From Chitinophagales bacterium (GTDB lineage: Bacteria > Bacteroidota > Bacteroidia > Chitinophagales > UBA10324), in contig JBGAWA010000011.1 of the NCBI GenBank assembly GCA_044227805.1, positions 1 through 61,371 of the forward strand: 61,371 nucleotides of DNA, read 5' to 3'. The position numbers were made by a program, and so were the translations under genes. Below the pieces are notes generated by a model. The model had not been told where the DNA came from and ran no database searches. It saw only the letters and a program-made list of their open reading frames with translations. Shown here piece by piece: positions 1-61,371 of this stretch (its first letter is position 1; every line of letters begins with the position of its first letter).

Positions 1-3000
1 CTCCTGTAGGGGTTGCTTTTACATTGATCACTATGGTATTGGTATCTGTACAACCGCTTGGCGCCTGCGTTACTACGGTGTAGGTATTGTTGCCGGCTGC
101 GGTAGGTGTAACAGTTACATCACCGGTGATATTATTCAATCCGGAATAGGTAGTGGCAGGTATGGAACCCGAACCACCGGAATATGTATGTGAGAAGTTA
201 CCTACAACGTTGCTGTAAATATTAAGAGCAAAGGAGGTAAGCGTGGGTTGATCACCGCTGGCATCATCCGCTACGAATAATGTCCATTGGCCATCAACAG
301 GGCAACCGCTGATGGCAGTGGCAGGCAGTGAATAAGATCCAGATCCCGTACCGCTGGCGAGTCCGGGCGCGGTGTTATAAAGACCTTCAGTCCTGTAAGG
401 ACCAACCCCTACTGTTGCGGAGGTTATTGTATTAATGTTCGTGGTGGCATCTGTAGCCAGTATGGTACCGGCATAACCGGTGGAACCGGAACCGGCACCA
501 TTGTCAGTACTTAATTCCAAAGTGCCGCAGGAAGAAGGACCCACTAAATACATGTCCACATCATTGTTCCAGGTGGTGGAAATTGAAACCGTCACCTTCA
601 CAATGCTGGAGGCATCAATAGTTGCCGCTCCGGCGCCTGAAAGGGTGAGGTTGGTATTCAGACCGGTTAGCGAGTTGTCGGGTACCAATGAACTGATGGT
701 GCCGGTGGAAGCAGAAACATTGTAAGGCGGCATACCGGGAATACCGGCAGTGGCCGTGGTGGAAAGGATGGTTGGTTCACCAAGACAAATGATAGATGGT
801 ATGCCGATAGCACTGGCTACTACTTCTGGATTCACCGTTAGTACTTTAGCGGAAGAGGTGGTGGTACAGGTGAAGGAAGTAACTTTTACTGCATAGCTGC
901 CTGCTGCGGTGGCTGCATAAGTAGCATTGGTGGCGCCAATGATGTCATTGCCGTTCAGCGTCCATTGGTAGGTGGGTGTGGCCGCATCAGTGGTGGCATG
1001 ATAAAGTTGTGCATTAGGCGCGCAAACGGAAAGCGGTGTGGCTTCTGTAATGCTGGCTGTTGGGACGGCGTATATTTTCAGGTTAAATACATTGTCAGTA
1101 GTATCCTTGCTTAAATCAGCTGAGCAATTAATGATACACCGGTACCAGATGGTATCGGCCGGTGTGGTCAGTGAAACAGCCTGTGTGGCTGCTGTGCCAA
1201 GGTTAACAGGACTGGTGAAGGCAGCATCCTGTGAGGATTGCCATTGGTAGGTAATTGTGATACCGGTGTTTACGCCGGTGATGGATAAGGTGGAGGAACC
1301 GCTGCCGCAGAATGACCTGCATTGGTAGCGCTTACATTACCGGCAACCACTGCACCGCAGGACGGCGGTGCGAATTCATCACTGCCGATATCCGTTGCAC
1401 GGGTGTCGCAGTCAATATCATCCGTAACAGATACGGTGATAGCAGCATCATTCAATGGTAATTGGTTGCATTAGCAGCTACAAGGTGTAAGTCGGATGGA
1501 ATGAAGCAAACACCGGATCAACCTGTAAGGTAGTCTGACTGGGATTGGGTGCTGAACCGGCACCATCACGTCCTGTTTCTGTAGTCCAGTTCGCCAGAGA
1601 TGTTCTTGATGTGCCCACCGTTCCACCGGTAATACCAATCTGGTAAGTTCCGGGTCCAGCACCGGTACAAACAAAGTTGTTGTGATCGGATGTGATGCCT
1701 GCGTAATTACCTACTGTGGAAGAATAGTTGAGCGATACACAAGCAAATTTCACCGTGGCACTTGTATTACCGAGTTGTTTATTGACAAGAATGTTGTTGC
1801 GCAACTCTACCGAGGTAGGAGCAGAAGAAGCCGTTACCGCTACGCAGGCTTCTGTTTGAGTAGCAGCTGTGGCACCGGCAATCGTTCCTTGCATCATCAC
1901 CGTGTTATAATAAAGTTTTGTGGTCGATCCTGTTCCGCCACCGAGTATGATACCTGCACCAAAATCGCCAGAAGTACCATTCGCCATAACTCCGCTGACC
2001 ATGTTGTTGGCCAGGATGCTGGTGCCTGAAGTGGCCGCCGCAACGGCGATACCAACAGCAGAGAAAGTTCCTGAATTCACGACACTACCAATGGTATTCT
2101 TAGTTACCGTGGCATTGGTTACTTCATTACCGCTAGCAGTAGTGGTGCTCACCGATGTACCCATTCCCAATGAAATACCAAAGACATCCGGTGATCCGGC
2201 TTGTGCGATGTTGGAAACATTATTCCTCGAAATTGTGATGTTATTTTCAAAACCTACCCAGATACCACCCCTAGTATTCGCGCTGGTATTGATGAGGTTC
2301 TGATTGATAACTGTGCCCTGGTTTTTGGTTCCTGTGCTTAAACCTTGCGAGTAGATGCCATACTGCACACCGCTGATGTTATTATTTATATAAGAGTTGC
2401 CGTTGTTACTGGTACCGAGACTGGATGTACTGATAGAGGTCGAACCGCAACCCACACCAAATAAGGTCTGCGTTACGCCGCTGCCGGTCAGGTTACAATT
2501 CATGATGGTATTATTGGTGGCACCATCGCCACCTGCCGTTGTCTGCAACCATACCACTGCACTGGATGTCCCGGCATTGGTATTTGATTGTCAGATCACG
2601 GCTGGCCGCTACATTGGGGCAAACGGTATTGGAAGTAACGGAAGTGGATCCGTCAATCACCACATTATCCGCTCCGTTGATGGTAATCAGTGCTGAAGCA
2701 CTGGAACCTGTTAAGGTTGCTGTAACGGTTGGCTTAATGGTAAGTGTATAAGGACCGGCACTGCAACCGTTGTAATTGATGGGATTCAGTGTAACGGCAT
2801 TTGTTTCCGTAACGCTGGCGTCAATGATATTGGCCGTCACATTACCTGACATGCCACTTGTATTAATCGCCAGGAAGAGACTGCTGGCCGCGCCACTGAG
2901 ACTGGTGTAGGTGCCTGACGCTCCGATCGTTACCGTGCCGCTTAAACCTGCTGCAATAATGGTATAGCTGGATGGCGTACCACCGATGGAAGTTACACCC

Positions 3001-6000
3001 TGTGCCTGTAAATCTACCGTGGTGGGTGTAGCGCCAACAAATGTTCCGGCATTGATGCCCACATTCGGCGAAGCAGCACTATCTGAGGCTACCACAAAAT
3101 ACTGAATCACATCCCCTGCCGTTACAGCGGCTTGCAGCAATGCATAGTTGGTAGTGAAACTAAACGGAGAAGCGGAGTTGGAAGCTTCCACGTACTTCCA
3201 GCCATTATTAGCTGATGTGTTTCCAGTAAATGCATTGGCATCTGTTGATTTCTTAAAGTACAATCTTGGCTTGCTGCCGGCGGCAGTCTTCACGCCGCTT
3301 GCATCGGTAATAGTGGACGACAAATTCCTGTCTGAGTACAGAAGTATTACCCAAAGCTGTATGCAATAGCGGGTCCTGTAAGGTCAGCGGCAATACCGTC
3401 AAATTCATCTGCTCCCATATCCGGTGCAGTACCACCTGAAGGAAATCCGGCAGTACCTCCGGGATATCCGGCACTTCCAAATCGAATGTGGCCATCATAG
3501 TCATCGGTCACGGTGGGTGAAAAGACTTGCCGCGCCACTTTCAACCTGAGTGGTTAAACCTGCCACCATGTGAAGGAATACCGAACTCGATCCTGTTAAA
3601 CTTTGGAAGAAAACACCCGGTGTTGTTGAAACAGTTTCGGTAACGGATGCCTGATCTCGTGTTGACATGAAAGCTTTATAGGATCCGGCCCCCGACATCA
3701 CACTGAAGGGATTGGTGAAGGTGGACTGTTCCTTCAACATAAATCAGTCGGGTAGCGCCCGGAGTGCCTGCATAAACAGGTTATTGTTTGATGAAGTGGT
3801 ATAGTTAGCTGGAATAGTCCCTGCCGTACGGTTCTTCTTAATGCAGCGGCGTTGGTTGCACCGTTAAATGAAAGAAAGATTAACAATGATGTTATTGCGC
3901 AGATTTAAGGTACCTGAAGTGGAAAGAAAACACCGCTGCTGCTGAAGAGGGCACCACCACTGGAAGCATTCAGGTAAACTGTATTATAATAAACATTATT
4001 AGTGGTACCACTTGATGCATTTATTCCAATAGCAACATTGGCTGCATTGGCAGCCGTAGCCACTATCAGATCGCCCATAATTATTATACACATTATTCAT
4101 CGTACCCATATTAATACCCTGACCTGTTGGGGTTTGTACTTGTTGTGGACAGATCATAAATTTTATTTTTGAACACATTATTCGTAGTGCCGCTTGAAAA
4201 AGTGATACCAACCACCAATCCGCCGGCACCCCCTGTTGTACCCGTGCTGTTCAACGCATAAATCTGGTTTCCGCTGTATTCATTGGTAGAGCCGGTGGAT
4301 TCAGAAATCCCTCTATGTGGCACCACCTGCACCTCCTGCAGTTGTGGAGAAATTATAAGATCTGGTTATTCTGGTAGGTCTTCAATCCGAAGTAACGCCA
4401 AATTCAGTGATACCAGTAATTGTACCAGTCGATGTGGCTGTTTCGTTACGGATTACGGCATTCGTAACCGTGACATTTACAGCAAGAAGAAAAACTGTAA
4501 ATCGCATCTATGCTTCCTGTAGAGCAGCCGTTGTCCAGCTTAATCCATCCACCCGTATCCGCATTGGCAATAAAGTTAGTCAGGCTGTCATTTTAATTCC
4601 GCGCCATAGACCACTTGTGCCAGATCTACTTAAATTATAAACTTTTTATTATTATTTACATTCACAGTAACCGAACCGGTTTCAATCATTACATGTGTTC
4701 CAGTACCTGCTAATGAATTTGCAGCAGTACCGCTAATCTTATTGCCGTTAATATTTATCGTTGTTGCAGTTGAGCTATTGAGTATTCCATTAAACACACC
4801 GGATGTTGCTGTCGTGTAACCACATTGTATGACGTTATTACTGATACTTACAGTATTAGAAAGGGCTGTGGATCTATTGCATTTTTCGATCGCACTAGTA
4901 TTTGTAGTTGCTGCACTGAATTGTAATTATATTATTAATAGTGGCATTTGCACTCGTACCAGCTTGCGCATAGATTCCACGCAAAGATTTGTGGCATGGT
5001 TTACACCGGCTCCGTTATTATTGTTTACCGTGTTAAAGATATGTTGACACTCCATTGGATTTATTAGCACGGATACCTGCTGAAAATTGTTAGCCCCCTC
5101 CAAAGTTTAAAATAGAATTACCGGTAGCCGAAGAACTTCTACCCACATCATTCCCTAAATCACCCAGGAAAGTGGTGGCTGTAGGCGTGGGGCCGACACC
5201 TGAACTCGCCCCGCAAAACCTGAAAGGCCAATGCCATAGTTACCTCCATTGATTGTGTTTGCGTAAAACCTGTTACCTGAATTAGTACCATTAATTGGAA
5301 GTGTTCCTCCATTGGTGGGAGTAAAGAGAATTGGTTACACCAGTGGCTGTTGAATTAATTACGAGGATTCCCACTGAACCTTCAATCATTGGAGAAGTAC
5401 TACTAGCATTGGTATCACTGTGCAAAGGTGCAGTTCTGAATTGTATTGTTAATACATCCATCGCCGGCGCCCGCTTTAAATAAAGCCACTCCAAATTCCA
5501 TGGTCGCAGGATTGGTCACATTACCATCTGTGAAGGTGAGCCCGTCTAACGTTATATAATCTGCACCTCTAATGCTGATGATTCCATCCGGTGCTGCACT
5601 GGTAGGCGTTGCGGTACCCACACCGGCATTTATTGTTACGGTTCCTGATGCTTTAATAAAAAGTCACCGTATTGGTAGCACTCAAAGTTGGGTTTAACGT
5701 TGCACTTCCGATTACTATGCCAGTCGGCGCTGCTGTTTTCACTGTATCCTGAAATTGAACATCTCCGGTACCGGTAACTCCATTTGTATTAATGTAATTA
5801 ACCGCAGCCGCTATCGTCGCGAAGCAACCCGGAATAGCATAATTACCAACCGGCAATGCACCCGACAATGAACCGCAGTAGTTAAAAGTCGCTTTGTAGT
5901 TGCTGCCGCTGTTATTGAGGAACTGTGTGCCTAAAGTAGTGGCCTCCTCGGAAAATATTTCAATGGTATAATTGGCAGGTGTCAGTCCTGAAAGTACGTT

Positions 6001-6582
6001 GATGCCTAAGGAGATATCTTTCCATTGCTGATCTTGTCCGCCACAGCCATTGGCGCCGCCGCTGGAGAAGCCGATATTACTTTGTGTGAAAGAGCCGGGC
6101 GTGGTGCCGGTTTTATAAATCCTGTATTTGAGTGTAGTACTGGTGATATCGGCGCCGCCGCATTTATACACGTTGTGCTCCGCGCCTTTCAGCACCAGCG
6201 TATTCGCGCCGCTGAAATTACCAAGGTTGGCGCCGGACAGTGATGGGTTGGCACCGCAACTGGTATTGCTGGGCATGCAGTAATATGTATCACCGCCGCC
6301 GTTGATGCTGAACACGGCATACGAACTGTTGAAGCCCGCCGATTGGGCAAAGCCTGTTTGCACACCGGCTCCGATCAATAAAGCCCAAACAAAAAAAGCA
6401 GCCACCACGAAGGATACTGCTTTTCTCCATCCACTTCCGGTGGAATAGTTGGAATCGGGTGTTGTGAGAGCAACATTTGCCGGCATGCTATTGCCAGTCG
6501 TGTTCGTGTAACTATTTCTCATGGTGTTCTGGTTTTTGCGGGTAGAAGTAGCGCTCAAAAGGGAGGAGTAAAAATGCTGCAT
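1..6582 (-). CDS. Giant secreted/surface protein (>2100 aa, partial): N-terminal domain, two parallel beta-helix modules, Ig-like domains and a proprotein-convertase P-like domain; broken by multiple frameshifts
   Basis: Consecutive minus-strand fragments (5653-6582, 5415-5621, 4111-4332, 3905-4093, 3501-3740, 3347-3544, 2511-3323, 1478-2557, 1270-1455, then to base 1) read as one T/S/G/N-rich protein. The signal peptide ends in ...TGFA|Q. Module motifs are duplicated (GADYITLDG/GADNVVIDG; DMGADEF/DIGSDEF). Around 230-720 the minus strand reads ..VTVSISTTWNNDVDMYLVGP..GQWTLFVADDASGD.., which is P-domain-like. The C-terminus lies outside the window. Confidence 0.7.
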
Positions 6583-6823
6583 GGAAAAAAATTAAAGGAT
6601 TACAATGTTAGAAGTACGGTGTATGAAAGGCCGGCAAACAGCGGCGAATGATTCAGGGTGGTGATTAAAAATTACGGCTCCGCAACTGCAAGACAGTTGG
6701 CGTTGCAATGCAAACGACACTAAATGAAGAGGCGTAAAATTTTCCTTCATTCTCTTAATTTACCTAGGATGTGATGGCTTAAAAAATACATCCGTTCAGG
6801 GATGCCGGTGTTTAATAAGCCAT

Positions 6824-6831
6824 CAAACGTA
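6824..6831 (-). promoter_or_regulatory. Bacteroidota sigma-A -7 element (TACGTTTG)
   Basis: Matches TAnnTTTG on the minus strand, about 240 nt upstream of the giant secreted gene. Confidence 0.4.
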
Positions 6832-7221
6832 ACCCTTTATTATTCTAAAAAAAATACAATTCTATGACACATTCTTACCAATTACACCGATTGAAGGCTG
6901 TTTGCATCAGGAGATGAGCGTTTTGAAGAATGAAAAATGCAAATAATACGAGTTACCGGCTATAGCTTTCAGTCGTTGCATAGCATGTTATATTATTGTT
7001 ATGCGAAGCAAAGAGCAGATGAAAAGATGGGTGAAAAAAATTTCCGGTGTTCCACCAAACCGCAGTGGCAACGGTTTCGCTGCGCTGTTGTTGGTCTTCA
7101 TTGAGTCATGCGCCTGGCATGCACCAACAAATCAACAACTCAAAAAGTCAATAAAAGTGACAACAGGGATCATCAGCGGCGGAACGACCCACAACGCCGG
7201 AGAATAACACGACCTGCATTG

Positions 7222-8211
7222 CTATTTGCTTCCTTCCAGTATCCTGATATAGTTAGCCCGCTCATAAGCGGTAGGATCGGATATGTATTGCTGGCTCATG
7301 ATACCTTTCACGGTGGCAACAGAGGGGAAGCCATTCAACTCCAGCCATGCCTCCAGCTCTTTATTCATGGTGCTGATGACATCAATACCGTTTTTATACA
7401 AGGCTGAAGCGGTCATGGCCACATCGGCGCCGGCGAGCAGGTACTTGATGACCTCCACCGCGCTCTGAACGCCGGTAGTGGCGCCCAAGGAAAGCGGAAC
7501 CCTTCCATAGAGCATGGCAATCCACAGCAATGGCAGCCTGATCTCATTCGGCTCGCTGTACTGCAGGTTGTGACGGATCTTGAATTCGCTGATGTCGAAG
7601 TCGGGCTGATAAAAACGGTTGAACAACACCAGGGCATTGGCGCCGGCCTGTTGCAGTTTCATGGCCATATTACCCATGGAGCTGAAATACGGATTGAGCT
7701 TCACCGCAACGGGAATCTTCACCGTCGTCTTCACCATCTCCACGATATGCACATAACGGTGCTCAACGGCGGCGGCGGCCATGTTCACATCGCCGGGAAT
7801 GAAAAAGATATTGATCTCCAGCGCGTCGGCACCCGCCTGTTCCATATCGCGGGCATAGGTGATCCACCCTTCCGGCGTGACGCCGTTAAGGCTGCCGATG
7901 ACAGGTATGTTCACCCTTTCCTTCGCCTTGCGGATGTGCTCCAGGTACTGATCGGTGCCGAGATGATATTCATCAAGGTCGGGGAAGAAGCCGGAAGCCT
8001 CGGCAAACTGATTGGTAGTCGAGCCCTTGATGGAATTGTAATGCGCCGTTTCCTTCTTGATCTGTTCTTCAAACAGGGAAAAAAGCACTACGGCGCCAGC
8101 GCCCGCATCTTCCATCTTTACGATGTTGCTGATCTCCTCCGAAAGGCTGCAGGCTGATACCACCACCGGTGAAGATAGCGTAAGCCCCATGTAGGTTGAC
8201 TGTAGGTTCAT
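7222..8211 (-). CDS. Dihydroorotate dehydrogenase-like FMN protein
   Basis: MNLQSTYMGLTLSSPVVVSA, GAGAVVL.SLFEEQI, VAVKLNPYFS, LVLFNRFYQPD, KYLLAGAD. The catalytic SCPN loop is absent (LEINIFFIP). Confidence 0.85.
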   Translation of the reverse strand: MNLQSTYMGLTLSSPVVVSACSLSEEISNIVKMEDAGAGAVVLFSLFEEQIKKETAHYNSIKGSTTNQFAEASGFFPDLDEYHLGTDQYLEHIRKAKERVNIPVIGSLNGVTPEGWITYARDMEQAGADALEINIFFIPGDVNMAAAAVEHRYVHIVEMVKTTVKIPVAVKLNPYFSSMGNMAMKLQQAGANALVLFNRFYQPDFDISEFKIRHNLQYSEPNEIRLPLLWIAMLYGRVPLSLGATTGVQSAVEVIKYLLAGADVAMTASALYKNGIDVISTMNKELEAWLELNGFPSVATVKGIMSQQYISDPTAYERANYIRILEGSK

Positions 8212-8232
8212 GGTCGGGTTTTCATTTTTTGT

Positions 8233-11200
8233 TTAGGCGACAGGCACAAAATCACTGGCGCTCTTGGTGGCCAGCTCTTCATAGTTTTTCCAGCGCAGGT
8301 TCACCATCTCCTGTGCCAGCGACATCAGCGAGGCCGCCTCTTCCGGATTGGTGAGGGTGAGTACTTTGTAGCGAAGCTCATTGTAAGCAAACTCCTTCAG
8401 TGGTATCACCGGCCGTGTGGAATCGAGTATAAACGGGTTAAGTTTCTTTGTTCTCAGCACAGGGTTGTACCGCAACAAAGGCCAGTAGCCGCTCGACACT
8501 GCTTTGTTTTGCTGCGACAATCCATCTTTCAGATCATATCCGTGCGCGATGCAATGGCTGTAAGCCAGTATCAGCGACGGACCGTCGTACGCTTCGGCTT
8601 CCCGCATGGCCAGCAAAGCCTGCTGCGGGTTGGCGCCGAAGGCAATCCTGGCGACATATACATTGCCATAAGAGATGGCTTGCATGGCAAGATCTTTCTT
8701 ACCTCCGCGCTTGCCGGCAGCCGCGAATTTGGCCGTCGCAGCCGTGGGCGTCGCCTTAGAGCTTTGTCCGCCGGTGTTGCTATAAACTTCCGTATCCAGC
8801 ACCAGGATGTTGATGTTTCTGCCGGTGGCCAGCGCGTGATCGAGGCCGCCGTAGCCGATATCATAGGCCCAGCCGTCGCCGCCGACAAGCCATACGCTGC
8901 GACGTACCAACTGATCGGCGACACTCAACAGGTGGCTGGCGGCATCGCCGGGTATGGCGGCCAGCTTTTGTTTCAGCTCCTGCACCCTTTTTCGTTGCGC
9001 GGCGATGTCGGATTCATGAATTTGTGGGGCGGTCAATATTTCCTGCACCACCTCAGCCCCCAAAACAGGCTCGAGCTGCTTCAGCACATTGCCGGCCATC
9101 ACCAGTTGCTGATCCGCCGTGATGCGCATGCCGAGACCAAACTCCGCATTGTCTTCGAATAAAGAGTTAGACCAGGCAGGCCCCTGACCCTGCCGGTTGA
9201 CCGTCCAGGGTGTGGTAGGCAGGTTGCCACCATAGATGGAGGAACAACCCGTGGCATTGGCCACCAGCAGCCGGTCGCCGAAGAGTTGCGAGAGCAACTT
9301 AAGGTATGGTGTTTCCCCGCAACCTGCACAGGCACCGGAGAACTCAAACAATGGCTCGAGGAATTGGGCGCCATGGACGGTGGAGAAATTAATTTCCGAC
9401 CGGTTATTCCAGGGCAATTGCTCGAAGAAGGCGATGTTGTCTTTCGCCTCCCTGATGATCGGTTCCTTTTCCGCCATGTTGATGGCCTTCACTGAACGGT
9501 TGGTGAGTGATGTGGCAGGGCAAACCTCCACACACAAGTTGCATCCGGTACAATCTTCCGCATACACCTGGAGCGTGTATTTTGTTTCCGGAAAACCGCG
9601 CGCATTGATTGGCGCCGACTGAAAGGCTACCGGCGCGTCTTTCAGAAAATCTTCATGATAAAACTTTGCCCGGATCACGCTGTGCGGACATACATAGGCG
9701 CAGTTGCCGCATTGAATACAGGTGTCAGGCTCCCACACCGGAACCAGGTCGGAGATATTTCTCTTTTCCCACTTCGTGGTACCACTTGGATAGGTGCCAT
9801 CAGGCGACAGCTTACTCACCGGCAAGTCATCGCCATGGCCCGACATCATCACAGCCGTCACCTCCTTCACAAAAGCCGGCGCCGCTGATGATACCACCGG
9901 TTGCGGCGCGGCAGCAGCCGTTACCATGGCAGGAACGGTCATTTCGTACAGGTGAGCGAGCGTGGCGTCAACGGCAGCGAAGTTCTGTTCCACCACTGCT
10001 TTTCCCTTCTTTGAATAAGTTTTTTCGATGGATTGTTTGATCTGGGCGATGGCTTCGTCGCGCGGCAATACGCCGCTCAGCGCGAAGAAACAGGTTTGCA
10101 TAATCGTGTTGATCCGCCCGCTCATGCCGGTATCTCTTGCTACCGAGGTAGCATCAATGATATAGCATTTCAGCTTTTTGTTGATGATGCCGGATTGCAC
10201 CGCTGCAGGCAGGTGGTTCCAGGTTTCTGCGGCTTCATAAGGACTGTTCAGCAGAAACGTACCGCCGGACCTGATCAACTCCAGCATCTCCACTTTTTCC
10301 ACGAAGTTGAACTGATGACAGGCAATGAAATCCGCCTTGCTGATGAGGTAAGGCGCGCGGATCGGGCGTGGCCCAAAGCGAAGGTGGCTGACCGTGCGTG
10401 CCCCGGATTTCTTGGAGTCATATACAAAATATCCCTGCGCGAACAGGTCGGTGTTTTCACCGATGATCTTGATGGTGTTTTTATTCGCGCCCACCGTGCC
10501 ATCGGCGCCGAGGCCGAAGAACAAAGCCTGCCGCCACTCCGACTCGTCGAGCGTGAAGGCGGGATCATACGATAAGCTTGTATGGGTAACATCGTCGTTG
10601 ATGCCAATGGTAAAATGATTTTTGAGAGAAGCCTTTCCGCCGGGAAGCGGAGCCTTCTTCAATTCATCGAAGACACCCTTCACCATGGCAGGCGTAAACT
10701 CTTTGGAAGAAAGTCCGTAACGGCCACCAATCACCTGCGGCAGCTTCTTCAGCCTGCCCTGTTGTAATCCTTCCACTAAAGCAGACAACACATCCTGGTA
10801 CATCGGCTCGCCCGAAGCACCGGACTCCTTGGTGCGGTCGAGCACAGCAATAGATTCCACCGAAGCGGGAAGGGCGTTTAACAAGTGTTCGGTAGAGAAT
10901 GGGCGGTATAAGCGAACCTGAATAACGGCGGTCTTCCCGCCGGCAGCATTCAAAGCGTTCACGGTTTCCGCCACCGTTTCGCCACCGGATCCCATGATGA
11001 TGATAACCTGCTTCGCGTCAGCGGCGCCGGTGAACTGAAAGAGTTCATAGCGGCGGCCGGTAATTTTTTCAAAATCGTGCATCGCAGCTTCCACGATGCC
11101 GGGCGTGCGGTCGTAATAGCCGTTTACCGTTTCACGGCTTTGAAAATAAACATCAGGATTCTGCGCCGTGCCGCGAATGAAAGGATGGTCGGGGTTGAGC

Positions 11201-11829
11201 GCCCTGCCGCGGTGAGCGATAACAAAAGCATCATCTATCATGGACCTGATCTCTTCATCGCTGAGCAGTTGCAGCTTATTCACTTCGTGAGAAGTGCGGA
11301 AGCCATCAAAAAAGTGGATGAAAGGAATTCTCGACTGTAATGTCGCGGCCTGCGCGAGGAGCGCAAAGTCATGCGCTTCCTGCACTCCGGCGGAGGCCAG
11401 CATGGCAAAGCCTGTGGTGCGTGCCGCCATCACATCCTGGTGGTCGCCGAAGATAGAAAGGCCCTGTGCCGCCAGCGAACGGGCCGCTACATGAAAAACG
11501 CAGGCCGTGAGTTCACCGGCAATCTTATACATGTTGGGCAACATCAGCATCAATCCCTGCGACGCGGTGAAGGTGGTGGTGAGAGAGCCCGTTTGGAGAG
11601 CACCATGGACGGTGCCGGCAGCGCCGCCTTCACTCTGCATCTCGATAATGACAGGCACATTGCCCCAGATATTCTTAATGCCTTTGGCGCTCCACTCATC
11701 GGCCAGCTCGGCCATGGTGGAGGAGGGTGTGATGGGATAGATGGCGCACACCTCGTTAACACGATAAGCCACATACGCCGCGGCTTCATTACCATCAATC
11801 ATCGCTATTGCTTTATTGGTTACTGACAT
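8233..11829 (-). CDS. nifJ: Pyruvate:ferredoxin (flavodoxin) oxidoreductase, single-chain
   Basis: IDGNEAAA, YPITPSS, EMQSEGGAAG, GLGADGTVGANK, CIQCGNCAYVCP, CTGCNLCVEVCP, GACAGCGE, GGDGWAYDIG...YSNTGGQ; 1198 aa. Confidence 0.96.
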   Translation of the reverse strand: MSVTNKAIAMIDGNEAAAYVAYRVNEVCAIYPITPSSTMAELADEWSAKGIKNIWGNVPVIIEMQSEGGAAGTVHGALQTGSLTTTFTASQGLMLMLPNMYKIAGELTACVFHVAARSLAAQGLSIFGDHQDVMAARTTGFAMLASAGVQEAHDFALLAQAATLQSRIPFIHFFDGFRTSHEVNKLQLLSDEEIRSMIDDAFVIAHRGRALNPDHPFIRGTAQNPDVYFQSRETVNGYYDRTPGIVEAAMHDFEKITGRRYELFQFTGAADAKQVIIIMGSGGETVAETVNALNAAGGKTAVIQVRLYRPFSTEHLLNALPASVESIAVLDRTKESGASGEPMYQDVLSALVEGLQQGRLKKLPQVIGGRYGLSSKEFTPAMVKGVFDELKKAPLPGGKASLKNHFTIGINDDVTHTSLSYDPAFTLDESEWRQALFFGLGADGTVGANKNTIKIIGENTDLFAQGYFVYDSKKSGARTVSHLRFGPRPIRAPYLISKADFIACHQFNFVEKVEMLELIRSGGTFLLNSPYEAAETWNHLPAAVQSGIINKKLKCYIIDATSVARDTGMSGRINTIMQTCFFALSGVLPRDEAIAQIKQSIEKTYSKKGKAVVEQNFAAVDATLAHLYEMTVPAMVTAAAAPQPVVSSAAPAFVKEVTAVMMSGHGDDLPVSKLSPDGTYPSGTTKWEKRNISDLVPVWEPDTCIQCGNCAYVCPHSVIRAKFYHEDFLKDAPVAFQSAPINARGFPETKYTLQVYAEDCTGCNLCVEVCPATSLTNRSVKAINMAEKEPIIREAKDNIAFFEQLPWNNRSEINFSTVHGAQFLEPLFEFSGACAGCGETPYLKLLSQLFGDRLLVANATGCSSIYGGNLPTTPWTVNRQGQGPAWSNSLFEDNAEFGLGMRITADQQLVMAGNVLKQLEPVLGAEVVQEILTAPQIHESDIAAQRKRVQELKQKLAAIPGDAASHLLSVADQLVRRSVWLVGGDGWAYDIGYGGLDHALATGRNINILVLDTEVYSNTGGQSSKATPTAATAKFAAAGKRGGKKDLAMQAISYGNVYVARIAFGANPQQALLAMREAEAYDGPSLILAYSHCIAHGYDLKDGLSQQNKAVSSGYWPLLRYNPVLRTKKLNPFILDSTRPVIPLKEFAYNELRYKVLTLTNPEEAASLMSLAQEMVNLRWKNYEELATKSASDFVPVA

Positions 11830-11833
11830 GGTA

Positions 11834-13465
11834 TCAGAGTTTGGCAGGTTCCGGAATCATTTCAATCGCATGACAAGGACATTGTTCATAGCAAACGGCA
11901 CAGCCGGTACACAGGTTGAAATTGAATTTATATCGTTTGCCCGGTCCGAGTTTGATGATGGCATCTTCAGGACAGGCACCAAAGCATCCATCGCATTCGA
12001 AGCAGTTGCCGCAGCTTAAGCAACGCTGCGCTTCATAACGGGCCTCCGCCTCGTTGAGCCCGCTGATGATTTCGTCAAAATTTTTAATGGCCACCTTAGG
12101 CGGCAACTTTTCCTGTGCTATCAGCGGTGCCTCCGTTTTATACCACATCTGCAGCTTGCGGTAGCCGGCAGTGGGGTGCTTCTCGCCTTTCACGAATGTT
12201 TCCTTTCTCAGGAAAGCGTCTATATATTTCGCTGCCTTTTTTCCGTGACCGATGGCGATGGTGGCGCTTCGGGTTTCACCCGGCAGCATGTCGCCGCCCG
12301 CGAATATTCCCGGATAGCCTGTCATCCGTTCCGCATCAATCACCACGGTGCCGTCTTCCTTCAGTTGTATTTCATTCAGCGGAGCGAGATAGCCGGTTTC
12401 AGCTTCCTGCCCCATGGCAACGATGACCATATCGGCCGGCATGGTTTCCATCTCGCCGGTGCCAAGGGCTTTTCCTTTCTCCACCTTCATCAATTCAAGG
12501 GTGAGCTTCTTCTTTTCAATTTTGGAAATGCTCTTCAGCAGTTGCACCTCCACACCTTCGGCCAGTGCATCATCGGTTTCATAGTCGTAGGCCGGCATCA
12601 TCTTTTTATCACCCGGAAACAATACAGTAGGTTCGGAATGAAACCGTTTGAGGATGCGGGAGAGGTAGAGTGCCAGCTTGCCACCGCCGTACACCACTAT
12701 CCTTTTATTATGAAACGGAACACTGTCTGTCGCAGCATCATCAAAGAAGGTGAAGGCATCCGTAACACGCACAGAGCCGTCGCTGGGGATGCGCGCCGCA
12801 TTGATGTGCTGCGCGCCCGTTGAAAGGTACACGGCCTCAAAGCCACCCTCTTCCTTTTCCTTTAAAAGATCCTTTATTTCATGCTGTAAGTGAAACGTAA
12901 CACCCAGCTTTTCAATTCTGTCAATTTCTGCATCGAGTATCTGCTTAGGCAAACGGTACTCAGGAATACCTGTTCTTAGTAAGCCTCCCAAGGCCGGGCC
13001 TCTTTCAAACACTTCCACCGTATAACCCATGCGTGCCAGGTGATAAGCCGCCGATAAACCGCCCGGTCCTGAGCCAACCACCATGACCTGTTTGCCTGTC
13101 GGTATGGCCATAGTGTTGATGGGCCATTGCAGCCGTATCGCTTCATCGCCGATGAATCGTTCAACGGCATGAATATTCACCGTGGTGTCAATATGGTTTC
13201 GGTTGCATCCTGTTTCACAGGGCTTCACACAAATGCGTCCCATGATGGCGGGAAAAGGATTATCGGCAACGAGGTTCTGAAAGGCCGAAAAGTAATCGCC
13301 GGACTGCGCGAAGGACAGCCAGGCTTGTATATTTTCGCCGGCCGGACAGGCACTGTTGCAGGGTGGCATAAAGTCGAGGTAAACCGGGCGACGACTGCGC
13401 AACGGACCGGTTCCCTGCGGATGACCGGTCATGTCGATGGGTTTCGTGATATCAGTGCTTGACAC
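11834..13465 (-). CDS. GltD-like FAD/Fe-S oxidoreductase with C-terminal 2x[4Fe-4S] domain
   Basis: PPCNSACPAG, GRICVKPCETGC, VVGSGPGGL, GIPEYRLP, FAGGD, CLSCGNCFECDGCFGACP, CTGCAVCYEQCP. The probable start is GTG 13465; the ORF-track start at 13564 overlaps the promoter. Confidence 0.88.
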   Translation of the reverse strand: MSSTDITKPIDMTGHPQGTGPLRSRRPVYLDFMPPCNSACPAGENIQAWLSFAQSGDYFSAFQNLVADNPFPAIMGRICVKPCETGCNRNHIDTTVNIHAVERFIGDEAIRLQWPINTMAIPTGKQVMVVGSGPGGLSAAYHLARMGYTVEVFERGPALGGLLRTGIPEYRLPKQILDAEIDRIEKLGVTFHLQHEIKDLLKEKEEGGFEAVYLSTGAQHINAARIPSDGSVRVTDAFTFFDDAATDSVPFHNKRIVVYGGGKLALYLSRILKRFHSEPTVLFPGDKKMMPAYDYETDDALAEGVEVQLLKSISKIEKKKLTLELMKVEKGKALGTGEMETMPADMVIVAMGQEAETGYLAPLNEIQLKEDGTVVIDAERMTGYPGIFAGGDMLPGETRSATIAIGHGKKAAKYIDAFLRKETFVKGEKHPTAGYRKLQMWYKTEAPLIAQEKLPPKVAIKNFDEIISGLNEAEARYEAQRCLSCGNCFECDGCFGACPEDAIIKLGPGKRYKFNFNLCTGCAVCYEQCPCHAIEMIPEPAKL

Positions 13466-13541
13466 GATGTTACAATTTATTGTTACGGTTGAATCGAAAG
13501 CGAATAAGATCGAAAATTGTGAGTTTGTGCAGGAAAATAGA

Positions 13542-13577
13542 TTGACAATTGTCATACAGGGCATTGATTGAAATCAT
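13542..13577 (-). promoter_or_regulatory. Tandem FNR/Crp-type boxes upstream of the GltD-like/nifJ operon
   Basis: The minus strand reads ATGAT-TTCA-ATCAA, 8 nt, ATGAC-AATT-GTCAA, which has TTGAT-N4-ATCAA geometry. Confidence 0.65.
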
Positions 13578-13763
13578 GTTTCCTGCGCATCCTTCATTAT
13601 GCAGTTGACACCAGCAACCGGCTTAACCCTGACGCCGCACTGATTAAGATTGGTGAAGCAATCTTCATAAGGAAACAAAAAGAGTAAGACACGTTCAATA
13701 CTCTTCCATGGCATAGCGTGATTTTTCAAGCAAAGAAGCCATGTTGCATTTAACAATGCATAA

Positions 13764-15056
13764 CTTGTACGCATAACAAAAAACAGGTATGCAACAATCT
13801 ATGAAGCCAACATCAGGCAGTTTACACCGGAAGGAAACTTCGCTGCCTTTGCAGAACACCTGCCACGGCTGAAAGCGCTGGGCGTTGATATAATCTGGCT
13901 CATGCCCATTCATCCCATCGGTGAAAAAAACAGGAAAGGATCCATGGGCAGTTACTATTCAATAAAAGACTATTACGCCGTGAACCCGGAGTTTGGAACC
14001 ATGGAAGAGTTTAAGGCTTTAGTAAAAAAAATTCATGACCTGCACATGCATGTCATCATCGACTGGGTGGCTAACCATTCCGCCTGGGACAATCCGTTGA
14101 CGGCTGCACATCCGGAATGGTACACAAAGACGATAGCCGGTGATTTTCAGCCCACACCATGGTATGACTGGGAAGACATCATTGACTTTGACTATGATCA
14201 GCCGGGCCTTCGCCAATACATGACAGAGGCCATGGTGTACTGGGTGAAGGAGACAGATATTGACGGCTTCCGCTGTGATGTGGCCGGATTTATTCCCGTT
14301 GATTTCTGGGAACAGGTTCGGGCATCGCTTGAGCAGGTGAAGCCGGTTTTCCTGCTGGCTGAATGGGAATCAAGGGATCTGCACCGCAAAGCCTTTGACA
14401 TGACCTATGCCTGGAGTTTATGGGACAAGCTGCGTGACGTAACCACCGGCGGAAAAAATATTGGCGGGCTGGTGGAATACATGGCGCATGATGTAAATAC
14501 ATTTCCTTTCGGTGCATACCGTATGAATTTCACCGACAACCACGATAAGAATTCATGGGAGGGAAATCAGTATGCAAATTTCGGAGCAGGGCTGGAAGCC
14601 GCCATGGTATTCTGTTCGGTGGTGAATGGCATGCCACTGATCTATAGCGGACAGGAAGCGGGGCTCGACCGCTCGCTGAAGTTTTTCGACAAAGACCTGA
14701 TCGATTGGAAGACACATAGGAATGCATCCATCTATCAAAAACTTTTTGCGCTGAAACATTCGAATGAAGCTTTGTGGAATGGTGCGCATGGCGGTACGAT
14801 GATCAGGGTGCACAACAATCAACCACAACAGGTGATCTCGTTTTACCGTGAAAAGAATGGCGATAAGGTATTGCCCATCGTGAACTTCAGCGCTCAACCG
14901 GCAACGATTCATTTAGAGGCGAAGTATTTTGCGGGAACCTATACGGAGCTGTTCACCGGCAAATCCTATGTACTGCAAGGCGACGATGAATTTACGCTGA
15001 ACGCATGGGGCTATCTTGTACTCACACAATCCAAACAAGCCAATACTGCGCAATGA
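13764..15056 (+). CDS. GH13 alpha-amylase family glycosidase (5' end disrupted)
   Basis: GH13 regions DWVANH, DGFRCDVAG, LAEWE and FTDNHD. The in-frame ATIYEANIRQFTPEG..IIWL continues upstream of ATG 13902 to a stop at 13761 with no standard start codon. Confidence 0.88.
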   Translation, partial: LVRITKNRYATIYEANIRQFTPEGNFAAFAEHLPRLKALGVDIIWLMPIHPIGEKNRKGSMGSYYSIKDYYAVNPEFGTMEEFKALVKKIHDLHMHVIIDWVANHSAWDNPLTAAHPEWYTKTIAGDFQPTPWYDWEDIIDFDYDQPGLRQYMTEAMVYWVKETDIDGFRCDVAGFIPVDFWEQVRASLEQVKPVFLLAEWESRDLHRKAFDMTYAWSLWDKLRDVTTGGKNIGGLVEYMAHDVNTFPFGAYRMNFTDNHDKNSWEGNQYANFGAGLEAAMVFCSVVNGMPLIYSGQEAGLDRSLKFFDKDLIDWKTHRNASIYQKLFALKHSNEALWNGAHGGTMIRVHNNQPQQVISFYREKNGDKVLPIVNFSAQPATIHLEAKYFAGTYTELFTGKSYVLQGDDEFTLNAWGYLVLTQSKQANTAQ

Positions 15057-15898
15057 CATCCATGACATTCAAAAGTATCAGCCTATCAGCACTTTTTTCC
15101 ACACTGCTCCTGAATCTTGCTTTTTCACAGGCCGACAGGGCAACGCATCCGGCAGCAGCCGGTTCCAAAAAAAAGTTCACCGTAACTTTTAAACTTGACC
15201 TTTCGGAAGAAATGAAAAATGTGCAGGACGCCTCCACGGTTGGCATCCGTGGCAGTGCGCTGCCGCTTTCCTGGGAGAAAACCTATAGGATGTCGGATGC
15301 CGATCATGATCATATCTATGAAGCATCCGTCACTTTTGAGATTACCACCCCATCATTGCAGCTGGAATACAAATTCATTCATGATGCATCAGGATGGGAA
15401 ACAACCGATAACCGTTTATTGACCACGCAGGCAACCGCAACAGATCTGCCTGTCGCGAGATGGAACGACGGGCCGGCTATACTGATGAGCCAGCGGGAGA
15501 AGGATTCTGTCGCTCAAAGAAAGTTATACCGCGAAATCGAAGTGATGGACAGCGCTTTGTTTGCGGCTTATAACACACAGGACATCGAAAAGATTAAAAC
15601 ATTCTTTGATGAAGACCTGGAATTTTATCATGACAAGGGAGGGCTCACCAATTATGATCAAAACATAGGGAGTATCAGTACGCTTTTCGCGAAGGGCTAC
15701 AACATACAACGCCAATTGGTGAAAGGTACGCTGGAAGTATATCCGGTAAAAGATTATGGCGCCATGGAAATCGGCGCTCATGAATTTTGTCATGTTGAAA
15801 ACGGAAAGATGGATTGCGGCACTTTTAAATTCCTGATGATCTGGCGATGGAAGGATGGTACATGGAAAATTACCAGGGTGGCAAGCTATGATCACTGA
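15053..15898 (+). CDS. Secreted CBM20-like starch-binding domain fused to an NTF2-like (DUF4440-type) domain
   Basis: Signal peptide (..AFS|Q). VTFKLD..VGIRGS..PLSWE..LEYKF..WE..NR is CBM20-like. DSALFAAYN..DLEFYHDKGGL..RQLVKG..GAHEFCH..WKITRVASYDH is NTF2-like. ATGA overlap with the amylase stop codon. Confidence 0.75.
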   Translation: MTSMTFKSISLSALFSTLLLNLAFSQADRATHPAAAGSKKKFTVTFKLDLSEEMKNVQDASTVGIRGSALPLSWEKTYRMSDADHDHIYEASVTFEITTPSLQLEYKFIHDASGWETTDNRLLTTQATATDLPVARWNDGPAILMSQREKDSVAQRKLYREIEVMDSALFAAYNTQDIEKIKTFFDEDLEFYHDKGGLTNYDQNIGSISTLFAKGYNIQRQLVKGTLEVYPVKDYGAMEIGAHEFCHVENGKMDCGTFKFLMIWRWKDGTWKITRVASYDH

Positions 15899-16136
15899 TG
15901 TGAGAAGCTGAAATAGTTGGGCTGGACTTGCACAAGTCGCAACAAAAACCAATAACGACACAAGGCTAACAACTGAAATTATTGCCGTTCCGCTTTTGAT
16001 GGTCTCGATGGCCACTGTTGGTGATCGGTTGTGTTGTTGAGTTGTTGGTCTATGCCTCACCCAGGCCTCAACAAAGACCATCAACAGCGCAGAATTACCG
16101 AATAATCTTTGATCGCCCTGTATCTTACCACTCTGC

Positions 16137-18485
16137 TCACTCCAGGTACTGCACCACAATACTTATATCACTGTTGCGGCCTTTATCATCCGTGCATGAA
16201 ATTTTTACGGTGCCGGCCTCCGGCGTGAAGAAGACTTTTTCATGTGCACCGGCTGTAGCATAAAACCGGTTGTTGATATACCAGTAAACTGTTTTCACTT
16301 CATTATCAGCATGGCAATTCAGCTGCAGCTGTTGCTCTTCATCTTTCTCCAGCAGGTATTCCAGCCCGTCAACGGGTGAAGTAATGGCAGGTGCATTTTC
16401 CGAATAGATGCGGCTACAGCCCGGATTGTGCGGCGGCACTTTTTCATACGGCAGTTTCTGAAACTCATAAAACGAAACCACTTCGGGCAGCAGGTTAGGA
16501 TACCATTTTTTCTTATACCCATTCTCCGGCAGGCAGTTTCTGCAATAAGAGATGCTCTCGTCAGCCGATACAAAAACCTCCTTCAGGTGATTGCATTTTT
16601 GCATGGTGGAAACACCGGGAATAAAATAGTCCATCACCTGCTCCGTGCAAAAGTCACCGGGCAGCAAGCCGGATTCTGCGCAGACAAAACGGAAGTCGAG
16701 CGATGACGGCATCTTAAACCAGTCATTGGCCGAGTTATACGACAAGGTGTTGAATAAATCAAAAAGCAATGGTGTGGCGATATCGGCGCCGGTCAGCTCG
16801 GGAATGCCGTTACCGGTGAAATTCCCAACCCACACACCGATGGTGTATTCCTTATTGTAACCGATGCTCCATGCATCGCGGCGGCCGTACGACGTACCGG
16901 TTTTCCAGGCAACCTTGGGCAGGTGCATGCTGCTTTCATAGTTATTGGGTAAATCAGGACGGAGATGTTGCGTAAGAATTTCTGTCGTCATGAATGCGGA
17001 TGCTTCGGAGAGTAAGCGGAATGAATCCGGCTGCGAAACCTCCTGTGTCCATTTGATTTTCCGGTAGATGCCTTCATCGGCGAAGCAGGCATAGAGGTTG
17101 GTCAGCTCTTCCAGCTTCACACCACAACCGCCCAGTATCACCGAAAGGCCAAGCTTGTCTTTATCCGCGGCCACCTGTTTGAAACCTGCCAGCTTCATCT
17201 GTGTAACGAATGTCTGAACGCCGAGCAGCTCCAGCATTTTCACAGCCGGCACATTCAGCGAGTTGGCCAGTGCTGTTTCCACGGTTATGTTACCACGAAA
17301 TTCCTTATCGTAATTCTGGGGCTGATATCCGCGTACATTCACCGGCACGTCGGCTATCACCGACTTGGGTGTGATGATTCCCCTGTCAAAACCTATTGCA
17401 TACAGGAAGGGTTTCAGCGTGCTGCCCGGAGAACGAACGGCGCGCACGCCGTCAACCTGCCCCTGATCACCCGCATTGTAAAAGTCTGCCGATCCCAGAT
17501 AGGCTTCCACGCTGTTGCGCTTGTTGTTGATCACCAGCACCGCACAATTCGTGATACCCATGTAATGGATGCGCTTGACATAGTTAAAGGCGATGTTCTC
17601 CGTCTTTTCCTGCTTCTTCTTATCAATGCAGGAATGAATGATGGCTTTCTCCCGATGCATCCGCGCCAAACGAAGTGACAGGTGCGGGGCCAGTGACGGC
17701 ACATTGTGACGTACCTCATTCAAAGGTTCCTGTAAGGCATCCTCAATTTCTTCCTTCGGGAAAACCTTATCGCGGGCGAAGCGCTGTAGCCACTTGTTTC
17801 TTTCCTGCACAATGAGCGCATTGTCGTTACCTATAACCAGTGAGGAAGGCCGGTTGGGAATGATGGTGAGGGCTACCGTTTGAGCAAGGCTCAGGTAGTC
17901 GGGCGGTTGCTGAAAATAAATCAGCGCTGCGCTCTTCACGCCTTCAATATTACTGCCGTAAGGAACGAGGTTGAGGTACAGTTGCAGTATTTCCGCTTTG
18001 CTGAATTTCCATTCCAGCTGAAAAGCCCTGAAGATCTCCACGGTTTTATTGGCGTATGTGCGGCTCTTCGGTTCAAGCATCCTCGCAACCTGCATGGTTA
18101 TAGTGGATGCGCCGGATGTCTTTTTTGATTGCAGCAGGTTGTTGACGGCGGCGCGCAGGATGGCCACCGGATTTACGCCAGGATGGTAGTAGAAATACTT
18201 ATCCTCCTTGTAGATAATGGCTTTCTTCAGGGTTGGTGTGATTTCCGGCAGCTCCGTTTTCATCCGCCACTTATCATCACTGCTCAGGAAGGCGTGCAGC
18301 ACTGTACCGTCAGAGGCGGTGACTATTTGTGAATAATGCAGGTTGATGCGAAGCGGAAAGATGACATTCAATAACAGGAAAGCGGACAGTATTCCGCCCG
18401 ACAAATAAATTGACAGGCGGATCCATTTTTTATGGAACAGCCAATGAAACAATTTTTTTAGACCATGCATAAATCGCTCAACCAT
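16137..18485 (-). CDS. pbpC: Penicillin-binding protein 1C
   Basis: Transglycosylase motifs EDKYFYYHPGVNP and GASTITMQVAR; transpeptidase motifs GSTLKPF, SLN and KTGTSYG; PBP1C-type C-terminal domain. Confidence 0.93.
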   Translation of the reverse strand: MVERFMHGLKKLFHWLFHKKWIRLSIYLSGGILSAFLLLNVIFPLRINLHYSQIVTASDGTVLHAFLSSDDKWRMKTELPEITPTLKKAIIYKEDKYFYYHPGVNPVAILRAAVNNLLQSKKTSGASTITMQVARMLEPKSRTYANKTVEIFRAFQLEWKFSKAEILQLYLNLVPYGSNIEGVKSAALIYFQQPPDYLSLAQTVALTIIPNRPSSLVIGNDNALIVQERNKWLQRFARDKVFPKEEIEDALQEPLNEVRHNVPSLAPHLSLRLARMHREKAIIHSCIDKKKQEKTENIAFNYVKRIHYMGITNCAVLVINNKRNSVEAYLGSADFYNAGDQGQVDGVRAVRSPGSTLKPFLYAIGFDRGIITPKSVIADVPVNVRGYQPQNYDKEFRGNITVETALANSLNVPAVKMLELLGVQTFVTQMKLAGFKQVAADKDKLGLSVILGGCGVKLEELTNLYACFADEGIYRKIKWTQEVSQPDSFRLLSEASAFMTTEILTQHLRPDLPNNYESSMHLPKVAWKTGTSYGRRDAWSIGYNKEYTIGVWVGNFTGNGIPELTGADIATPLLFDLFNTLSYNSANDWFKMPSSLDFRFVCAESGLLPGDFCTEQVMDYFIPGVSTMQKCNHLKEVFVSADESISYCRNCLPENGYKKKWYPNLLPEVVSFYEFQKLPYEKVPPHNPGCSRIYSENAPAITSPVDGLEYLLEKDEEQQLQLNCHADNEVKTVYWYINNRFYATAGAHEKVFFTPEAGTVKISCTDDKGRNSDISIVVQYLE

Positions 18486-18873
18486 TCACTGCATTAAAAC
18501 TGCTGGTGAAAATAACAATTACCGTATGGGATGGAAAAGGTACAGACAGGATGCCTGGCAGTGACCGATTCAGCTTAGCGGAAACCACCTGTTGCGAATC
18601 AAGCGTGATCGAAAGAATAAAATCGCCCAAAATGATTATTTCATTACCTCTTCTCCATACCGACATTCATACCGGATCCTTTCATAAAAAAATCAGGAAT
18701 AAAAATGTGTGTCCTTCGGATGCAGTGAGACTAATTGGCAGCAATGATTTTTCTCTCTGCAGCTTGTAGGTTTTTCTCCATAATATCCGCTTTGTGTTCA
18801 TGTTACTGTGTAGTAGTATCTTTGCCGGCATCCCGCGCCTCTTCGATGCCGGAAATTATAACGGCGGATAATT

Positions 18874-21297
18874 TTGAAATTAAAATTCTTCATACTCTTA
18901 TGGCTGCTCCCCTTTCTAATACGGGCACAGGTGACTTCACTGCAGGGCCTGGTGAAAGACTCCGCAAGCGGCAAGCCGATCACCTACGTCACCATCCTCA
19001 TCAACGATAACAATAGCACCGGCACCAGAACAGATACTGCGGGACACTTCAGCATCAGCTCGGCGAAGCCGGTGACGTCGCTTACCTTCAGCATGGTCGG
19101 TTACCAGTCACAACGGGTTACCTTTTCGGCCAAGGCTACCAATACCTGGCTCAACGTGACCATGGTTCCGAAACAAGACACGCTGGAAAATATTACGGTG
19201 TTGTCCGGTGAAAACCCGGCTGACAGGATCATCAAGGCAGCCGTAAGAAACCGGGATATCAATAATTACGCAAACCTCCGGTCTTACGCGTACAAAGCTT
19301 ATGAAAAATTTGTAGTGACCGGCATTCCCGACTCCGCTGCCAGGGGCGATTCAGTGCACACCAAGTTGTTCAGGTATGTGGATCAAAACCATCTGCTGGT
19401 GATGGAGTCGGTGGTGGAACGCACACATCTTGAGCCCGACCTGACGAAGGAAGTGGTGGTGGCGCAAAAGGTATCCGGATTACAAAATCCCAACTTCACC
19501 GTATTGACATCGGAGTTTCAGACCACTAACTTTTACAAACCATTCATCAATATCACTACTACCGATTTCGTAAATCCCATCAGCCCGAACAGCTGGAACA
19601 GTTACTTCTTCAACATTATTGATACCGTGTTCTCCGGCAAGGATACCATCTTCGTCATGACCTACCATCCTGCCAAAGGGAAGCATTTCACCTCGCTCAA
19701 AGGCATCATTGAAATCAATTCGGATGGCTATGCGATTCAGCATGTGGTGGCAGAGCCTTCGGATACAGCACTGGCTACACTCTTTGTAAAAATTGAACAG
19801 CGCTATGCCAAAGCGGACAGTACACACTGGTTTCTCTCTGAGATCAACACGCATATCGGCTTCAAGAAATTTTTTATCGATGGGCTGCAGGTGAGCATGA
19901 CCGGCACCACCCGTATCACGGAAGTAACCATCAACCCGGCGCTTAGCAGGAAAAATTTTGACGGAGTGGGTATTGATATACTGGAAGATGCCGCTCAGAA
20001 GAGCGATGAATACTGGAACCGTGAACGTGCGGATACGCTGACAGCAAGAGAGAAAACCACCTACAGCCTGCTCGACAGTGTGGGCAGGAAGAACAACTTC
20101 GACAACAAAATAAATATGCTGAGTGCCTTGCAGGATGGCAACCTGAAGCTGCACTATGTGAGCGTAGAACTTTATAATGTAATTAAATATAACAGACAGG
20201 AAGGCATTCGCCTGGGACTGGGGCTGGAAACGAACAGCGACCTGATGCGGAAATACAAGGTGGGCGGCTTTGCCGGTTACGGACTGCATGATCATGTGTG
20301 GAAATACGGAGGTTTCCTGGAATGGAAACTCTATTATCCGAAAAACATCAAGCTCCTTTTCAACTATTCTATGAGTTATGAAGAAAGTGGCGGCACTGAT
20401 TATTACCAGGGCAGTTACTGGGGCAACAATGAAAATTCGAGAAATTATACCATCACCAATTTTGATTTTGCGGAACGAAAAGAAATTTCCTTCACCTCGC
20501 GCATCCGTAAATATGTGAACCTCGAGCTCAGCGTGTTTGATGTACATAAAGATCCGACCAGTTCTTATGCCTTTGTCAACTCACACTCCGGCGAACCGGT
20601 AGTAGAGGATCAGTTTGATTTTGCCGGGTTCAAGGCTGCCGCGCGTTTCTCGTATAAGGAACGCATTGTGGAATCACTCGACCGGTATTACTGGATTAAT
20701 ATGGGTTATCCGACCGTCTGGCTGCAGGTGACGCAGGGCGTCAACGGTTTTATCAACGGGGAATTCACCTATACAAAGCTGGAATCCAAATTCAGTTATT
20801 CCTTTCCAACGCGATCGGTCGGCATTACCAACATCACGCTGGAAGGCGGCTGGGTGAACACTGCCCTACCGGCTACGGATCTTTTCAGCGGCAGGTCGAG
20901 CTACTCACTGCTGGGGTTGTTTTCCGCCAACAGTTTTCAAACCATGCGCTCCAATGAATTTGTGAGTGATGGTTTCGCATCGGTATTTTTCCGGCAGGAC
21001 TTTCAGAGCAATGTGCTGCGTTGGGGAAAGTTTCAGCCCAACTTCGTTTTTGTAACCAATATCGGATGGGGCGTGTTATCGCATCCGGAAGATCATCTCA
21101 ATACGAGGATAAAAAGCATGGAGAAAGGCTATTTTGAATCGGGACTCATGATCAATAACCTGGCAGGGAAAAAATTTTTCGGTATCGCGAGGCTGAGTAT
21201 CGGTGGTGGTGTATTCTACCGGTATGGGCCATATGCGTTCAGCAACCTGTTCGACAACCTTGCCATGAAGGTGAGCTGGTCGTATAATTTTAAATAG
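18874..21297 (+). CDS. Carboxypeptidase-regulatory-like domain plus DUF5686-type outer membrane protein
   Basis: TTG start and signal peptide; G.VKDS.SG.PI.YV...FSMVGYQ; ENPADRIIK; YNRQEGIRLG; beta-barrel-like aromatic C-terminus. A -7 box TATCTTTG lies at 18817-18824. Confidence 0.8.
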   Translation: MKLKFFILLWLLPFLIRAQVTSLQGLVKDSASGKPITYVTILINDNNSTGTRTDTAGHFSISSAKPVTSLTFSMVGYQSQRVTFSAKATNTWLNVTMVPKQDTLENITVLSGENPADRIIKAAVRNRDINNYANLRSYAYKAYEKFVVTGIPDSAARGDSVHTKLFRYVDQNHLLVMESVVERTHLEPDLTKEVVVAQKVSGLQNPNFTVLTSEFQTTNFYKPFINITTTDFVNPISPNSWNSYFFNIIDTVFSGKDTIFVMTYHPAKGKHFTSLKGIIEINSDGYAIQHVVAEPSDTALATLFVKIEQRYAKADSTHWFLSEINTHIGFKKFFIDGLQVSMTGTTRITEVTINPALSRKNFDGVGIDILEDAAQKSDEYWNRERADTLTAREKTTYSLLDSVGRKNNFDNKINMLSALQDGNLKLHYVSVELYNVIKYNRQEGIRLGLGLETNSDLMRKYKVGGFAGYGLHDHVWKYGGFLEWKLYYPKNIKLLFNYSMSYEESGGTDYYQGSYWGNNENSRNYTITNFDFAERKEISFTSRIRKYVNLELSVFDVHKDPTSSYAFVNSHSGEPVVEDQFDFAGFKAAARFSYKERIVESLDRYYWINMGYPTVWLQVTQGVNGFINGEFTYTKLESKFSYSFPTRSVGITNITLEGGWVNTALPATDLFSGRSSYSLLGLFSANSFQTMRSNEFVSDGFASVFFRQDFQSNVLRWGKFQPNFVFVTNIGWGVLSHPEDHLNTRIKSMEKGYFESGLMINNLAGKKFFGIARLSIGGGVFYRYGPYAFSNLFDNLAMKVSWSYNFK

Positions 21298-21343
21298 ATC
21301 CTGATTTCCCATTCACGCAGGATTATTCAATGGCAAAATTGAC

Positions 21344-21383
21344 GTTTAACCCGGATTTTTCAGTGGAAAAATCCGGGTTAAAC
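21344..21383. repeat. Perfect 18-bp inverted repeat, member of a dispersed REP-like palindrome family
   Basis: GTTTAACCCGGATTTTTC-AGTG-GAAAAATCCGGGTTAAAC. Confidence 0.8.
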
Positions 21384-21616
21384 TGCAAAACGTGGGTTTA
21401 ATTGTTTTTGAAACAGTGATGGAGAAACGATTGATGAATACACTGTGGTGGTGCAAGGTGAATGACTAAAGCAACCGTTACCAAACTGGTTGATGAAGAC
21501 AACAACCAGCGGCTGAAGCAGGATTTTCTGTTGGAAAATCCAGCGTAAGAATGTGTCAATGCACTGGTTCGCCGCTTTCAACAGTTCGCCTGCTCACCAG
21601 TGCCATAAAATTCATG

Positions 21617-21689
<73 letters not shown>

Positions 21690-21806
21690 GTGTTATTGTA
21701 TTTATTGGGAAGCAGCGCAAAAGTCTGAAAATTCATGGAAAGAAAGAATTGTTATTTGCTGCAATTGATTAATTTCGTTTCCTTAATCACCCATTCAACA
21801 AAAAAA

Positions 21807-22214
21807 ATGAAAACTAAACTTCTGGTAGTTATCGCACTGGTCATTGCCGGCCTTCAGGCTGCCGATGCACAGCACACCGCCATTCAGCCCGATGGCAAAA
21901 AATATAAGATTGAACTGATCAGGCAGGGATCGGATGAAGCGGCCCTCGTGCAAACTTTGATTTTTGACAATGGCCTGTTACAGACGCCGGATTTTAATAC
22001 GCTCGGATTTAAAGAAGCTGCAGCGTATATGAAACAAACTGCTGATTACTATACCTGGGTTTCCACAGTGAACAGTACGCAACAAGGCGCTATGGGGTGG
22101 CAAGGCACTATAAAAGGCGACAAGATAGAAGGAACCTGCGTCTGGAGAAAACCGGGAGCACAACCGGTGCAATACAATTTTAAAGGAACAGAAATTACTG
22201 TTGCCGGGAAATAA
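21807..22214 (+). CDS. Hypothetical secreted protein
   Basis: A-rich initiation region, signal peptide MKTKLLVVIALVIAGLQAADA|Q, downstream terminator. Confidence 0.75.
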   Translation: MKTKLLVVIALVIAGLQAADAQHTAIQPDGKKYKIELIRQGSDEAALVQTLIFDNGLLQTPDFNTLGFKEAAAYMKQTADYYTWVSTVNSTQQGAMGWQGTIKGDKIEGTCVWRKPGAQPVQYNFKGTEITVAGK

Positions 22215-22239
22215 TACACCTGCCAACAGCATTCATACT

Positions 22240-22272
22240 TCCGGGCTGCGTACTGCGGCCCGGATTTTTTTT
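22240..22272 (+). terminator. Intrinsic terminator
   Basis: TCCGGGCTGCG-TAC-TGCGGCCCGGA followed by T8. Confidence 0.8.
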
Positions 22273-22290
22273 GACCTTACAGCAACTCCA

Positions 22291-22425
22291 TCAGTGTGCG
22301 GCATGATCATCATCATGATGTTCCCCGTGTTTTATTTCGGGCGTAAGGGCAATTACAAAACAGAGGAGTGCGCCGACACCGCCAACAACCATTACAATTT
22401 GCGGGAACCAGATTTCAAGTAACAT
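22291..22425 (-). CDS. Small (44 aa) single-TM protein with His/Asp-rich tail; not in the ORF track
   Basis: MLLEIWFPQIVMVVGGVGALLCFVIALTPEIKHGEHHDDDHAAH*. An A-rich leader (AAAAATAATAACAGCCC-ATG) and a TATTTTCG -7-like box lie upstream. Confidence 0.6.
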   Translation of the reverse strand: MLLEIWFPQIVMVVGGVGALLCFVIALTPEIKHGEHHDDDHAAH

Positions 22426-22573
22426 GGGCTGTTATTATTTTTTGTGCTGCGAAAATACTATGTAAACCCGGATTATTTCTGACAAGATTGCGCAGGACGC
22501 ATACAGCGCGGACCGGGTGGGTAGAGAAGCAATCATGAATCACCGTTCACGGCGCAACCCTTGTCTGGTATCA

Positions 22574-25189
22574 TCAGCTTTTTCCCGGCAGGTTGAACCC
22601 GATTCGCCTGCGCGTGTCCGAAGTTTGCTCGGCAATCGTAAACTCTGCGACATCCGCTGCAATAATTTTACCGAGCAGGTCCGGTGTGCGCTGATCTTTG
22701 GGAATAGCGGCCAGCCGCAGGTCGCGGTTCTTAACGGTCTCTTCAATAATCTTCCGCACGCTTCGCCCGTTGCCAAAATATTTATCACGCGTATCGTACA
22801 GGAACTGCAGGTATTTTTGCAGGTGCGCCGCGGCATCTTCATCTGCCACCAGGTTCTCCGCCTTCAACATGCTCACGGCGATAGCATACAATTCACCGGG
22901 TGCATAATCATCGAAAGTAAATGTTTTATCAAACCTTGATTTGAGGCCGGGATTTGATTCGAGGAAATGAATCATGTTGCCTGTATATCCTGCCACGATC
23001 ACTACGAGCTGACCCCTCAGGTCTTCCATGCGTTTTAACAGTGTTTCAATAGCTTCCGATCCAAAATCACCCGGCGTTCCGGTACTAAGCGCATAGGCTT
23101 CATCAATAAAGAGCACGCCACCTTTGGCACTATCCACCACCTGTGAGGTTTTAATAGCGGTTTGCCCGATATATCCTGCCACCAGTCCCTGCTTGTCAAT
23201 CTCCACGAGATGTCCTCTCTCCAGCAGGCCGAGCGCTTTGTAGATGCGGGCTATTATTCTTGCCACTGTGGTCTTGCCCGTTCCCGGATTACCCATAAAG
23301 ATGCTATGCAGTGAAAATCGACTCAGCACATCTTTGCTTTCTTCCTTATAAAAGCGAACGAGTTTCACCATTTCATTGATCTCGGTCTTAATAAGGCTCA
23401 TGCCCACCAGTCCATTCAGTTCCTGCAAGGCATCTTTCAATAAATATTCATCAATAGGAATATCGGGCGATTCTTTTTCGCCGGCAGCGAAGATCCTGCT
23501 GATATCTTCCAACTCCAGTGTAGTGAAACTTTCTTTGTTGAGTGATTGAGGATCCTGGTGCCGCATCACACGCAATCCCATATTCAGCTTGGCTTCATCC
23601 ATCCAACCATTCACCAGCCGCGCATTGCCGAAGGTACGGTCGCGGTTGCGGTAAGCCTCCACCAGTTTTTGAGACAGGTAGGCTTTTGCCGGCGGCGTGA
23701 AAACAAGATTGCGTTCGCCGGCCGCATACTCTGCTATGGCATTCAGTTCCTGTGGCAGGTAGTCCGGAAATTCAAACACACGATTGAACCTTGATCTCAG
23801 TCCCGGGTTAGAATCGAGAAACACATTCATCTCTTCCGGATATCCTGCCACGATGATGGCAATATCTCCGTTGCCGTCACTGATTTCCTTCAACAAAATT
23901 TCCAGGGCCTCTTTGCCGAAGTCTTTGTTATCGTCTGCCTTGCGTGACAATGCATAGGCCTCATCAATAAACAGCATGCCGCCGCGGGCCCTGTTGATTG
24001 CTTCTTTGGTGCGGGGAGCAGTCTGGCCAATATATTCAGCCACCAGGTCGGCACGATCAACTTCCACCAAATGGCCTTTGCTGAGCAATCCCATTTTCGC
24101 ATAGATTTGACTCAGCATACGCGCCACCGTGGTTTTACCGGTGCCGGGATTGCCGGTAAACACTGCGTGCAGGTTCAGCTTGTCGCTATCCGCAAGTCCC
24201 TTCTCTGCCCGCAGCCTCGTAAACTCCAGGTATTTAAGATATTCATGAATTTTTGTTTTGATAGCAGAAAGACCAATCAGCCGGTCGAGCTGCTCCACCG
24301 CTTCAGTGAGCGTTTCCTGTATCTCCGATGACTGCTGCTGCGCAGGGATTTTGTAGGGTGGCGTATTGAGAATGGTCACCTCCCCTTCCACGGCCTCCCC
24401 GCCCACAGAAAAAGGCACAACGCCGATCAGGTGATCCATGAAAATAATTTCCAGCGTAAAACTGCCGGTGTACCAGGTGCCTTTCACATCAGAACCCCAG
24501 CCGGAAGTAAGTGTATAAAGGCCGTTGTTATCAGGGTTCATGAAAAAGAATTCAATGCATTCTCCTTTCAGCTGCCGGGCATCATTGTAGAAGTCAAACT
24601 TCATTTCACAAGGCCAGTTGATTTCAGGCATCAGGTTTTTTAATGTCAACTCAGCCCAAATGAAACGTGTCTCATCCATATTAAACTTTGTCAGGTACCT
24701 GCGTTCGGCAAGCGGCAATCCGCTGTTAGGGCCTTCATACAACCTGACGGATTGAATAGTCAGATAGGGATTGGCATCGTTGGTGACTTTTCCGCCATTG
24801 GCCACATAAAAGGTTTTAGAACCTACCAGCAGCCCATCCACCCAGGCTTCCCAGTAATATTGTTCCTTTTTCCAGAATGAACCCGGTGATGGGTTACCCC
24901 ATCCTTCACGGAAATACACGATGTTTTCATCCGACTTCACGGTACGTTCCACTTTTAAGTCACAGATTTCTTTACCGTCGGCATGAAAGGCTTTGAGGTT
25001 CACCTTAACATTCCAGTCTTCTTCATCAAACCTTTTATTGAATAATGAAAGCTCGGCATATATGTAGGTGGTGTCGGACTCTTCCAGCACCTGCTGATAT
25101 TTGCGTTTGCTTTCGGCTAAAGGGTCAGCCGGACCGAAGACCTTCAGGTCGCGGAATTTATAGTTGACAGCAGATGAATTCTTTGCCAT
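22574..25189 (-). CDS. CbbX/SpoVK-like AAA+ ATPase with two AAA modules and a duplicated N-terminal domain
   Basis: Two copies each of GNPGTGKT, YIGQTA, LFIDEAYAL and NPGL(R/K)SRF; C-terminal RRRIGF. Confidence 0.88.
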   Translation of the reverse strand: MAKNSSAVNYKFRDLKVFGPADPLAESKRKYQQVLEESDTTYIYAELSLFNKRFDEEDWNVKVNLKAFHADGKEICDLKVERTVKSDENIVYFREGWGNPSPGSFWKKEQYYWEAWVDGLLVGSKTFYVANGGKVTNDANPYLTIQSVRLYEGPNSGLPLAERRYLTKFNMDETRFIWAELTLKNLMPEINWPCEMKFDFYNDARQLKGECIEFFFMNPDNNGLYTLTSGWGSDVKGTWYTGSFTLEIIFMDHLIGVVPFSVGGEAVEGEVTILNTPPYKIPAQQQSSEIQETLTEAVEQLDRLIGLSAIKTKIHEYLKYLEFTRLRAEKGLADSDKLNLHAVFTGNPGTGKTTVARMLSQIYAKMGLLSKGHLVEVDRADLVAEYIGQTAPRTKEAINRARGGMLFIDEAYALSRKADDNKDFGKEALEILLKEISDGNGDIAIIVAGYPEEMNVFLDSNPGLRSRFNRVFEFPDYLPQELNAIAEYAAGERNLVFTPPAKAYLSQKLVEAYRNRDRTFGNARLVNGWMDEAKLNMGLRVMRHQDPQSLNKESFTTLELEDISRIFAAGEKESPDIPIDEYLLKDALQELNGLVGMSLIKTEINEMVKLVRFYKEESKDVLSRFSLHSIFMGNPGTGKTTVARIIARIYKALGLLERGHLVEIDKQGLVAGYIGQTAIKTSQVVDSAKGGVLFIDEAYALSTGTPGDFGSEAIETLLKRMEDLRGQLVVIVAGYTGNMIHFLESNPGLKSRFDKTFTFDDYAPGELYAIAVSMLKAENLVADEDAAAHLQKYLQFLYDTRDKYFGNGRSVRKIIEETVKNRDLRLAAIPKDQRTPDLLGKIIAADVAEFTIAEQTSDTRRRIGFNLPGKS

Positions 25190-25422
25190 GGTGTTTACAG
25201 ATAATCAGATCCGAAAAAATACAATTTGGTTGGCAACAGCCGAACAACGTTTTGCTGATCCCCGGCAGCACCTCAATTTACGCATCGGATGACAATCAAA
25301 GAAATAATGATGGATGAAAAACGTAAGTATGATTGCTATAATGCGAATCATACAAACTGGAGATTCCGCTGAATCCACCGTTTGCCCTGGTGCTGTCATA
25401 CGACATGGACCATCCATAGCAC

Positions 25423-25500
25423 AAAAAATTACCGCAACAATTCAGATTATGCACCAATGAGTTTTATCAACTCATGCATAACCCAAAACTGTTGCGGTAA
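25423..25500 (-). terminator. Long compound stem-loop with U-tract downstream of the GH/T9SS gene
   Basis: Outer stem TTACCGCAACA/TGTTGCGGTAA encloses TTATGC/GCATAA and ATGAGTT/AACTCAT stems; a T-tract follows on the minus strand. Confidence 0.6.
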
Positions 25501-25537
25501 GTGAGTTAACTTCTGTTAACCCAACTGTATTAGCTTT

Positions 25538-28498
25538 CTATCTTTTACCTGTAATAACAAATTTAGACATCACCACCTGTTCACCACTGCTTAAAGTAAC
25601 GAGGTAGATGCCGTTGGTGAATCGTCCGGCCAGTTCAATATCAGCAGACAAATGCATGCCGTCCAGTTGCTGCTGGCTGGCATAAATTTCTTCCCCCAGT
25701 AAATTACTGATGCTGATGTTTGCCTCCCTGGCTCCGCCGGAAAAAGCGGCATCAATGTGAATGTAACTGTTAGCCGGATTAGGGAAGATGTGAAGGGTGA
25801 CATCACCGGCGGAAGAAATAGCGGACCCTGATTCCTTGCAATTGCTGGTGACTGTGATCTCTTTGGTATTCGCATTACAGCCATTCGCATCCGTTATCTT
25901 GCACTTATAAACTCCGGGCTGTGTAACGGTATAAGCAATTTGTGTTGCCCCGGGAATATTAGCGTTATTCACCATCCACTGATAGCTGAAGCCACTTCCG
26001 ACATTGGCCGTAAGCTCACAAGATTCACCATCACAGATATTGGTTGGGCCACCCACAGTGACCTGTGCTTTTGGTTTTTTCAGCACTGTAATCACCGTAC
26101 CGTCAGAGACGATTGTGCAGTTGTTGTTATCCTTAACACTCACTTTGTAAGTGCCATTGTCAACAGGATAGTACTTCTTGGTTGTTGCTCCGGCGATATT
26201 ATTAGCGCCTTTCATCCACTGATAAGAAGGATAGCCGGATGGCGCTACCAGGTAAGTAGGCGACTTCCCATCGCAGAAAGCGGTGGGTCCGAAAATGGAG
26301 ACATTTGCTGAAGGAGTGGGCAGCACATTCACGTTGATAGCCGTTGTGGTATTCTCGCAGTTATTATAGTCAGTCACGGTAACGCTGTAGCTTCCGGTTG
26401 CCGATGCAGTTAATGATTGTCCAAATTTGCCGGTTGACCACTTGTAAGTTTTAAATCCGGCGCCTGCAGTTAGAACAACACTGCCTCCATTACAAAACGA
26501 GAGCGGACCTGAAGGAACAATGGTGGTCTGAGGTAAGGGGTAAACAGAAATTGCTAATGGCGCTGATACGGCGGTACAACCTTCCTGATCAATAATCGTG
26601 AGCGTGTAATTTCCAGGGGTAGCTACCGTCAATGAAGTACCGGTTGCACCTGTTGACCACAAATAGGTTGCATTGTCTTCAATCTTTTTTGGTTTCAGTA
26701 CGGTATTCGATCCTGCGCAAAAAGCATCCTTACCGGTATTTTTTATGGTTGGCACTTCGGGCGCCGGATGTACCGTTACGGATACCGTGTCAGCAGCCCA
26801 GTATCCCGAAGCTTCATCCCACACACGCACCCAATAGTCGCCGGAGCTCTTCGCCCAAATCTGTTTGGCTGTCTGCCCTGTTGACCAGAGGTAGGTTAAA
26901 TGCCCGTCGCCGGCGCTAAGGCTGAGGCTGTCGCCTTCGCAAAATGTAGTGTTGCCGTTAATAGCAATGGAAACCGTTGGTGGTGCGGAAGGAGCATAGT
27001 TAGAGGAAGTAACTTTGGTAATACTGTAAGCCGGCAAAGTGAAGGTAGCGGTTAAGGTGCCGGTCTTGGTTGTTACATCATTGGACTTGGCAATGTAGCT
27101 GACCGGGCTTGCAGAAATGCGCTTATAGCTTCCGCCGTTTTTGAAAACATCGGTTGTGTTAATCTTCAGATCGGTGCCGGAAAGATTAACAAGGATAGCA
27201 GAAGAACTGGTATTGTTGGAAAACTGCCAACCATACAGAGCCGGATAATAGACGGAATCTTCTTTGTCCAACAATCCAATAGATGGAGCGCCTTCAAACG
27301 TAAGCTGAGAGGCATACTTCATTCCATTCACCGCTTCACTGATAATTTTCACGGAGTTGCCTGCGGCAGTCAGATTCCAGGGAGTGGTAGTAGGGGGATT
27401 GGGGGGTTCCTGAAAGCTGCCTTCACTCTTGAACTTAAATCCTTTTGTATCGGTGAAATAACCACCATATCCGGAAGTTCCACAGATAGTATGAAAGTTC
27501 ACATTGGTAATTTTCTCGCTTTCGAGGAAATGCAGGGTCTGCGTAGCAACAAATAGTGACTGGCCCCAGGAGCCGTGAACAGGATAGTTAAAGTCCTGCA
27601 GGTTAAACTCTGTTATCCATACTTCTCTTCCGGACCTCACCAATGGCAGGTCTTCTGCAGCCAGGATGCCCCAGGCCTTAAACGGGCGATAGAGAAACTC
27701 TGGAACATCAGCCATAGTGTACTTTCCATCACCATCACCTGACGCTTCCGTGCCTGATCCATTATAGTATTGATGAAAAGTGATGGCATCCTCTCCTTCC
27801 AGTGTTTGCAACAAATCATCATCCCATTGTATCCTGCGGGGCTGGTTGTTGCGATTAAAGGCGCCCTGTGCAGCCACTTCGGCATTCGGAAAGTGCGCAT
27901 GAATGGAATCGATCCAAAGCGATGCAACAGTGCCGTACACTTTTGCATCGGGATAAATGGAATAGATATACGTGGAATCTTCCTCTTCCGCCAGATAGAA
28001 CTCATTACCCAATTCAAGATACTTCACTTCCAGACCGATCGAATCCGCATAATGCAGCATCTCCAATTGGTAGGCAAGCGTAGAACTGATCATGTTCAGC
28101 ACGAATAAAGGTGTAGCCCCTGTGGCATCCACCAACACTTTAAAATTTTCAAGCGTATTATAGACGGGTGCCTGGTTAGGATTATGCGGTGGCACATTCG
28201 GGTCATCCACAAACCAACCTGTCTTCCAATCCCACCAATTGGCATTGCCACCGGACGGAAAGCGGATGACTTTAGGATTCATCGTTGGCGCTTTGTCTAA
28301 AAGGCTCGGATGATCGATGTACATGCCATCACGGGTTGTATTTTGACTACCGATGCCAAACCAGTCAGATTTTACGGATCTGCGATTCGATAATTTCATC
28401 CCGTATGTTTGTGCCTGTGCAGGCAAAACCTGCAGCAGTAAAACCAGCAACAGCATGGGGAAAATGAACGTAGCGGGTAAAAATTGTTTTGCTCTCAT
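25538..28498 (-). CDS. T9SS-sorted clan GH-A (GH79/GH51-like) glycoside hydrolase with 5 Ig-like repeats
   Basis: Signal peptide ..AQA|Q; RFPSGGNANWWDWKTG, YLELGNEFY, VWITEFN; five Cys-containing ~75-aa repeats; T9SS CTD IFPNPA..GIYLVTL..KFVI. Confidence 0.8.
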   Translation of the reverse strand: MRAKQFLPATFIFPMLLLVLLLQVLPAQAQTYGMKLSNRRSVKSDWFGIGSQNTTRDGMYIDHPSLLDKAPTMNPKVIRFPSGGNANWWDWKTGWFVDDPNVPPHNPNQAPVYNTLENFKVLVDATGATPLFVLNMISSTLAYQLEMLHYADSIGLEVKYLELGNEFYLAEEEDSTYIYSIYPDAKVYGTVASLWIDSIHAHFPNAEVAAQGAFNRNNQPRRIQWDDDLLQTLEGEDAITFHQYYNGSGTEASGDGDGKYTMADVPEFLYRPFKAWGILAAEDLPLVRSGREVWITEFNLQDFNYPVHGSWGQSLFVATQTLHFLESEKITNVNFHTICGTSGYGGYFTDTKGFKFKSEGSFQEPPNPPTTTPWNLTAAGNSVKIISEAVNGMKYASQLTFEGAPSIGLLDKEDSVYYPALYGWQFSNNTSSSAILVNLSGTDLKINTTDVFKNGGSYKRISASPVSYIAKSNDVTTKTGTLTATFTLPAYSITKVTSSNYAPSAPPTVSIAINGNTTFCEGDSLSLSAGDGHLTYLWSTGQTAKQIWAKSSGDYWVRVWDEASGYWAADTVSVTVHPAPEVPTIKNTGKDAFCAGSNTVLKPKKIEDNATYLWSTGATGTSLTVATPGNYTLTIIDQEGCTAVSAPLAISVYPLPQTTIVPSGPLSFCNGGSVVLTAGAGFKTYKWSTGKFGQSLTASATGSYSVTVTDYNNCENTTTAINVNVLPTPSANVSIFGPTAFCDGKSPTYLVAPSGYPSYQWMKGANNIAGATTKKYYPVDNGTYKVSVKDNNNCTIVSDGTVITVLKKPKAQVTVGGPTNICDGESCELTANVGSGFSYQWMVNNANIPGATQIAYTVTQPGVYKCKITDANGCNANTKEITVTSNCKESGSAISSAGDVTLHIFPNPANSYIHIDAAFSGGAREANISISNLLGEEIYASQQQLDGMHLSADIELAGRFTNGIYLVTLSSGEQVVMSKFVITGKR

Positions 28499-28589
28499 CA
28501 GTAGGTTAATTGATGTGGGTCAATTGAAATTAAGCTTTAATTGAAAAGTGGACTTTAAAGTTTGCCGCTTGGGTTGATGGCAAAGCAGC

Positions 28590-28597
28590 CAAAGATA
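28590..28597 (-). promoter_or_regulatory. -7 promoter element TATCTTTG
   Basis: TAnnTTTG match about 90 nt upstream of the 28498 start. Confidence 0.55.
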
Positions 28598-28892
28598 TTC
28601 AATTCTTTCTTTTCACAGTATTCTTTTAAACTGCTTTTAACTTTTGTGTTAACCTATGTATTTTAGGTTTAATCAGTCGAAAAATTCCCGATTTACTGCC
28701 CATTCCTGAAAGTATGTTTTTTGAACCGGTCATCTTCCTTTGCCGGCAAACATAGTTTAAAGCAATCAGAGGCCTGTATTTTTCTCAAACGGCTGTACAA
28801 TGTTTACGAGTTGATGACTCTTTGATCTGCTGTTTCTTTAGGTAAGCAAGAATCTTCATTGATAAAAAATCTCAGCAATACTTTTACTTACC

Positions 28893-28930
28893 AAAAAAAC
28901 AGGCAGCATAATCTGTTCCTATGCCACCTG
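28893..28930 (-). terminator. Intrinsic terminator
   Basis: CAGGTGGCATA-9nt-TATGCTGCCTG followed by T7, 24 nt after the stop at 28954. Confidence 0.7.
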
Positions 28931-28953
28931 CCTTCCATTACACCATCGCCTGA

Positions 28954-31900
28954 TTATTCTCTTGTCACAATCAACGGCTGGTGATAAATATGCTCACCAA
29001 CATGCAACACTACTACATACATCCCTGCAGCAATTTCAGCATCGAGGAAAAGATCCGTAAAAATGAGGTGATCTGTGAATGTTGACTGCCTGCTGCGAAT
29101 GACCGCGCCTGTAAGGTTCCTTATTTCGAGCAGATAAGAACCGCTTTCGTCGGCACCGGTATTGAACCGTATGTGCACATCACCGGTAGTGGGATTTGGA
29201 TAGATTAGCCAGGAGGTATTATCATCAATGGGAAGCATTCCATCTTTACAGTTACTGGTGATGGATATACTATTGGAAGTGGAACTGCAACCTGATGCAT
29301 TGGTTACCACACAGGTATAGTTTCCTGCCGTGGCAGCCACATACGTTGAAGCCGTTGCGCCGGCAATGGATGCCCCATCCTTTTTCCAGGCATACGTCAG
29401 GCCGGAACCTGTATTGGCCGCTATCGTTTTTGTTTGCCCCGAACAAATATTGGTACTTCCGCTGACACTGATTGTGGCTGCCGGCAACGGATTCACAGTC
29501 ACCTTCAGGCCACTGCTTGTTTTGTTGCAGCCATGCTGATCTGTAACTTGCACCTTGTATGTTCCGGAGGAAACAGGAGTAAAGTTCTGATTGGTTGCCC
29601 CGTTTTGCGCTGTAGTTCCTTTCAACCACTGATAGTTATATGGCCCGGTGACAGTGGTGAGATAGGTTCCTGCATTGAGACAATAAGTTGTCGGTCCTAC
29701 AGCACTCACATTTACCGCCGGCAGTGTCCATACTGTTACGGTAACCGGTGAAGAAGTGCCCGAACACCCTGCTGAATTGGTGACGGTAACGGTGTAATTG
29801 CCCGTTGCGGTAACGGAAATCGTCTGCGTTGTTTTGCTGTTCGACCAGCTATAGCTGCTATAACCACTGCCCGCATCAAGCGTGACATTGCCTCCATCAC
29901 AAAACTGTGTAGCACTCAGTGCATTGATGGCAGGAACAGGCACCTGGCTCGCGGTGACAGTTTTAGGCGCTGAAGTACCGGAGCAACCATTGGCATCTGT
30001 GACCGTTACAGCATAAGAACCGGCTGTTCCGATATTGATAGATGCTGCTTGTGAACCGTTTGACCAGGCATAGGAGACGAATGAACCGCAGCTGAGGGTG
30101 ATGGAAGATCCGACGCAGACGGCGGAAGGACCGGTAATGACCGGTGACGGACTCGTAAACTGTGTTACGGCCAGGCCGGAGGAAGTCTTTGAGCAACCAT
30201 GCGAATCGGTAATAATCACTTTGTAAGTGCCACCTGATGTGGGTGTGAAGTTCTGACCCGTTGCCCCACTTATGTTTACACTTGATTTCTGCCACTGGTA
30301 AGCATACCCGCTAATAGTCGTAAGGTAGTAACCACTGCCGGTACAGTAGGTGATGGTGCCGCTGCTGGTCGTAATCACCGGCGTGGGTGGAATCCATTCA
30401 TCCACATTTACGAAGGAAGACGTTCCGGAACAGCCGCTTGAATTGGTAACCGTCACGGCAAAACTGCCGGATGCAGTGATGGTAGTTGTCTGTGTGGTTT
30501 TACCGTTCGACCAGGCATAGCTGCTAAATCCACTGCCAGCATCCAGCACCACAGAACCTCCGTCGCAGAATTGTGTCGGTCCCTGTGCAGTGATGACAGG
30601 AGTTAAGGAGGAGCTAATTGTAATATTTTTTGCCGCTGAAGTTCCGCTGCAGCCATTGGCATCTGTTACCGTAACCGTGAAGCTACCGGCAGCATTTACA
30701 GTAATAGTGGGTGAAGTGGATCCGGTTGACCAGTTGTAATTGCTGAAAGTACCACAACTCAGCACAATGGATGATCCCTGGCAAACGGTGGACGGGCCGG
30801 TAATTACAGGAGCAGGATTATTATTGATAGTGATAGTAAATGAAGACGATGTTTTCTGGCAACCGTGGGCATCAGTGATGACTACTTTATAATTGCCTCC
30901 GGAAACAGGAAGGTAGTTTTGCTGCGTGGCGCCGGCAATATCAACCCCTGCTTTCTGCCACTGATAACTGTATCCGGCAATCGTTGTGAGGTAAACGCCT
31001 GCATTGGCGCAAAAAACAGTAGCACCCGTGCTCGTGCTGATTACCGGTGTTGGTGGTATCCATTCTGTAACCGTAACCAGTGGTGATGTGGCACTGCATC
31101 CGTTAGCATCGGTAACGGTAACGGTATAATTTCCAGAAGCCGTAATGCTTACGGTCTGCGTTGATTTTCCATTCGACCAGCTATAAGAGTTGTATCCTGT
31201 TCCGGCATCCAGCATCACGCTGCCACCATCGCAAAAAGAAGTTGCACCAAGCGCTGTTATGGAAGGTTGTGGCAATGCATTGACAACAATTGTTTTAGGA
31301 GATGAAGTAGCTATACAGCCATTGACATCGGTTGTAGTAACCGCATAATTACCGGCATTTGTTACAGTAATGGATGAGGATGTTTGTCCCGATGACCACA
31401 TGTACGAAACATAACCTGCCGTGGCAGCGATATTGGTGCTTTGTCCCTGGCAAATGGTAGTTCCACCAGTGACGGTGAGCGATGCCGGTGTACCTGAATT
31501 AACGGTCACGGAAAAATTATCAGATGTCCTGCTGCAGCCATGTATGTCCGTAATGACCACTTTATACAAAGCGTTTGTGACGGTAGGCTGGTAGGTTTGA
31601 TTGGTAGCATTTACGAGTACCGTGGCGCCTTTTTTCCATTGATAAGTGTACCCGGGAATGGTGGAAAGCGTGGATGGGTTCTCTATGCAATAAGCAACAG
31701 GTCCTGTAATAGTAACTGTTGGAACCGGAAGATCCCAAACTGTCAGATTCAGCGAGGGTGATGTGCCATAGCAGTTGTTGGCATCTTTTACTGTGACAGT
31801 AATTGGGCCGTTGGTTTCAGCGGTAATACTCTGACCGGACTTACCGTTTGACCAGGTATATTGATTAAAACCGGCTTGTGCAGACAATGTTACACTTTGG

Positions 31901-34389
31901 TCATAGCAGAATGAGGTAGGGCCGGTGGCAGTAATGATTGGCTGCGGTAGCGGATTGACGGTAATCACTTTGACAGGACTGGTGGAAACACATCCATTCA
32001 AATCAGTAATCATACAGGTGTAGGCGCCCGAACTGCCGACGGTGATCATATTGCCTGTTGCACCGGTTGACCAGCTATAATTGTAGTATCCTTCGGGCAT
32101 ACTCAGGTTGGTTGTCTCATTTTGACAGAGTATTGAGCCATTAGAGACACTGATTGCGGGAGCGGAAAGGGAATTAACAGTAATGTTTATTCCTGCATCA
32201 TTTTTTTTCGAACATCCATGTGCATCGGTCACTGTTACTTTATAAAGTCCGCTTGCCGTTGGGATATAGATTTGCGCAGTGGCACCCGTGATAACGGCGC
32301 CACCTTTTGTCCATTGACAGGCATAGCCGGGAATCGTCGCCAGGGTTGTTGGATTTTCAAGGCAAAAAGTAGCCGGTCCCATGGGCGTAATGGTCGGATA
32401 GTCAGGTTCCCATACCGTTACTTCAATAGCATTTGAATTGGCCTGGCATCCATTGGCATCTTTAACGTTCACCCAATAAGTACCAGAGGTAAAGAACTTA
32501 TCAGTTTGCAGATTACCACCATCCGACCAGTTATAGTTGTTATACACCTGGTTTACCTGAAGAGTAACACCCACATCATAACATCCCTGCGCAGCAGAAA
32601 CGGGGCTGATGACAGGCTGCGGAAGCGGATTAACCGTAATAGTTTCTGTATCTGATGCCACGTAACAACCGGTTGCATTATCAGTGATCAGCAGATAATG
32701 ATTGCCGGTAGTGGTGATAGTTGCCTGCGGTGTATTTTCCCCGGTTAAAGGCCACAGATATGTTACGTTAGTGTATGTAAAATTAGGGCCGAGATAAAGT
32801 AAGGCGCTGCCTCCCTCACAAAATGTTTTTGGATCAGTAACCTTTATGTTGGGTTTGGTAGGAACCGGATTAACGGAGGTGATGCGTGTGCTTGAATAGG
32901 GTTGCAGCATCAGTGTTGCTGGCAAGGTACCATTGACCACGGTCACATCGGCGGCTGTTGCGATCAGTTGCAAAGCAGGTGCATAACGCATTTCAAAGGT
33001 GCCACCGGCCGGAAACATGATGTTAGTAGTTAATTGCTGAACACTGCCTGTAAGGTTGAGGATTAAAGCATCTGAAGCAGTACCATTGTTGAACAGGTAG
33101 CCAAATAAGCCATTGTAATAAATGGAATCACCTTTTTCTATAGCAACCACCTGTGGGTTGGGAGTGAATTGAATCGGTGACGCATACCCTTTGTCATACA
33201 TCGCATTGCCAACCATGGTCATATTGTTGCCGCAGGCTGTCAGTCCCCAGAAAGTAGTGGCAGGCTGAACCGGTGGCGGAATAAAACTTGGATCATCGCC
33301 ATTCCCAAAAACAAAACCTTCCGTATCATAAAAATGGCTGCCATAGACGGCTGTGCCGCACATTCCATGCGGCGTCACTTTGGTGATCCGGTCATCCTGC
33401 AACAGTAACAATCTTTGAAGCGCCTGGTAAAGTCCATGTGTCCAGTAACCATGAGTCGGGCGTTCATGATCCGACAGGTTAAACTCCGTGATCCACACTT
33501 CTTTGCCCGGCCTCACTTTCACCATGGACTTGTTTTGTAAAATATCCCATCCCTTATAAGGCTGATAAAGCCAGTCAGGCACATCCTGCATAGTAACATC
33601 TAACTTTTCAGCGGTTGTTTCCAGTGAATCAGCATCAGCGGATGGGTAATAAAAATGAAAGGTCATGGCATCTTCCCCCTCGAGGTGGGCGAGTACGCTA
33701 TCATTCCAGATCTTCCGGCGCGGAGCAGAATTTTTATCAAAAACACCCTGCGCGGCTACTTTTGCATTGGGAAAATATTTATGAATACTGTCTGCCCAAA
33801 TAGTGGCTGCTATGCCATAATCTGCAGGTGTTGGAAATTTTTGAAGGATGTAAGCGGAGTCCGGATCGTCACCTTCCAGGTAAAATTCATTACCCAACTC
33901 TACATACTTCACCGGTATGCCGATTGAATCAGCATGCTTCAGCATGGCAATCTGCTCGGGGATATCAGAAAGAATCATGTTAACCCCCAGAATGGTTGCC
34001 TGAACGCCACTGGCATCTCTCAAGACTTTATAATCTTCCAGCTTATTGGGAACCTTGGTAAGAGAAGCGTATTTGTCCGGCACATTGGGATCATCATATA
34101 CCCATCCTTCCCTCCAGTTATACCAACTGGAGAAAGCACCTTGCGGAAAACGGTAGACCTGTGGCTTCAGCAATGGCATTTTAGCCAAAAGGTTCGGATT
34201 TACACAGGATGATCCGCCCCTGATAGTTGTGCCGGTATTAAATCCAAACAGATCATTGGTGATAGTCCTCCTCGTTGATAACCCGGGCGCAATGGTTTGT
34301 GCATCCACTGCAGTAACTACAATAAGCAAACAGGCACAACACAGTGTGAAACAGCGTGCAAAAAATGCGGCATGTAGATCTTTATCCAT
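28954..34389 (-). CDS. T9SS-sorted clan GH-A glycoside hydrolase with 16 Ig-like repeats (paralog of 25538-28498)
   Basis: RFPQGAFSSWYNWREG, YVELGNEFY, VWITEFN; 16 ~74-aa repeats; CTD IYPNPTTG..AGMYVVVL. The start is ATG 34389 or TTG 34395. Confidence 0.8.
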   Translation of the reverse strand: MDKDLHAAFFARCFTLCCACLLIVVTAVDAQTIAPGLSTRRTITNDLFGFNTGTTIRGGSSCVNPNLLAKMPLLKPQVYRFPQGAFSSWYNWREGWVYDDPNVPDKYASLTKVPNKLEDYKVLRDASGVQATILGVNMILSDIPEQIAMLKHADSIGIPVKYVELGNEFYLEGDDPDSAYILQKFPTPADYGIAATIWADSIHKYFPNAKVAAQGVFDKNSAPRRKIWNDSVLAHLEGEDAMTFHFYYPSADADSLETTAEKLDVTMQDVPDWLYQPYKGWDILQNKSMVKVRPGKEVWITEFNLSDHERPTHGYWTHGLYQALQRLLLLQDDRITKVTPHGMCGTAVYGSHFYDTEGFVFGNGDDPSFIPPPVQPATTFWGLTACGNNMTMVGNAMYDKGYASPIQFTPNPQVVAIEKGDSIYYNGLFGYLFNNGTASDALILNLTGSVQQLTTNIMFPAGGTFEMRYAPALQLIATAADVTVVNGTLPATLMLQPYSSTRITSVNPVPTKPNIKVTDPKTFCEGGSALLYLGPNFTYTNVTYLWPLTGENTPQATITTTGNHYLLITDNATGCYVASDTETITVNPLPQPVISPVSAAQGCYDVGVTLQVNQVYNNYNWSDGGNLQTDKFFTSGTYWVNVKDANGCQANSNAIEVTVWEPDYPTITPMGPATFCLENPTTLATIPGYACQWTKGGAVITGATAQIYIPTASGLYKVTVTDAHGCSKKNDAGINITVNSLSAPAISVSNGSILCQNETTNLSMPEGYYNYSWSTGATGNMITVGSSGAYTCMITDLNGCVSTSPVKVITVNPLPQPIITATGPTSFCYDQSVTLSAQAGFNQYTWSNGKSGQSITAETNGPITVTVKDANNCYGTSPSLNLTVWDLPVPTVTITGPVAYCIENPSTLSTIPGYTYQWKKGATVLVNATNQTYQPTVTNALYKVVITDIHGCSRTSDNFSVTVNSGTPASLTVTGGTTICQGQSTNIAATAGYVSYMWSSGQTSSSITVTNAGNYAVTTTDVNGCIATSSPKTIVVNALPQPSITALGATSFCDGGSVMLDAGTGYNSYSWSNGKSTQTVSITASGNYTVTVTDANGCSATSPLVTVTEWIPPTPVISTSTGATVFCANAGVYLTTIAGYSYQWQKAGVDIAGATQQNYLPVSGGNYKVVITDAHGCQKTSSSFTITINNNPAPVITGPSTVCQGSSIVLSCGTFSNYNWSTGSTSPTITVNAAGSFTVTVTDANGCSGTSAAKNITISSSLTPVITAQGPTQFCDGGSVVLDAGSGFSSYAWSNGKTTQTTTITASGSFAVTVTNSSGCSGTSSFVNVDEWIPPTPVITTSSGTITYCTGSGYYLTTISGYAYQWQKSSVNISGATGQNFTPTSGGTYKVIITDSHGCSKTSSGLAVTQFTSPSPVITGPSAVCVGSSITLSCGSFVSYAWSNGSQAASINIGTAGSYAVTVTDANGCSGTSAPKTVTASQVPVPAINALSATQFCDGGNVTLDAGSGYSSYSWSNSKTTQTISVTATGNYTVTVTNSAGCSGTSSPVTVTVWTLPAVNVSAVGPTTYCLNAGTYLTTVTGPYNYQWLKGTTAQNGATNQNFTPVSSGTYKVQVTDQHGCNKTSSGLKVTVNPLPAATISVSGSTNICSGQTKTIAANTGSGLTYAWKKDGASIAGATASTYVAATAGNYTCVVTNASGCSSTSNSISITSNCKDGMLPIDDNTSWLIYPNPTTGDVHIRFNTGADESGSYLLEIRNLTGAVIRSRQSTFTDHLIFTDLFLDAEIAAGMYVVVLHVGEHIYHQPLIVTRE

Positions 34390-34731
34390 AAGCAAGAAGT
34401 TAAAAGATTAACCAAAAATGGTTAACCAAATGACAGATTGCTTACGGCGATTCGTCGTAAATTGTTGCCAATCCGATAAAATAATCATGTACGGAAACGA
34501 CGAAAATTACCTGCTGGAAATAGCGAAAGCCTTGCCTGATAAGCGTTTGAGCAGGTATCCATAGAAACAGACCCGTAAGAAAAAGTGTGATTCAGGCATA
34601 AACCGGGATTTTCAGTGCAAAAGGGCAACTGCGGTGATATGCCATAGAATGGCTGATCCTAGGTAAAGCATCTTCCCCAGTGAAAGAAATGATTAACCAT
34701 GAGCAGCGCAAATGCTAATGCAATGGATTCC

Positions 34732-36015
34732 TCAACTCAATAATCCGGGATATAGTGGAAATTGTTGCATAAAGTCATGAACATCCTGACGCGTTTTATT
34801 GATCAGGCTTTCATGATCTGGGTCCATGATGATCCGATCCATCCATTCTACGATTTGCGCCATATGTTGCTCTGTCATACCCCGCGAAGTGATGGCAGCA
34901 GCACCCACCCGGATACCGGAGGTGACAAAGGCAGATTTGTCGTCAAAAGGAACCATATTTTTGTTTAGGGTGATTTCGGCGCGTACCAACACATTTTCGG
35001 CCTTCTTCCCTGATATGTTTTTGTTACGCAGGTCAATCAGCATAAGGTGGTTATCCGTGCCATCCGATACGAGCTTATAGCCGCGATCGGTAAATGCCTT
35101 TGCAAGTGCCTGCGCATTTTTTTGCACCTGTGCCATATAGGTTCTGAAACTATCCGTCAGCGCCTCGCCAAAAGCAACTGCTTTCGCAGCAATCACATGT
35201 TCCAGCGGCCCGCCTTGTGTTCCCGGAAAGACAGCACCATCGAGCAGTGACGACATCATCCTGATCTCTCCTTTCGGGGTTTTCAGGCCAAATGGATTTT
35301 CAAAATCCTTACCCATAAGAATAATGCCTCCACGCGGACCCCGAAGTGTTTTATGGGTAGTGGAAGTTACAAAATGACAATGCGGAAGCGGGTCATTCAA
35401 CAGGTCAGCGGCAATCAGTCCGGCAGGATGCGCCATATCACAAAGCAGAAATGCTCCTGTTTCATCGGCAATTTCACGAAACCGTTTATAGTCATAATCT
35501 CTTGAATACGCTGATGCACCGCAAATAATAAGCTTGGGCCGCTCGGCTTTCGCCTTACTTTCCACCTCGTCCATATTGATACGGCCTGATGATTTATCTA
35601 CACCATAAAATGTTGCACGGAAGTATTTGCCCGAAAAATTAACCGGTGATCCATGTGTCAGGTGACCGCCATGCGAAAGATCGAGACCGAGTATGGTATC
35701 GCCCGGCTGCAGCACCGCTAAAAACACTGCTGTGTTAGCCTGCGCCCCGGAATGCGGTTGTACATTGGCATAGGCAGCGCCAAACAGCTCTTTGATACGG
35801 TCAATAGCCAGTTGTTCCACCTGGTCAACCACTTCACAGCCACCGTAATACCTCCGGCCCGGATATCCTTCCGCATATTTATTGGTGAGGCAACTGCCCA
35901 TGGCTTCCATCACCTGCGCGCTCACGAAATTTTCGGAAGCAATCAGTTCAATGCCATGGCGCTGCCGTTCGAGTTCTTTGTGAAGCAGCGAAAAAAGGAG
36001 TTCATCTCGTTTCAT
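34732..36015 (-). CDS. glyA: Serine hydroxymethyltransferase
   Basis: [49 protein letters not shown]; start MKRDE at 36015. Confidence 0.98.
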
Positions 36016-36156
36016 ATCAGGAGTAAGTACGGCGTTAAAAATAAGACGATTTGCAGGAATTGCTACGGCAAACAAATTTTATAAGCTATGCGGCAAATGA
36101 TCCATCATCAACTTAGTGCTATGTTTGCCCGCAGCTATCCATACGGCTGGCTGGCC

Positions 36157-36633
36157 ATGACCGTCATCCTGCTACATACTGAAATCCATGCACCGGTTCG
36201 CCGCTGTTTTGATCTTTCGCGCAGCATTGAGGTGCACATGCTTTCTACGGCGGGTACTCATGAAAAGGCGATTGCCGGCGTCACCAAAGGCCTGATCGGC
36301 CTCCATGAAACTGTTACCTGGCGGGCCAAACATCTCGGTTTTTATCAGGAGCTTACGGTCCGCATCACGGCTTTTGATGATACCCGCTTTTTCAGAGACA
36401 CCCTGGTGAAAGGCATTTTTAAGAGTATGGAACATGAACATCATTTCAAAGCCATGGGTGATGTTACCACTATGACCGATGTATTAAGATTCGAAGCGCC
36501 ACTTGGCCCGCTGGGCATCATCGCTGAAAAATTAGTGCTGCGTCGATATATGAAAAAATTTCTGCTGGAAAGAAACCGTGTGATTAAAAGACTGGCAGAA
36601 TCAGGTGATTGGAAAAATTATGTCGATTCCTGA
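36157..36633 (+). CDS. SRPBCC family protein
   Basis: I.L.T.I.AP..RCFDLSRSI..H..ST..T.EKAIAG..VTWRAKH..EH.H.F. A -7 box TATGTTTG lies at 36120-36127. Confidence 0.85.
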   Translation: MTVILLHTEIHAPVRRCFDLSRSIEVHMLSTAGTHEKAIAGVTKGLIGLHETVTWRAKHLGFYQELTVRITAFDDTRFFRDTLVKGIFKSMEHEHHFKAMGDVTTMTDVLRFEAPLGPLGIIAEKLVLRRYMKKFLLERNRVIKRLAESGDWKNYVDS

Positions 36634-36828
36634 AAAAGCTCATAATCCGCGCTAGGTTTTGAATCCGCACCTGCCATTTGAAAAATCCCACTGCACCGCT
36701 ACCTTACCGTGCCAAAGGATGAAGAAGCAAGAAAGAATTCTTTCATCGCAATCCATTGCTGATTATCCTGCGATAGCCGGTTGCCTTTCTTTGCTGAAAT
36801 GAAGACGCATCTGCTATCTTTGCGCGCC

Positions 36829-38316
36829 ATGAACCCGTTGAAAATTTATAACAGTTTAAGCCGTTCGAAAGAATTATTTACCCCCATCAATCCGCCGTAT
36901 GCAGGCATGTATGTATGCGGTCCTACGGTAAGCGGCGAAACACATCTTGGCCATTCACGCGCCTACGTAACATTTGATATTCTCTACCGCTACCTTTTGC
37001 ACGCTGGCTACAAAGTCCGCTATGTACGCAACATCACCGATGCCGGACATTTTGAAGAGGAGGACCGTGCCGCGGAAGATAAAGTAGCCAGCAAGGCCAA
37101 ACTCGAACGCCTTGAACCAATGGAACTGGTGCAGAAATACACCAATATCTTTCACGATATGATGGACAGGCTCAACATCCTGCGGCCCAGCATTGAGCCC
37201 ACTGCAACCGGCCACATCGTGGAGCAGATTGCCATGATAGAAGATATTATTGAAAAGGGTTTTGCTTACGTGGTAAACGGTTCAGTGTATTTTGATGTGA
37301 CTCGATACGCCAGGGAAAATGACTATGGCCGCTTATCAGGAAGAAGGATTGAGGAGATGATAGCCGGCAGCCGTGAACTGGAAGGACAGGGAGAGAAGCG
37401 CAATCCCGCTGATTTTGCTCTTTGGAAAAACGCTCCGGCCGGTCACCTGATGCGATGGAAAAGTCCCTGGGGCGATGGCTTCCCGGGATGGCATATTGAA
37501 TGCTCCGCCATGTCGTCAAAATACCTGGGAACACCATTCGACATTCACGGCGGCGGCATGGATCTGTTATTTCCGCATCATGAAAGCGAGATTGCGCAAA
37601 CCAAAATAGCCACAGGGCATGCCATCGCCAACTATTGGATTCATAACAACATGATTACCGTGAAAGGACAGAAGATGAGCAAATCACTGGGTAATACCAT
37701 CACGATTGCACAGCTCTTCAACGGTGACCATCCGTTGCTCGACCGTGCCTATTCACCGATGACGTTGCGCTTTTTTATTCTGCAGACACATTACCGCAGT
37801 ACGCTTGACTTTTCCAATGATGCACTGTCCTCAGCCGAAAAAGGATTGCAGCGCCTGCTGCAGGCACTGGAAACAGTGAATAAATTATCCTATACGGAAA
37901 ACAGCGCTAATTATGATACTGAAGAAGACAACAGGATTCGGACACTGATCGGATCATGCACAGAATATATGAATGACGACCTGAATACGGCCATGGCACT
38001 CGCTGCCTTGTTTGAGCTGGGTTCGGCCATCTTTTCCTGGAAGCATGAACAACGATCTTTATCTTCCATCAGCAAAGAAACATTTGAATGGCTGGTTGTT
38101 ACTTTCAATGAATTTGTAACCGGCATTTTCGGGCTAAAAAGTGAGAAAGACAGCAGCGACAGCCAATTGAATGGTTTAATGGACCTGGTGATCTCTTTGC
38201 GTAAAGAAGCGCGGAACAAAAAGGATTTTGCCACTTCAGATAAGATACGCGATGATCTGCAAAAGGTGGGCATTCAGTTGAAGGATGGTAAAGACGGTAC
38301 GAGTTGGGAAGCATGA
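36829..38316 (+). CDS. cysS: Cysteine--tRNA ligase
   Basis: [50 protein letters not shown]. Confidence 0.98.
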
Positions 38317-38460
38317 GGATCTGTTGTTTTTCCTCTGGAAGTGAGGAAAATCATGGGCTTTCAGGGAGGATTTTTCAGCAGGGAATTTTCCATGTAAAGT
38401 CCATGCTGATGAGCAATCAATGAATGATTGTTCCATACCACAAAAGTGTCGCTCTACCCA

Positions 38461-39633
38461 TCACTCCAATATCACCTCTAAAATTTCTTCCCTGATATCC
38501 GCGGCTTTTTCGGTAACCGGACTGCTGATAATGGTGCCGATATTGATGGCAATAAAAAAATAAGTGTCCTTATCAGGAATGTACTCCAACAGGCAACCCG
38601 CACCAATGCCACCGCCTGAGTGGCCATAAACATTATGTTCTTTGTATGGATCGTTACTGATACCAAGACCATAGCCATAAGCGTATTGACCGGTGTCATT
38701 TTTTACAAAGGTCAGCATCTGATCCATTGAAGACGGTGTCAGCAACTGATCTTCAAATAACGCTTTCAGAAAGCTGACATAATCAGCAGGCGCCGCAATA
38801 ATTCCATCATCACCGATTAATGAACCCACATTAACCTTTTGCATCGCTGAACAGTTTTCCAGTGCACTGTTACTGTAACGATCCCAATAGGAATTCACCA
38901 GGTCCGGCTGGTTAAGGTAATTCTCATCATCACGATAGTAGGAATTCACCAGTCCAAGCGGTTTGAAAATCTGATCCCGCAGATACTTCGCATGATCACC
39001 GGTAAGCTGATCCCCAATCAGTGCCAGGAGCAAATAGTTGGTATTGGTATATCGAAGCTTGCTGCCGGGCTCAAACTGCATATCATCGCCTTCAATAAAA
39101 TCAAGATAATCCATGGTGGTAAAAACATGCAGGGGATGTTGCAGCAGGTAGCTCACATAAGCAGGCTTATCATTGTATTCAGCGATGCCGGAAGTGTGGT
39201 TCATCAGTTGCCTTACCGTTACTTTTTCCGCTCCCGTTACTTTTTTTGTCACCTCGGCAGGAAGGTAGGCCGTTATTTTCTCATCGAGGTTGATCTGTCC
39301 TTGTTCACTCAGCTTCAGCATGGCTACGGCCAGATATGTTTTAGACACACTTTGTGAATACTGGAAGTGGCAGGGTTGCATCAGGGTTTTATTTTCCAGC
39401 TTCGCATATCCCGCAGAACCGGCCCAAAATCCTTCGGGCGAATAAACGGCTATAGCAATACCCGGCAAACCGATGCCGGCATATTTATCAAGCAGGTTTT
39501 GCAGTTGTCCGGCTTTGGAATAACCGGCATTGATATCATCCTGAAAGGTGCAGGCGTTGCCGGCAATTTCCCAAGTCTGTTTACTGCAGGAGGAAATGAA
39601 CACGACGAAGAGCAGTATCAAAAAATATTTCAT
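38461..39633 (-). CDS. Serine hydrolase (beta-lactamase/D-peptidase family) lipoprotein
   Basis: Lipobox FISS|C; SVSK (SxxK), LMNHTSGI, YTN and HSG motifs. Confidence 0.9.
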   Translation of the reverse strand: MKYFLILLFVVFISSCSKQTWEIAGNACTFQDDINAGYSKAGQLQNLLDKYAGIGLPGIAIAVYSPEGFWAGSAGYAKLENKTLMQPCHFQYSQSVSKTYLAVAMLKLSEQGQINLDEKITAYLPAEVTKKVTGAEKVTVRQLMNHTSGIAEYNDKPAYVSYLLQHPLHVFTTMDYLDFIEGDDMQFEPGSKLRYTNTNYLLLALIGDQLTGDHAKYLRDQIFKPLGLVNSYYRDDENYLNQPDLVNSYWDRYSNSALENCSAMQKVNVGSLIGDDGIIAAPADYVSFLKALFEDQLLTPSSMDQMLTFVKNDTGQYAYGYGLGISNDPYKEHNVYGHSGGGIGAGCLLEYIPDKDTYFFIAINIGTIISSPVTEKAADIREEILEVILE

Positions 39634-39650
39634 GACGGTGCTGTTTGATT

Positions 39651-40253
39651 TTAGTAGTTAAAATGAATCCGCGTACCCACCTGGAACAATGAATAAAAGT
39701 TGAGCGGTATGCCATCATTATAAAACAGGGCTGGAACAACCTGGTAACTGATGAATGGCGACAGGTAGGTTTTTGAACTGTAGTTATTATAACCTACACC
39801 AATTCCCAATGGTACCATCAGCTGCGATTTGCCTCCGTAGGTGCTGCTGAGCTGCCCATTGGCATATTCAAATGCCTCCACAGGATGAAAAACCCGCTGC
39901 CAGCCAAGGCCTGCTTTCAGCTCGGGAAAAAAATGCTTGAAAATAGCGGGACGATATACCGTTTGTGTGTAAGCGAAAAATCCGTTACCTGCATTTTTAT
40001 TTAAGTAAAAGCCTGCCTGGAACTGCTGCACCCAGTTTTGCTTTCCATTCAGGCTCACTTCCGTTCCCAAAGCAATACCTACATGCCCGAAGTTGCTTTT
40101 CAGATCCTGAAACGGAAGTGCCAGATTCTGAAACTGCACACTGATGATGATTGGGAAGTTCCGGTAATCCGATTGTGACGCAGTATCCTGTCCCTTACTG
40201 CAGGTTACCTGAAGTGCAGTCAGCAGGCAAATAAGAAAAGTTAATTTCATCAT
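39651..40253 (-). CDS. Hypothetical exported protein, probable outer-membrane beta-barrel
   Basis: Signal peptide; alternating hydrophobic strands; C-terminal FQVGTRIHFNY. Confidence 0.65.
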   Translation of the reverse strand: MMKLTFLICLLTALQVTCSKGQDTASQSDYRNFPIIISVQFQNLALPFQDLKSNFGHVGIALGTEVSLNGKQNWVQQFQAGFYLNKNAGNGFFAYTQTVYRPAIFKHFFPELKAGLGWQRVFHPVEAFEYANGQLSSTYGGKSQLMVPLGIGVGYNNYSSKTYLSPFISYQVVPALFYNDGIPLNFYSLFQVGTRIHFNY

Positions 40254-40320
40254 TAATTTTTTTGTGAGCGCAAATATGCAATGCGTGTCAGGCTAAAAAC
40301 AAGCAATTAACCGCCAATTA

Positions 40321-40352
40321 CCGTGAAGTGTAGCAGATTTGCCCGTGAAATG
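40321..40352. promoter_or_regulatory. Putative LytTR operator (direct repeats)
   Basis: CCGTGAAGTG (40321) and CCGTGAAATG (40343), 22-bp period, upstream of a CATATTTG -7-like box (40271-40278, minus strand). Confidence 0.55.
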
Positions 40353-40358
40353 CCGTAG

Positions 40359-41189
40359 TTATTCAGGCTGAAACCAGGCTTTAAAGGCAGGCGCCTTCAA
40401 ACGACTCACCGGAATGGCATTGGGGAATTTTTCCGTAGACCTGATCAGCACATTGATCTTACCATTTTCACCACGGTCAAATCCGGTCACTACCTGCCGG
40501 TGAACGATAGATTGCCGGTTCAGGCGGAAAAAAAATTCGGGTGGCAGTTTTTGCTCTACCGCATCGAGCGACTCATCGAGGTAATAATTTTTAGACTGCG
40601 TAGTATATAAAACAGCATATTCACTTTCAATGGCAAAGCCCGCTATCTCTGCGAATGAGATGGAAATATTCTTCTTGCCAGCCTTTACCATGAACCCGCC
40701 TTGGCGAATCTCCTTTTCCTGCAGGCGCGTGGCTTCGGTGTCTTGCCACAGGGTATAATAATGCAAGCCAATGTAAATACCATTCACTACAAGAAACCAG
40801 ATGAATATGATGATAATGTCCACTGTAAAAAAAGAGACCGGCATGGGATGATCGGTGAATAACCGGTTCACCAGCATGGTTTGCAGGATGATGGCTGCCA
40901 GGCCAGCGGCGGTACTGCTGATGGTTTGAATAATAATCCGCCGGGAAGTATTTCGCTGATATGGATAAACACGATCGAGGTAAATGATAACAGCCCTGCA
41001 ACACAGCCAGCCAACATAGCCTTGCTGTGTATCAATGAGGTAAGTGAATACAAGGAACCAGTTGAGCTGAACGTTGGTATAGGTGAGGTGATAATTGATA
41101 GCGGCAATGACCGGTATAAGGATGAGAAAAAGCCTTACATCATTATAGCGATATGGCTGCGACCTGAACAAAATTATTTTTTTGGACAA
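40359..41189 (-). CDS. Membrane-anchored LytTR-family DNA-binding protein
   Basis: About four N-terminal TM helices; C-terminal LytTR domain (ESLDAVEQKLPPEFFFRLNRQSIVHR..VSR.K); no receiver domain; TTG start. Confidence 0.85.
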   Translation of the reverse strand: MSKKIILFRSQPYRYNDVRLFLILIPVIAAINYHLTYTNVQLNWFLVFTYLIDTQQGYVGWLCCRAVIIYLDRVYPYQRNTSRRIIIQTISSTAAGLAAIILQTMLVNRLFTDHPMPVSFFTVDIIIIFIWFLVVNGIYIGLHYYTLWQDTEATRLQEKEIRQGGFMVKAGKKNISISFAEIAGFAIESEYAVLYTTQSKNYYLDESLDAVEQKLPPEFFFRLNRQSIVHRQVVTGFDRGENGKINVLIRSTEKFPNAIPVSRLKAPAFKAWFQPE

Positions 41190-41283
41190 AAATATTCAAT
41201 CAGTCCATATGGTGAGGCGCCGGTATCGCCGGCTTCCGCTATAGCAAAACCATGTTGTCCCGTTTGGCACCTCAAAGATTTTA

Positions 41284-42729
41284 TTACAAACCATATTTAT
41301 CCACCAGGTATATCAAAGCTGCCATCGCAGCCGCACTCAGCTCCAGCTCGCGACGGTTTACCTTGTCGAATGTATCACTTGCAGCATGATGATAATCAAA
41401 ATATCGCTGCGGGTCAGGCATCAACCCTGAAAGCAGTTGGCAGTTTCCTTCCAGGTGACCAATATCGGCACCGCTGCCGCCGTCTTCAAAATCATACACG
41501 CCGTACGGCAAAAATAACGACCGCCAGGATTTTACTTTTTCGATGGCGGCTTTATCGCCCTCGAATGAAAATCCGCGTGGTTCAAATCCACCGGCATCCG
41601 ATTCAATGGCAAACAGGTGACTTTCCCTTTTCGACTTCGCCTCAGCGGCATATTTTTCTCCGCCACGGCTGCCATTTTCCTCATTCATAAACATGACGGC
41701 ACGAATGGTATTTTTAGGTCGCATGCCCAGTGTTTTGAACAAATACAAAACGTCAATTGATTGCATCACCCCGGAACCATCATCATGTGCACCGTCTCCT
41801 GTTTCCCAGGCATCAAGGTGCCCGCCCACGGTGATGAAAGTATTTGGATTTTCCGTGCCCCTTATTTCTCCGATCACATTAAAGGAAGGTTCATCAGGCA
41901 GCATTTCACACAACTGCCGGAAATATATTCTGGTGGAAGGATCGCGCTTAATCTGCGCGCTTAACTCTTCTGCATCCAGCGTGCTCACCGCGCAGGCCGG
42001 AATTTTAGGCAACGTATCTTCATAATGCATCGCACCAGTATGTGGAAAATCATCCAGGGAAGTGGCGACAGAACGCACCATTACTCCAACGGCTCCGTAC
42101 TGTACCGCTTTTGCCGCGCCTGCCCAGCGGTATTGCACGCCATCACCATACGCTTCAAACGTCCTGATCTTGGTTTGATCCATGGGGTGGTTGTAGAACA
42201 CGATTTTTCCTTCCACATTTTTACGTCCCAATGAATCAAGCTCCGCAAAACTATGCACTTCGACTACCTGGGCTGAGATGCCTTTTTTGCCTGTGCCGAT
42301 GGAATTTCCCAGGGCACAGATAGTAAGTGGCCTTTTCGCCGATTTACCGCTTGTATAGTACGCTGTTTCCTGTTCTCCGCGTACCCAATGCGGCACCATA
42401 CAAGGCTGCAACCAGACAGAATCGAAGCCATATTGCTCCATCAATCTGCGTGTGTATTCCACTGCTCCAGCCGCGCCGGGAGAGCCGGCCAGCCGCTTGC
42501 CATAGTCGCGGCAAAGCACTTCAAGATTTTTATAGGCTTCCCCTTTCATCAATGCCTGGTTGAAAAGCTGTCGGATGATCACAGAGTCACTTACCTGCGC
42601 ATGGGACGCAGCAGCACTTACCAGGAAAATAAGGACGATGGAGATCATCTTCCGCAACAAACAACTCTTTGCATCTTGCCTTAGCGGGAAGTCTGACTCT
42701 CCTTTCAATGAAATATTGTTTGACGTCAT
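41284..42729 (-). CDS. M28 family metallopeptidase (carboxypeptidase Q-like)
   Basis: RLAGSPG, VPHWVRG, PA-domain GKIVFYN, GGHLDAWE, GAHDDGSG, EENG, YHH..DT. The start is uncertain (42648-42729). Confidence 0.9.
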   Translation of the reverse strand: MTSNNISLKGESDFPLRQDAKSCLLRKMISIVLIFLVSAAASHAQVSDSVIIRQLFNQALMKGEAYKNLEVLCRDYGKRLAGSPGAAGAVEYTRRLMEQYGFDSVWLQPCMVPHWVRGEQETAYYTSGKSAKRPLTICALGNSIGTGKKGISAQVVEVHSFAELDSLGRKNVEGKIVFYNHPMDQTKIRTFEAYGDGVQYRWAGAAKAVQYGAVGVMVRSVATSLDDFPHTGAMHYEDTLPKIPACAVSTLDAEELSAQIKRDPSTRIYFRQLCEMLPDEPSFNVIGEIRGTENPNTFITVGGHLDAWETGDGAHDDGSGVMQSIDVLYLFKTLGMRPKNTIRAVMFMNEENGSRGGEKYAAEAKSKRESHLFAIESDAGGFEPRGFSFEGDKAAIEKVKSWRSLFLPYGVYDFEDGGSGADIGHLEGNCQLLSGLMPDPQRYFDYHHAASDTFDKVNRRELELSAAAMAALIYLVDKYGL

Positions 42730-43027
42730 ATGAAGGTGATTTGTAACATTCAAAAATAAACAATGCACTGACCGGTGCAACCTGGAAATGGAAACCATTT
42801 ACAAATTGACGCTTGCCTTGTCAGCCCTGGCTTTTCAAAATAGAAATCCTGCTTCGCAACCACTGAACGCTGCTAACGGTTTGCTCATTTTTCTCAAAAA
42901 AGAACATGTTTCACCAACCCGAAGCAGTGTTGCGTCCGGTTTCAATCCATTGCTGTTTTGAAATGTACAAGTCGGGATTGACTACCATCAGCAATGCACG
43001 TTTTGTTGGCAGCATTGACTTTTCCGC

Positions 43028-44800
43028 TTATGACAGGCCCAATTCCTTTTTCTGCCTGTCATCAATACTTCCCGGAGCATCCAGCATCATATCTCTTCCC
43101 ATGTTGTTTTTAGGAAAAGCGATAAAGTCGCGGATGTTTTCCTGGTTGGCAATAGTCATGGAACAGAAACGATCAAAGCCGAAGGCAATGCCGCCATGTG
43201 GCGGTGCTCCATATTCAAAAGCTTTCAGGATAAATCCAAACTTCTCCAAAGCCTCTTCACGGCTCAATCCCAGCATGCTGAACATTTGTTCCTGCTGCGC
43301 GCGCCGGTGAATGCGGATAGAGCCGCCACCGATTTCTACGCCATTCAAAACAATATCATAGGCATTCGCCTTTATCCGGCCCGGATCGGTTGCAAAGTAG
43401 GGCTCATCTTCAGGACGCCAGGAAGTAAAGGGATGGTGCATGGCATTCCACCTCTTCTCTTCATCGTCATATTCAAACAAAGGAAAATCAAGCACCCACA
43501 GCGGCCGATATTCTTCTTTCCGGCGAAGGTTCAGGCGATTGCCCATTTCAAGGCGGAGCTCACTCAATGCCTTTCTTGTTCTTACGGTTTCTCCCGCAAC
43601 AATGAGGATCAGATCACCCGGAGCGGCTTTGAATCTGTCTGAGATGAGTTTTACTTCTTCCGCTGCATAGAATTTATCAATCGAAGATTTGTAACTGCCA
43701 TCCGTATGGCAGCGGATATAGATTAAACCATTGGCGCCAATCTGCGGGCGTCTCACAAATTCCGTCAATTCATCGATCTGTTTCCGTGTATAGTCAGCGC
43801 AGCCTTTCGCGCAAATGCCGGCTATCGTTTCCGCATCATCAAACACTTTGAAATTCTTACCACTCGTGGTATTCCATTCACCTTCTTTCAGGTAAACAAA
43901 TTTCATTTCAAAACGAATATCCGGTTTGTCGTTGCCATAATCATGCATGGCTTCATCATAACTCATGCGCGGAAAATCAGGCAGGTCGATGCCTTTAACT
44001 TTTTTGAAAACAAACTTCACCATCCCTTCAAACATATTCAGCACATCTTCGCGCTGCACAAAAGCCATTTCGCAGTCGATTTGTGTAAATTCAGGCTGAC
44101 GATCCTGCCGCAGATCTTCATCACGGAAACAGCGGACGATCTGGTAATAGCGGTCGAAGCCGGCCACCATCAGTAATTGCTTAAAGGTTTGCGGCGATTG
44201 TGGCAAAGCATAAAACTGTCCGGGGTTTAGCCGGGAGGGCACCACAAAATCACGCGCACCCTCCGGTGTAGACCGGATGAGATGCGGTGTTTCCACATCC
44301 ACAAAATTTTGCCCGTCGAGATACTCGCGGACAGCACGCGCCACCCGGTGACGATGCATTAAATTGTATTGATTGATGCCGCGCCGCAAATCAAGATACC
44401 GGTAGTTCATACGCAACTCATCGCCGCCATCTGTTTCGTCTTCAATGGTGAATGGCGGCGTTTTGGCGGCGTTGAGAACGGTCAGTTGTTCCACTGCAAT
44501 TTCAATATCACCGGTAGGAAGATTCGCATTTTTATTCGAACGTTCCATCACCTTTCCGGTAACGGTGATCACGTATTCCCTGCCCAGTTCATTGGCCTGT
44601 GCCGACACATCTTCAGCCTGTAACGGCTGACTCGTTTGCGCACCGGCCGGAAAAACCAGTTGCGTAATACCATAGCGGTCACGCAAGTCAAGGAAGAGCA
44701 TGCCGCCGAAATTGCGAATGCGCTGCACCCATCCTGCCAGGGTAACGGTAGTTCCCGCATCATGCATCCTAAGCTCGCCGCAGGTATGTGTTCTGTACAT
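43028..44800 (-). CDS. aspS: Aspartate--tRNA ligase
   Basis: [68 protein letters not shown]. Confidence 0.98.
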
Positions 44801-44918
44801 AAGGTTATCAGTTATGAAAAGTAAAACAGGATGGCAAAAGTAGTTTTTTAGAAGCGTTGAAAAAACATTGCCCTGTTGTTGCGCTGCAATGTAGATTTGC
44901 CACATCATTTCCTGCTTC

Positions 44919-45665
44919 ATGAATAAATCACTGTTGATTTACGCCACCTGCCTGCTGTTTTTTGCGCAACAATTGCAAGCGCAGGAATATCTGCTTTCCA
45001 GTGCAAGGTGGTCTGATATGTCGAACCGCTCAACGAGAAACACCGCCTCTGCCATTAGTATAGATAGTTCGCTGATCACGATCTCACAGGGACCGACCAA
45101 CCTTTATCTGGAAATCACCAAACAGTCAAGGCGTGAAAACATCTTCACCTACGAGGTGATTGATCCTAATGATCAGGTGGCTACTGCCATCTTCTCACCG
45201 GAAGAAATGACCTTCGATTACAGAGCCGGGCCCTATTGGCTGCGTTACTTCATTACCACTATTCAACGGCCGGAAAAAGACGATGCTCCGGCCATTGCAA
45301 AAGACTCTGCAGGCAATAAGAATGATACGGCGGAAGTGGTGGAAGACACCAAAATTTACGAGACCGCCACCGTGATGCCGGAGTTTCCCGGCGGGAAAGA
45401 AGCCATGGATCGTTTCATCGCCGGGAACCTCAGGTATCCGGCGGCCGCGAAAAAAAGCAACCTCAAAGGATTAGTGACTATTTCAGCCATCGTGGAAAAG
45501 GACGGCTCGTTGAGCGACGTGAAAGTGAAAAAAGATATTGGCGGAGACTGCGGCAGCGAAGCCGTAAGAGTTGTTAAACTGATGCCAACCTGGATTCCGG
45601 GGCAGATAAAGAACGAAGACAAGCGTGTACGTATCAGTATCAGCCTGTTTTTTCCTCCGAAGTGA
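44919..45665 (+). CDS. Exported protein with C-terminal TonB domain
   Basis: Signal peptide ..LQA|Q; MPEFPGG..NLRYP..G.V....VEKDG...EAVRVVK.MP.W.PG. A -7 box TAGATTTG lies at 44892-44899. Confidence 0.85.
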
Positions 45666-45699
45666 GGAGTCAGGAACCTTTGATTGAAAATTCCGCTGT

Positions 45700-46410
45700 T
45701 TACTTTATTGCCGCCTGCATACCTTCCGTTGCCATCTGCTTCAGCGATCCTTTTACGATTAAATATTGCGCCGCGATATAGGTCACCATTATCAGGAAAC
45801 CCGCCATCGCAAACGGAGTCGCGAATTTATTGATGGCCAGCAAAGAGTCGCTCAGCATAAAACTCATCGCTCCGGCGAATACCAGCAGAAAACTGTGGTA
45901 TTCAACCCGGCGGAATCTGTTGAGTGCGGCAATGCCCATGAGGAGTATCACCAACATATACACCAATACCGGAATTAACAGGCTGCCAAGCCCCTGGCTG
46001 ATGAAGAAAAAAAACAAGAGACCATATGCCGCGAAGAGCAGGACCAGCCAGGGCTGCTGGCGAATTACTGACTGCGTGTGGTGAACCGATGTTTTTCCAA
46101 ATGCAAGGATGTAACAAAGGTGCGCTGCGAGGAAACTGATTAATCCTGCCAGGAAAAAACCGGCCTCGTTTTGCTGAAACAACAGCAGCACATCGCCCAA
46201 CCAGGAAAATGAAAGTGCTGCGAGCATAAAATTCCGGTGCGCTTTATTCAGCTTGCCAGACTGAAGATAATACAGGATGCCAAGCAGCAAGAGTAATAAA
46301 GGCTTGGTAAGTATCACGAGGCTATTAAAAAGTGCGCCGCCAAGAATGGCCGCGAGGTGAATTCCCGCAACAACAAAAAATGCCTGGAAGGAAAAAAGTT
46401 TAGTGCGCAT
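45700..46410 (-). CDS. Lysoplasmalogenase (YhhN/TMEM86 family)
   Basis: Polytopic membrane protein; TKPLL, SWLGDVLL, GLISFLAAHLCYI, FMLSDSLLAINKF, IM.TY..AQY. Confidence 0.9.
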   Translation of the reverse strand: MRTKLFSFQAFFVVAGIHLAAILGGALFNSLVILTKPLLLLLLGILYYLQSGKLNKAHRNFMLAALSFSWLGDVLLLFQQNEAGFFLAGLISFLAAHLCYILAFGKTSVHHTQSVIRQQPWLVLLFAAYGLLFFFFISQGLGSLLIPVLVYMLVILLMGIAALNRFRRVEYHSFLLVFAGAMSFMLSDSLLAINKFATPFAMAGFLIMVTYIAAQYLIVKGSLKQMATEGMQAAIK

Positions 46411-47641
46411 TCAGGTGGTGATTCTTAGCAACCGGTGCATGATAGCATTGCTGTATCCAGAAAACAGATCCCGCTACTACCACTGCTATCGAAACAGCAA
46501 TGACTGCAAAAACCGCAGTATCCTTCAGCAGGTATAACAGCGCGGCAGCGGTGAGCAGCAACCTGGTCTGTTCAATTACCAGAGCCATTGGTTTTGCTTC
46601 CAGCAAATACCCGCATGCCATCACGGCGAATGTTATCAGTGCGGCCGCCAACAACTGTTCCGTAAAAGACAAACTGCCAAGGTTAAAAAGGAAAAATGAG
46701 GCGCCGGCGAGTATGAGCAGAAATTGCAGGAGCAGATATATATTCATCGCACGACTCAAAGGCGTATTGAATTTTTCATAACTCTCTGCCTGCACCGCTT
46801 TGGGTTCACGATAACCGCCATACTTTTCGGGCAGCCAGCCTGGTTTCTTAAACAACAACCTTATTTTATCAGGCCATTCCTTAATAAGTTTTACATCGCT
46901 CCACATATTCGTGAATGGCAACAGGTGTGCGGCAACCGGATCCCATCGCTGAACTGGTGTAGTGATACCATACACCACTTTTTCCTCTTCCTGCTGAAAT
47001 GTGTCGAATAACCTGTCCCAGATGATCAGCGTGCCTCCATGATTACGGTCAATATATTTGGGGTTTTTCCCGTGGTGAACACGGTGATGGGAAGGAGTAT
47101 TGAAAATATATTCCAGCGGGCCCATGCCGCGAATGGCTTCCGTATGAATCCAAAACTGGTAAAGAGTATTATAAGCACTCAGCAGGAGAAACCAGGTGGT
47201 ATTGAATCCGGCCAGTGCAAGCGGAAGGTAAAATGCAGCCGTAAAAACCTTTTGCAATGCTCCCTGCCGCAACGCTACAGACAGGTTATATTCTTCACTC
47301 TGATGGTGCACGACGTGACCAGCCCAGAACAAATTAATTTCATGGCTCAGCCGGTGTGCCCAGTAGTAAAAAAAATCGACTCCCAGAAAAAGGAGCAGCA
47401 ACCAATACCATTTGTCCGGCACGGTAAACAGGCGAAAATGGTCGTACACCACAGCGTATAATGCGACGGTAAAAACTTTGGCGAATGTGCCAGTCACCTG
47501 CTCAAAAATTCCGCAGCTGATGTTACTGACCGCATCATTCAAACGGTAGAGGTGTTTGTTGGTAATACGGTCATAAATTATTTCAATACCAATAAGGATA
47601 AAAAAGATGGGAATAGAAAGTACAATTGGATTTATTGCCAT
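46400..47641 (-). CDS. Alkylglycerol monooxygenase-like di-iron membrane enzyme (fatty acid hydroxylase/sterol desaturase family)
   Basis: YYWAHRLSHEINLFWAGHVVHHQSEEYNLSVALRQ, YQFWIHTE, NTPSHHRVHHG.N..YID.N.GG.LIIWDR.F.TF, plus the AGMO-type C-terminal extension (KPGW.P). Overlaps the next gene by 11 nt. Confidence 0.85.
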   Translation of the reverse strand: MAINPIVLSIPIFFILIGIEIIYDRITNKHLYRLNDAVSNISCGIFEQVTGTFAKVFTVALYAVVYDHFRLFTVPDKWYWLLLLFLGVDFFYYWAHRLSHEINLFWAGHVVHHQSEEYNLSVALRQGALQKVFTAAFYLPLALAGFNTTWFLLLSAYNTLYQFWIHTEAIRGMGPLEYIFNTPSHHRVHHGKNPKYIDRNHGGTLIIWDRLFDTFQQEEEKVVYGITTPVQRWDPVAAHLLPFTNMWSDVKLIKEWPDKIRLLFKKPGWLPEKYGGYREPKAVQAESYEKFNTPLSRAMNIYLLLQFLLILAGASFFLFNLGSLSFTEQLLAAALITFAVMACGYLLEAKPMALVIEQTRLLLTAAALLYLLKDTAVFAVIAVSIAVVVAGSVFWIQQCYHAPVAKNHHLNAH

Positions 47642-47814
47642 GGTGGTAATTTAATCATGAAAAACGAGACCGCAAAAAAAGTCAACCGGCCTTCATTTCA
47701 AGTTTTACATTGTATGAAACAACTTGGGTGCTTACGGGCAACTTCCCGGTCCGGCATCCGTAGCGCTCGATGCTGCACGGCAGTCCGATTGCAGGTGTTT
47801 TACTATTTTCAGCC

Positions 47815-48366
47815 ATGCAAAAAACAAAACTACTCCGGCAATTCAATATGCTGGAAACGTCGCGTAAAAAATTAACCAATGACTTAAAAAAATTGGATCC
47901 GGCATTGCTTCAGTACAAGCCTGCACCTGACAAATGGTCGGTGAGTGAGGTGCTGAATCATCTGCAATTTTCAGAACAGGCCTCTATCGCTTATGCAACA
48001 AAAAAAATTTTGGGCGGAAAGTCATTGAAGAAAACAGGCATGGCGGCTACCCTGCGCGCGGAAGCGCTTTCACTTTTACTAAGGTCAGGTTACAAATGGA
48101 AGGCACCAGCCGTACTGGCCGCCGCAGCGGAAAACCTGCCTTTTGAAGAAGTGGCTGAGCGGTGGACGGCAACAAGGCAACGGATGAAATCTTTTTTGGA
48201 AAACCTGCCCGATGAACTCATCATGCGGGAAATCTACAAGCATCCGCGTGCAGGAAGACTGAATGCCTTACAAATGATGCAGTTCTTTCATGATCATTTC
48301 AATCATCATCTGCCACAAATCAACCGGCTGAAGAAAGCGATCGCCGCAATCCATACAACCACGTGA
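47815..48366 (+). CDS. DinB/YfiT family protein
   Basis: KP.PDKWS..EVL.HL...E; HP.AG.L...Q...F...HF.HH..QI. Confidence 0.85.
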   Translation: MQKTKLLRQFNMLETSRKKLTNDLKKLDPALLQYKPAPDKWSVSEVLNHLQFSEQASIAYATKKILGGKSLKKTGMAATLRAEALSLLLRSGYKWKAPAVLAAAAENLPFEEVAERWTATRQRMKSFLENLPDELIMREIYKHPRAGRLNALQMMQFFHDHFNHHLPQINRLKKAIAAIHTTT

Positions 48367-48562
48367 AGGAAGCAATACGATGTAGCTTACTCCTGCATCT
48401 TACCATGTTTTTTTCTTTCCGGAATGTATTCATCCCGGATATAAAAATGGAGAAATGCGGGCTATAAAAACTCCGCCGGACAGATGGCTTCTGCCGGAAG
48501 TAACATGAATTAGTATAGCAACACTTGAGTCCAACGCTTACTTTTGCAAAAAAAACTAATTC

Positions 48563-49165
48563 ATGAAATCATCCCTGCTCATCGCCTGGAATGTAATACT
48601 GACTGTAATTATTGCCGCGCTGCTGTTCATTCAACTGGGCAGCAAGCAACCAACTACTGCAGTTACTGAAATCACCCCTGCTAAATCTTCAACAGCCGGC
48701 CCGGCAACCGAAGCGCGCATCGCGACCATCAATATTGACTCGATGCAAAACAATTATACCCTCTTTGTGAATAAAAAGAAAGAACTCGAACAAAAACAGA
48801 AACAGATGGAAGCCACGCTGGCAAGAAAAGGACAGGAGCTACAATCCGACTATCAAAAAGCACAGCAACAAGCCTCCACCATGACGCAGCAGCAACTTGC
48901 GGAAACGGAACAAAGCCTGCAAAAGAAACAGGCAGATATACAGCAACTGCAAGGGCAACTGAGTGGCGACCTTCAAAATCAACTGGATAAGTTCAATAAA
49001 GAGTTGAAAGATTCTCTCGATTCCTTTCTGAAAGATTATAATGCAACCGGCAAATACACCGTAATTCTTTCTGTTGTGGAAGGCGGCCAGGTTTTGTATG
49101 CCGAACCGCAATATGATATTACCGGTGATGCAATCATTGGTATGAATGGAAGGCTTAAGAAATAG
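48563..49165 (+). CDS. OmpH/Skp family chaperone
   Basis: IATINIDS, Q/K-rich coiled coil, VLYA.P.YDIT. A -7 box TACTTTTG lies at 48539-48546. Confidence 0.85.
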   Translation: MKSSLLIAWNVILTVIIAALLFIQLGSKQPTTAVTEITPAKSSTAGPATEARIATINIDSMQNNYTLFVNKKKELEQKQKQMEATLARKGQELQSDYQKAQQQASTMTQQQLAETEQSLQKKQADIQQLQGQLSGDLQNQLDKFNKELKDSLDSFLKDYNATGKYTVILSVVEGGQVLYAEPQYDITGDAIIGMNGRLKK

Positions 49166-49199
49166 TGCCGGCTCACATTACTTATTGAACCATGATTTT

Positions 49200-49230
49200 T
49201 TTAACCCGGATTTTTCAGCAGAAAAATCCG
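49200..49230. repeat. Second copy of the dispersed palindrome
   Basis: TTTAACCCGGATTTTTC-AGCA-GAAAAATCCG; the left arm is identical to the 21344 copy over 17 nt. Confidence 0.75.
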
Positions 49231-49338
49231 CTTTGCTGAGTGGTAGCAGTGCTAAGTGATTGCTAATTTATTTCAACAGAGAAAGTGCTTCTCAAAACAT
49301 CAGCAGTTTTTAATTTTGTGATGCGGGTTCCAACGGGT

Positions 49339-50439
49339 TTACTTTTCACTTTCCACATTCACCACTTCATACATGCTTTTTCCGTCTTTCTGAATGGGCT
49401 GATAATAGGTTTCGCCGATCTTCACATACGTAACATCGCCGATTTTTATTTCTTCACCTCCTTCCGGTAAATTTTCCACAATGGCGCCGGCTGTGGGTGG
49501 CACAACAGTATATCCATCTGATGATTTTTCATAGTAGGCACCACCGTAATAGTAATTATTGGTGGTCTCATTGATCACCACCGTTTGCGATTGCGCCGGC
49601 AATGTTGTTATGGTAGCTCCCACCGGCGCCTGCACTACCGTATAACCACCATTGCTTTGCACGTAATATACGCCCTGATCGTAGTAGTATGGCTGACTGT
49701 TAACACTCACTACCACCGCGGTAACCGCCAAGGTAGCCACAAAAAATCCCCAAGGATGCCAAACCGGTCCCCAGTAGTAAGGGTGATAAGGATGATAATA
49801 ATAAGGATGGTGACAATAATACCGGTGACCACCATAAACATAGGGTGGCCGTGAATAGTGATAGTTGCTGTTTCTTACCACCGTATTCTTGTTATTATTG
49901 ATATTAATATTGTTGCTGTTATCAATATTAATATTGTTATTGCCTCCGCCGGATGGCCGGTTGCCGGCATTACCATTATTGTTGCCATTTCCAGGCTTAT
50001 TACCCGCATTGATATTGTTGTTCCCACTGGCTGGCTTGTTACCTGAATTGATGTTGTTGTTCCCACTGGTTGGCTTGTTACCCGAATTGATGTTGCTGTT
50101 TCCTGTAGAAGGCCTGTTTACGGAATTGTTATTTCCGGCCGGCTGCTGTGGCTTACTTACTGCATTGCCGCTACCGGAAGGATTTCTATCAGGCGGACGC
50201 TGACTTCCACCATTGATGGTACCCTTGTTACCACCGGAAGGAGTGGCAGGCCTTGACATATTAGAGGCTCCGCCGGAAGGTGCTGACGGTCTCGACATGG
50301 TGGACCCACCGGAGGGCTTTGCTGCACCCCCGCCTCCGTGACGCATTTGCTGCGCTTGCACAGTGATGGAGAAAAGTATGGCGGCAAGCAGCAACGTGCA
50401 GCCGGAAACGAATTTTTTTAGAAACAAGAATATATGCAT
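49339..50439 (-). CDS. Secreted protein with N/G/S/P low-complexity region and DUF6515-like C-terminus
   Basis: Signal peptide; 13-aa repeats (SGNKPTSGNNNIN; 39-nt DNA period near 50000-50110); H/P/Y-rich segment; YYY.QGVYY...Y.VV.AP.GA....LP occurs twice. Confidence 0.75.
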   Translation of the reverse strand: MHIFLFLKKFVSGCTLLLAAILFSITVQAQQMRHGGGGAAKPSGGSTMSRPSAPSGGASNMSRPATPSGGNKGTINGGSQRPPDRNPSGSGNAVSKPQQPAGNNNSVNRPSTGNSNINSGNKPTSGNNNINSGNKPASGNNNINAGNKPGNGNNNGNAGNRPSGGGNNNINIDNSNNININNNKNTVVRNSNYHYSRPPYVYGGHRYYCHHPYYYHPYHPYYWGPVWHPWGFFVATLAVTAVVVSVNSQPYYYDQGVYYVQSNGGYTVVQAPVGATITTLPAQSQTVVINETTNNYYYGGAYYEKSSDGYTVVPPTAGAIVENLPEGGEEIKIGDVTYVKIGETYYQPIQKDGKSMYEVVNVESEK

Positions 50440-50469
50440 GTGAGGTGAGTTGATCGTAAGATGGATATT

Positions 50470-51195
50470 TTATCGCGCCATGATAGAAATGGCACGTGCA
50501 TTTGGTGGCGGAATAAATTCAAACATGGAAGCAGGCAGCACCGGGTTGATCTGCCAGTTTGAAAATGTGTTTTCATACTGCTTGGCGGTTCCTTCGTCCT
50601 GGCGGCTGATGAGATATTTCACCGGCAGGTTCATCGCATCATTAGCAATCCAAATCTGTATGGTCATCGTGCTGGATTTGGCGATGATCTGAAAACACTC
50701 TTTGCCGGCCACCGTTTTTTTGCCGTTAAAAATTATCTGATCACTGCTATTCATCAGGTCATCGGTGAAAGTAGGATAGAAAAAATCTGCGGCCGGAAAA
50801 TCTATTCCGTAACTCTTGTTCACTGTATCTATAGTCTCAATAGTGGTGGGCGGCGTGCTGATGCTGACATAATTATTTTCGTCAAATGAATAATAGATCA
50901 GCTGGGTCCCATTGTACCAGAAGCCTCGCTTTCCTTTGTCACCGTCATTATAGACCAGCATTTTATCAGGCCCGTCAAAATACACCTGGTTCTCACTGAA
51001 GTGCGTATTGAACCCGACATCAGGATCATCCGCATCCTTGCTGCTGTGCAGCGTAAAACTCACTGAAGTCAAATCACCTATCACGTCACTCATGTGGTCG
51101 AGGATCATTATGGCAATCGGATCAAATTTTTCTTGCTGTGCCGAAACCGGCAGCACCCACGATATCAGCAGGATACTCACAATCATGTTTTTCAT
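50470..51195 (-). CDS. DUF2092-like periplasmic protein
   Basis: Signal peptide; A..IL..MS..I..L; PDK....; FWYNG....Y....N.Y; G.DFPAADF; QIWI...NLP.KY.I; FEF.PP..A..I. Confidence 0.8.
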   Translation of the reverse strand: MKNMIVSILLISWVLPVSAQQEKFDPIAIMILDHMSDVIGDLTSVSFTLHSSKDADDPDVGFNTHFSENQVYFDGPDKMLVYNDGDKGKRGFWYNGTQLIYYSFDENNYVSISTPPTTIETIDTVNKSYGIDFPAADFFYPTFTDDLMNSSDQIIFNGKKTVAGKECFQIIAKSSTMTIQIWIANDAMNLPVKYLISRQDEGTAKQYENTFSNWQINPVLPASMFEFIPPPNARAISIMAR

Positions 51196-51681
51196 GCAGA
51201 ACCCTTTATTTTTTTCCTGTTTATTTACCCGTCAGACATTGATTGTTTAAATGACAGGCCTGGTGAAGGGTTAAATATATTATTCATTTTATTGTATTGC
51301 AAATCCGGCCGTATGGCTTCCACTCGTTCCTGCTGGCTTCCTTCTCCTGATTTTAAGCAGAGGGCCTAAACAACACCGCCACATCTTTACTTACTTCAGT
51401 ACATATAAACAGACGGTATTACATCCAGAAATCAAAAACATCTTGTCGCACAATCCCTTTTTTTCAGCTCAAAAATCAATCAGTCTTAACCACGCGATTA
51501 CACTGCCGTGAATTTTCAAATCATCTTGCTCTACAATTAAAACAAGACTCGCCTGAGAAGTGGCATGATGTGGTTTTCCGGGATTTTTCAATTGAAAAAG
51601 CTGGGATAAAACTACATTTGGCGATTACCATCCGGCATCCGGAAAAGGATGACGGCTGCCAGTCAACAACCGCTTGCTCAC

Positions 51682-53904
51682 ATGAAAATCCGGATTGCGC
51701 TGTATCTCTTTGTTGTAGCGGCTATAGCCATTGTTGGTACGAGTCGCTGTAAACTGGCAAAAGAAGAAACGCCTTTATTCACCAATAATGAATATACCGG
51801 TAACATCTCCTGTCAGTCATGCCATCAGCTTCAGCATAGGGAATGGCTCACTTCCCATCACTACAAGGCGATGCTTCCTGCCACAGATTCTACCGTGTAT
51901 GGCAACTTCAACAATGCCGTGCTCACAGCAGATGGCGTAACGTCGCGCTTCTTCAGGAAAGAGGAGAAGTTTTTTATCAATACGCAGGGTGAAGACGGGA
52001 AAAACCATGACTATGAAGTAAAATACACTTTCGGCTTCACCCCGCTGCAACAATACCTGGTGGAATTTCCGGGTGGCAGGATGCAACCGGCAAGAACAAG
52101 CTGGGATACTAAAAACAAGAAATGGTTTCATCAATATGCAGGGCAAAAGATTCCGGCCGGCGACTGGCTGCACTGGACCGGCAATGGGCAGAACTGGAAT
52201 ACCATGTGTTCTGGTTGCCACAGCACCAATGTGCAGAAAGGATACGACCAGGCAACTGACAGTTATAAGACAACCTATAACGAAGTGAACGTAAGCTGCG
52301 AGTCATGTCATGGCCCGGGAAAACTGCATATCGATTATGTCAACAGCAGCGATTACAAAAGCGGCCATAAAGTGACGGGGTCGCTGCTTCATTCAACCAA
52401 GTCGGAAGGTCAGCGGCAACAGGTGAATACCTGCGGCTACTGTCATGCGCGGCGGGTAGATATTACCGGTGCTGTTTTGCCTGGCCATGAATTCATGAAT
52501 GATTTTATCGCGGAGCTGCCGGTTAACACTTTTTTTTATGCTGACGGACAGATGCGGGAAGAAGATTACAACTATACTTCGTTCCTGCAAAGCAGGATGT
52601 ATCACCGCGGAGTAATGTGTTCCAATTGCCACAATCCGCACAGCGGCAACCTGAAGCTGGAGGGAAGCAAGGTTTGCTCACAGTGTCATTCTACATCCCG
52701 CTACAACCTCCCTTCCCATACGATGCATGCAGAACAATCGGAAGGCAGCAGTTGTATCAATTGCCACATGCCATCCAAAACATATATGGGTGTCGATCTG
52801 CGGCATGATCACAGTTTCCGGATACCGCGTCCTGATTTAACAGTGAAGTACGGAACACCCAACACCTGCAACAGTTGCCATAGCAACCAACCGGCGTCGT
52901 GGGCTGCGCAGGCCATCGAGAAAAATTTTGGTTCGGCAAGGAAGTATCATTTCGCGGAAGACCTGGTTCCGGGCAGCCTGCTGAACCGTGACAGTGAGGC
53001 GCATCTTCGCAAATTAGCCGGTGATACCGCTGTTCCAAACATTGTACGCGCTGCCGCTATTGATTACATCAGCAGGCTCAATACGGAGAGCAGCGGCACA
53101 TTGCTTTTGAAATACCTCAGTGATACGGCAGCTATGGTAAGATACCAGTCGCTTAAGGGCCTTTATGGTTATGATCCCGCTTTATGGATGAATTCTGCGG
53201 CACCATTCCTCGAGGACTCTGTGCTGGCAGTCCGAATTGCCGCGGCTGAATTATTCACCTCCCTGCCGGCAAGCCAACTGCCTGCTTCGCTGCTCGTGGC
53301 ATTTGGTAATTCAAGAAATGAACTGGAACGCTTTATCCACTACCAGACCGACTTCGCACAAGGTAATGTACAGGCAGGCGACTATTACAGGCGATTGCAT
53401 AACCTGGATGCCGCGGAAAAATTTTACAGGATAGCGATAGCAAAAGATAACATGCTCGCCGTTGCAAGAGTCAACCTTGCTTCCACATTGAATGAAAGTG
53501 GCAAAAATGAAGAAGCTTTACAACAGCTGCTTTTGGCACAGAAAGCGGAACCCGCAAGTGATTTTATTTACTATAACCTGGCCTTGTTATATGTTGAAAT
53601 GAAACAGGATGATCTTGCGCGGAAAGCTTTTCAGAAAGCGGTTGACCTGCATTCAGCGAATATCCGTGTTTATTACAATTACGCTCTACACCTCCAGCAA
53701 ACCGGAAAAGCTTCGGAGGCAGAAAAGCTTTTTCTGCAGGCGCTGGAGATAAATCCTTCCGATGGTGATGTGCTGTATGCATTGACTATCTACTACCTTC
53801 AGCATAACAATGCCGCAAGAGCGAAAGAAACAGCGCTCCGGCTGAAACAGTATCATGCAGGCAATGCGAGCTATCAGCCTTTATTGCAGCAGCTTCAGCT
53901 GTAA
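51682..53904 (+). CDS. Multiheme (8 CxxCH) c-type cytochrome with HEAT and TPR repeats
   Basis: CQSCH, CSGCH, CESCH, CGYCH, CSNCH, CSQCH, CINCH, CNSCH; DHSFRIPRP; HEAT-like VRAAA/VRIAAA; C-terminal TPRs. A -7 box TACATTTG lies at 51613-51620. Confidence 0.9.
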   Translation: MKIRIALYLFVVAAIAIVGTSRCKLAKEETPLFTNNEYTGNISCQSCHQLQHREWLTSHHYKAMLPATDSTVYGNFNNAVLTADGVTSRFFRKEEKFFINTQGEDGKNHDYEVKYTFGFTPLQQYLVEFPGGRMQPARTSWDTKNKKWFHQYAGQKIPAGDWLHWTGNGQNWNTMCSGCHSTNVQKGYDQATDSYKTTYNEVNVSCESCHGPGKLHIDYVNSSDYKSGHKVTGSLLHSTKSEGQRQQVNTCGYCHARRVDITGAVLPGHEFMNDFIAELPVNTFFYADGQMREEDYNYTSFLQSRMYHRGVMCSNCHNPHSGNLKLEGSKVCSQCHSTSRYNLPSHTMHAEQSEGSSCINCHMPSKTYMGVDLRHDHSFRIPRPDLTVKYGTPNTCNSCHSNQPASWAAQAIEKNFGSARKYHFAEDLVPGSLLNRDSEAHLRKLAGDTAVPNIVRAAAIDYISRLNTESSGTLLLKYLSDTAAMVRYQSLKGLYGYDPALWMNSAAPFLEDSVLAVRIAAAELFTSLPASQLPASLLVAFGNSRNELERFIHYQTDFAQGNVQAGDYYRRLHNLDAAEKFYRIAIAKDNMLAVARVNLASTLNESGKNEEALQQLLLAQKAEPASDFIYYNLALLYVEMKQDDLARKAFQKAVDLHSANIRVYYNYALHLQQTGKASEAEKLFLQALEINPSDGDVLYALTIYYLQHNNAARAKETALRLKQYHAGNASYQPLLQQLQL

Positions 53905-53956
53905 CCGGGATATTTCAGTTGACACCATTGTAGCCTCAGAGACGTCTCTCCCGGGA

Positions 53957-53992
53957 CTGATTTTTATCATGTGATAATATGACAATCCGCAT
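53957..53992 (+). promoter_or_regulatory. Tandem FNR/Crp-type boxes upstream of the vor operon
   Basis: CTGAT-TTTT-ATCAT, 8 nt, ATGAC-AATC-CGCAT; same layout as 13542-13577. Confidence 0.55.
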
Positions 53993-54042
53993 AAAATGAC
54001 CCTTGAGAGCGATCGAAATTTACAGGCTTGATCACTGAAACA

Positions 54043-54375
54043 ATGGCCATGGATTCGAATACTGAAAAAACTCCGGCAAAGGAAAGGAAAGTGAGGGGAC
54101 GGGTTGAAATCGATATTCAAAAGTGTAAGGGATGCGAACTCTGCACGACAGCCTGCAAAGAACAGGCACTGCATCTCTCCGAAACCATCAATGTCAAAGG
54201 TTATCGTTACATCATTGCCAACAATGATGTTTGCACGGGTTGTGTCAACTGCGCGCTCGTTTGTCCTGATGCGGTGATAACCGTTTACCGGACTCATCCA
54301 AAGAAAAAACCTGTTGATATCACGCCGCCCGATATCCTAGATCAGCTCCGTTCCATCACCGGAATTTCAAAATGA
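54043..54375 (+). CDS. 2x[4Fe-4S] ferredoxin, delta subunit of 2-oxoacid:ferredoxin oxidoreductase
   Basis: CKGCELCTTAC, CTGCVNCALVCPD, INVKGY. Confidence 0.9.
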   Translation: MAMDSNTEKTPAKERKVRGRVEIDIQKCKGCELCTTACKEQALHLSETINVKGYRYIIANNDVCTGCVNCALVCPDAVITVYRTHPKKKPVDITPPDILDQLRSITGISK

Positions 54376-54382
54376 GCAGCAT

Positions 54383-55452
54383 ATGAAAGAGACAAAATTA
54401 ATGAAGGGCAATGAGGCATTGGCGGAGGCCGCGATTCAGGCAGGATGTGATGCCTATTTTGGATACCCTATTACGCCGCAATCCGAGGTGCTTGAATACC
54501 TTGCCAGGGAGATGCCGAAACATGACAGAATTGTGATGCAGGCAGAAAGCGAGGTGGCTTCCATCAATATGGTGTACGGAGCGGCAGGCGCCGGTTTTCG
54601 TGTAATGACTTCCTCTTCATCGCCTGGCATCAGCCTCATGCAGGAAGGAATTTCCTATCTCGCCGGTGCTGAATTGCCGTGCTTAATTGTGAATGTAAAT
54701 CGCGCTGGTCCGGGCCTTGGAACCATTCAGCCAGGACAAGGCGACTACTTCCAATCCGTAAAAGGCGGAGGCCATGGTGATTACAAACTGATTGTGCTGG
54801 CACCCTCCTCTGTGCAGGAAATGGCGGATTTTGTTTACCTCGGTTTTGATCTCGCCGATAAGTACCGCAATCCCGTATTGATACTGTCTGATGGCGCTAT
54901 CGGGCAGATGATGGAGAAAGTTCAATTCAATGATTATACAGCTCCCGCAGTGGATAAATCATGGGCCACCACCGGAAAACCCGGAACAAGAAACAGGAAC
55001 TATATCACTTCTCTTTTCATACAACCGGAAAAAATGGAAGAGCACAACCTGAAACTGGAAGCAAAATTCAGGATCATCCGGAGAAAATGAAGTACGCTTT
55101 GAAGAGATCAATACCGGCGATGCAGATTATCTGTTTGTGGCCTACGGGCTTAGTGCAAGGATCTGTCAGAAAGCCATGGATATTGCCCGGCATAAAGGGA
55201 TTAAAACAGGATTACTCCGGCCGGTCACACTGTATCCCTATCCTTATCAGCGGCTTGAAGAACTGGCGATCACGGGTAAAACTGATACTAAGCGTGGAAC
55301 TTAACAGCGGACAGATGGTGGAGGATGTAAGACTGGCCGTAAATGGAAAAGTACCGGTTGAGTTTTATGGAAGAATGGGTGGCATGATGCCGACACCTGA
55401 AGAGATCGTTCATCATGCAGAAACTTTAATACAGTATCACCATGCAAACTGA
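54383..55452 (+). CDS. vorB: 2-oxoacid:ferredoxin oxidoreductase alpha subunit (VorB-type), frameshifted twice
   Basis: LMKGNEALAEAAI.AGC..YFGYPITPQSE, QAESEVAS, TSSSSPG, GGGHGDY; continues in other frames as VAYG.SARI and SVELNSGQMVEDV..GRMGG. Confidence 0.85.
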
Positions 55453-56283
55453 AGAACAGGTATTAACTGGTAAAATAACAGCTTCCTGCCAAACGGAAGA
55501 TGAATATGAACTGGTGTACCACAAACCCACTACCCTGGTGGATGTAAGCATGCACTATTGCCCGGGCTGTGCCCACAGTTTAGTATGCATAAACTGATCA
55601 TGGAAGCAGTGGAAGAAATGGGTATCCAGGAAAGAACGATCGGTGTAGCCCCGGTGGGTTGTTCTGTATTCGCTTATGACTATATGGATATTGATATGCA
55701 GGAGGCGGGCATGGCCGTGCCTGTGCCGTTGCTACAGCTATCAAAGACTGGATGCCGGATAAATATGTTTTCACCTACCAGGGCGATGGCGACCTGGCAG
55801 CCATTGGTATTGCAGAAACATTGCATGCCATCAACCGGGGTGAGAATATCCTGATCGTATTCATGAATAATGCTGTGTACGGAATGACCAGCGGGCAAAA
55901 TGGCCCCCACTACTTTACCCGGTATGCACACCACTACCAGTCCTGACGGAAGAGATGTGTTATTATGGCGCTCCTATCAGGGTATCGGAACTGATGGCAA
56001 ACCTGCCCGGTGCATTTTATGTAACACGACAGGCTGTCAACAGCGCCAATGGCGTAAGAAAAAAGAAAGCCTTGCTGAATGCATTCAAATACCAGCAACT
56101 TCACAAAGGAACTTGCCTGGTCGAGATCATCGGCAACTGTCCCTCCAACTGGAAATGACACCTGTTGAAGCGTCAAAATTCATTGATGAAGAGATGATAA
56201 AAGCATTTCCATTGGGAGACATTAAAGTCCCGGCTGCAGGAGATTTGAAAACCCTTCAATCAAACACACATGAACAGTCTTAA
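55442..56283 (+). CDS. 2-oxoacid:ferredoxin oxidoreductase beta (TPP-binding) subunit, multiply frameshifted
   Basis: [45 protein letters not shown] and CPSNWK are spread across frames. Confidence 0.85.
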
Positions 56284-56669
56284 TGATCACCGGCAATTAG
56301 AAGAACTGATCGTAGCCGGATTTGGGCGGACAGGGTGTGCTGTCACTGGGTATGACACTGGCCTATGCCGGGATGGTGGAGAATAAAGAAATTTCCTGGA
56401 TGCCTTCTTATGGCCCGGAGATGAGAGGCGGTACGGCCAATTGCATCGTCATTCTTTCCCATACTAAGATACTATCCTTTCTATGTTTGATTCATCGTAC
56501 TCAATCCCTCAATGGATATCCTTGGGTAAAACCTATGTTTGATTCCGCAGAGGCATTGTGAAAAATGCTCAATCAGCCCTCAATGGATAAGTTTTCGCCA
56601 AAGTACTGCCGGAAAAATACCACAACCAGCTGCCGGTAAACAGGGTTGTTGGAGAACAACTTGTATGAA
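56270..56669 (+). CDS. 2-oxoacid:ferredoxin oxidoreductase gamma subunit, garbled/internally deleted
   Basis: [28 protein letters not shown]; later remnants LNQPSMDKF and KVLPEKYH. The end coordinate is approximate. Confidence 0.75.
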
Positions 56670-56745
56670 TCGGAAGAGCCAACATTTGATCCCGGCAAAC
56701 GTCATCTTCATTTAAGAACAGATATAACCTTGGTTAACTACAACC

Positions 56746-57330
56746 ATGACGTACGATCTGCTCCTGAAAAATATTGCCAGGCATATAACCCTTACTAAAG
56801 AGGAAACCGATCATTTTACATCTTGTCGCCTGCAAAGAAATACCGCGAAAGACCCTGCTGTTGACAGAAGGGCAACCCTGCACTATTCTCAGTTATGTTC
56901 ATACAGGAGCATTAAGGGCCTATTACCTGGGCAAGGATGGCAAAGAATCTACCATCATGTTTGCTATCGCCGACTGGTGGCTAACGGACATGTATTGTTT
57001 TTTGAACAGGAAGCCGGCCATGGTGTATATAGAGACCATTGAAGACTGTTATTCCAGCTCAGCCGGGATAATTTTGAAAAACTTTTTTCTGATATTCCGA
57101 AGTTCGAGCGGTTCTTCCGGATACTCATGCAGAATGCCTACACCCGGGAGCAATTGAGGATACTTGAGAATCTTTCCCCTTTCAGCCGAAGAAAGATATG
57201 ATAGCTTCCTTGCCAAATACCAAAGATTGTACAACAGGTTACCCAGAAACAGATCGCCTCTTACCTGGGTATCACACCGGAATTCTTAAGTACAATCAGA
57301 AAAAACAAAAAGCCAACGCTGATTTCTTAA
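56746..57330 (+). CDS. Crp/Fnr family transcriptional regulator, frameshifted
   Basis: EGQ.C....YV..G.LR.Y.....GKE....FA...WW; SAEERY..F; HTH QKQIASYLGITPEFLS.IR across frames. Confidence 0.85.
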
Positions 57331-57341
57331 GATACCTTAAG
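57326..57341. promoter_or_regulatory. Palindromic candidate operator CTTAAG-ATAC-CTTAAG
   Basis: 5-4-5 Crp/FNR geometry (TTAAG-N4-CTTAA) between the Crp gene and the downstream gene. Confidence 0.5.
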
Positions 57342-57389
57342 CCCCGTTACACATTCATCTGTTTACTTTGCAGGACTTAAACACGTATC

Positions 57390-57746
57390 ATGTTAATACT
57401 TATTGCAGGCCCCTACCGGAGCGGCACTAATGATGAACCGGTATTAATGCAGCAAAATTTAGATAAACTGGAATCAGTTGCATTGCCGTTGTTCCGGAAA
57501 GGACATATCCCGATGATCGGCGAATGGGTGGCATTACCATTGATCCGCCTGGCCGGGTCCAACAAACCCGGCGACAAAGCATGGGAAGAGATACAATACC
57601 CGGCAGCACACCGGCTACTGGAGAAATGTGATGCTATACTCTGGCTGGAAGGAGCTTCGAAAGGAGCTGATGAGGATGTAAGGGTGGCAAAAGAAAGGGG
57701 ACTAAAAGTATATTTCCGCCTGGAAGATGTGCCGGATGCAGGATAA
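57390..57746 (+). CDS. DUF4406-like protein (nucleoside deoxyribosyltransferase-like fold)
   Basis: ILIAGPYRSGT, GH.PMIGEW.ALP, RLL..CDA.L...GASKGAD.DV..A..RGL.VY. Confidence 0.75.
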   Translation: MLILIAGPYRSGTNDEPVLMQQNLDKLESVALPLFRKGHIPMIGEWVALPLIRLAGSNKPGDKAWEEIQYPAAHRLLEKCDAILWLEGASKGADEDVRVAKERGLKVYFRLEDVPDAG

Positions 57747-57970
57747 TGACATGCCGTTGCGGAGATAAAGGGGACGCTTTTTACAAGATTTTTATCCTTG
57801 GACATTACCACAGTCATGTGCGCAACAGTCCTGATAAAAATCATAATATATCCCACGGATGATTAGGCCCCCGGCTATATATATGGTATAACTTTATCAC
57901 TGTTCATCCCGCACCCGGAGTAAAAAATTAATATTTGATACTGCAACCTTTACCGGTCAAATTCACCGAT

Positions 57971-58545
57971 ATGAAAAAAAGTCATCATTACTGCTGCCAT
58001 CATTTCTTTGGCTCCCTGTTCTGCACTGCACAGGTGATTGCGCTGTGCTCCGCCGGATAAAGCAGTGGTCTATTTCGCCAGGATATCTTCATTAGGCCTC
58101 GCCATCAATTTCAGCTACTTTGACAGTGCCACCCTGATCGGAAAATTCAATGGCCCGAAATACATCCGCTATGAATGTGCCCCGGGTCCCCATGTTTTCT
58201 GGGCCAGATCAGAAAACAAAGACTTTGTGGAAGCAGAACTGGAAGCAGGCAGAATATACCTGATAGAAGCTGTACCTATGATGGGAGCGTTTAAAGCAAG
58301 CGTCAGGCTGGAGCCGATAGATCCCAAAAATAAAAAAAGATCAGAAAAGGATCACTAAGATTCTTAAGCTGATGACCAAAATACCTGCTGAATCCTTTAC
58401 AGCGGAAGAATTGGAAAAGGACACAAAGGATCTTGAAGAGGTGATAAAAAGAGGCCTGGAAAAGTATGCAGAAGAAAAAGCCAAAGGCAACATAATGCAA
58501 AGACTGGAAAAGACCATGAATTACATTCCGCAGCCGGCCGGTTGA
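57971..58545 (+). CDS. Hypothetical exported protein (DUF2846-like), frameshifted
   Basis: MKK-type start; KAVVYFAR.SSLG.AINF.YF...PG.H.FWARSEN.DF..AELEAG.IY; the C-terminal part is in another frame, ending TGA 58545. Confidence 0.65.
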
Positions 58546-58951
58546 GTTAGCTTTACTGATCAAGCTCTATCCGTTGCATAAAACGGGGCTTTCATTTTTA
58601 AGGATCACTTTATATCCAGGGAGATTCAGAAGGGGAAGATCGATCTTCTTCACAGGTCCCCGTTTTTGCCCATGACGGTTCACAATTGCCCGTTAAGGCC
58701 TTTACCAGGACCCTTTCACCGGATGTTCTGGGAGAAACAACTCTTATATCAGCAGAAACCTGGGATACACTGCGCATATACAGCACACAGCAAAAGATGG
58801 ATATCATTTTTTTCATAAGGTGGATACACAACAAAATAAAAAAAAGGAAGTAAGACTGGCAATGGTAACTGCCCGTATCGTAAGGAACAGGTCATCTCGT
58901 ATTATCACTACAAAAACACAGACCGTAATTTTCGATATATGGTCCCGGGGT

Positions 58952-59975
58952 CTATTCTTCTGTTTCCCGGCTGATCTTTTTCACGGTCAGGATATCCTGG
59001 CCTGTGGCATCTCCCTGTTCCTGGAGTTTGCCAAACGCTGCAGCGGTAGCATAATCGAGTGTTTCCTGTGGCTCATGCCTGTTGTACAGGCCATAGATCA
59101 ACCCATACATGAAGCAATCACCACTGCGCTCCGGTCCATAACGCCATCACGGAAAACTCGGGAGAACTGTAAGGCCGGCCCCCGGTGAATAAGGCAGTAT
59201 AGTATCTCACATGATCGTCATTGCCATCAAAACGAAAGGTATTGGCAACAGTTTTACATTTTGGAAAGCGATGCATGATCTCTTTCGATGTCGCTTCTGC
59301 ATGATCGAGGTAGGCCTGCTTGCTTTTCCTGTCATGAATTTGCCCGTCAACATATGTTCCGAGCAAACTGTTAGCACTCCAGATATTGCCCATTAATACA
59401 TCACAGTAAGCGGCCAGGTCCGGCACCACTTCTGCCGGCGCCTTACCGTATTTCCACAAACGGGAACGGTAATTAAGATCCATAGAGATCATAATGTTTT
59501 TCCGGGAAGCTGCCTCAAGTGCTTCCAGGCAGACATCTGCAACACTCTCATTCAATGCCGGGCTGATAGCAGAAAGATTGAACCACTCCACATCTCTTAA
59601 TACTTTGTCCCAGTCCACCATTCCTCTTTTCAGTTCGGAAAAAGAAGAATGTTCCCGGTCATATACAACACTGCCTTTCAGATCTGCTCCCCGTTCAAGA
59701 TAATATACACCGATACGGTTACCGGAAAATAAAATGGAAGAAGTGTAAATGCCTTTATACTCCAGGTAATCTATCACATGCCTGCTCATGAAATTATCAG
59801 GCAATGCCGTAAAATATTTTACAGGCACATCCCATCCTGCAAGTGCAGTGGCTACATTGGCTTCAGCTCCACCCACATACAATAGCATCGGGTTCTTCTC
59901 AGCTGTATCCTCACCGGAAGCGGGCGATATGCGAAACAATAATTCCCCGAAACAAAGTACTTTTTTTTTGTGCAT
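58952..59975 (-). CDS. PfkB sugar kinase (2-dehydro-3-deoxygluconokinase-like), frameshift near 59140
   Basis: VLCFGELL.R, GGAEANVA, DLNYR..LW; C-terminal GDCF..GLIYG..AA.FGKL...GD in a second frame to TAG 58952. Confidence 0.85.
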
Positions 59976-60104
59976 ACTATCTTTCTGAATAGTTATAATG
60001 AAAGCAGTTCAAATATCGCAATTTTTATTACCTGTTTGAGCCCGGCCCAATGAAAATATCTTTACCGGATGCCTGTTGCCGGCGATAGTGTATTTTTGAG
60101 CGGT

Positions 60105-60945
60105 ATGTCTTTATTCATCACTTCGCTGAATTCTGGGAGCAACGGAAATTGTTATTATATCGGCAACGATACCGAAGCCGTATTGATCGATGCCGGCATA
60201 TCCTGCCGCGAAACGGAAAGAAGGATGAAAAGGCTCGGCTTATCCCTGTCTTTGGTGAAAGCCATTTTTTGTTTCTCATGAACATATCGACCATATAACC
60301 GGCATTCCTGCTCTTAGCAAAAATACCAGTTGCCTGTATATATCACAGAGGCCACGCTTAAAAACAGCAATATCCCCGTGCAGGATCACCTTGTATAAAA
60401 ATTTTCACCCTGATAATATTATCAGGGCCGGCCGGTTATCTGTCAAACCTTTTCCAAATCACATGATGCCGCCGATCCCTTATAGTTTTCTCATCTCGTT
60501 TGACAACCTCCATATCGGTGTCTTCACGGATATCGGTTATGCCTGCAGGAATATGAAGAAATATTTTCCGCAATGCCATGCTGCTTTCCTGGAAGCGAAC
60601 TACTGCGAAGACATGCTGGCGAAGGGGAATTACCCGGTTCACCTGAAAAAAAGGATCAGCGGCAATAAAGGTCATTTATCCAATACACAGGCACTGGATC
60701 TTTTTGCCAGGCACCGGGGGCCGCAATTAAGCCACCTGTTCCTTTCGCATTTATCAAAAAACAACAACTCTCCTGAACTGGTGCACCGGCTGTTCAGCGA
60801 ACAGGCCGGCCACACACAGATCATTGTAGCCTCCCGATACCAGGAGACTCCTGTGTTCCGGATCGATGGCGATATAGCTCCTGGAATCGTAAAAACACGA
60901 ATGAAAAGCAGGCCCGGAAACCGGCAGTTGTCACTTTTTGAATGA
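60105..60945 (+). CDS. MBL-fold metallo-hydrolase (YycJ/WalJ-like), frameshifted
   Basis: SLNSGSNGNCYY, LIDAG, SHEH.DH, TDIG, LEANY, GHLSN, LSHLS..NN.P. Confidence 0.85.
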
Positions 60946-61147
60946 CCGGAATAAAAATCCGCATTTCCCGGTCATTTTTGGAAAAATACCTGCGCAGGAA
61001 ACTTGACCAGCATACTAATATTGTATAGTTTTGCCTCACCTACCCGATCCCTCTGTAAAAATCACAAAAGAAAGTCTGTTTTCGAAACTCCGTATCCGAC
61101 TGGATACTATGAATCATTTTTTTCCGAAACTCTAAAAACTTTTGTGC

Positions 61148-61261
61148 ATGAAAAAAATCAACACATTATTGAAAGATGAGAAAGTGCAGGCTACACTTGT
61201 TGTTGCCAGTGTATTTTTGCTGACAGCGTTGATATCTGTGTGGGCCTATTTCCGTTCCTGA
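61148..61261 (+). CDS. Small (37 aa) single-TM protein; not in the ORF track
   Basis: MKKINTLLKDEKVQATLVVASVFLLTALISVWAYFRS*, followed directly by a terminator. Confidence 0.6.
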   Translation: MKKINTLLKDEKVQATLVVASVFLLTALISVWAYFRS

Positions 61262-61287
61262 TAACGACGCTTTGCTTAAATGAATTT

Positions 61288-61313
61288 AAACCGGCTTAGA
61301 TGCCGGTTTTTTT
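61288..61313 (+). terminator. Intrinsic terminator
   Basis: AAACCGGC-TTAGAT-GCCGGTTT followed by a T-tract. Confidence 0.8.
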
Positions 61314-61371
61314 ATTATACTGCGACCCGGCAACCTCATTTTTCTTCACATTATTACGACCAGATGATGAC

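Follow-up and report, generated by a model that had tools for sequence, protein, structure and literature searches.

Why would a bacterium join a gene resembling that of animal alkylglycerol monooxygenase (AGMO/TMEM195) to a gene of the YhhN/TMEM86 family, and what could the two membrane enzymes do together? The question is raised by a locus on contig JBGAWA010000011.1 of a Chitinophagales bacterium (assembly GCA_044227805.1), whose 61,371 nucleotides under analysis we call the window. The host of the pair is a free-living sludge bacterium.

Organization of the two-gene unit

The first gene encodes an AGMO-like di-iron membrane oxygenase of 413 aa (47641..46400, minus strand; ORF list and Pfam FA_hydroxylase), and the second a YhhN/TMEM86-family protein of 236 aa, a putative lysoplasmalogenase (46410..45700, minus strand; ORF list and Pfam YhhN). 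An earlier note on this DNA had described two co-oriented genes overlapping by 11 nt, and both the ORF coordinates and the stop/start sequence bear this out: the oxygenase stop TAA occupies 46402-46400 and the YhhN start ATG 46410-46408, such that the two reading frames share 46400..46410 on the minus strand (ATGCGCACTAA). On one side lies a convergent gene for a TonB_C protein (44919-45665, plus strand; Pfam) and on the other a divergent gene for a DinB_2 protein (47770-48366, plus strand; Pfam); thus, the unit consists of exactly two genes. The intergenic region between the oxygenase and DinB_2 genes (47642..47769) is, by its position, the presumed promoter region. A promoter (sigma-70) and terminator scan, which does not cover Bacteroidota-type promoters, returned no site in 47642..47769 and a single promoter-like site inside the gene, fewer than shuffled sequences yield. 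RNA-library contigs from three runs, a set that has no silent control stretch, include short pieces of both genes and none that bridges the junction.

Kinship of the oxygenase with animal AGMO

Is the 413-aa protein truly related to AGMO, or is it one more member of a large hydroxylase superfamily? The Pfam FA_hydroxylase match (102.4 bits, residues 82-214) speaks only for the superfamily, but more specific comparisons are available. Gibbon AGMO aligns with the 413-aa protein at 40% identity over 357 aa (blastp, E 1.6e-82), and this gene is its best match genome-wide, the next paralogue reaching E 3.6e-35 over 172 aa. Profile–profile alignment (hhalign) against 13 animal AGMOs gives a probability of 100% and an E of 2.2e-112 over 401 columns, and runs from end to end, pairing residues 6-409 with AGMO residues 40-445. 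The architecture consists of N-terminal transmembrane helices and, spanning roughly residues 299 to 400, a C-terminal membrane domain, which corresponds to the membrane extension that had been noted earlier. The AGMP_C domain (PF24858) scores 20.9 bits at residues 299-364, below its cut-off of 28.3, and has a precomputed match in 24 of 120 close homologues; the hhalign alignment with animal AGMOs covers this region through to the C-terminus. A sequence search of the PDB gave no meaningful match for either protein of the pair. In a 75-row tree, the 413-aa protein, its bacterial relatives and 20 eukaryotic AGMOs group together, with three distant paralogues of the same genome standing apart (support 96) and the eukaryotic AGMOs forming one clade (support 100); this tree leaves out ERG3, FA2H, SC4MOL and CH25H, does not resolve the deep branches and has a polytomy where the clade begins. 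The AGMO-like family is widespread in free-living aerobes, with at least 592 species loci.

The catalytic residues tell a similar story. We mapped them with gibbon AGMO (445 aa) as the reference, numbered as in PMC3304488, where the eight-His motif of human AGMO is given as H132, H136, H145, H148, H149, H221, H224 and H225. The corresponding di-iron motif in the 413-aa protein is H96/H100, H109/H112/H113 and H186/H189/H190, and the His-box motifs listed in the earlier note (HRLSHEINLFWAGHVVHHQSEEYNLSVALRQ, YQFWIHTE and NTPSHHRVHHG) are all found in the translation. Mutational work on the human enzyme described in PMC3304488 identifies as essential the eight His, His201, Gln162, Asp233, Asn235, Trp243 and Asp244. 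His201, the ninth essential His, corresponds to H166, so that all nine are kept, and Trp243, Asp244, Gln162, Asp233 and Asn235 correspond to W208, D209, Q126, D198 and N200; Gln197 and Tyr338 of animal AGMO are also kept. According to the same source, His201, Trp243 and Asp244 are general to the fatty acid (FA) hydroxylase superfamily. One position departs from the animal enzyme: Tyr236, whose mutation in human AGMO is reported to cause loss of function (PMC3304488), is His in the 413-aa protein (residue 201), as it is in Bacteroidota and Leptospira relatives, and Tyr in proteobacterial fusions.

Glu137 deserves separate consideration. This residue is reported to set the Km of human AGMO for tetrahydrobiopterin, and an acidic residue at the position is described as absent from all other FA hydroxylases (PMC3304488). 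The 413-aa protein has E101 here, immediately following the second His in box 1, and its HEINLFWAGH matches the animal consensus H-E-[ILV]-N-I-[FILM]-W-A-[AG]-H (PMC3304488) with a single conservative change, L for I. At position 137, the other four FA_hydroxylase paralogues of this genome carry R, R, L or S, and at position 162 they carry F, F, L or S. The claim that the Glu after the first His box is kept is therefore correct for this protein; however, the residue is variable among its relatives. Position 137 is E in 79, Q in 35, T in 4 and A in 2 of the 120 close homologues (41 of 120 without Glu); among 18 YhhN-paired orthologues it is E in 9, Q in 4, V in 4 and T in 1, leaving half of them without Glu, and in six further adjacent pairs it is Q in five and K in one.

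The earlier note had placed the protein nearer to AGMO than to generic sterol desaturases, and blastp, residues, tree and hhalign agree that it resembles AGMO far more than it does the other FA-hydroxylase paralogues compared. Judged by its sequence, the protein is a probable bacterial representative of the AGMO clade, a group of membrane di-iron oxygenases.

Linkage to YhhN across genomes

The assignment of the second gene to the YhhN/TMEM86 family also stands. Its product matches the Pfam YhhN model at 149.6 bits (cut-off 25.6) over nearly the full profile (positions 3-181 of 182), and it carries the proposed active-site residues K36, G72-D73, H97, S187-D188 and Y211. These were placed by order and spacing relative to published numbers, without direct alignment to TMEM86; the K/GD/H/SD/Y spacings are 37/24/91/23 here versus 39/22/86/23 in TMEM86A (PMC11994398). 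Among 19 paired YhhN proteins, K36, G72, D73, S187, D188 and Y211 are invariant, and H97 is conserved in fewer than 90%. Proteins of this family typically have about eight transmembrane helices. The 236-aa gene is the sole YhhN gene in the genome.

How often does such a gene accompany an AGMO-like gene? Of 80 genome loci, 18 have YhhN as the next gene downstream in the same orientation; these are 18 of the 73 Bacteroidota loci that remain when the seven without room for a downstream gene are left out. With YhhN starts inferred heuristically, 14 of these 18 pairs show an overlap of 4-26 nt between the YhhN start and the upstream stop, and in the other four the start falls 0-9 nt past the stop. 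The adjacency is largely limited to one clade, and among 44 Cytophagales loci a single one has it. Cultivable Pedobacter species are among the carriers of the pair. Within a set of 301 sampled Bacteroidota genomes, YhhN is adjacent in 4 of the 25 genomes with an orthologue and in 5 of the 29 with a second full-length AGMO-like subfamily. At the level of whole genomes, YhhN is present in 40 of the 50 that carry a full-length AGMO-like gene and in 30 of the 251 others; within the family labeled f28, co-occurrence is near chance (7 genomes observed versus 5.9 expected).

Natural fusions provide the most direct form of linkage. Each of the 23 YhhN proteins found in the size range 414-2000 aa is a fusion of FA_hydroxylase and YhhN with the oxygenase first, and they come from Variovorax, Caenimonas and metagenomes. 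The AGMO residues are kept in 24 of 24 fusions examined, and the fusion is present as a single ORF in 47 of 80 metagenome loci. Other fusion partners of the AGMO-like oxygenase are lipid-related as well, namely two alpha/beta hydrolases and one SRPBCC domain. An AlphaFold2 (AF2) model of one fusion, P0464, has a pLDDT of 77.4 and a pTM of 0.74, with values above 90 in the YhhN part and below 50 in the His-box loops; a Foldseek search of the PDB with this model gave nothing at E <= 0.001.

Given that gene order and orientation agree in 18 of 80 loci and that 23 of 23 long YhhN proteins are fusions, the pairing of AGMO-like genes with YhhN is far beyond chance. In other words, the pairing proposed in the earlier note is conserved, through recurrent adjacency, overlapping stops and starts, and natural fusions, yet it is a minority state (18/73, and 1/44 in Cytophagales). 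Our literature search found no paper on an AGMO–YhhN pair or fusion; earlier primary papers may mention YhhN neighbors.

Proposed ether-lipid cleavage, its rivals and known systems

What, then, is the function of the pair? We lean, by a modest measure, towards the two genes forming one transcription/translation unit whose products would cleave ether-linked glycerolipids from outside the cell. By analogy with the animal enzyme, the AGMO-like protein would hydroxylate C1' of the saturated 1-O-alkyl chain of alkylglycerols or lyso-alkyl-glycerophospholipids, and the resulting hemiacetal would break down to a fatty aldehyde and the glycerol moiety. The reducing equivalents would probably come from a bacterial tetrahydropterin bound near E101. 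The YhhN protein would hydrolyze the vinyl ether of lysoplasmalogens, also releasing a fatty aldehyde, and the activity as a whole might serve for food or for detoxification. Outside substrates are favored because markers of plasmalogen synthesis were not detected in the 95%-complete host genome: neither CarF/PEDS1 over cut-off nor a match to HGD-D was found, and the sole FAD-oxidase_C protein is GlcD-like. We found no paper on ether cleavage by a bacterial AGMO; earlier primary papers may mention bacterial homologues.

The genome search for PTPS and folE, set beforehand as a check on the reductant, found the genes themselves (folE, folB, PCD and a pair of PTPS-family genes that score under the QueD cut-off); the host's pterin genes do not allow a tetrahydrobiopterin branch to be identified, and phenylalanine hydroxylase was not found in the host genome. 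The neighbors of folE in this genome are fabD and a futalosine hydrolase gene. The observation that no pterin or electron-donor gene is adjacent to the pair was confirmed, both among the flanking genes in the window, where no pterin or redox gene adjoins the unit, and in related loci: across 80 genome and 80 metagenome loci, there is no conserved pterin, reductase, ferredoxin or aldehyde dehydrogenase neighbor. Conserved neighbors in Cytophagales instead include parE/parC, a small lipoprotein, 3-hydroxyacyl-CoA dehydrogenase and MscL, among others, and those of the fusion loci are a histidine phosphatase, a D-serine-dehydratase-like protein, DUF4136, RuvB and a PP-loop protein. The small downstream ORF in Cytophagales encodes a lipoprotein with no relation to YhhN (hhalign probability 0.1), and the host genome does not have it. 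Additionally, the phyletic pattern of pterin-4a-carbinolamine dehydratase (Pterin_4a) is uninformative as a link to pterins, since the family occurs almost everywhere (237 of 301 Bacteroidota genomes, including those of anaerobes), yet four genomes with adjacent pairs (G178, G011, G050 and G122) gave no match. The replacement of Glu in half of the paired relatives, the lack of a linked pterin or donor gene in 160 loci and the near absence of the pair from Cytophagales (1/44) all weaken a strict pterin model. A bolder version of the proposal, which we put forward tentatively and consider rather doubtful, is that the pair and the proteobacterial fusion form a dedicated ether-lipid-cleaving complex, whose oxygenase would draw its electrons from a bacterial pterin or from a reductant new to the family.

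Could the two proteins instead act one after the other? The oxygenase might produce a vinyl ether by desaturation, or another labile intermediate, and YhhN might hydrolyze this product, in which case the pair or fusion would be a two-step ether-cleaving machine and not two parallel enzymes. Within the FA hydroxylase superfamily, shifts between hydroxylation and desaturation come about easily, and the usual partners in fusions and stop/start overlaps are subunits or consecutive steps; the invariable order of oxygenase and then YhhN in the 23 long fusions, the overlap in 14 of 18 pairs, and the replacement of Glu137 in half of the orthologues with a YhhN partner, which fits another reductant or another chemistry, all point this way. 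However, the catalytic residues are those of AGMO, whose hemiacetal product is described as needing no second enzyme (PMC7911779), and each enzyme can work alone, given that 10 of 50 AGMO-like genomes are without YhhN and 30 genomes have YhhN without an AGMO-like gene. On balance, we regard sequential action as unlikely.

Quite unlikely, in our estimation, is that the pair remodels an endogenous non-ether membrane lipid (for example, a Bacteroidota aminolipid, sphingolipid or sulfonolipid), with the oxygenase acting as a lipid hydroxylase and YhhN not as a lysoplasmalogenase. The nearest NCBIfam model for the oxygenase is that of the ornithine-lipid hydroxylase OlsE (NF052566, E 4.9e-19), most bacteria with YhhN are reported to make no plasmalogens (PMC9052158), and the AGMO-like family is spread widely among free-living aerobes, all of which would suit such a role. 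The OlsE match, however, amounts to only 68.7 bits against a cut-off of 475, whereas homology to AGMO extends from end to end and includes AGMO-specific residues; the pairing or fusion is also found in Proteobacteria, whose membrane lipids are different, and lysoplasmalogenase activity is reported for both YhhN proteins assayed to date, those of Legionella and M. tuberculosis. That the oxygenase tailors a secondary metabolite is very improbable: among bacterial AGMO-like enzymes, PRUB680 is described as the only one whose reaction is known (PMC7911779, PMC6667630), but biosynthetic genes are lacking within ~6 kb on either side and from the conserved neighborhoods of 160 loci, the partner belongs to a lipid hydrolase family, and the contexts of the gene are housekeeping ones (parE/parC, AspRS, gpmA-like, ruvB). 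That a generic sterol desaturase or fatty-acid hydroxylase adjoins YhhN by chance is scarcely credible, for although NCBI labels the relatives 'sterol desaturase family protein', blastp, the residue map and hhalign favor AGMO, and the linkage data, with adjacency or fusion recurring in three lineages, already contradict it.

Cleavage of ether lipids from outside the cell, the reading we prefer, would have several consequences. If it is correct, aerobic heterotrophs of sludge, soil and sea have a route for recycling the ether lipids of eukaryotes, anaerobes and myxobacteria. AGMO is described as the only known enzyme that cuts the saturated alkyl ether bonds of glycerolipids and as never having been purified (PMC3617469, PMC7911779, PMC3304488), and the reviews present it for animals only (PMC3617469, PMC7911779). 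A large bacterial family with AGMO catalytic residues, some members of which are fused to a YhhN domain predicted to fold well, is attractive material for structural and mechanistic work. Many bacteria with YhhN are reported to make no plasmalogens, leaving the role of YhhN there open (PMC9052158), and the linkage suggests one. Should the dedicated complex prove real, it would represent the first oxygenase of this type beyond the eukaryotes, could serve as a tractable substitute for animal AGMO, which has never been purified, and would give YhhN in non-pathogenic bacteria the physiological context it has long lacked; the extensive bacterial diversity surrounding one eukaryotic clade would, moreover, point to a bacterial origin of animal AGMO.

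How does the pair compare with known systems? With animal AGMO (EC 1.14.16.5), the 413-aa protein has in common the N-terminal transmembrane helices, the eight-His motif and a C-terminal membrane domain, whose AGMP_C match is below the cut-off; it differs in being bacterial, in an N-terminus shorter by ~32 residues and in its coupling or fusion to YhhN, which the animal gene lacks. PRUB680 from Pseudoalteromonas rubra, the one characterized bacterial AGMO-like enzyme, is reported to cyclize prodigiosin (PMC7911779, PMC6667630) and indicates that bacteria can supply a working reductant; its substrate, however, is a pigment and not a glycerolipid, and the descriptions through which we know it do not mention a YhhN partner. 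CarF/PEDS1 (TMEM189), the plasmanylethanolamine desaturase common to bacteria (myxobacteria) and animals, is likewise a di-iron membrane enzyme with His boxes, and its site of action is C1' of an alkyl ether lipid, but it belongs to a different Pfam family (PF10520, not found over cut-off in the host genome) and is biosynthetic, not degradative. Finally, the lysoplasmalogenases LpYhhN of Legionella and Rv1401 of M. tuberculosis belong to intracellular pathogens, whereas the 236-aa YhhN belongs to a free-living sludge bacterium and has an AGMO-like partner gene.

The overlapping gene pair

The two genes, delimited by ORF listing and Pfam, lie together on the minus strand. The earlier note had described co-oriented genes overlapping by 11 nt, and the sequence bears this out: the oxygenase gene (46400..47641, 413 aa), which encodes a relative of the animal ether-cutting enzyme alkylglycerol monooxygenase (AGMO, TMEM195), has a TAA ending at 46400, and the YhhN gene (45700..46410, 236 aa) has its ATG at 46410. 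All three His-box motifs named in that note are found in the 413-aa translation, which scores 102.4 bits with Pfam FA_hydroxylase, and the assignment of the second gene to the YhhN/TMEM86 lysoplasmalogenase family stands (Pfam YhhN, 149.6 bits). Since a TonB_C gene converges on the pair from one side and a DinB_2 gene points away from it on the other, the unit consists of the oxygenase and YhhN only; beside it in the window there is no lipid, pterin or redox gene, and thus, as noted before, no adjacent pterin or electron-donor gene. More distant window genes encode AspRS, an M28 peptidase, a LytTR protein, OmpH, a DUF2092 protein, a DUF6515 protein (49339-50439, minus strand) with a long, low-complexity, Asn/Gly/Ser-rich N-terminal half, and a 751-aa multihaem cytochrome/TPR protein (51649-53904, plus strand) with several CXXCH motifs and C-terminal TPR repeats. 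The source assembly is 4.07 Mb and 95% complete, the closest relative of the 413-aa protein (76% identity) is from a Chitinophagales MAG, and activated-sludge and wastewater runs contain near-identical DNA. RNA-library contigs reach both genes, the junction between them not being bridged.

Likeness to animal AGMO and the pterin question

Is the oxygenase closer to AGMO than to its generic relatives, as its His boxes had suggested? Named animal AGMO sequences, reached via an amoebozoan relative, argue that it is when the paralogues of its own genome are compared. The window protein and gibbon AGMO (445 aa) share 40% identity across 357 residues (E 1.6e-82), and the top match of gibbon AGMO in the whole genome is the 413-aa gene, versus E 3.6e-35 over 172 residues only for the second-ranked paralogue and E 1e-17 or worse for the three remaining ones. 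A profile-profile comparison of 16 bacterial with 13 animal sequences (probability 100%, E 2.2e-112, 401 columns) spans window residues 6 to 409 and AGMO residues 40 to 445, so that the C-terminal membrane extension described earlier is included, with Pfam's own AGMP_C model for this AGMO domain scoring 20.9 bits, below its cut-off of 28.3. Functional residues were mapped from human AGMO mutagenesis (PMC3304488): the eight motif histidines and a ninth, His201, are all kept, as are Glu137, Gln162, Gln197, Asp233, Asn235, Trp243, Asp244 and Tyr338, the sole change being AGMO Tyr236, which is His201 of the window protein. Glu137 is the Glu after the first His box that the earlier note had singled out; in the same study, mutating it increased the Km for tetrahydrobiopterin 18-fold, and an acidic residue at this place was reported absent from all other fatty acid hydroxylases (PMC3304488). 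At this position the four other genome paralogues carry R, R, L or S. HEINLFWAGH in the window protein is one conservative residue off the consensus published for 11 animals (PMC3304488). Identity as OlsE was rejected, the NCBIfam model giving 68.7 bits, far under its cut-off of 475. Annotation of relatives differs, several being 'alkylglycerol monooxygenase' at JGI and 'sterol desaturase family protein' at NCBI.

The family is widespread: 1743 representatives of a 50% clustering match at E <= 1e-30, among them Leptospira, Pseudovibrio and many other bacteria. In a quick-search tree of 75 rows, 20 eukaryotic AGMOs form a single clade (support 100) and the window protein falls in a Bacteroidota clade (support 99); the eukaryotic clade and the bacterial lineages make up one group whose branching order is a polytomy, and three distant paralogues fall outside it (support 96), in a set of rows free of ERG3, FA2H and SC4MOL. 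The second-ranked paralogue (G000:C14:2200-2994, outside the window; 321 aa) forms a long branch within the bacterial group; it is without the C-terminal membrane domain and has Leu at the positions of Glu137 and Gln162. Short forms like it turned up in 45 of the 301 Bacteroidota genomes searched.

Does the cofactor follow the animal model? The genome has folE, folB, two PTPS-family genes (both under the QueD cut-off) and, by genome search, a pterin-4a-carbinolamine dehydratase (G000:C131:21759-21986); phenylalanine hydroxylase was not found in this 95%-complete genome. The dehydratase pattern says nothing either way, because the gene is widespread (237 of 301 Bacteroidota genomes, including families without an AGMO-like gene) yet was not found in four adjacent-pair genomes among the 301 searched. 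No conserved neighbouring pterin, reductase or aldehyde dehydrogenase gene appears in 80 genome or 80 metagenome loci. Position 137 itself varies: E 79, Q 35, T 4 and A 2 in 120 close homologues; E 73, R 29, T 11, Q 6, V 5, G 2, H 1 and S 1 in 150 representatives, 22 having no motif; E 9, Q 4, V 4 and T 1 in 18 paired orthologues; and Q in five and K in one of six further adjacent pairs. Amoebozoan relatives have Thr, as in P0261 (Vermistella) and P0333 (Balamuthia), which share it with a Pseudovibrio group (P0247); a eukaryote-centred search returned Thr in 14 of 118 matches. The pterin model fits the window protein, but the oxygenase family as a whole may lie outside it.

Pairing and fusion with YhhN

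That the pairing is conserved, as the earlier note required, is true in part: it recurs in several lineages and in a second subfamily, and as fusions, but is nearly missing from Cytophagales (1 of 44 loci with room). Among the best 80 of at least 592 species-level genome loci encoding a relative, 18 have YhhN as the next gene downstream in the same orientation, or 18/73 once the seven loci short of downstream DNA are set aside. With YhhN starts inferred from alignment, 14 of these pairs overlap the oxygenase stop by 4-26 nt and the other four begin 0-9 nt after it. Paired loci include 4/5 in Chitinophagales, 4/4 in Flavobacteriales and 2/2 in Sphingobacteriaceae, plus other Bacteroidota; on the protein tree all 19 paired rows (18 loci and the window) sit in one supported 24-row clade, and the paired/unpaired label needs at least four changes. 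Cytophagales loci (L017-L090) have instead a conserved lipoprotein ORF of ~115-130 aa directly downstream (52/80 loci; motif NELYKRNQKFYYY...RFNAMG, no Pfam family). Further downstream, a 3-hydroxyacyl-CoA dehydrogenase gene occurs on the same strand in 36/80 loci.

An even sample of 301 Bacteroidota genomes, each at least 90% complete, has orthologues (330 bits or more) in 25, of which 19 also have YhhN, and a second full-length subfamily (30-37% identity) in 29, of which 25 do. YhhN is present in 40/50 genomes with either subfamily and 30/251 with neither, a contrast that overstates the association because the sampled genomes are kin; within one family (f28) the overlap is 7 versus 5.9 expected. 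YhhN is adjacent downstream in four orthologue and five second-subfamily genomes, and in one genome it sits next to a short paralogue, on its upstream side.

Proteins of 414-2000 aa that match the window YhhN number 23, and every one is an FA_hydroxylase+YhhN fusion (573-607 aa; Variovorax, Caenimonas, one Pseudomonadota MAG and metagenomes); a 24th was found among cluster representatives. The AGMO residue set, Glu137 and Tyr236 included, is intact in all 24. A metagenome scan with the fusion alignment gave 587 relatives, and 47 of the best 80 loci carry the fusion in a single ORF, a count biased by the fusion query. Adjacency and fusion taken together, the linkage thus arose in at least three lineages. 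The AF2 model of one fusion (pLDDT 77, pTM 0.74) is confident in the YhhN part, with poorly defined His-box loops; PDB sequence and fold searches gave no match. In 19/80 metagenome loci (fusion loci L092-L140) a D-serine-dehydratase-like PLP enzyme (Ala_racemase_N + D-ser_dehydrat) is encoded directly upstream on the same strand, which may be synteny only. Other oxygenase fusion partners, in representatives P0163, P0166, P0244 and P0257, are two alpha/beta hydrolases (Abhydrolase_2; Abhydrolase_1 + TAP-like), one SRPBCC domain (SRPBCC/Polyketide_cyc2) and one beta-lactamase-like domain (beta-lactamase2 + Golvesin_C module). P0172, a 747-aa mite protein (Oppiella nova record), has two tandem FA_hydroxylase domains, which could reflect a gene-model join, duplication or contamination.

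Proposed ether-lipid chemistry

The window YhhN, the only one in its genome, has polar residues K36, G72-D73, H97, S187-D188 and Y211, all but H97 invariant in 19 paired YhhN proteins. Compared by published positions, their order and spacing match the active-site residues proposed and tested in TMEM86A/B and MtbYhhN (PMC11994398, PMC9052158).

The gene pair of the earlier note is confirmed, and its homology and linkage are supported. What is shown is the homology with its catalytic residues, the overlap that makes the two genes one unit, and an adjacency and fusion that recur; we infer, on good grounds, a putative ether-lipid function for the pair. The oxygenase would hydroxylate C1' of the saturated O-alkyl chain of an alkylglycerol or lyso-alkyl phospholipid, and the hemiacetal would break down to a fatty aldehyde and a glycerol moiety, as in the AGMO reaction (PMC7911779). 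YhhN would hydrolyse the vinyl ether of a lysoplasmalogen, likewise releasing fatty aldehyde. Or do the two enzymes work sequentially on one molecule? This is the main rival, and the oxygenase-YhhN fusions suit it. Animal AGMO and lysoplasmalogenase both require a free sn-2 position, a requirement that fits the alpha/beta hydrolase fusions of the oxygenase. For a pair cleaving alkyl and vinyl ethers, substrates from outside the cell are weakly favoured, because no ether-lipid synthesis marker was found in the 95%-complete genome (no CarF/PEDS1 over cut-off, no HGD-D; the sole FAD-oxidase_C protein is GlcD-like).

In the literature searched, we found no published report of an ether-cleaving bacterial AGMO and no account of an AGMO-YhhN pair or fusion. 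The reviews consulted list AGMO for animals and bring up a single relative from bacteria, the prodigiosin cyclase PRUB680 (PMC3617469, PMC7911779, PMC6667630). Bacterial YhhN proteins are discussed there for Legionella and M. tuberculosis only, as protecting the cell from lysolipids of the host (PMC9471318, PMC9052158).
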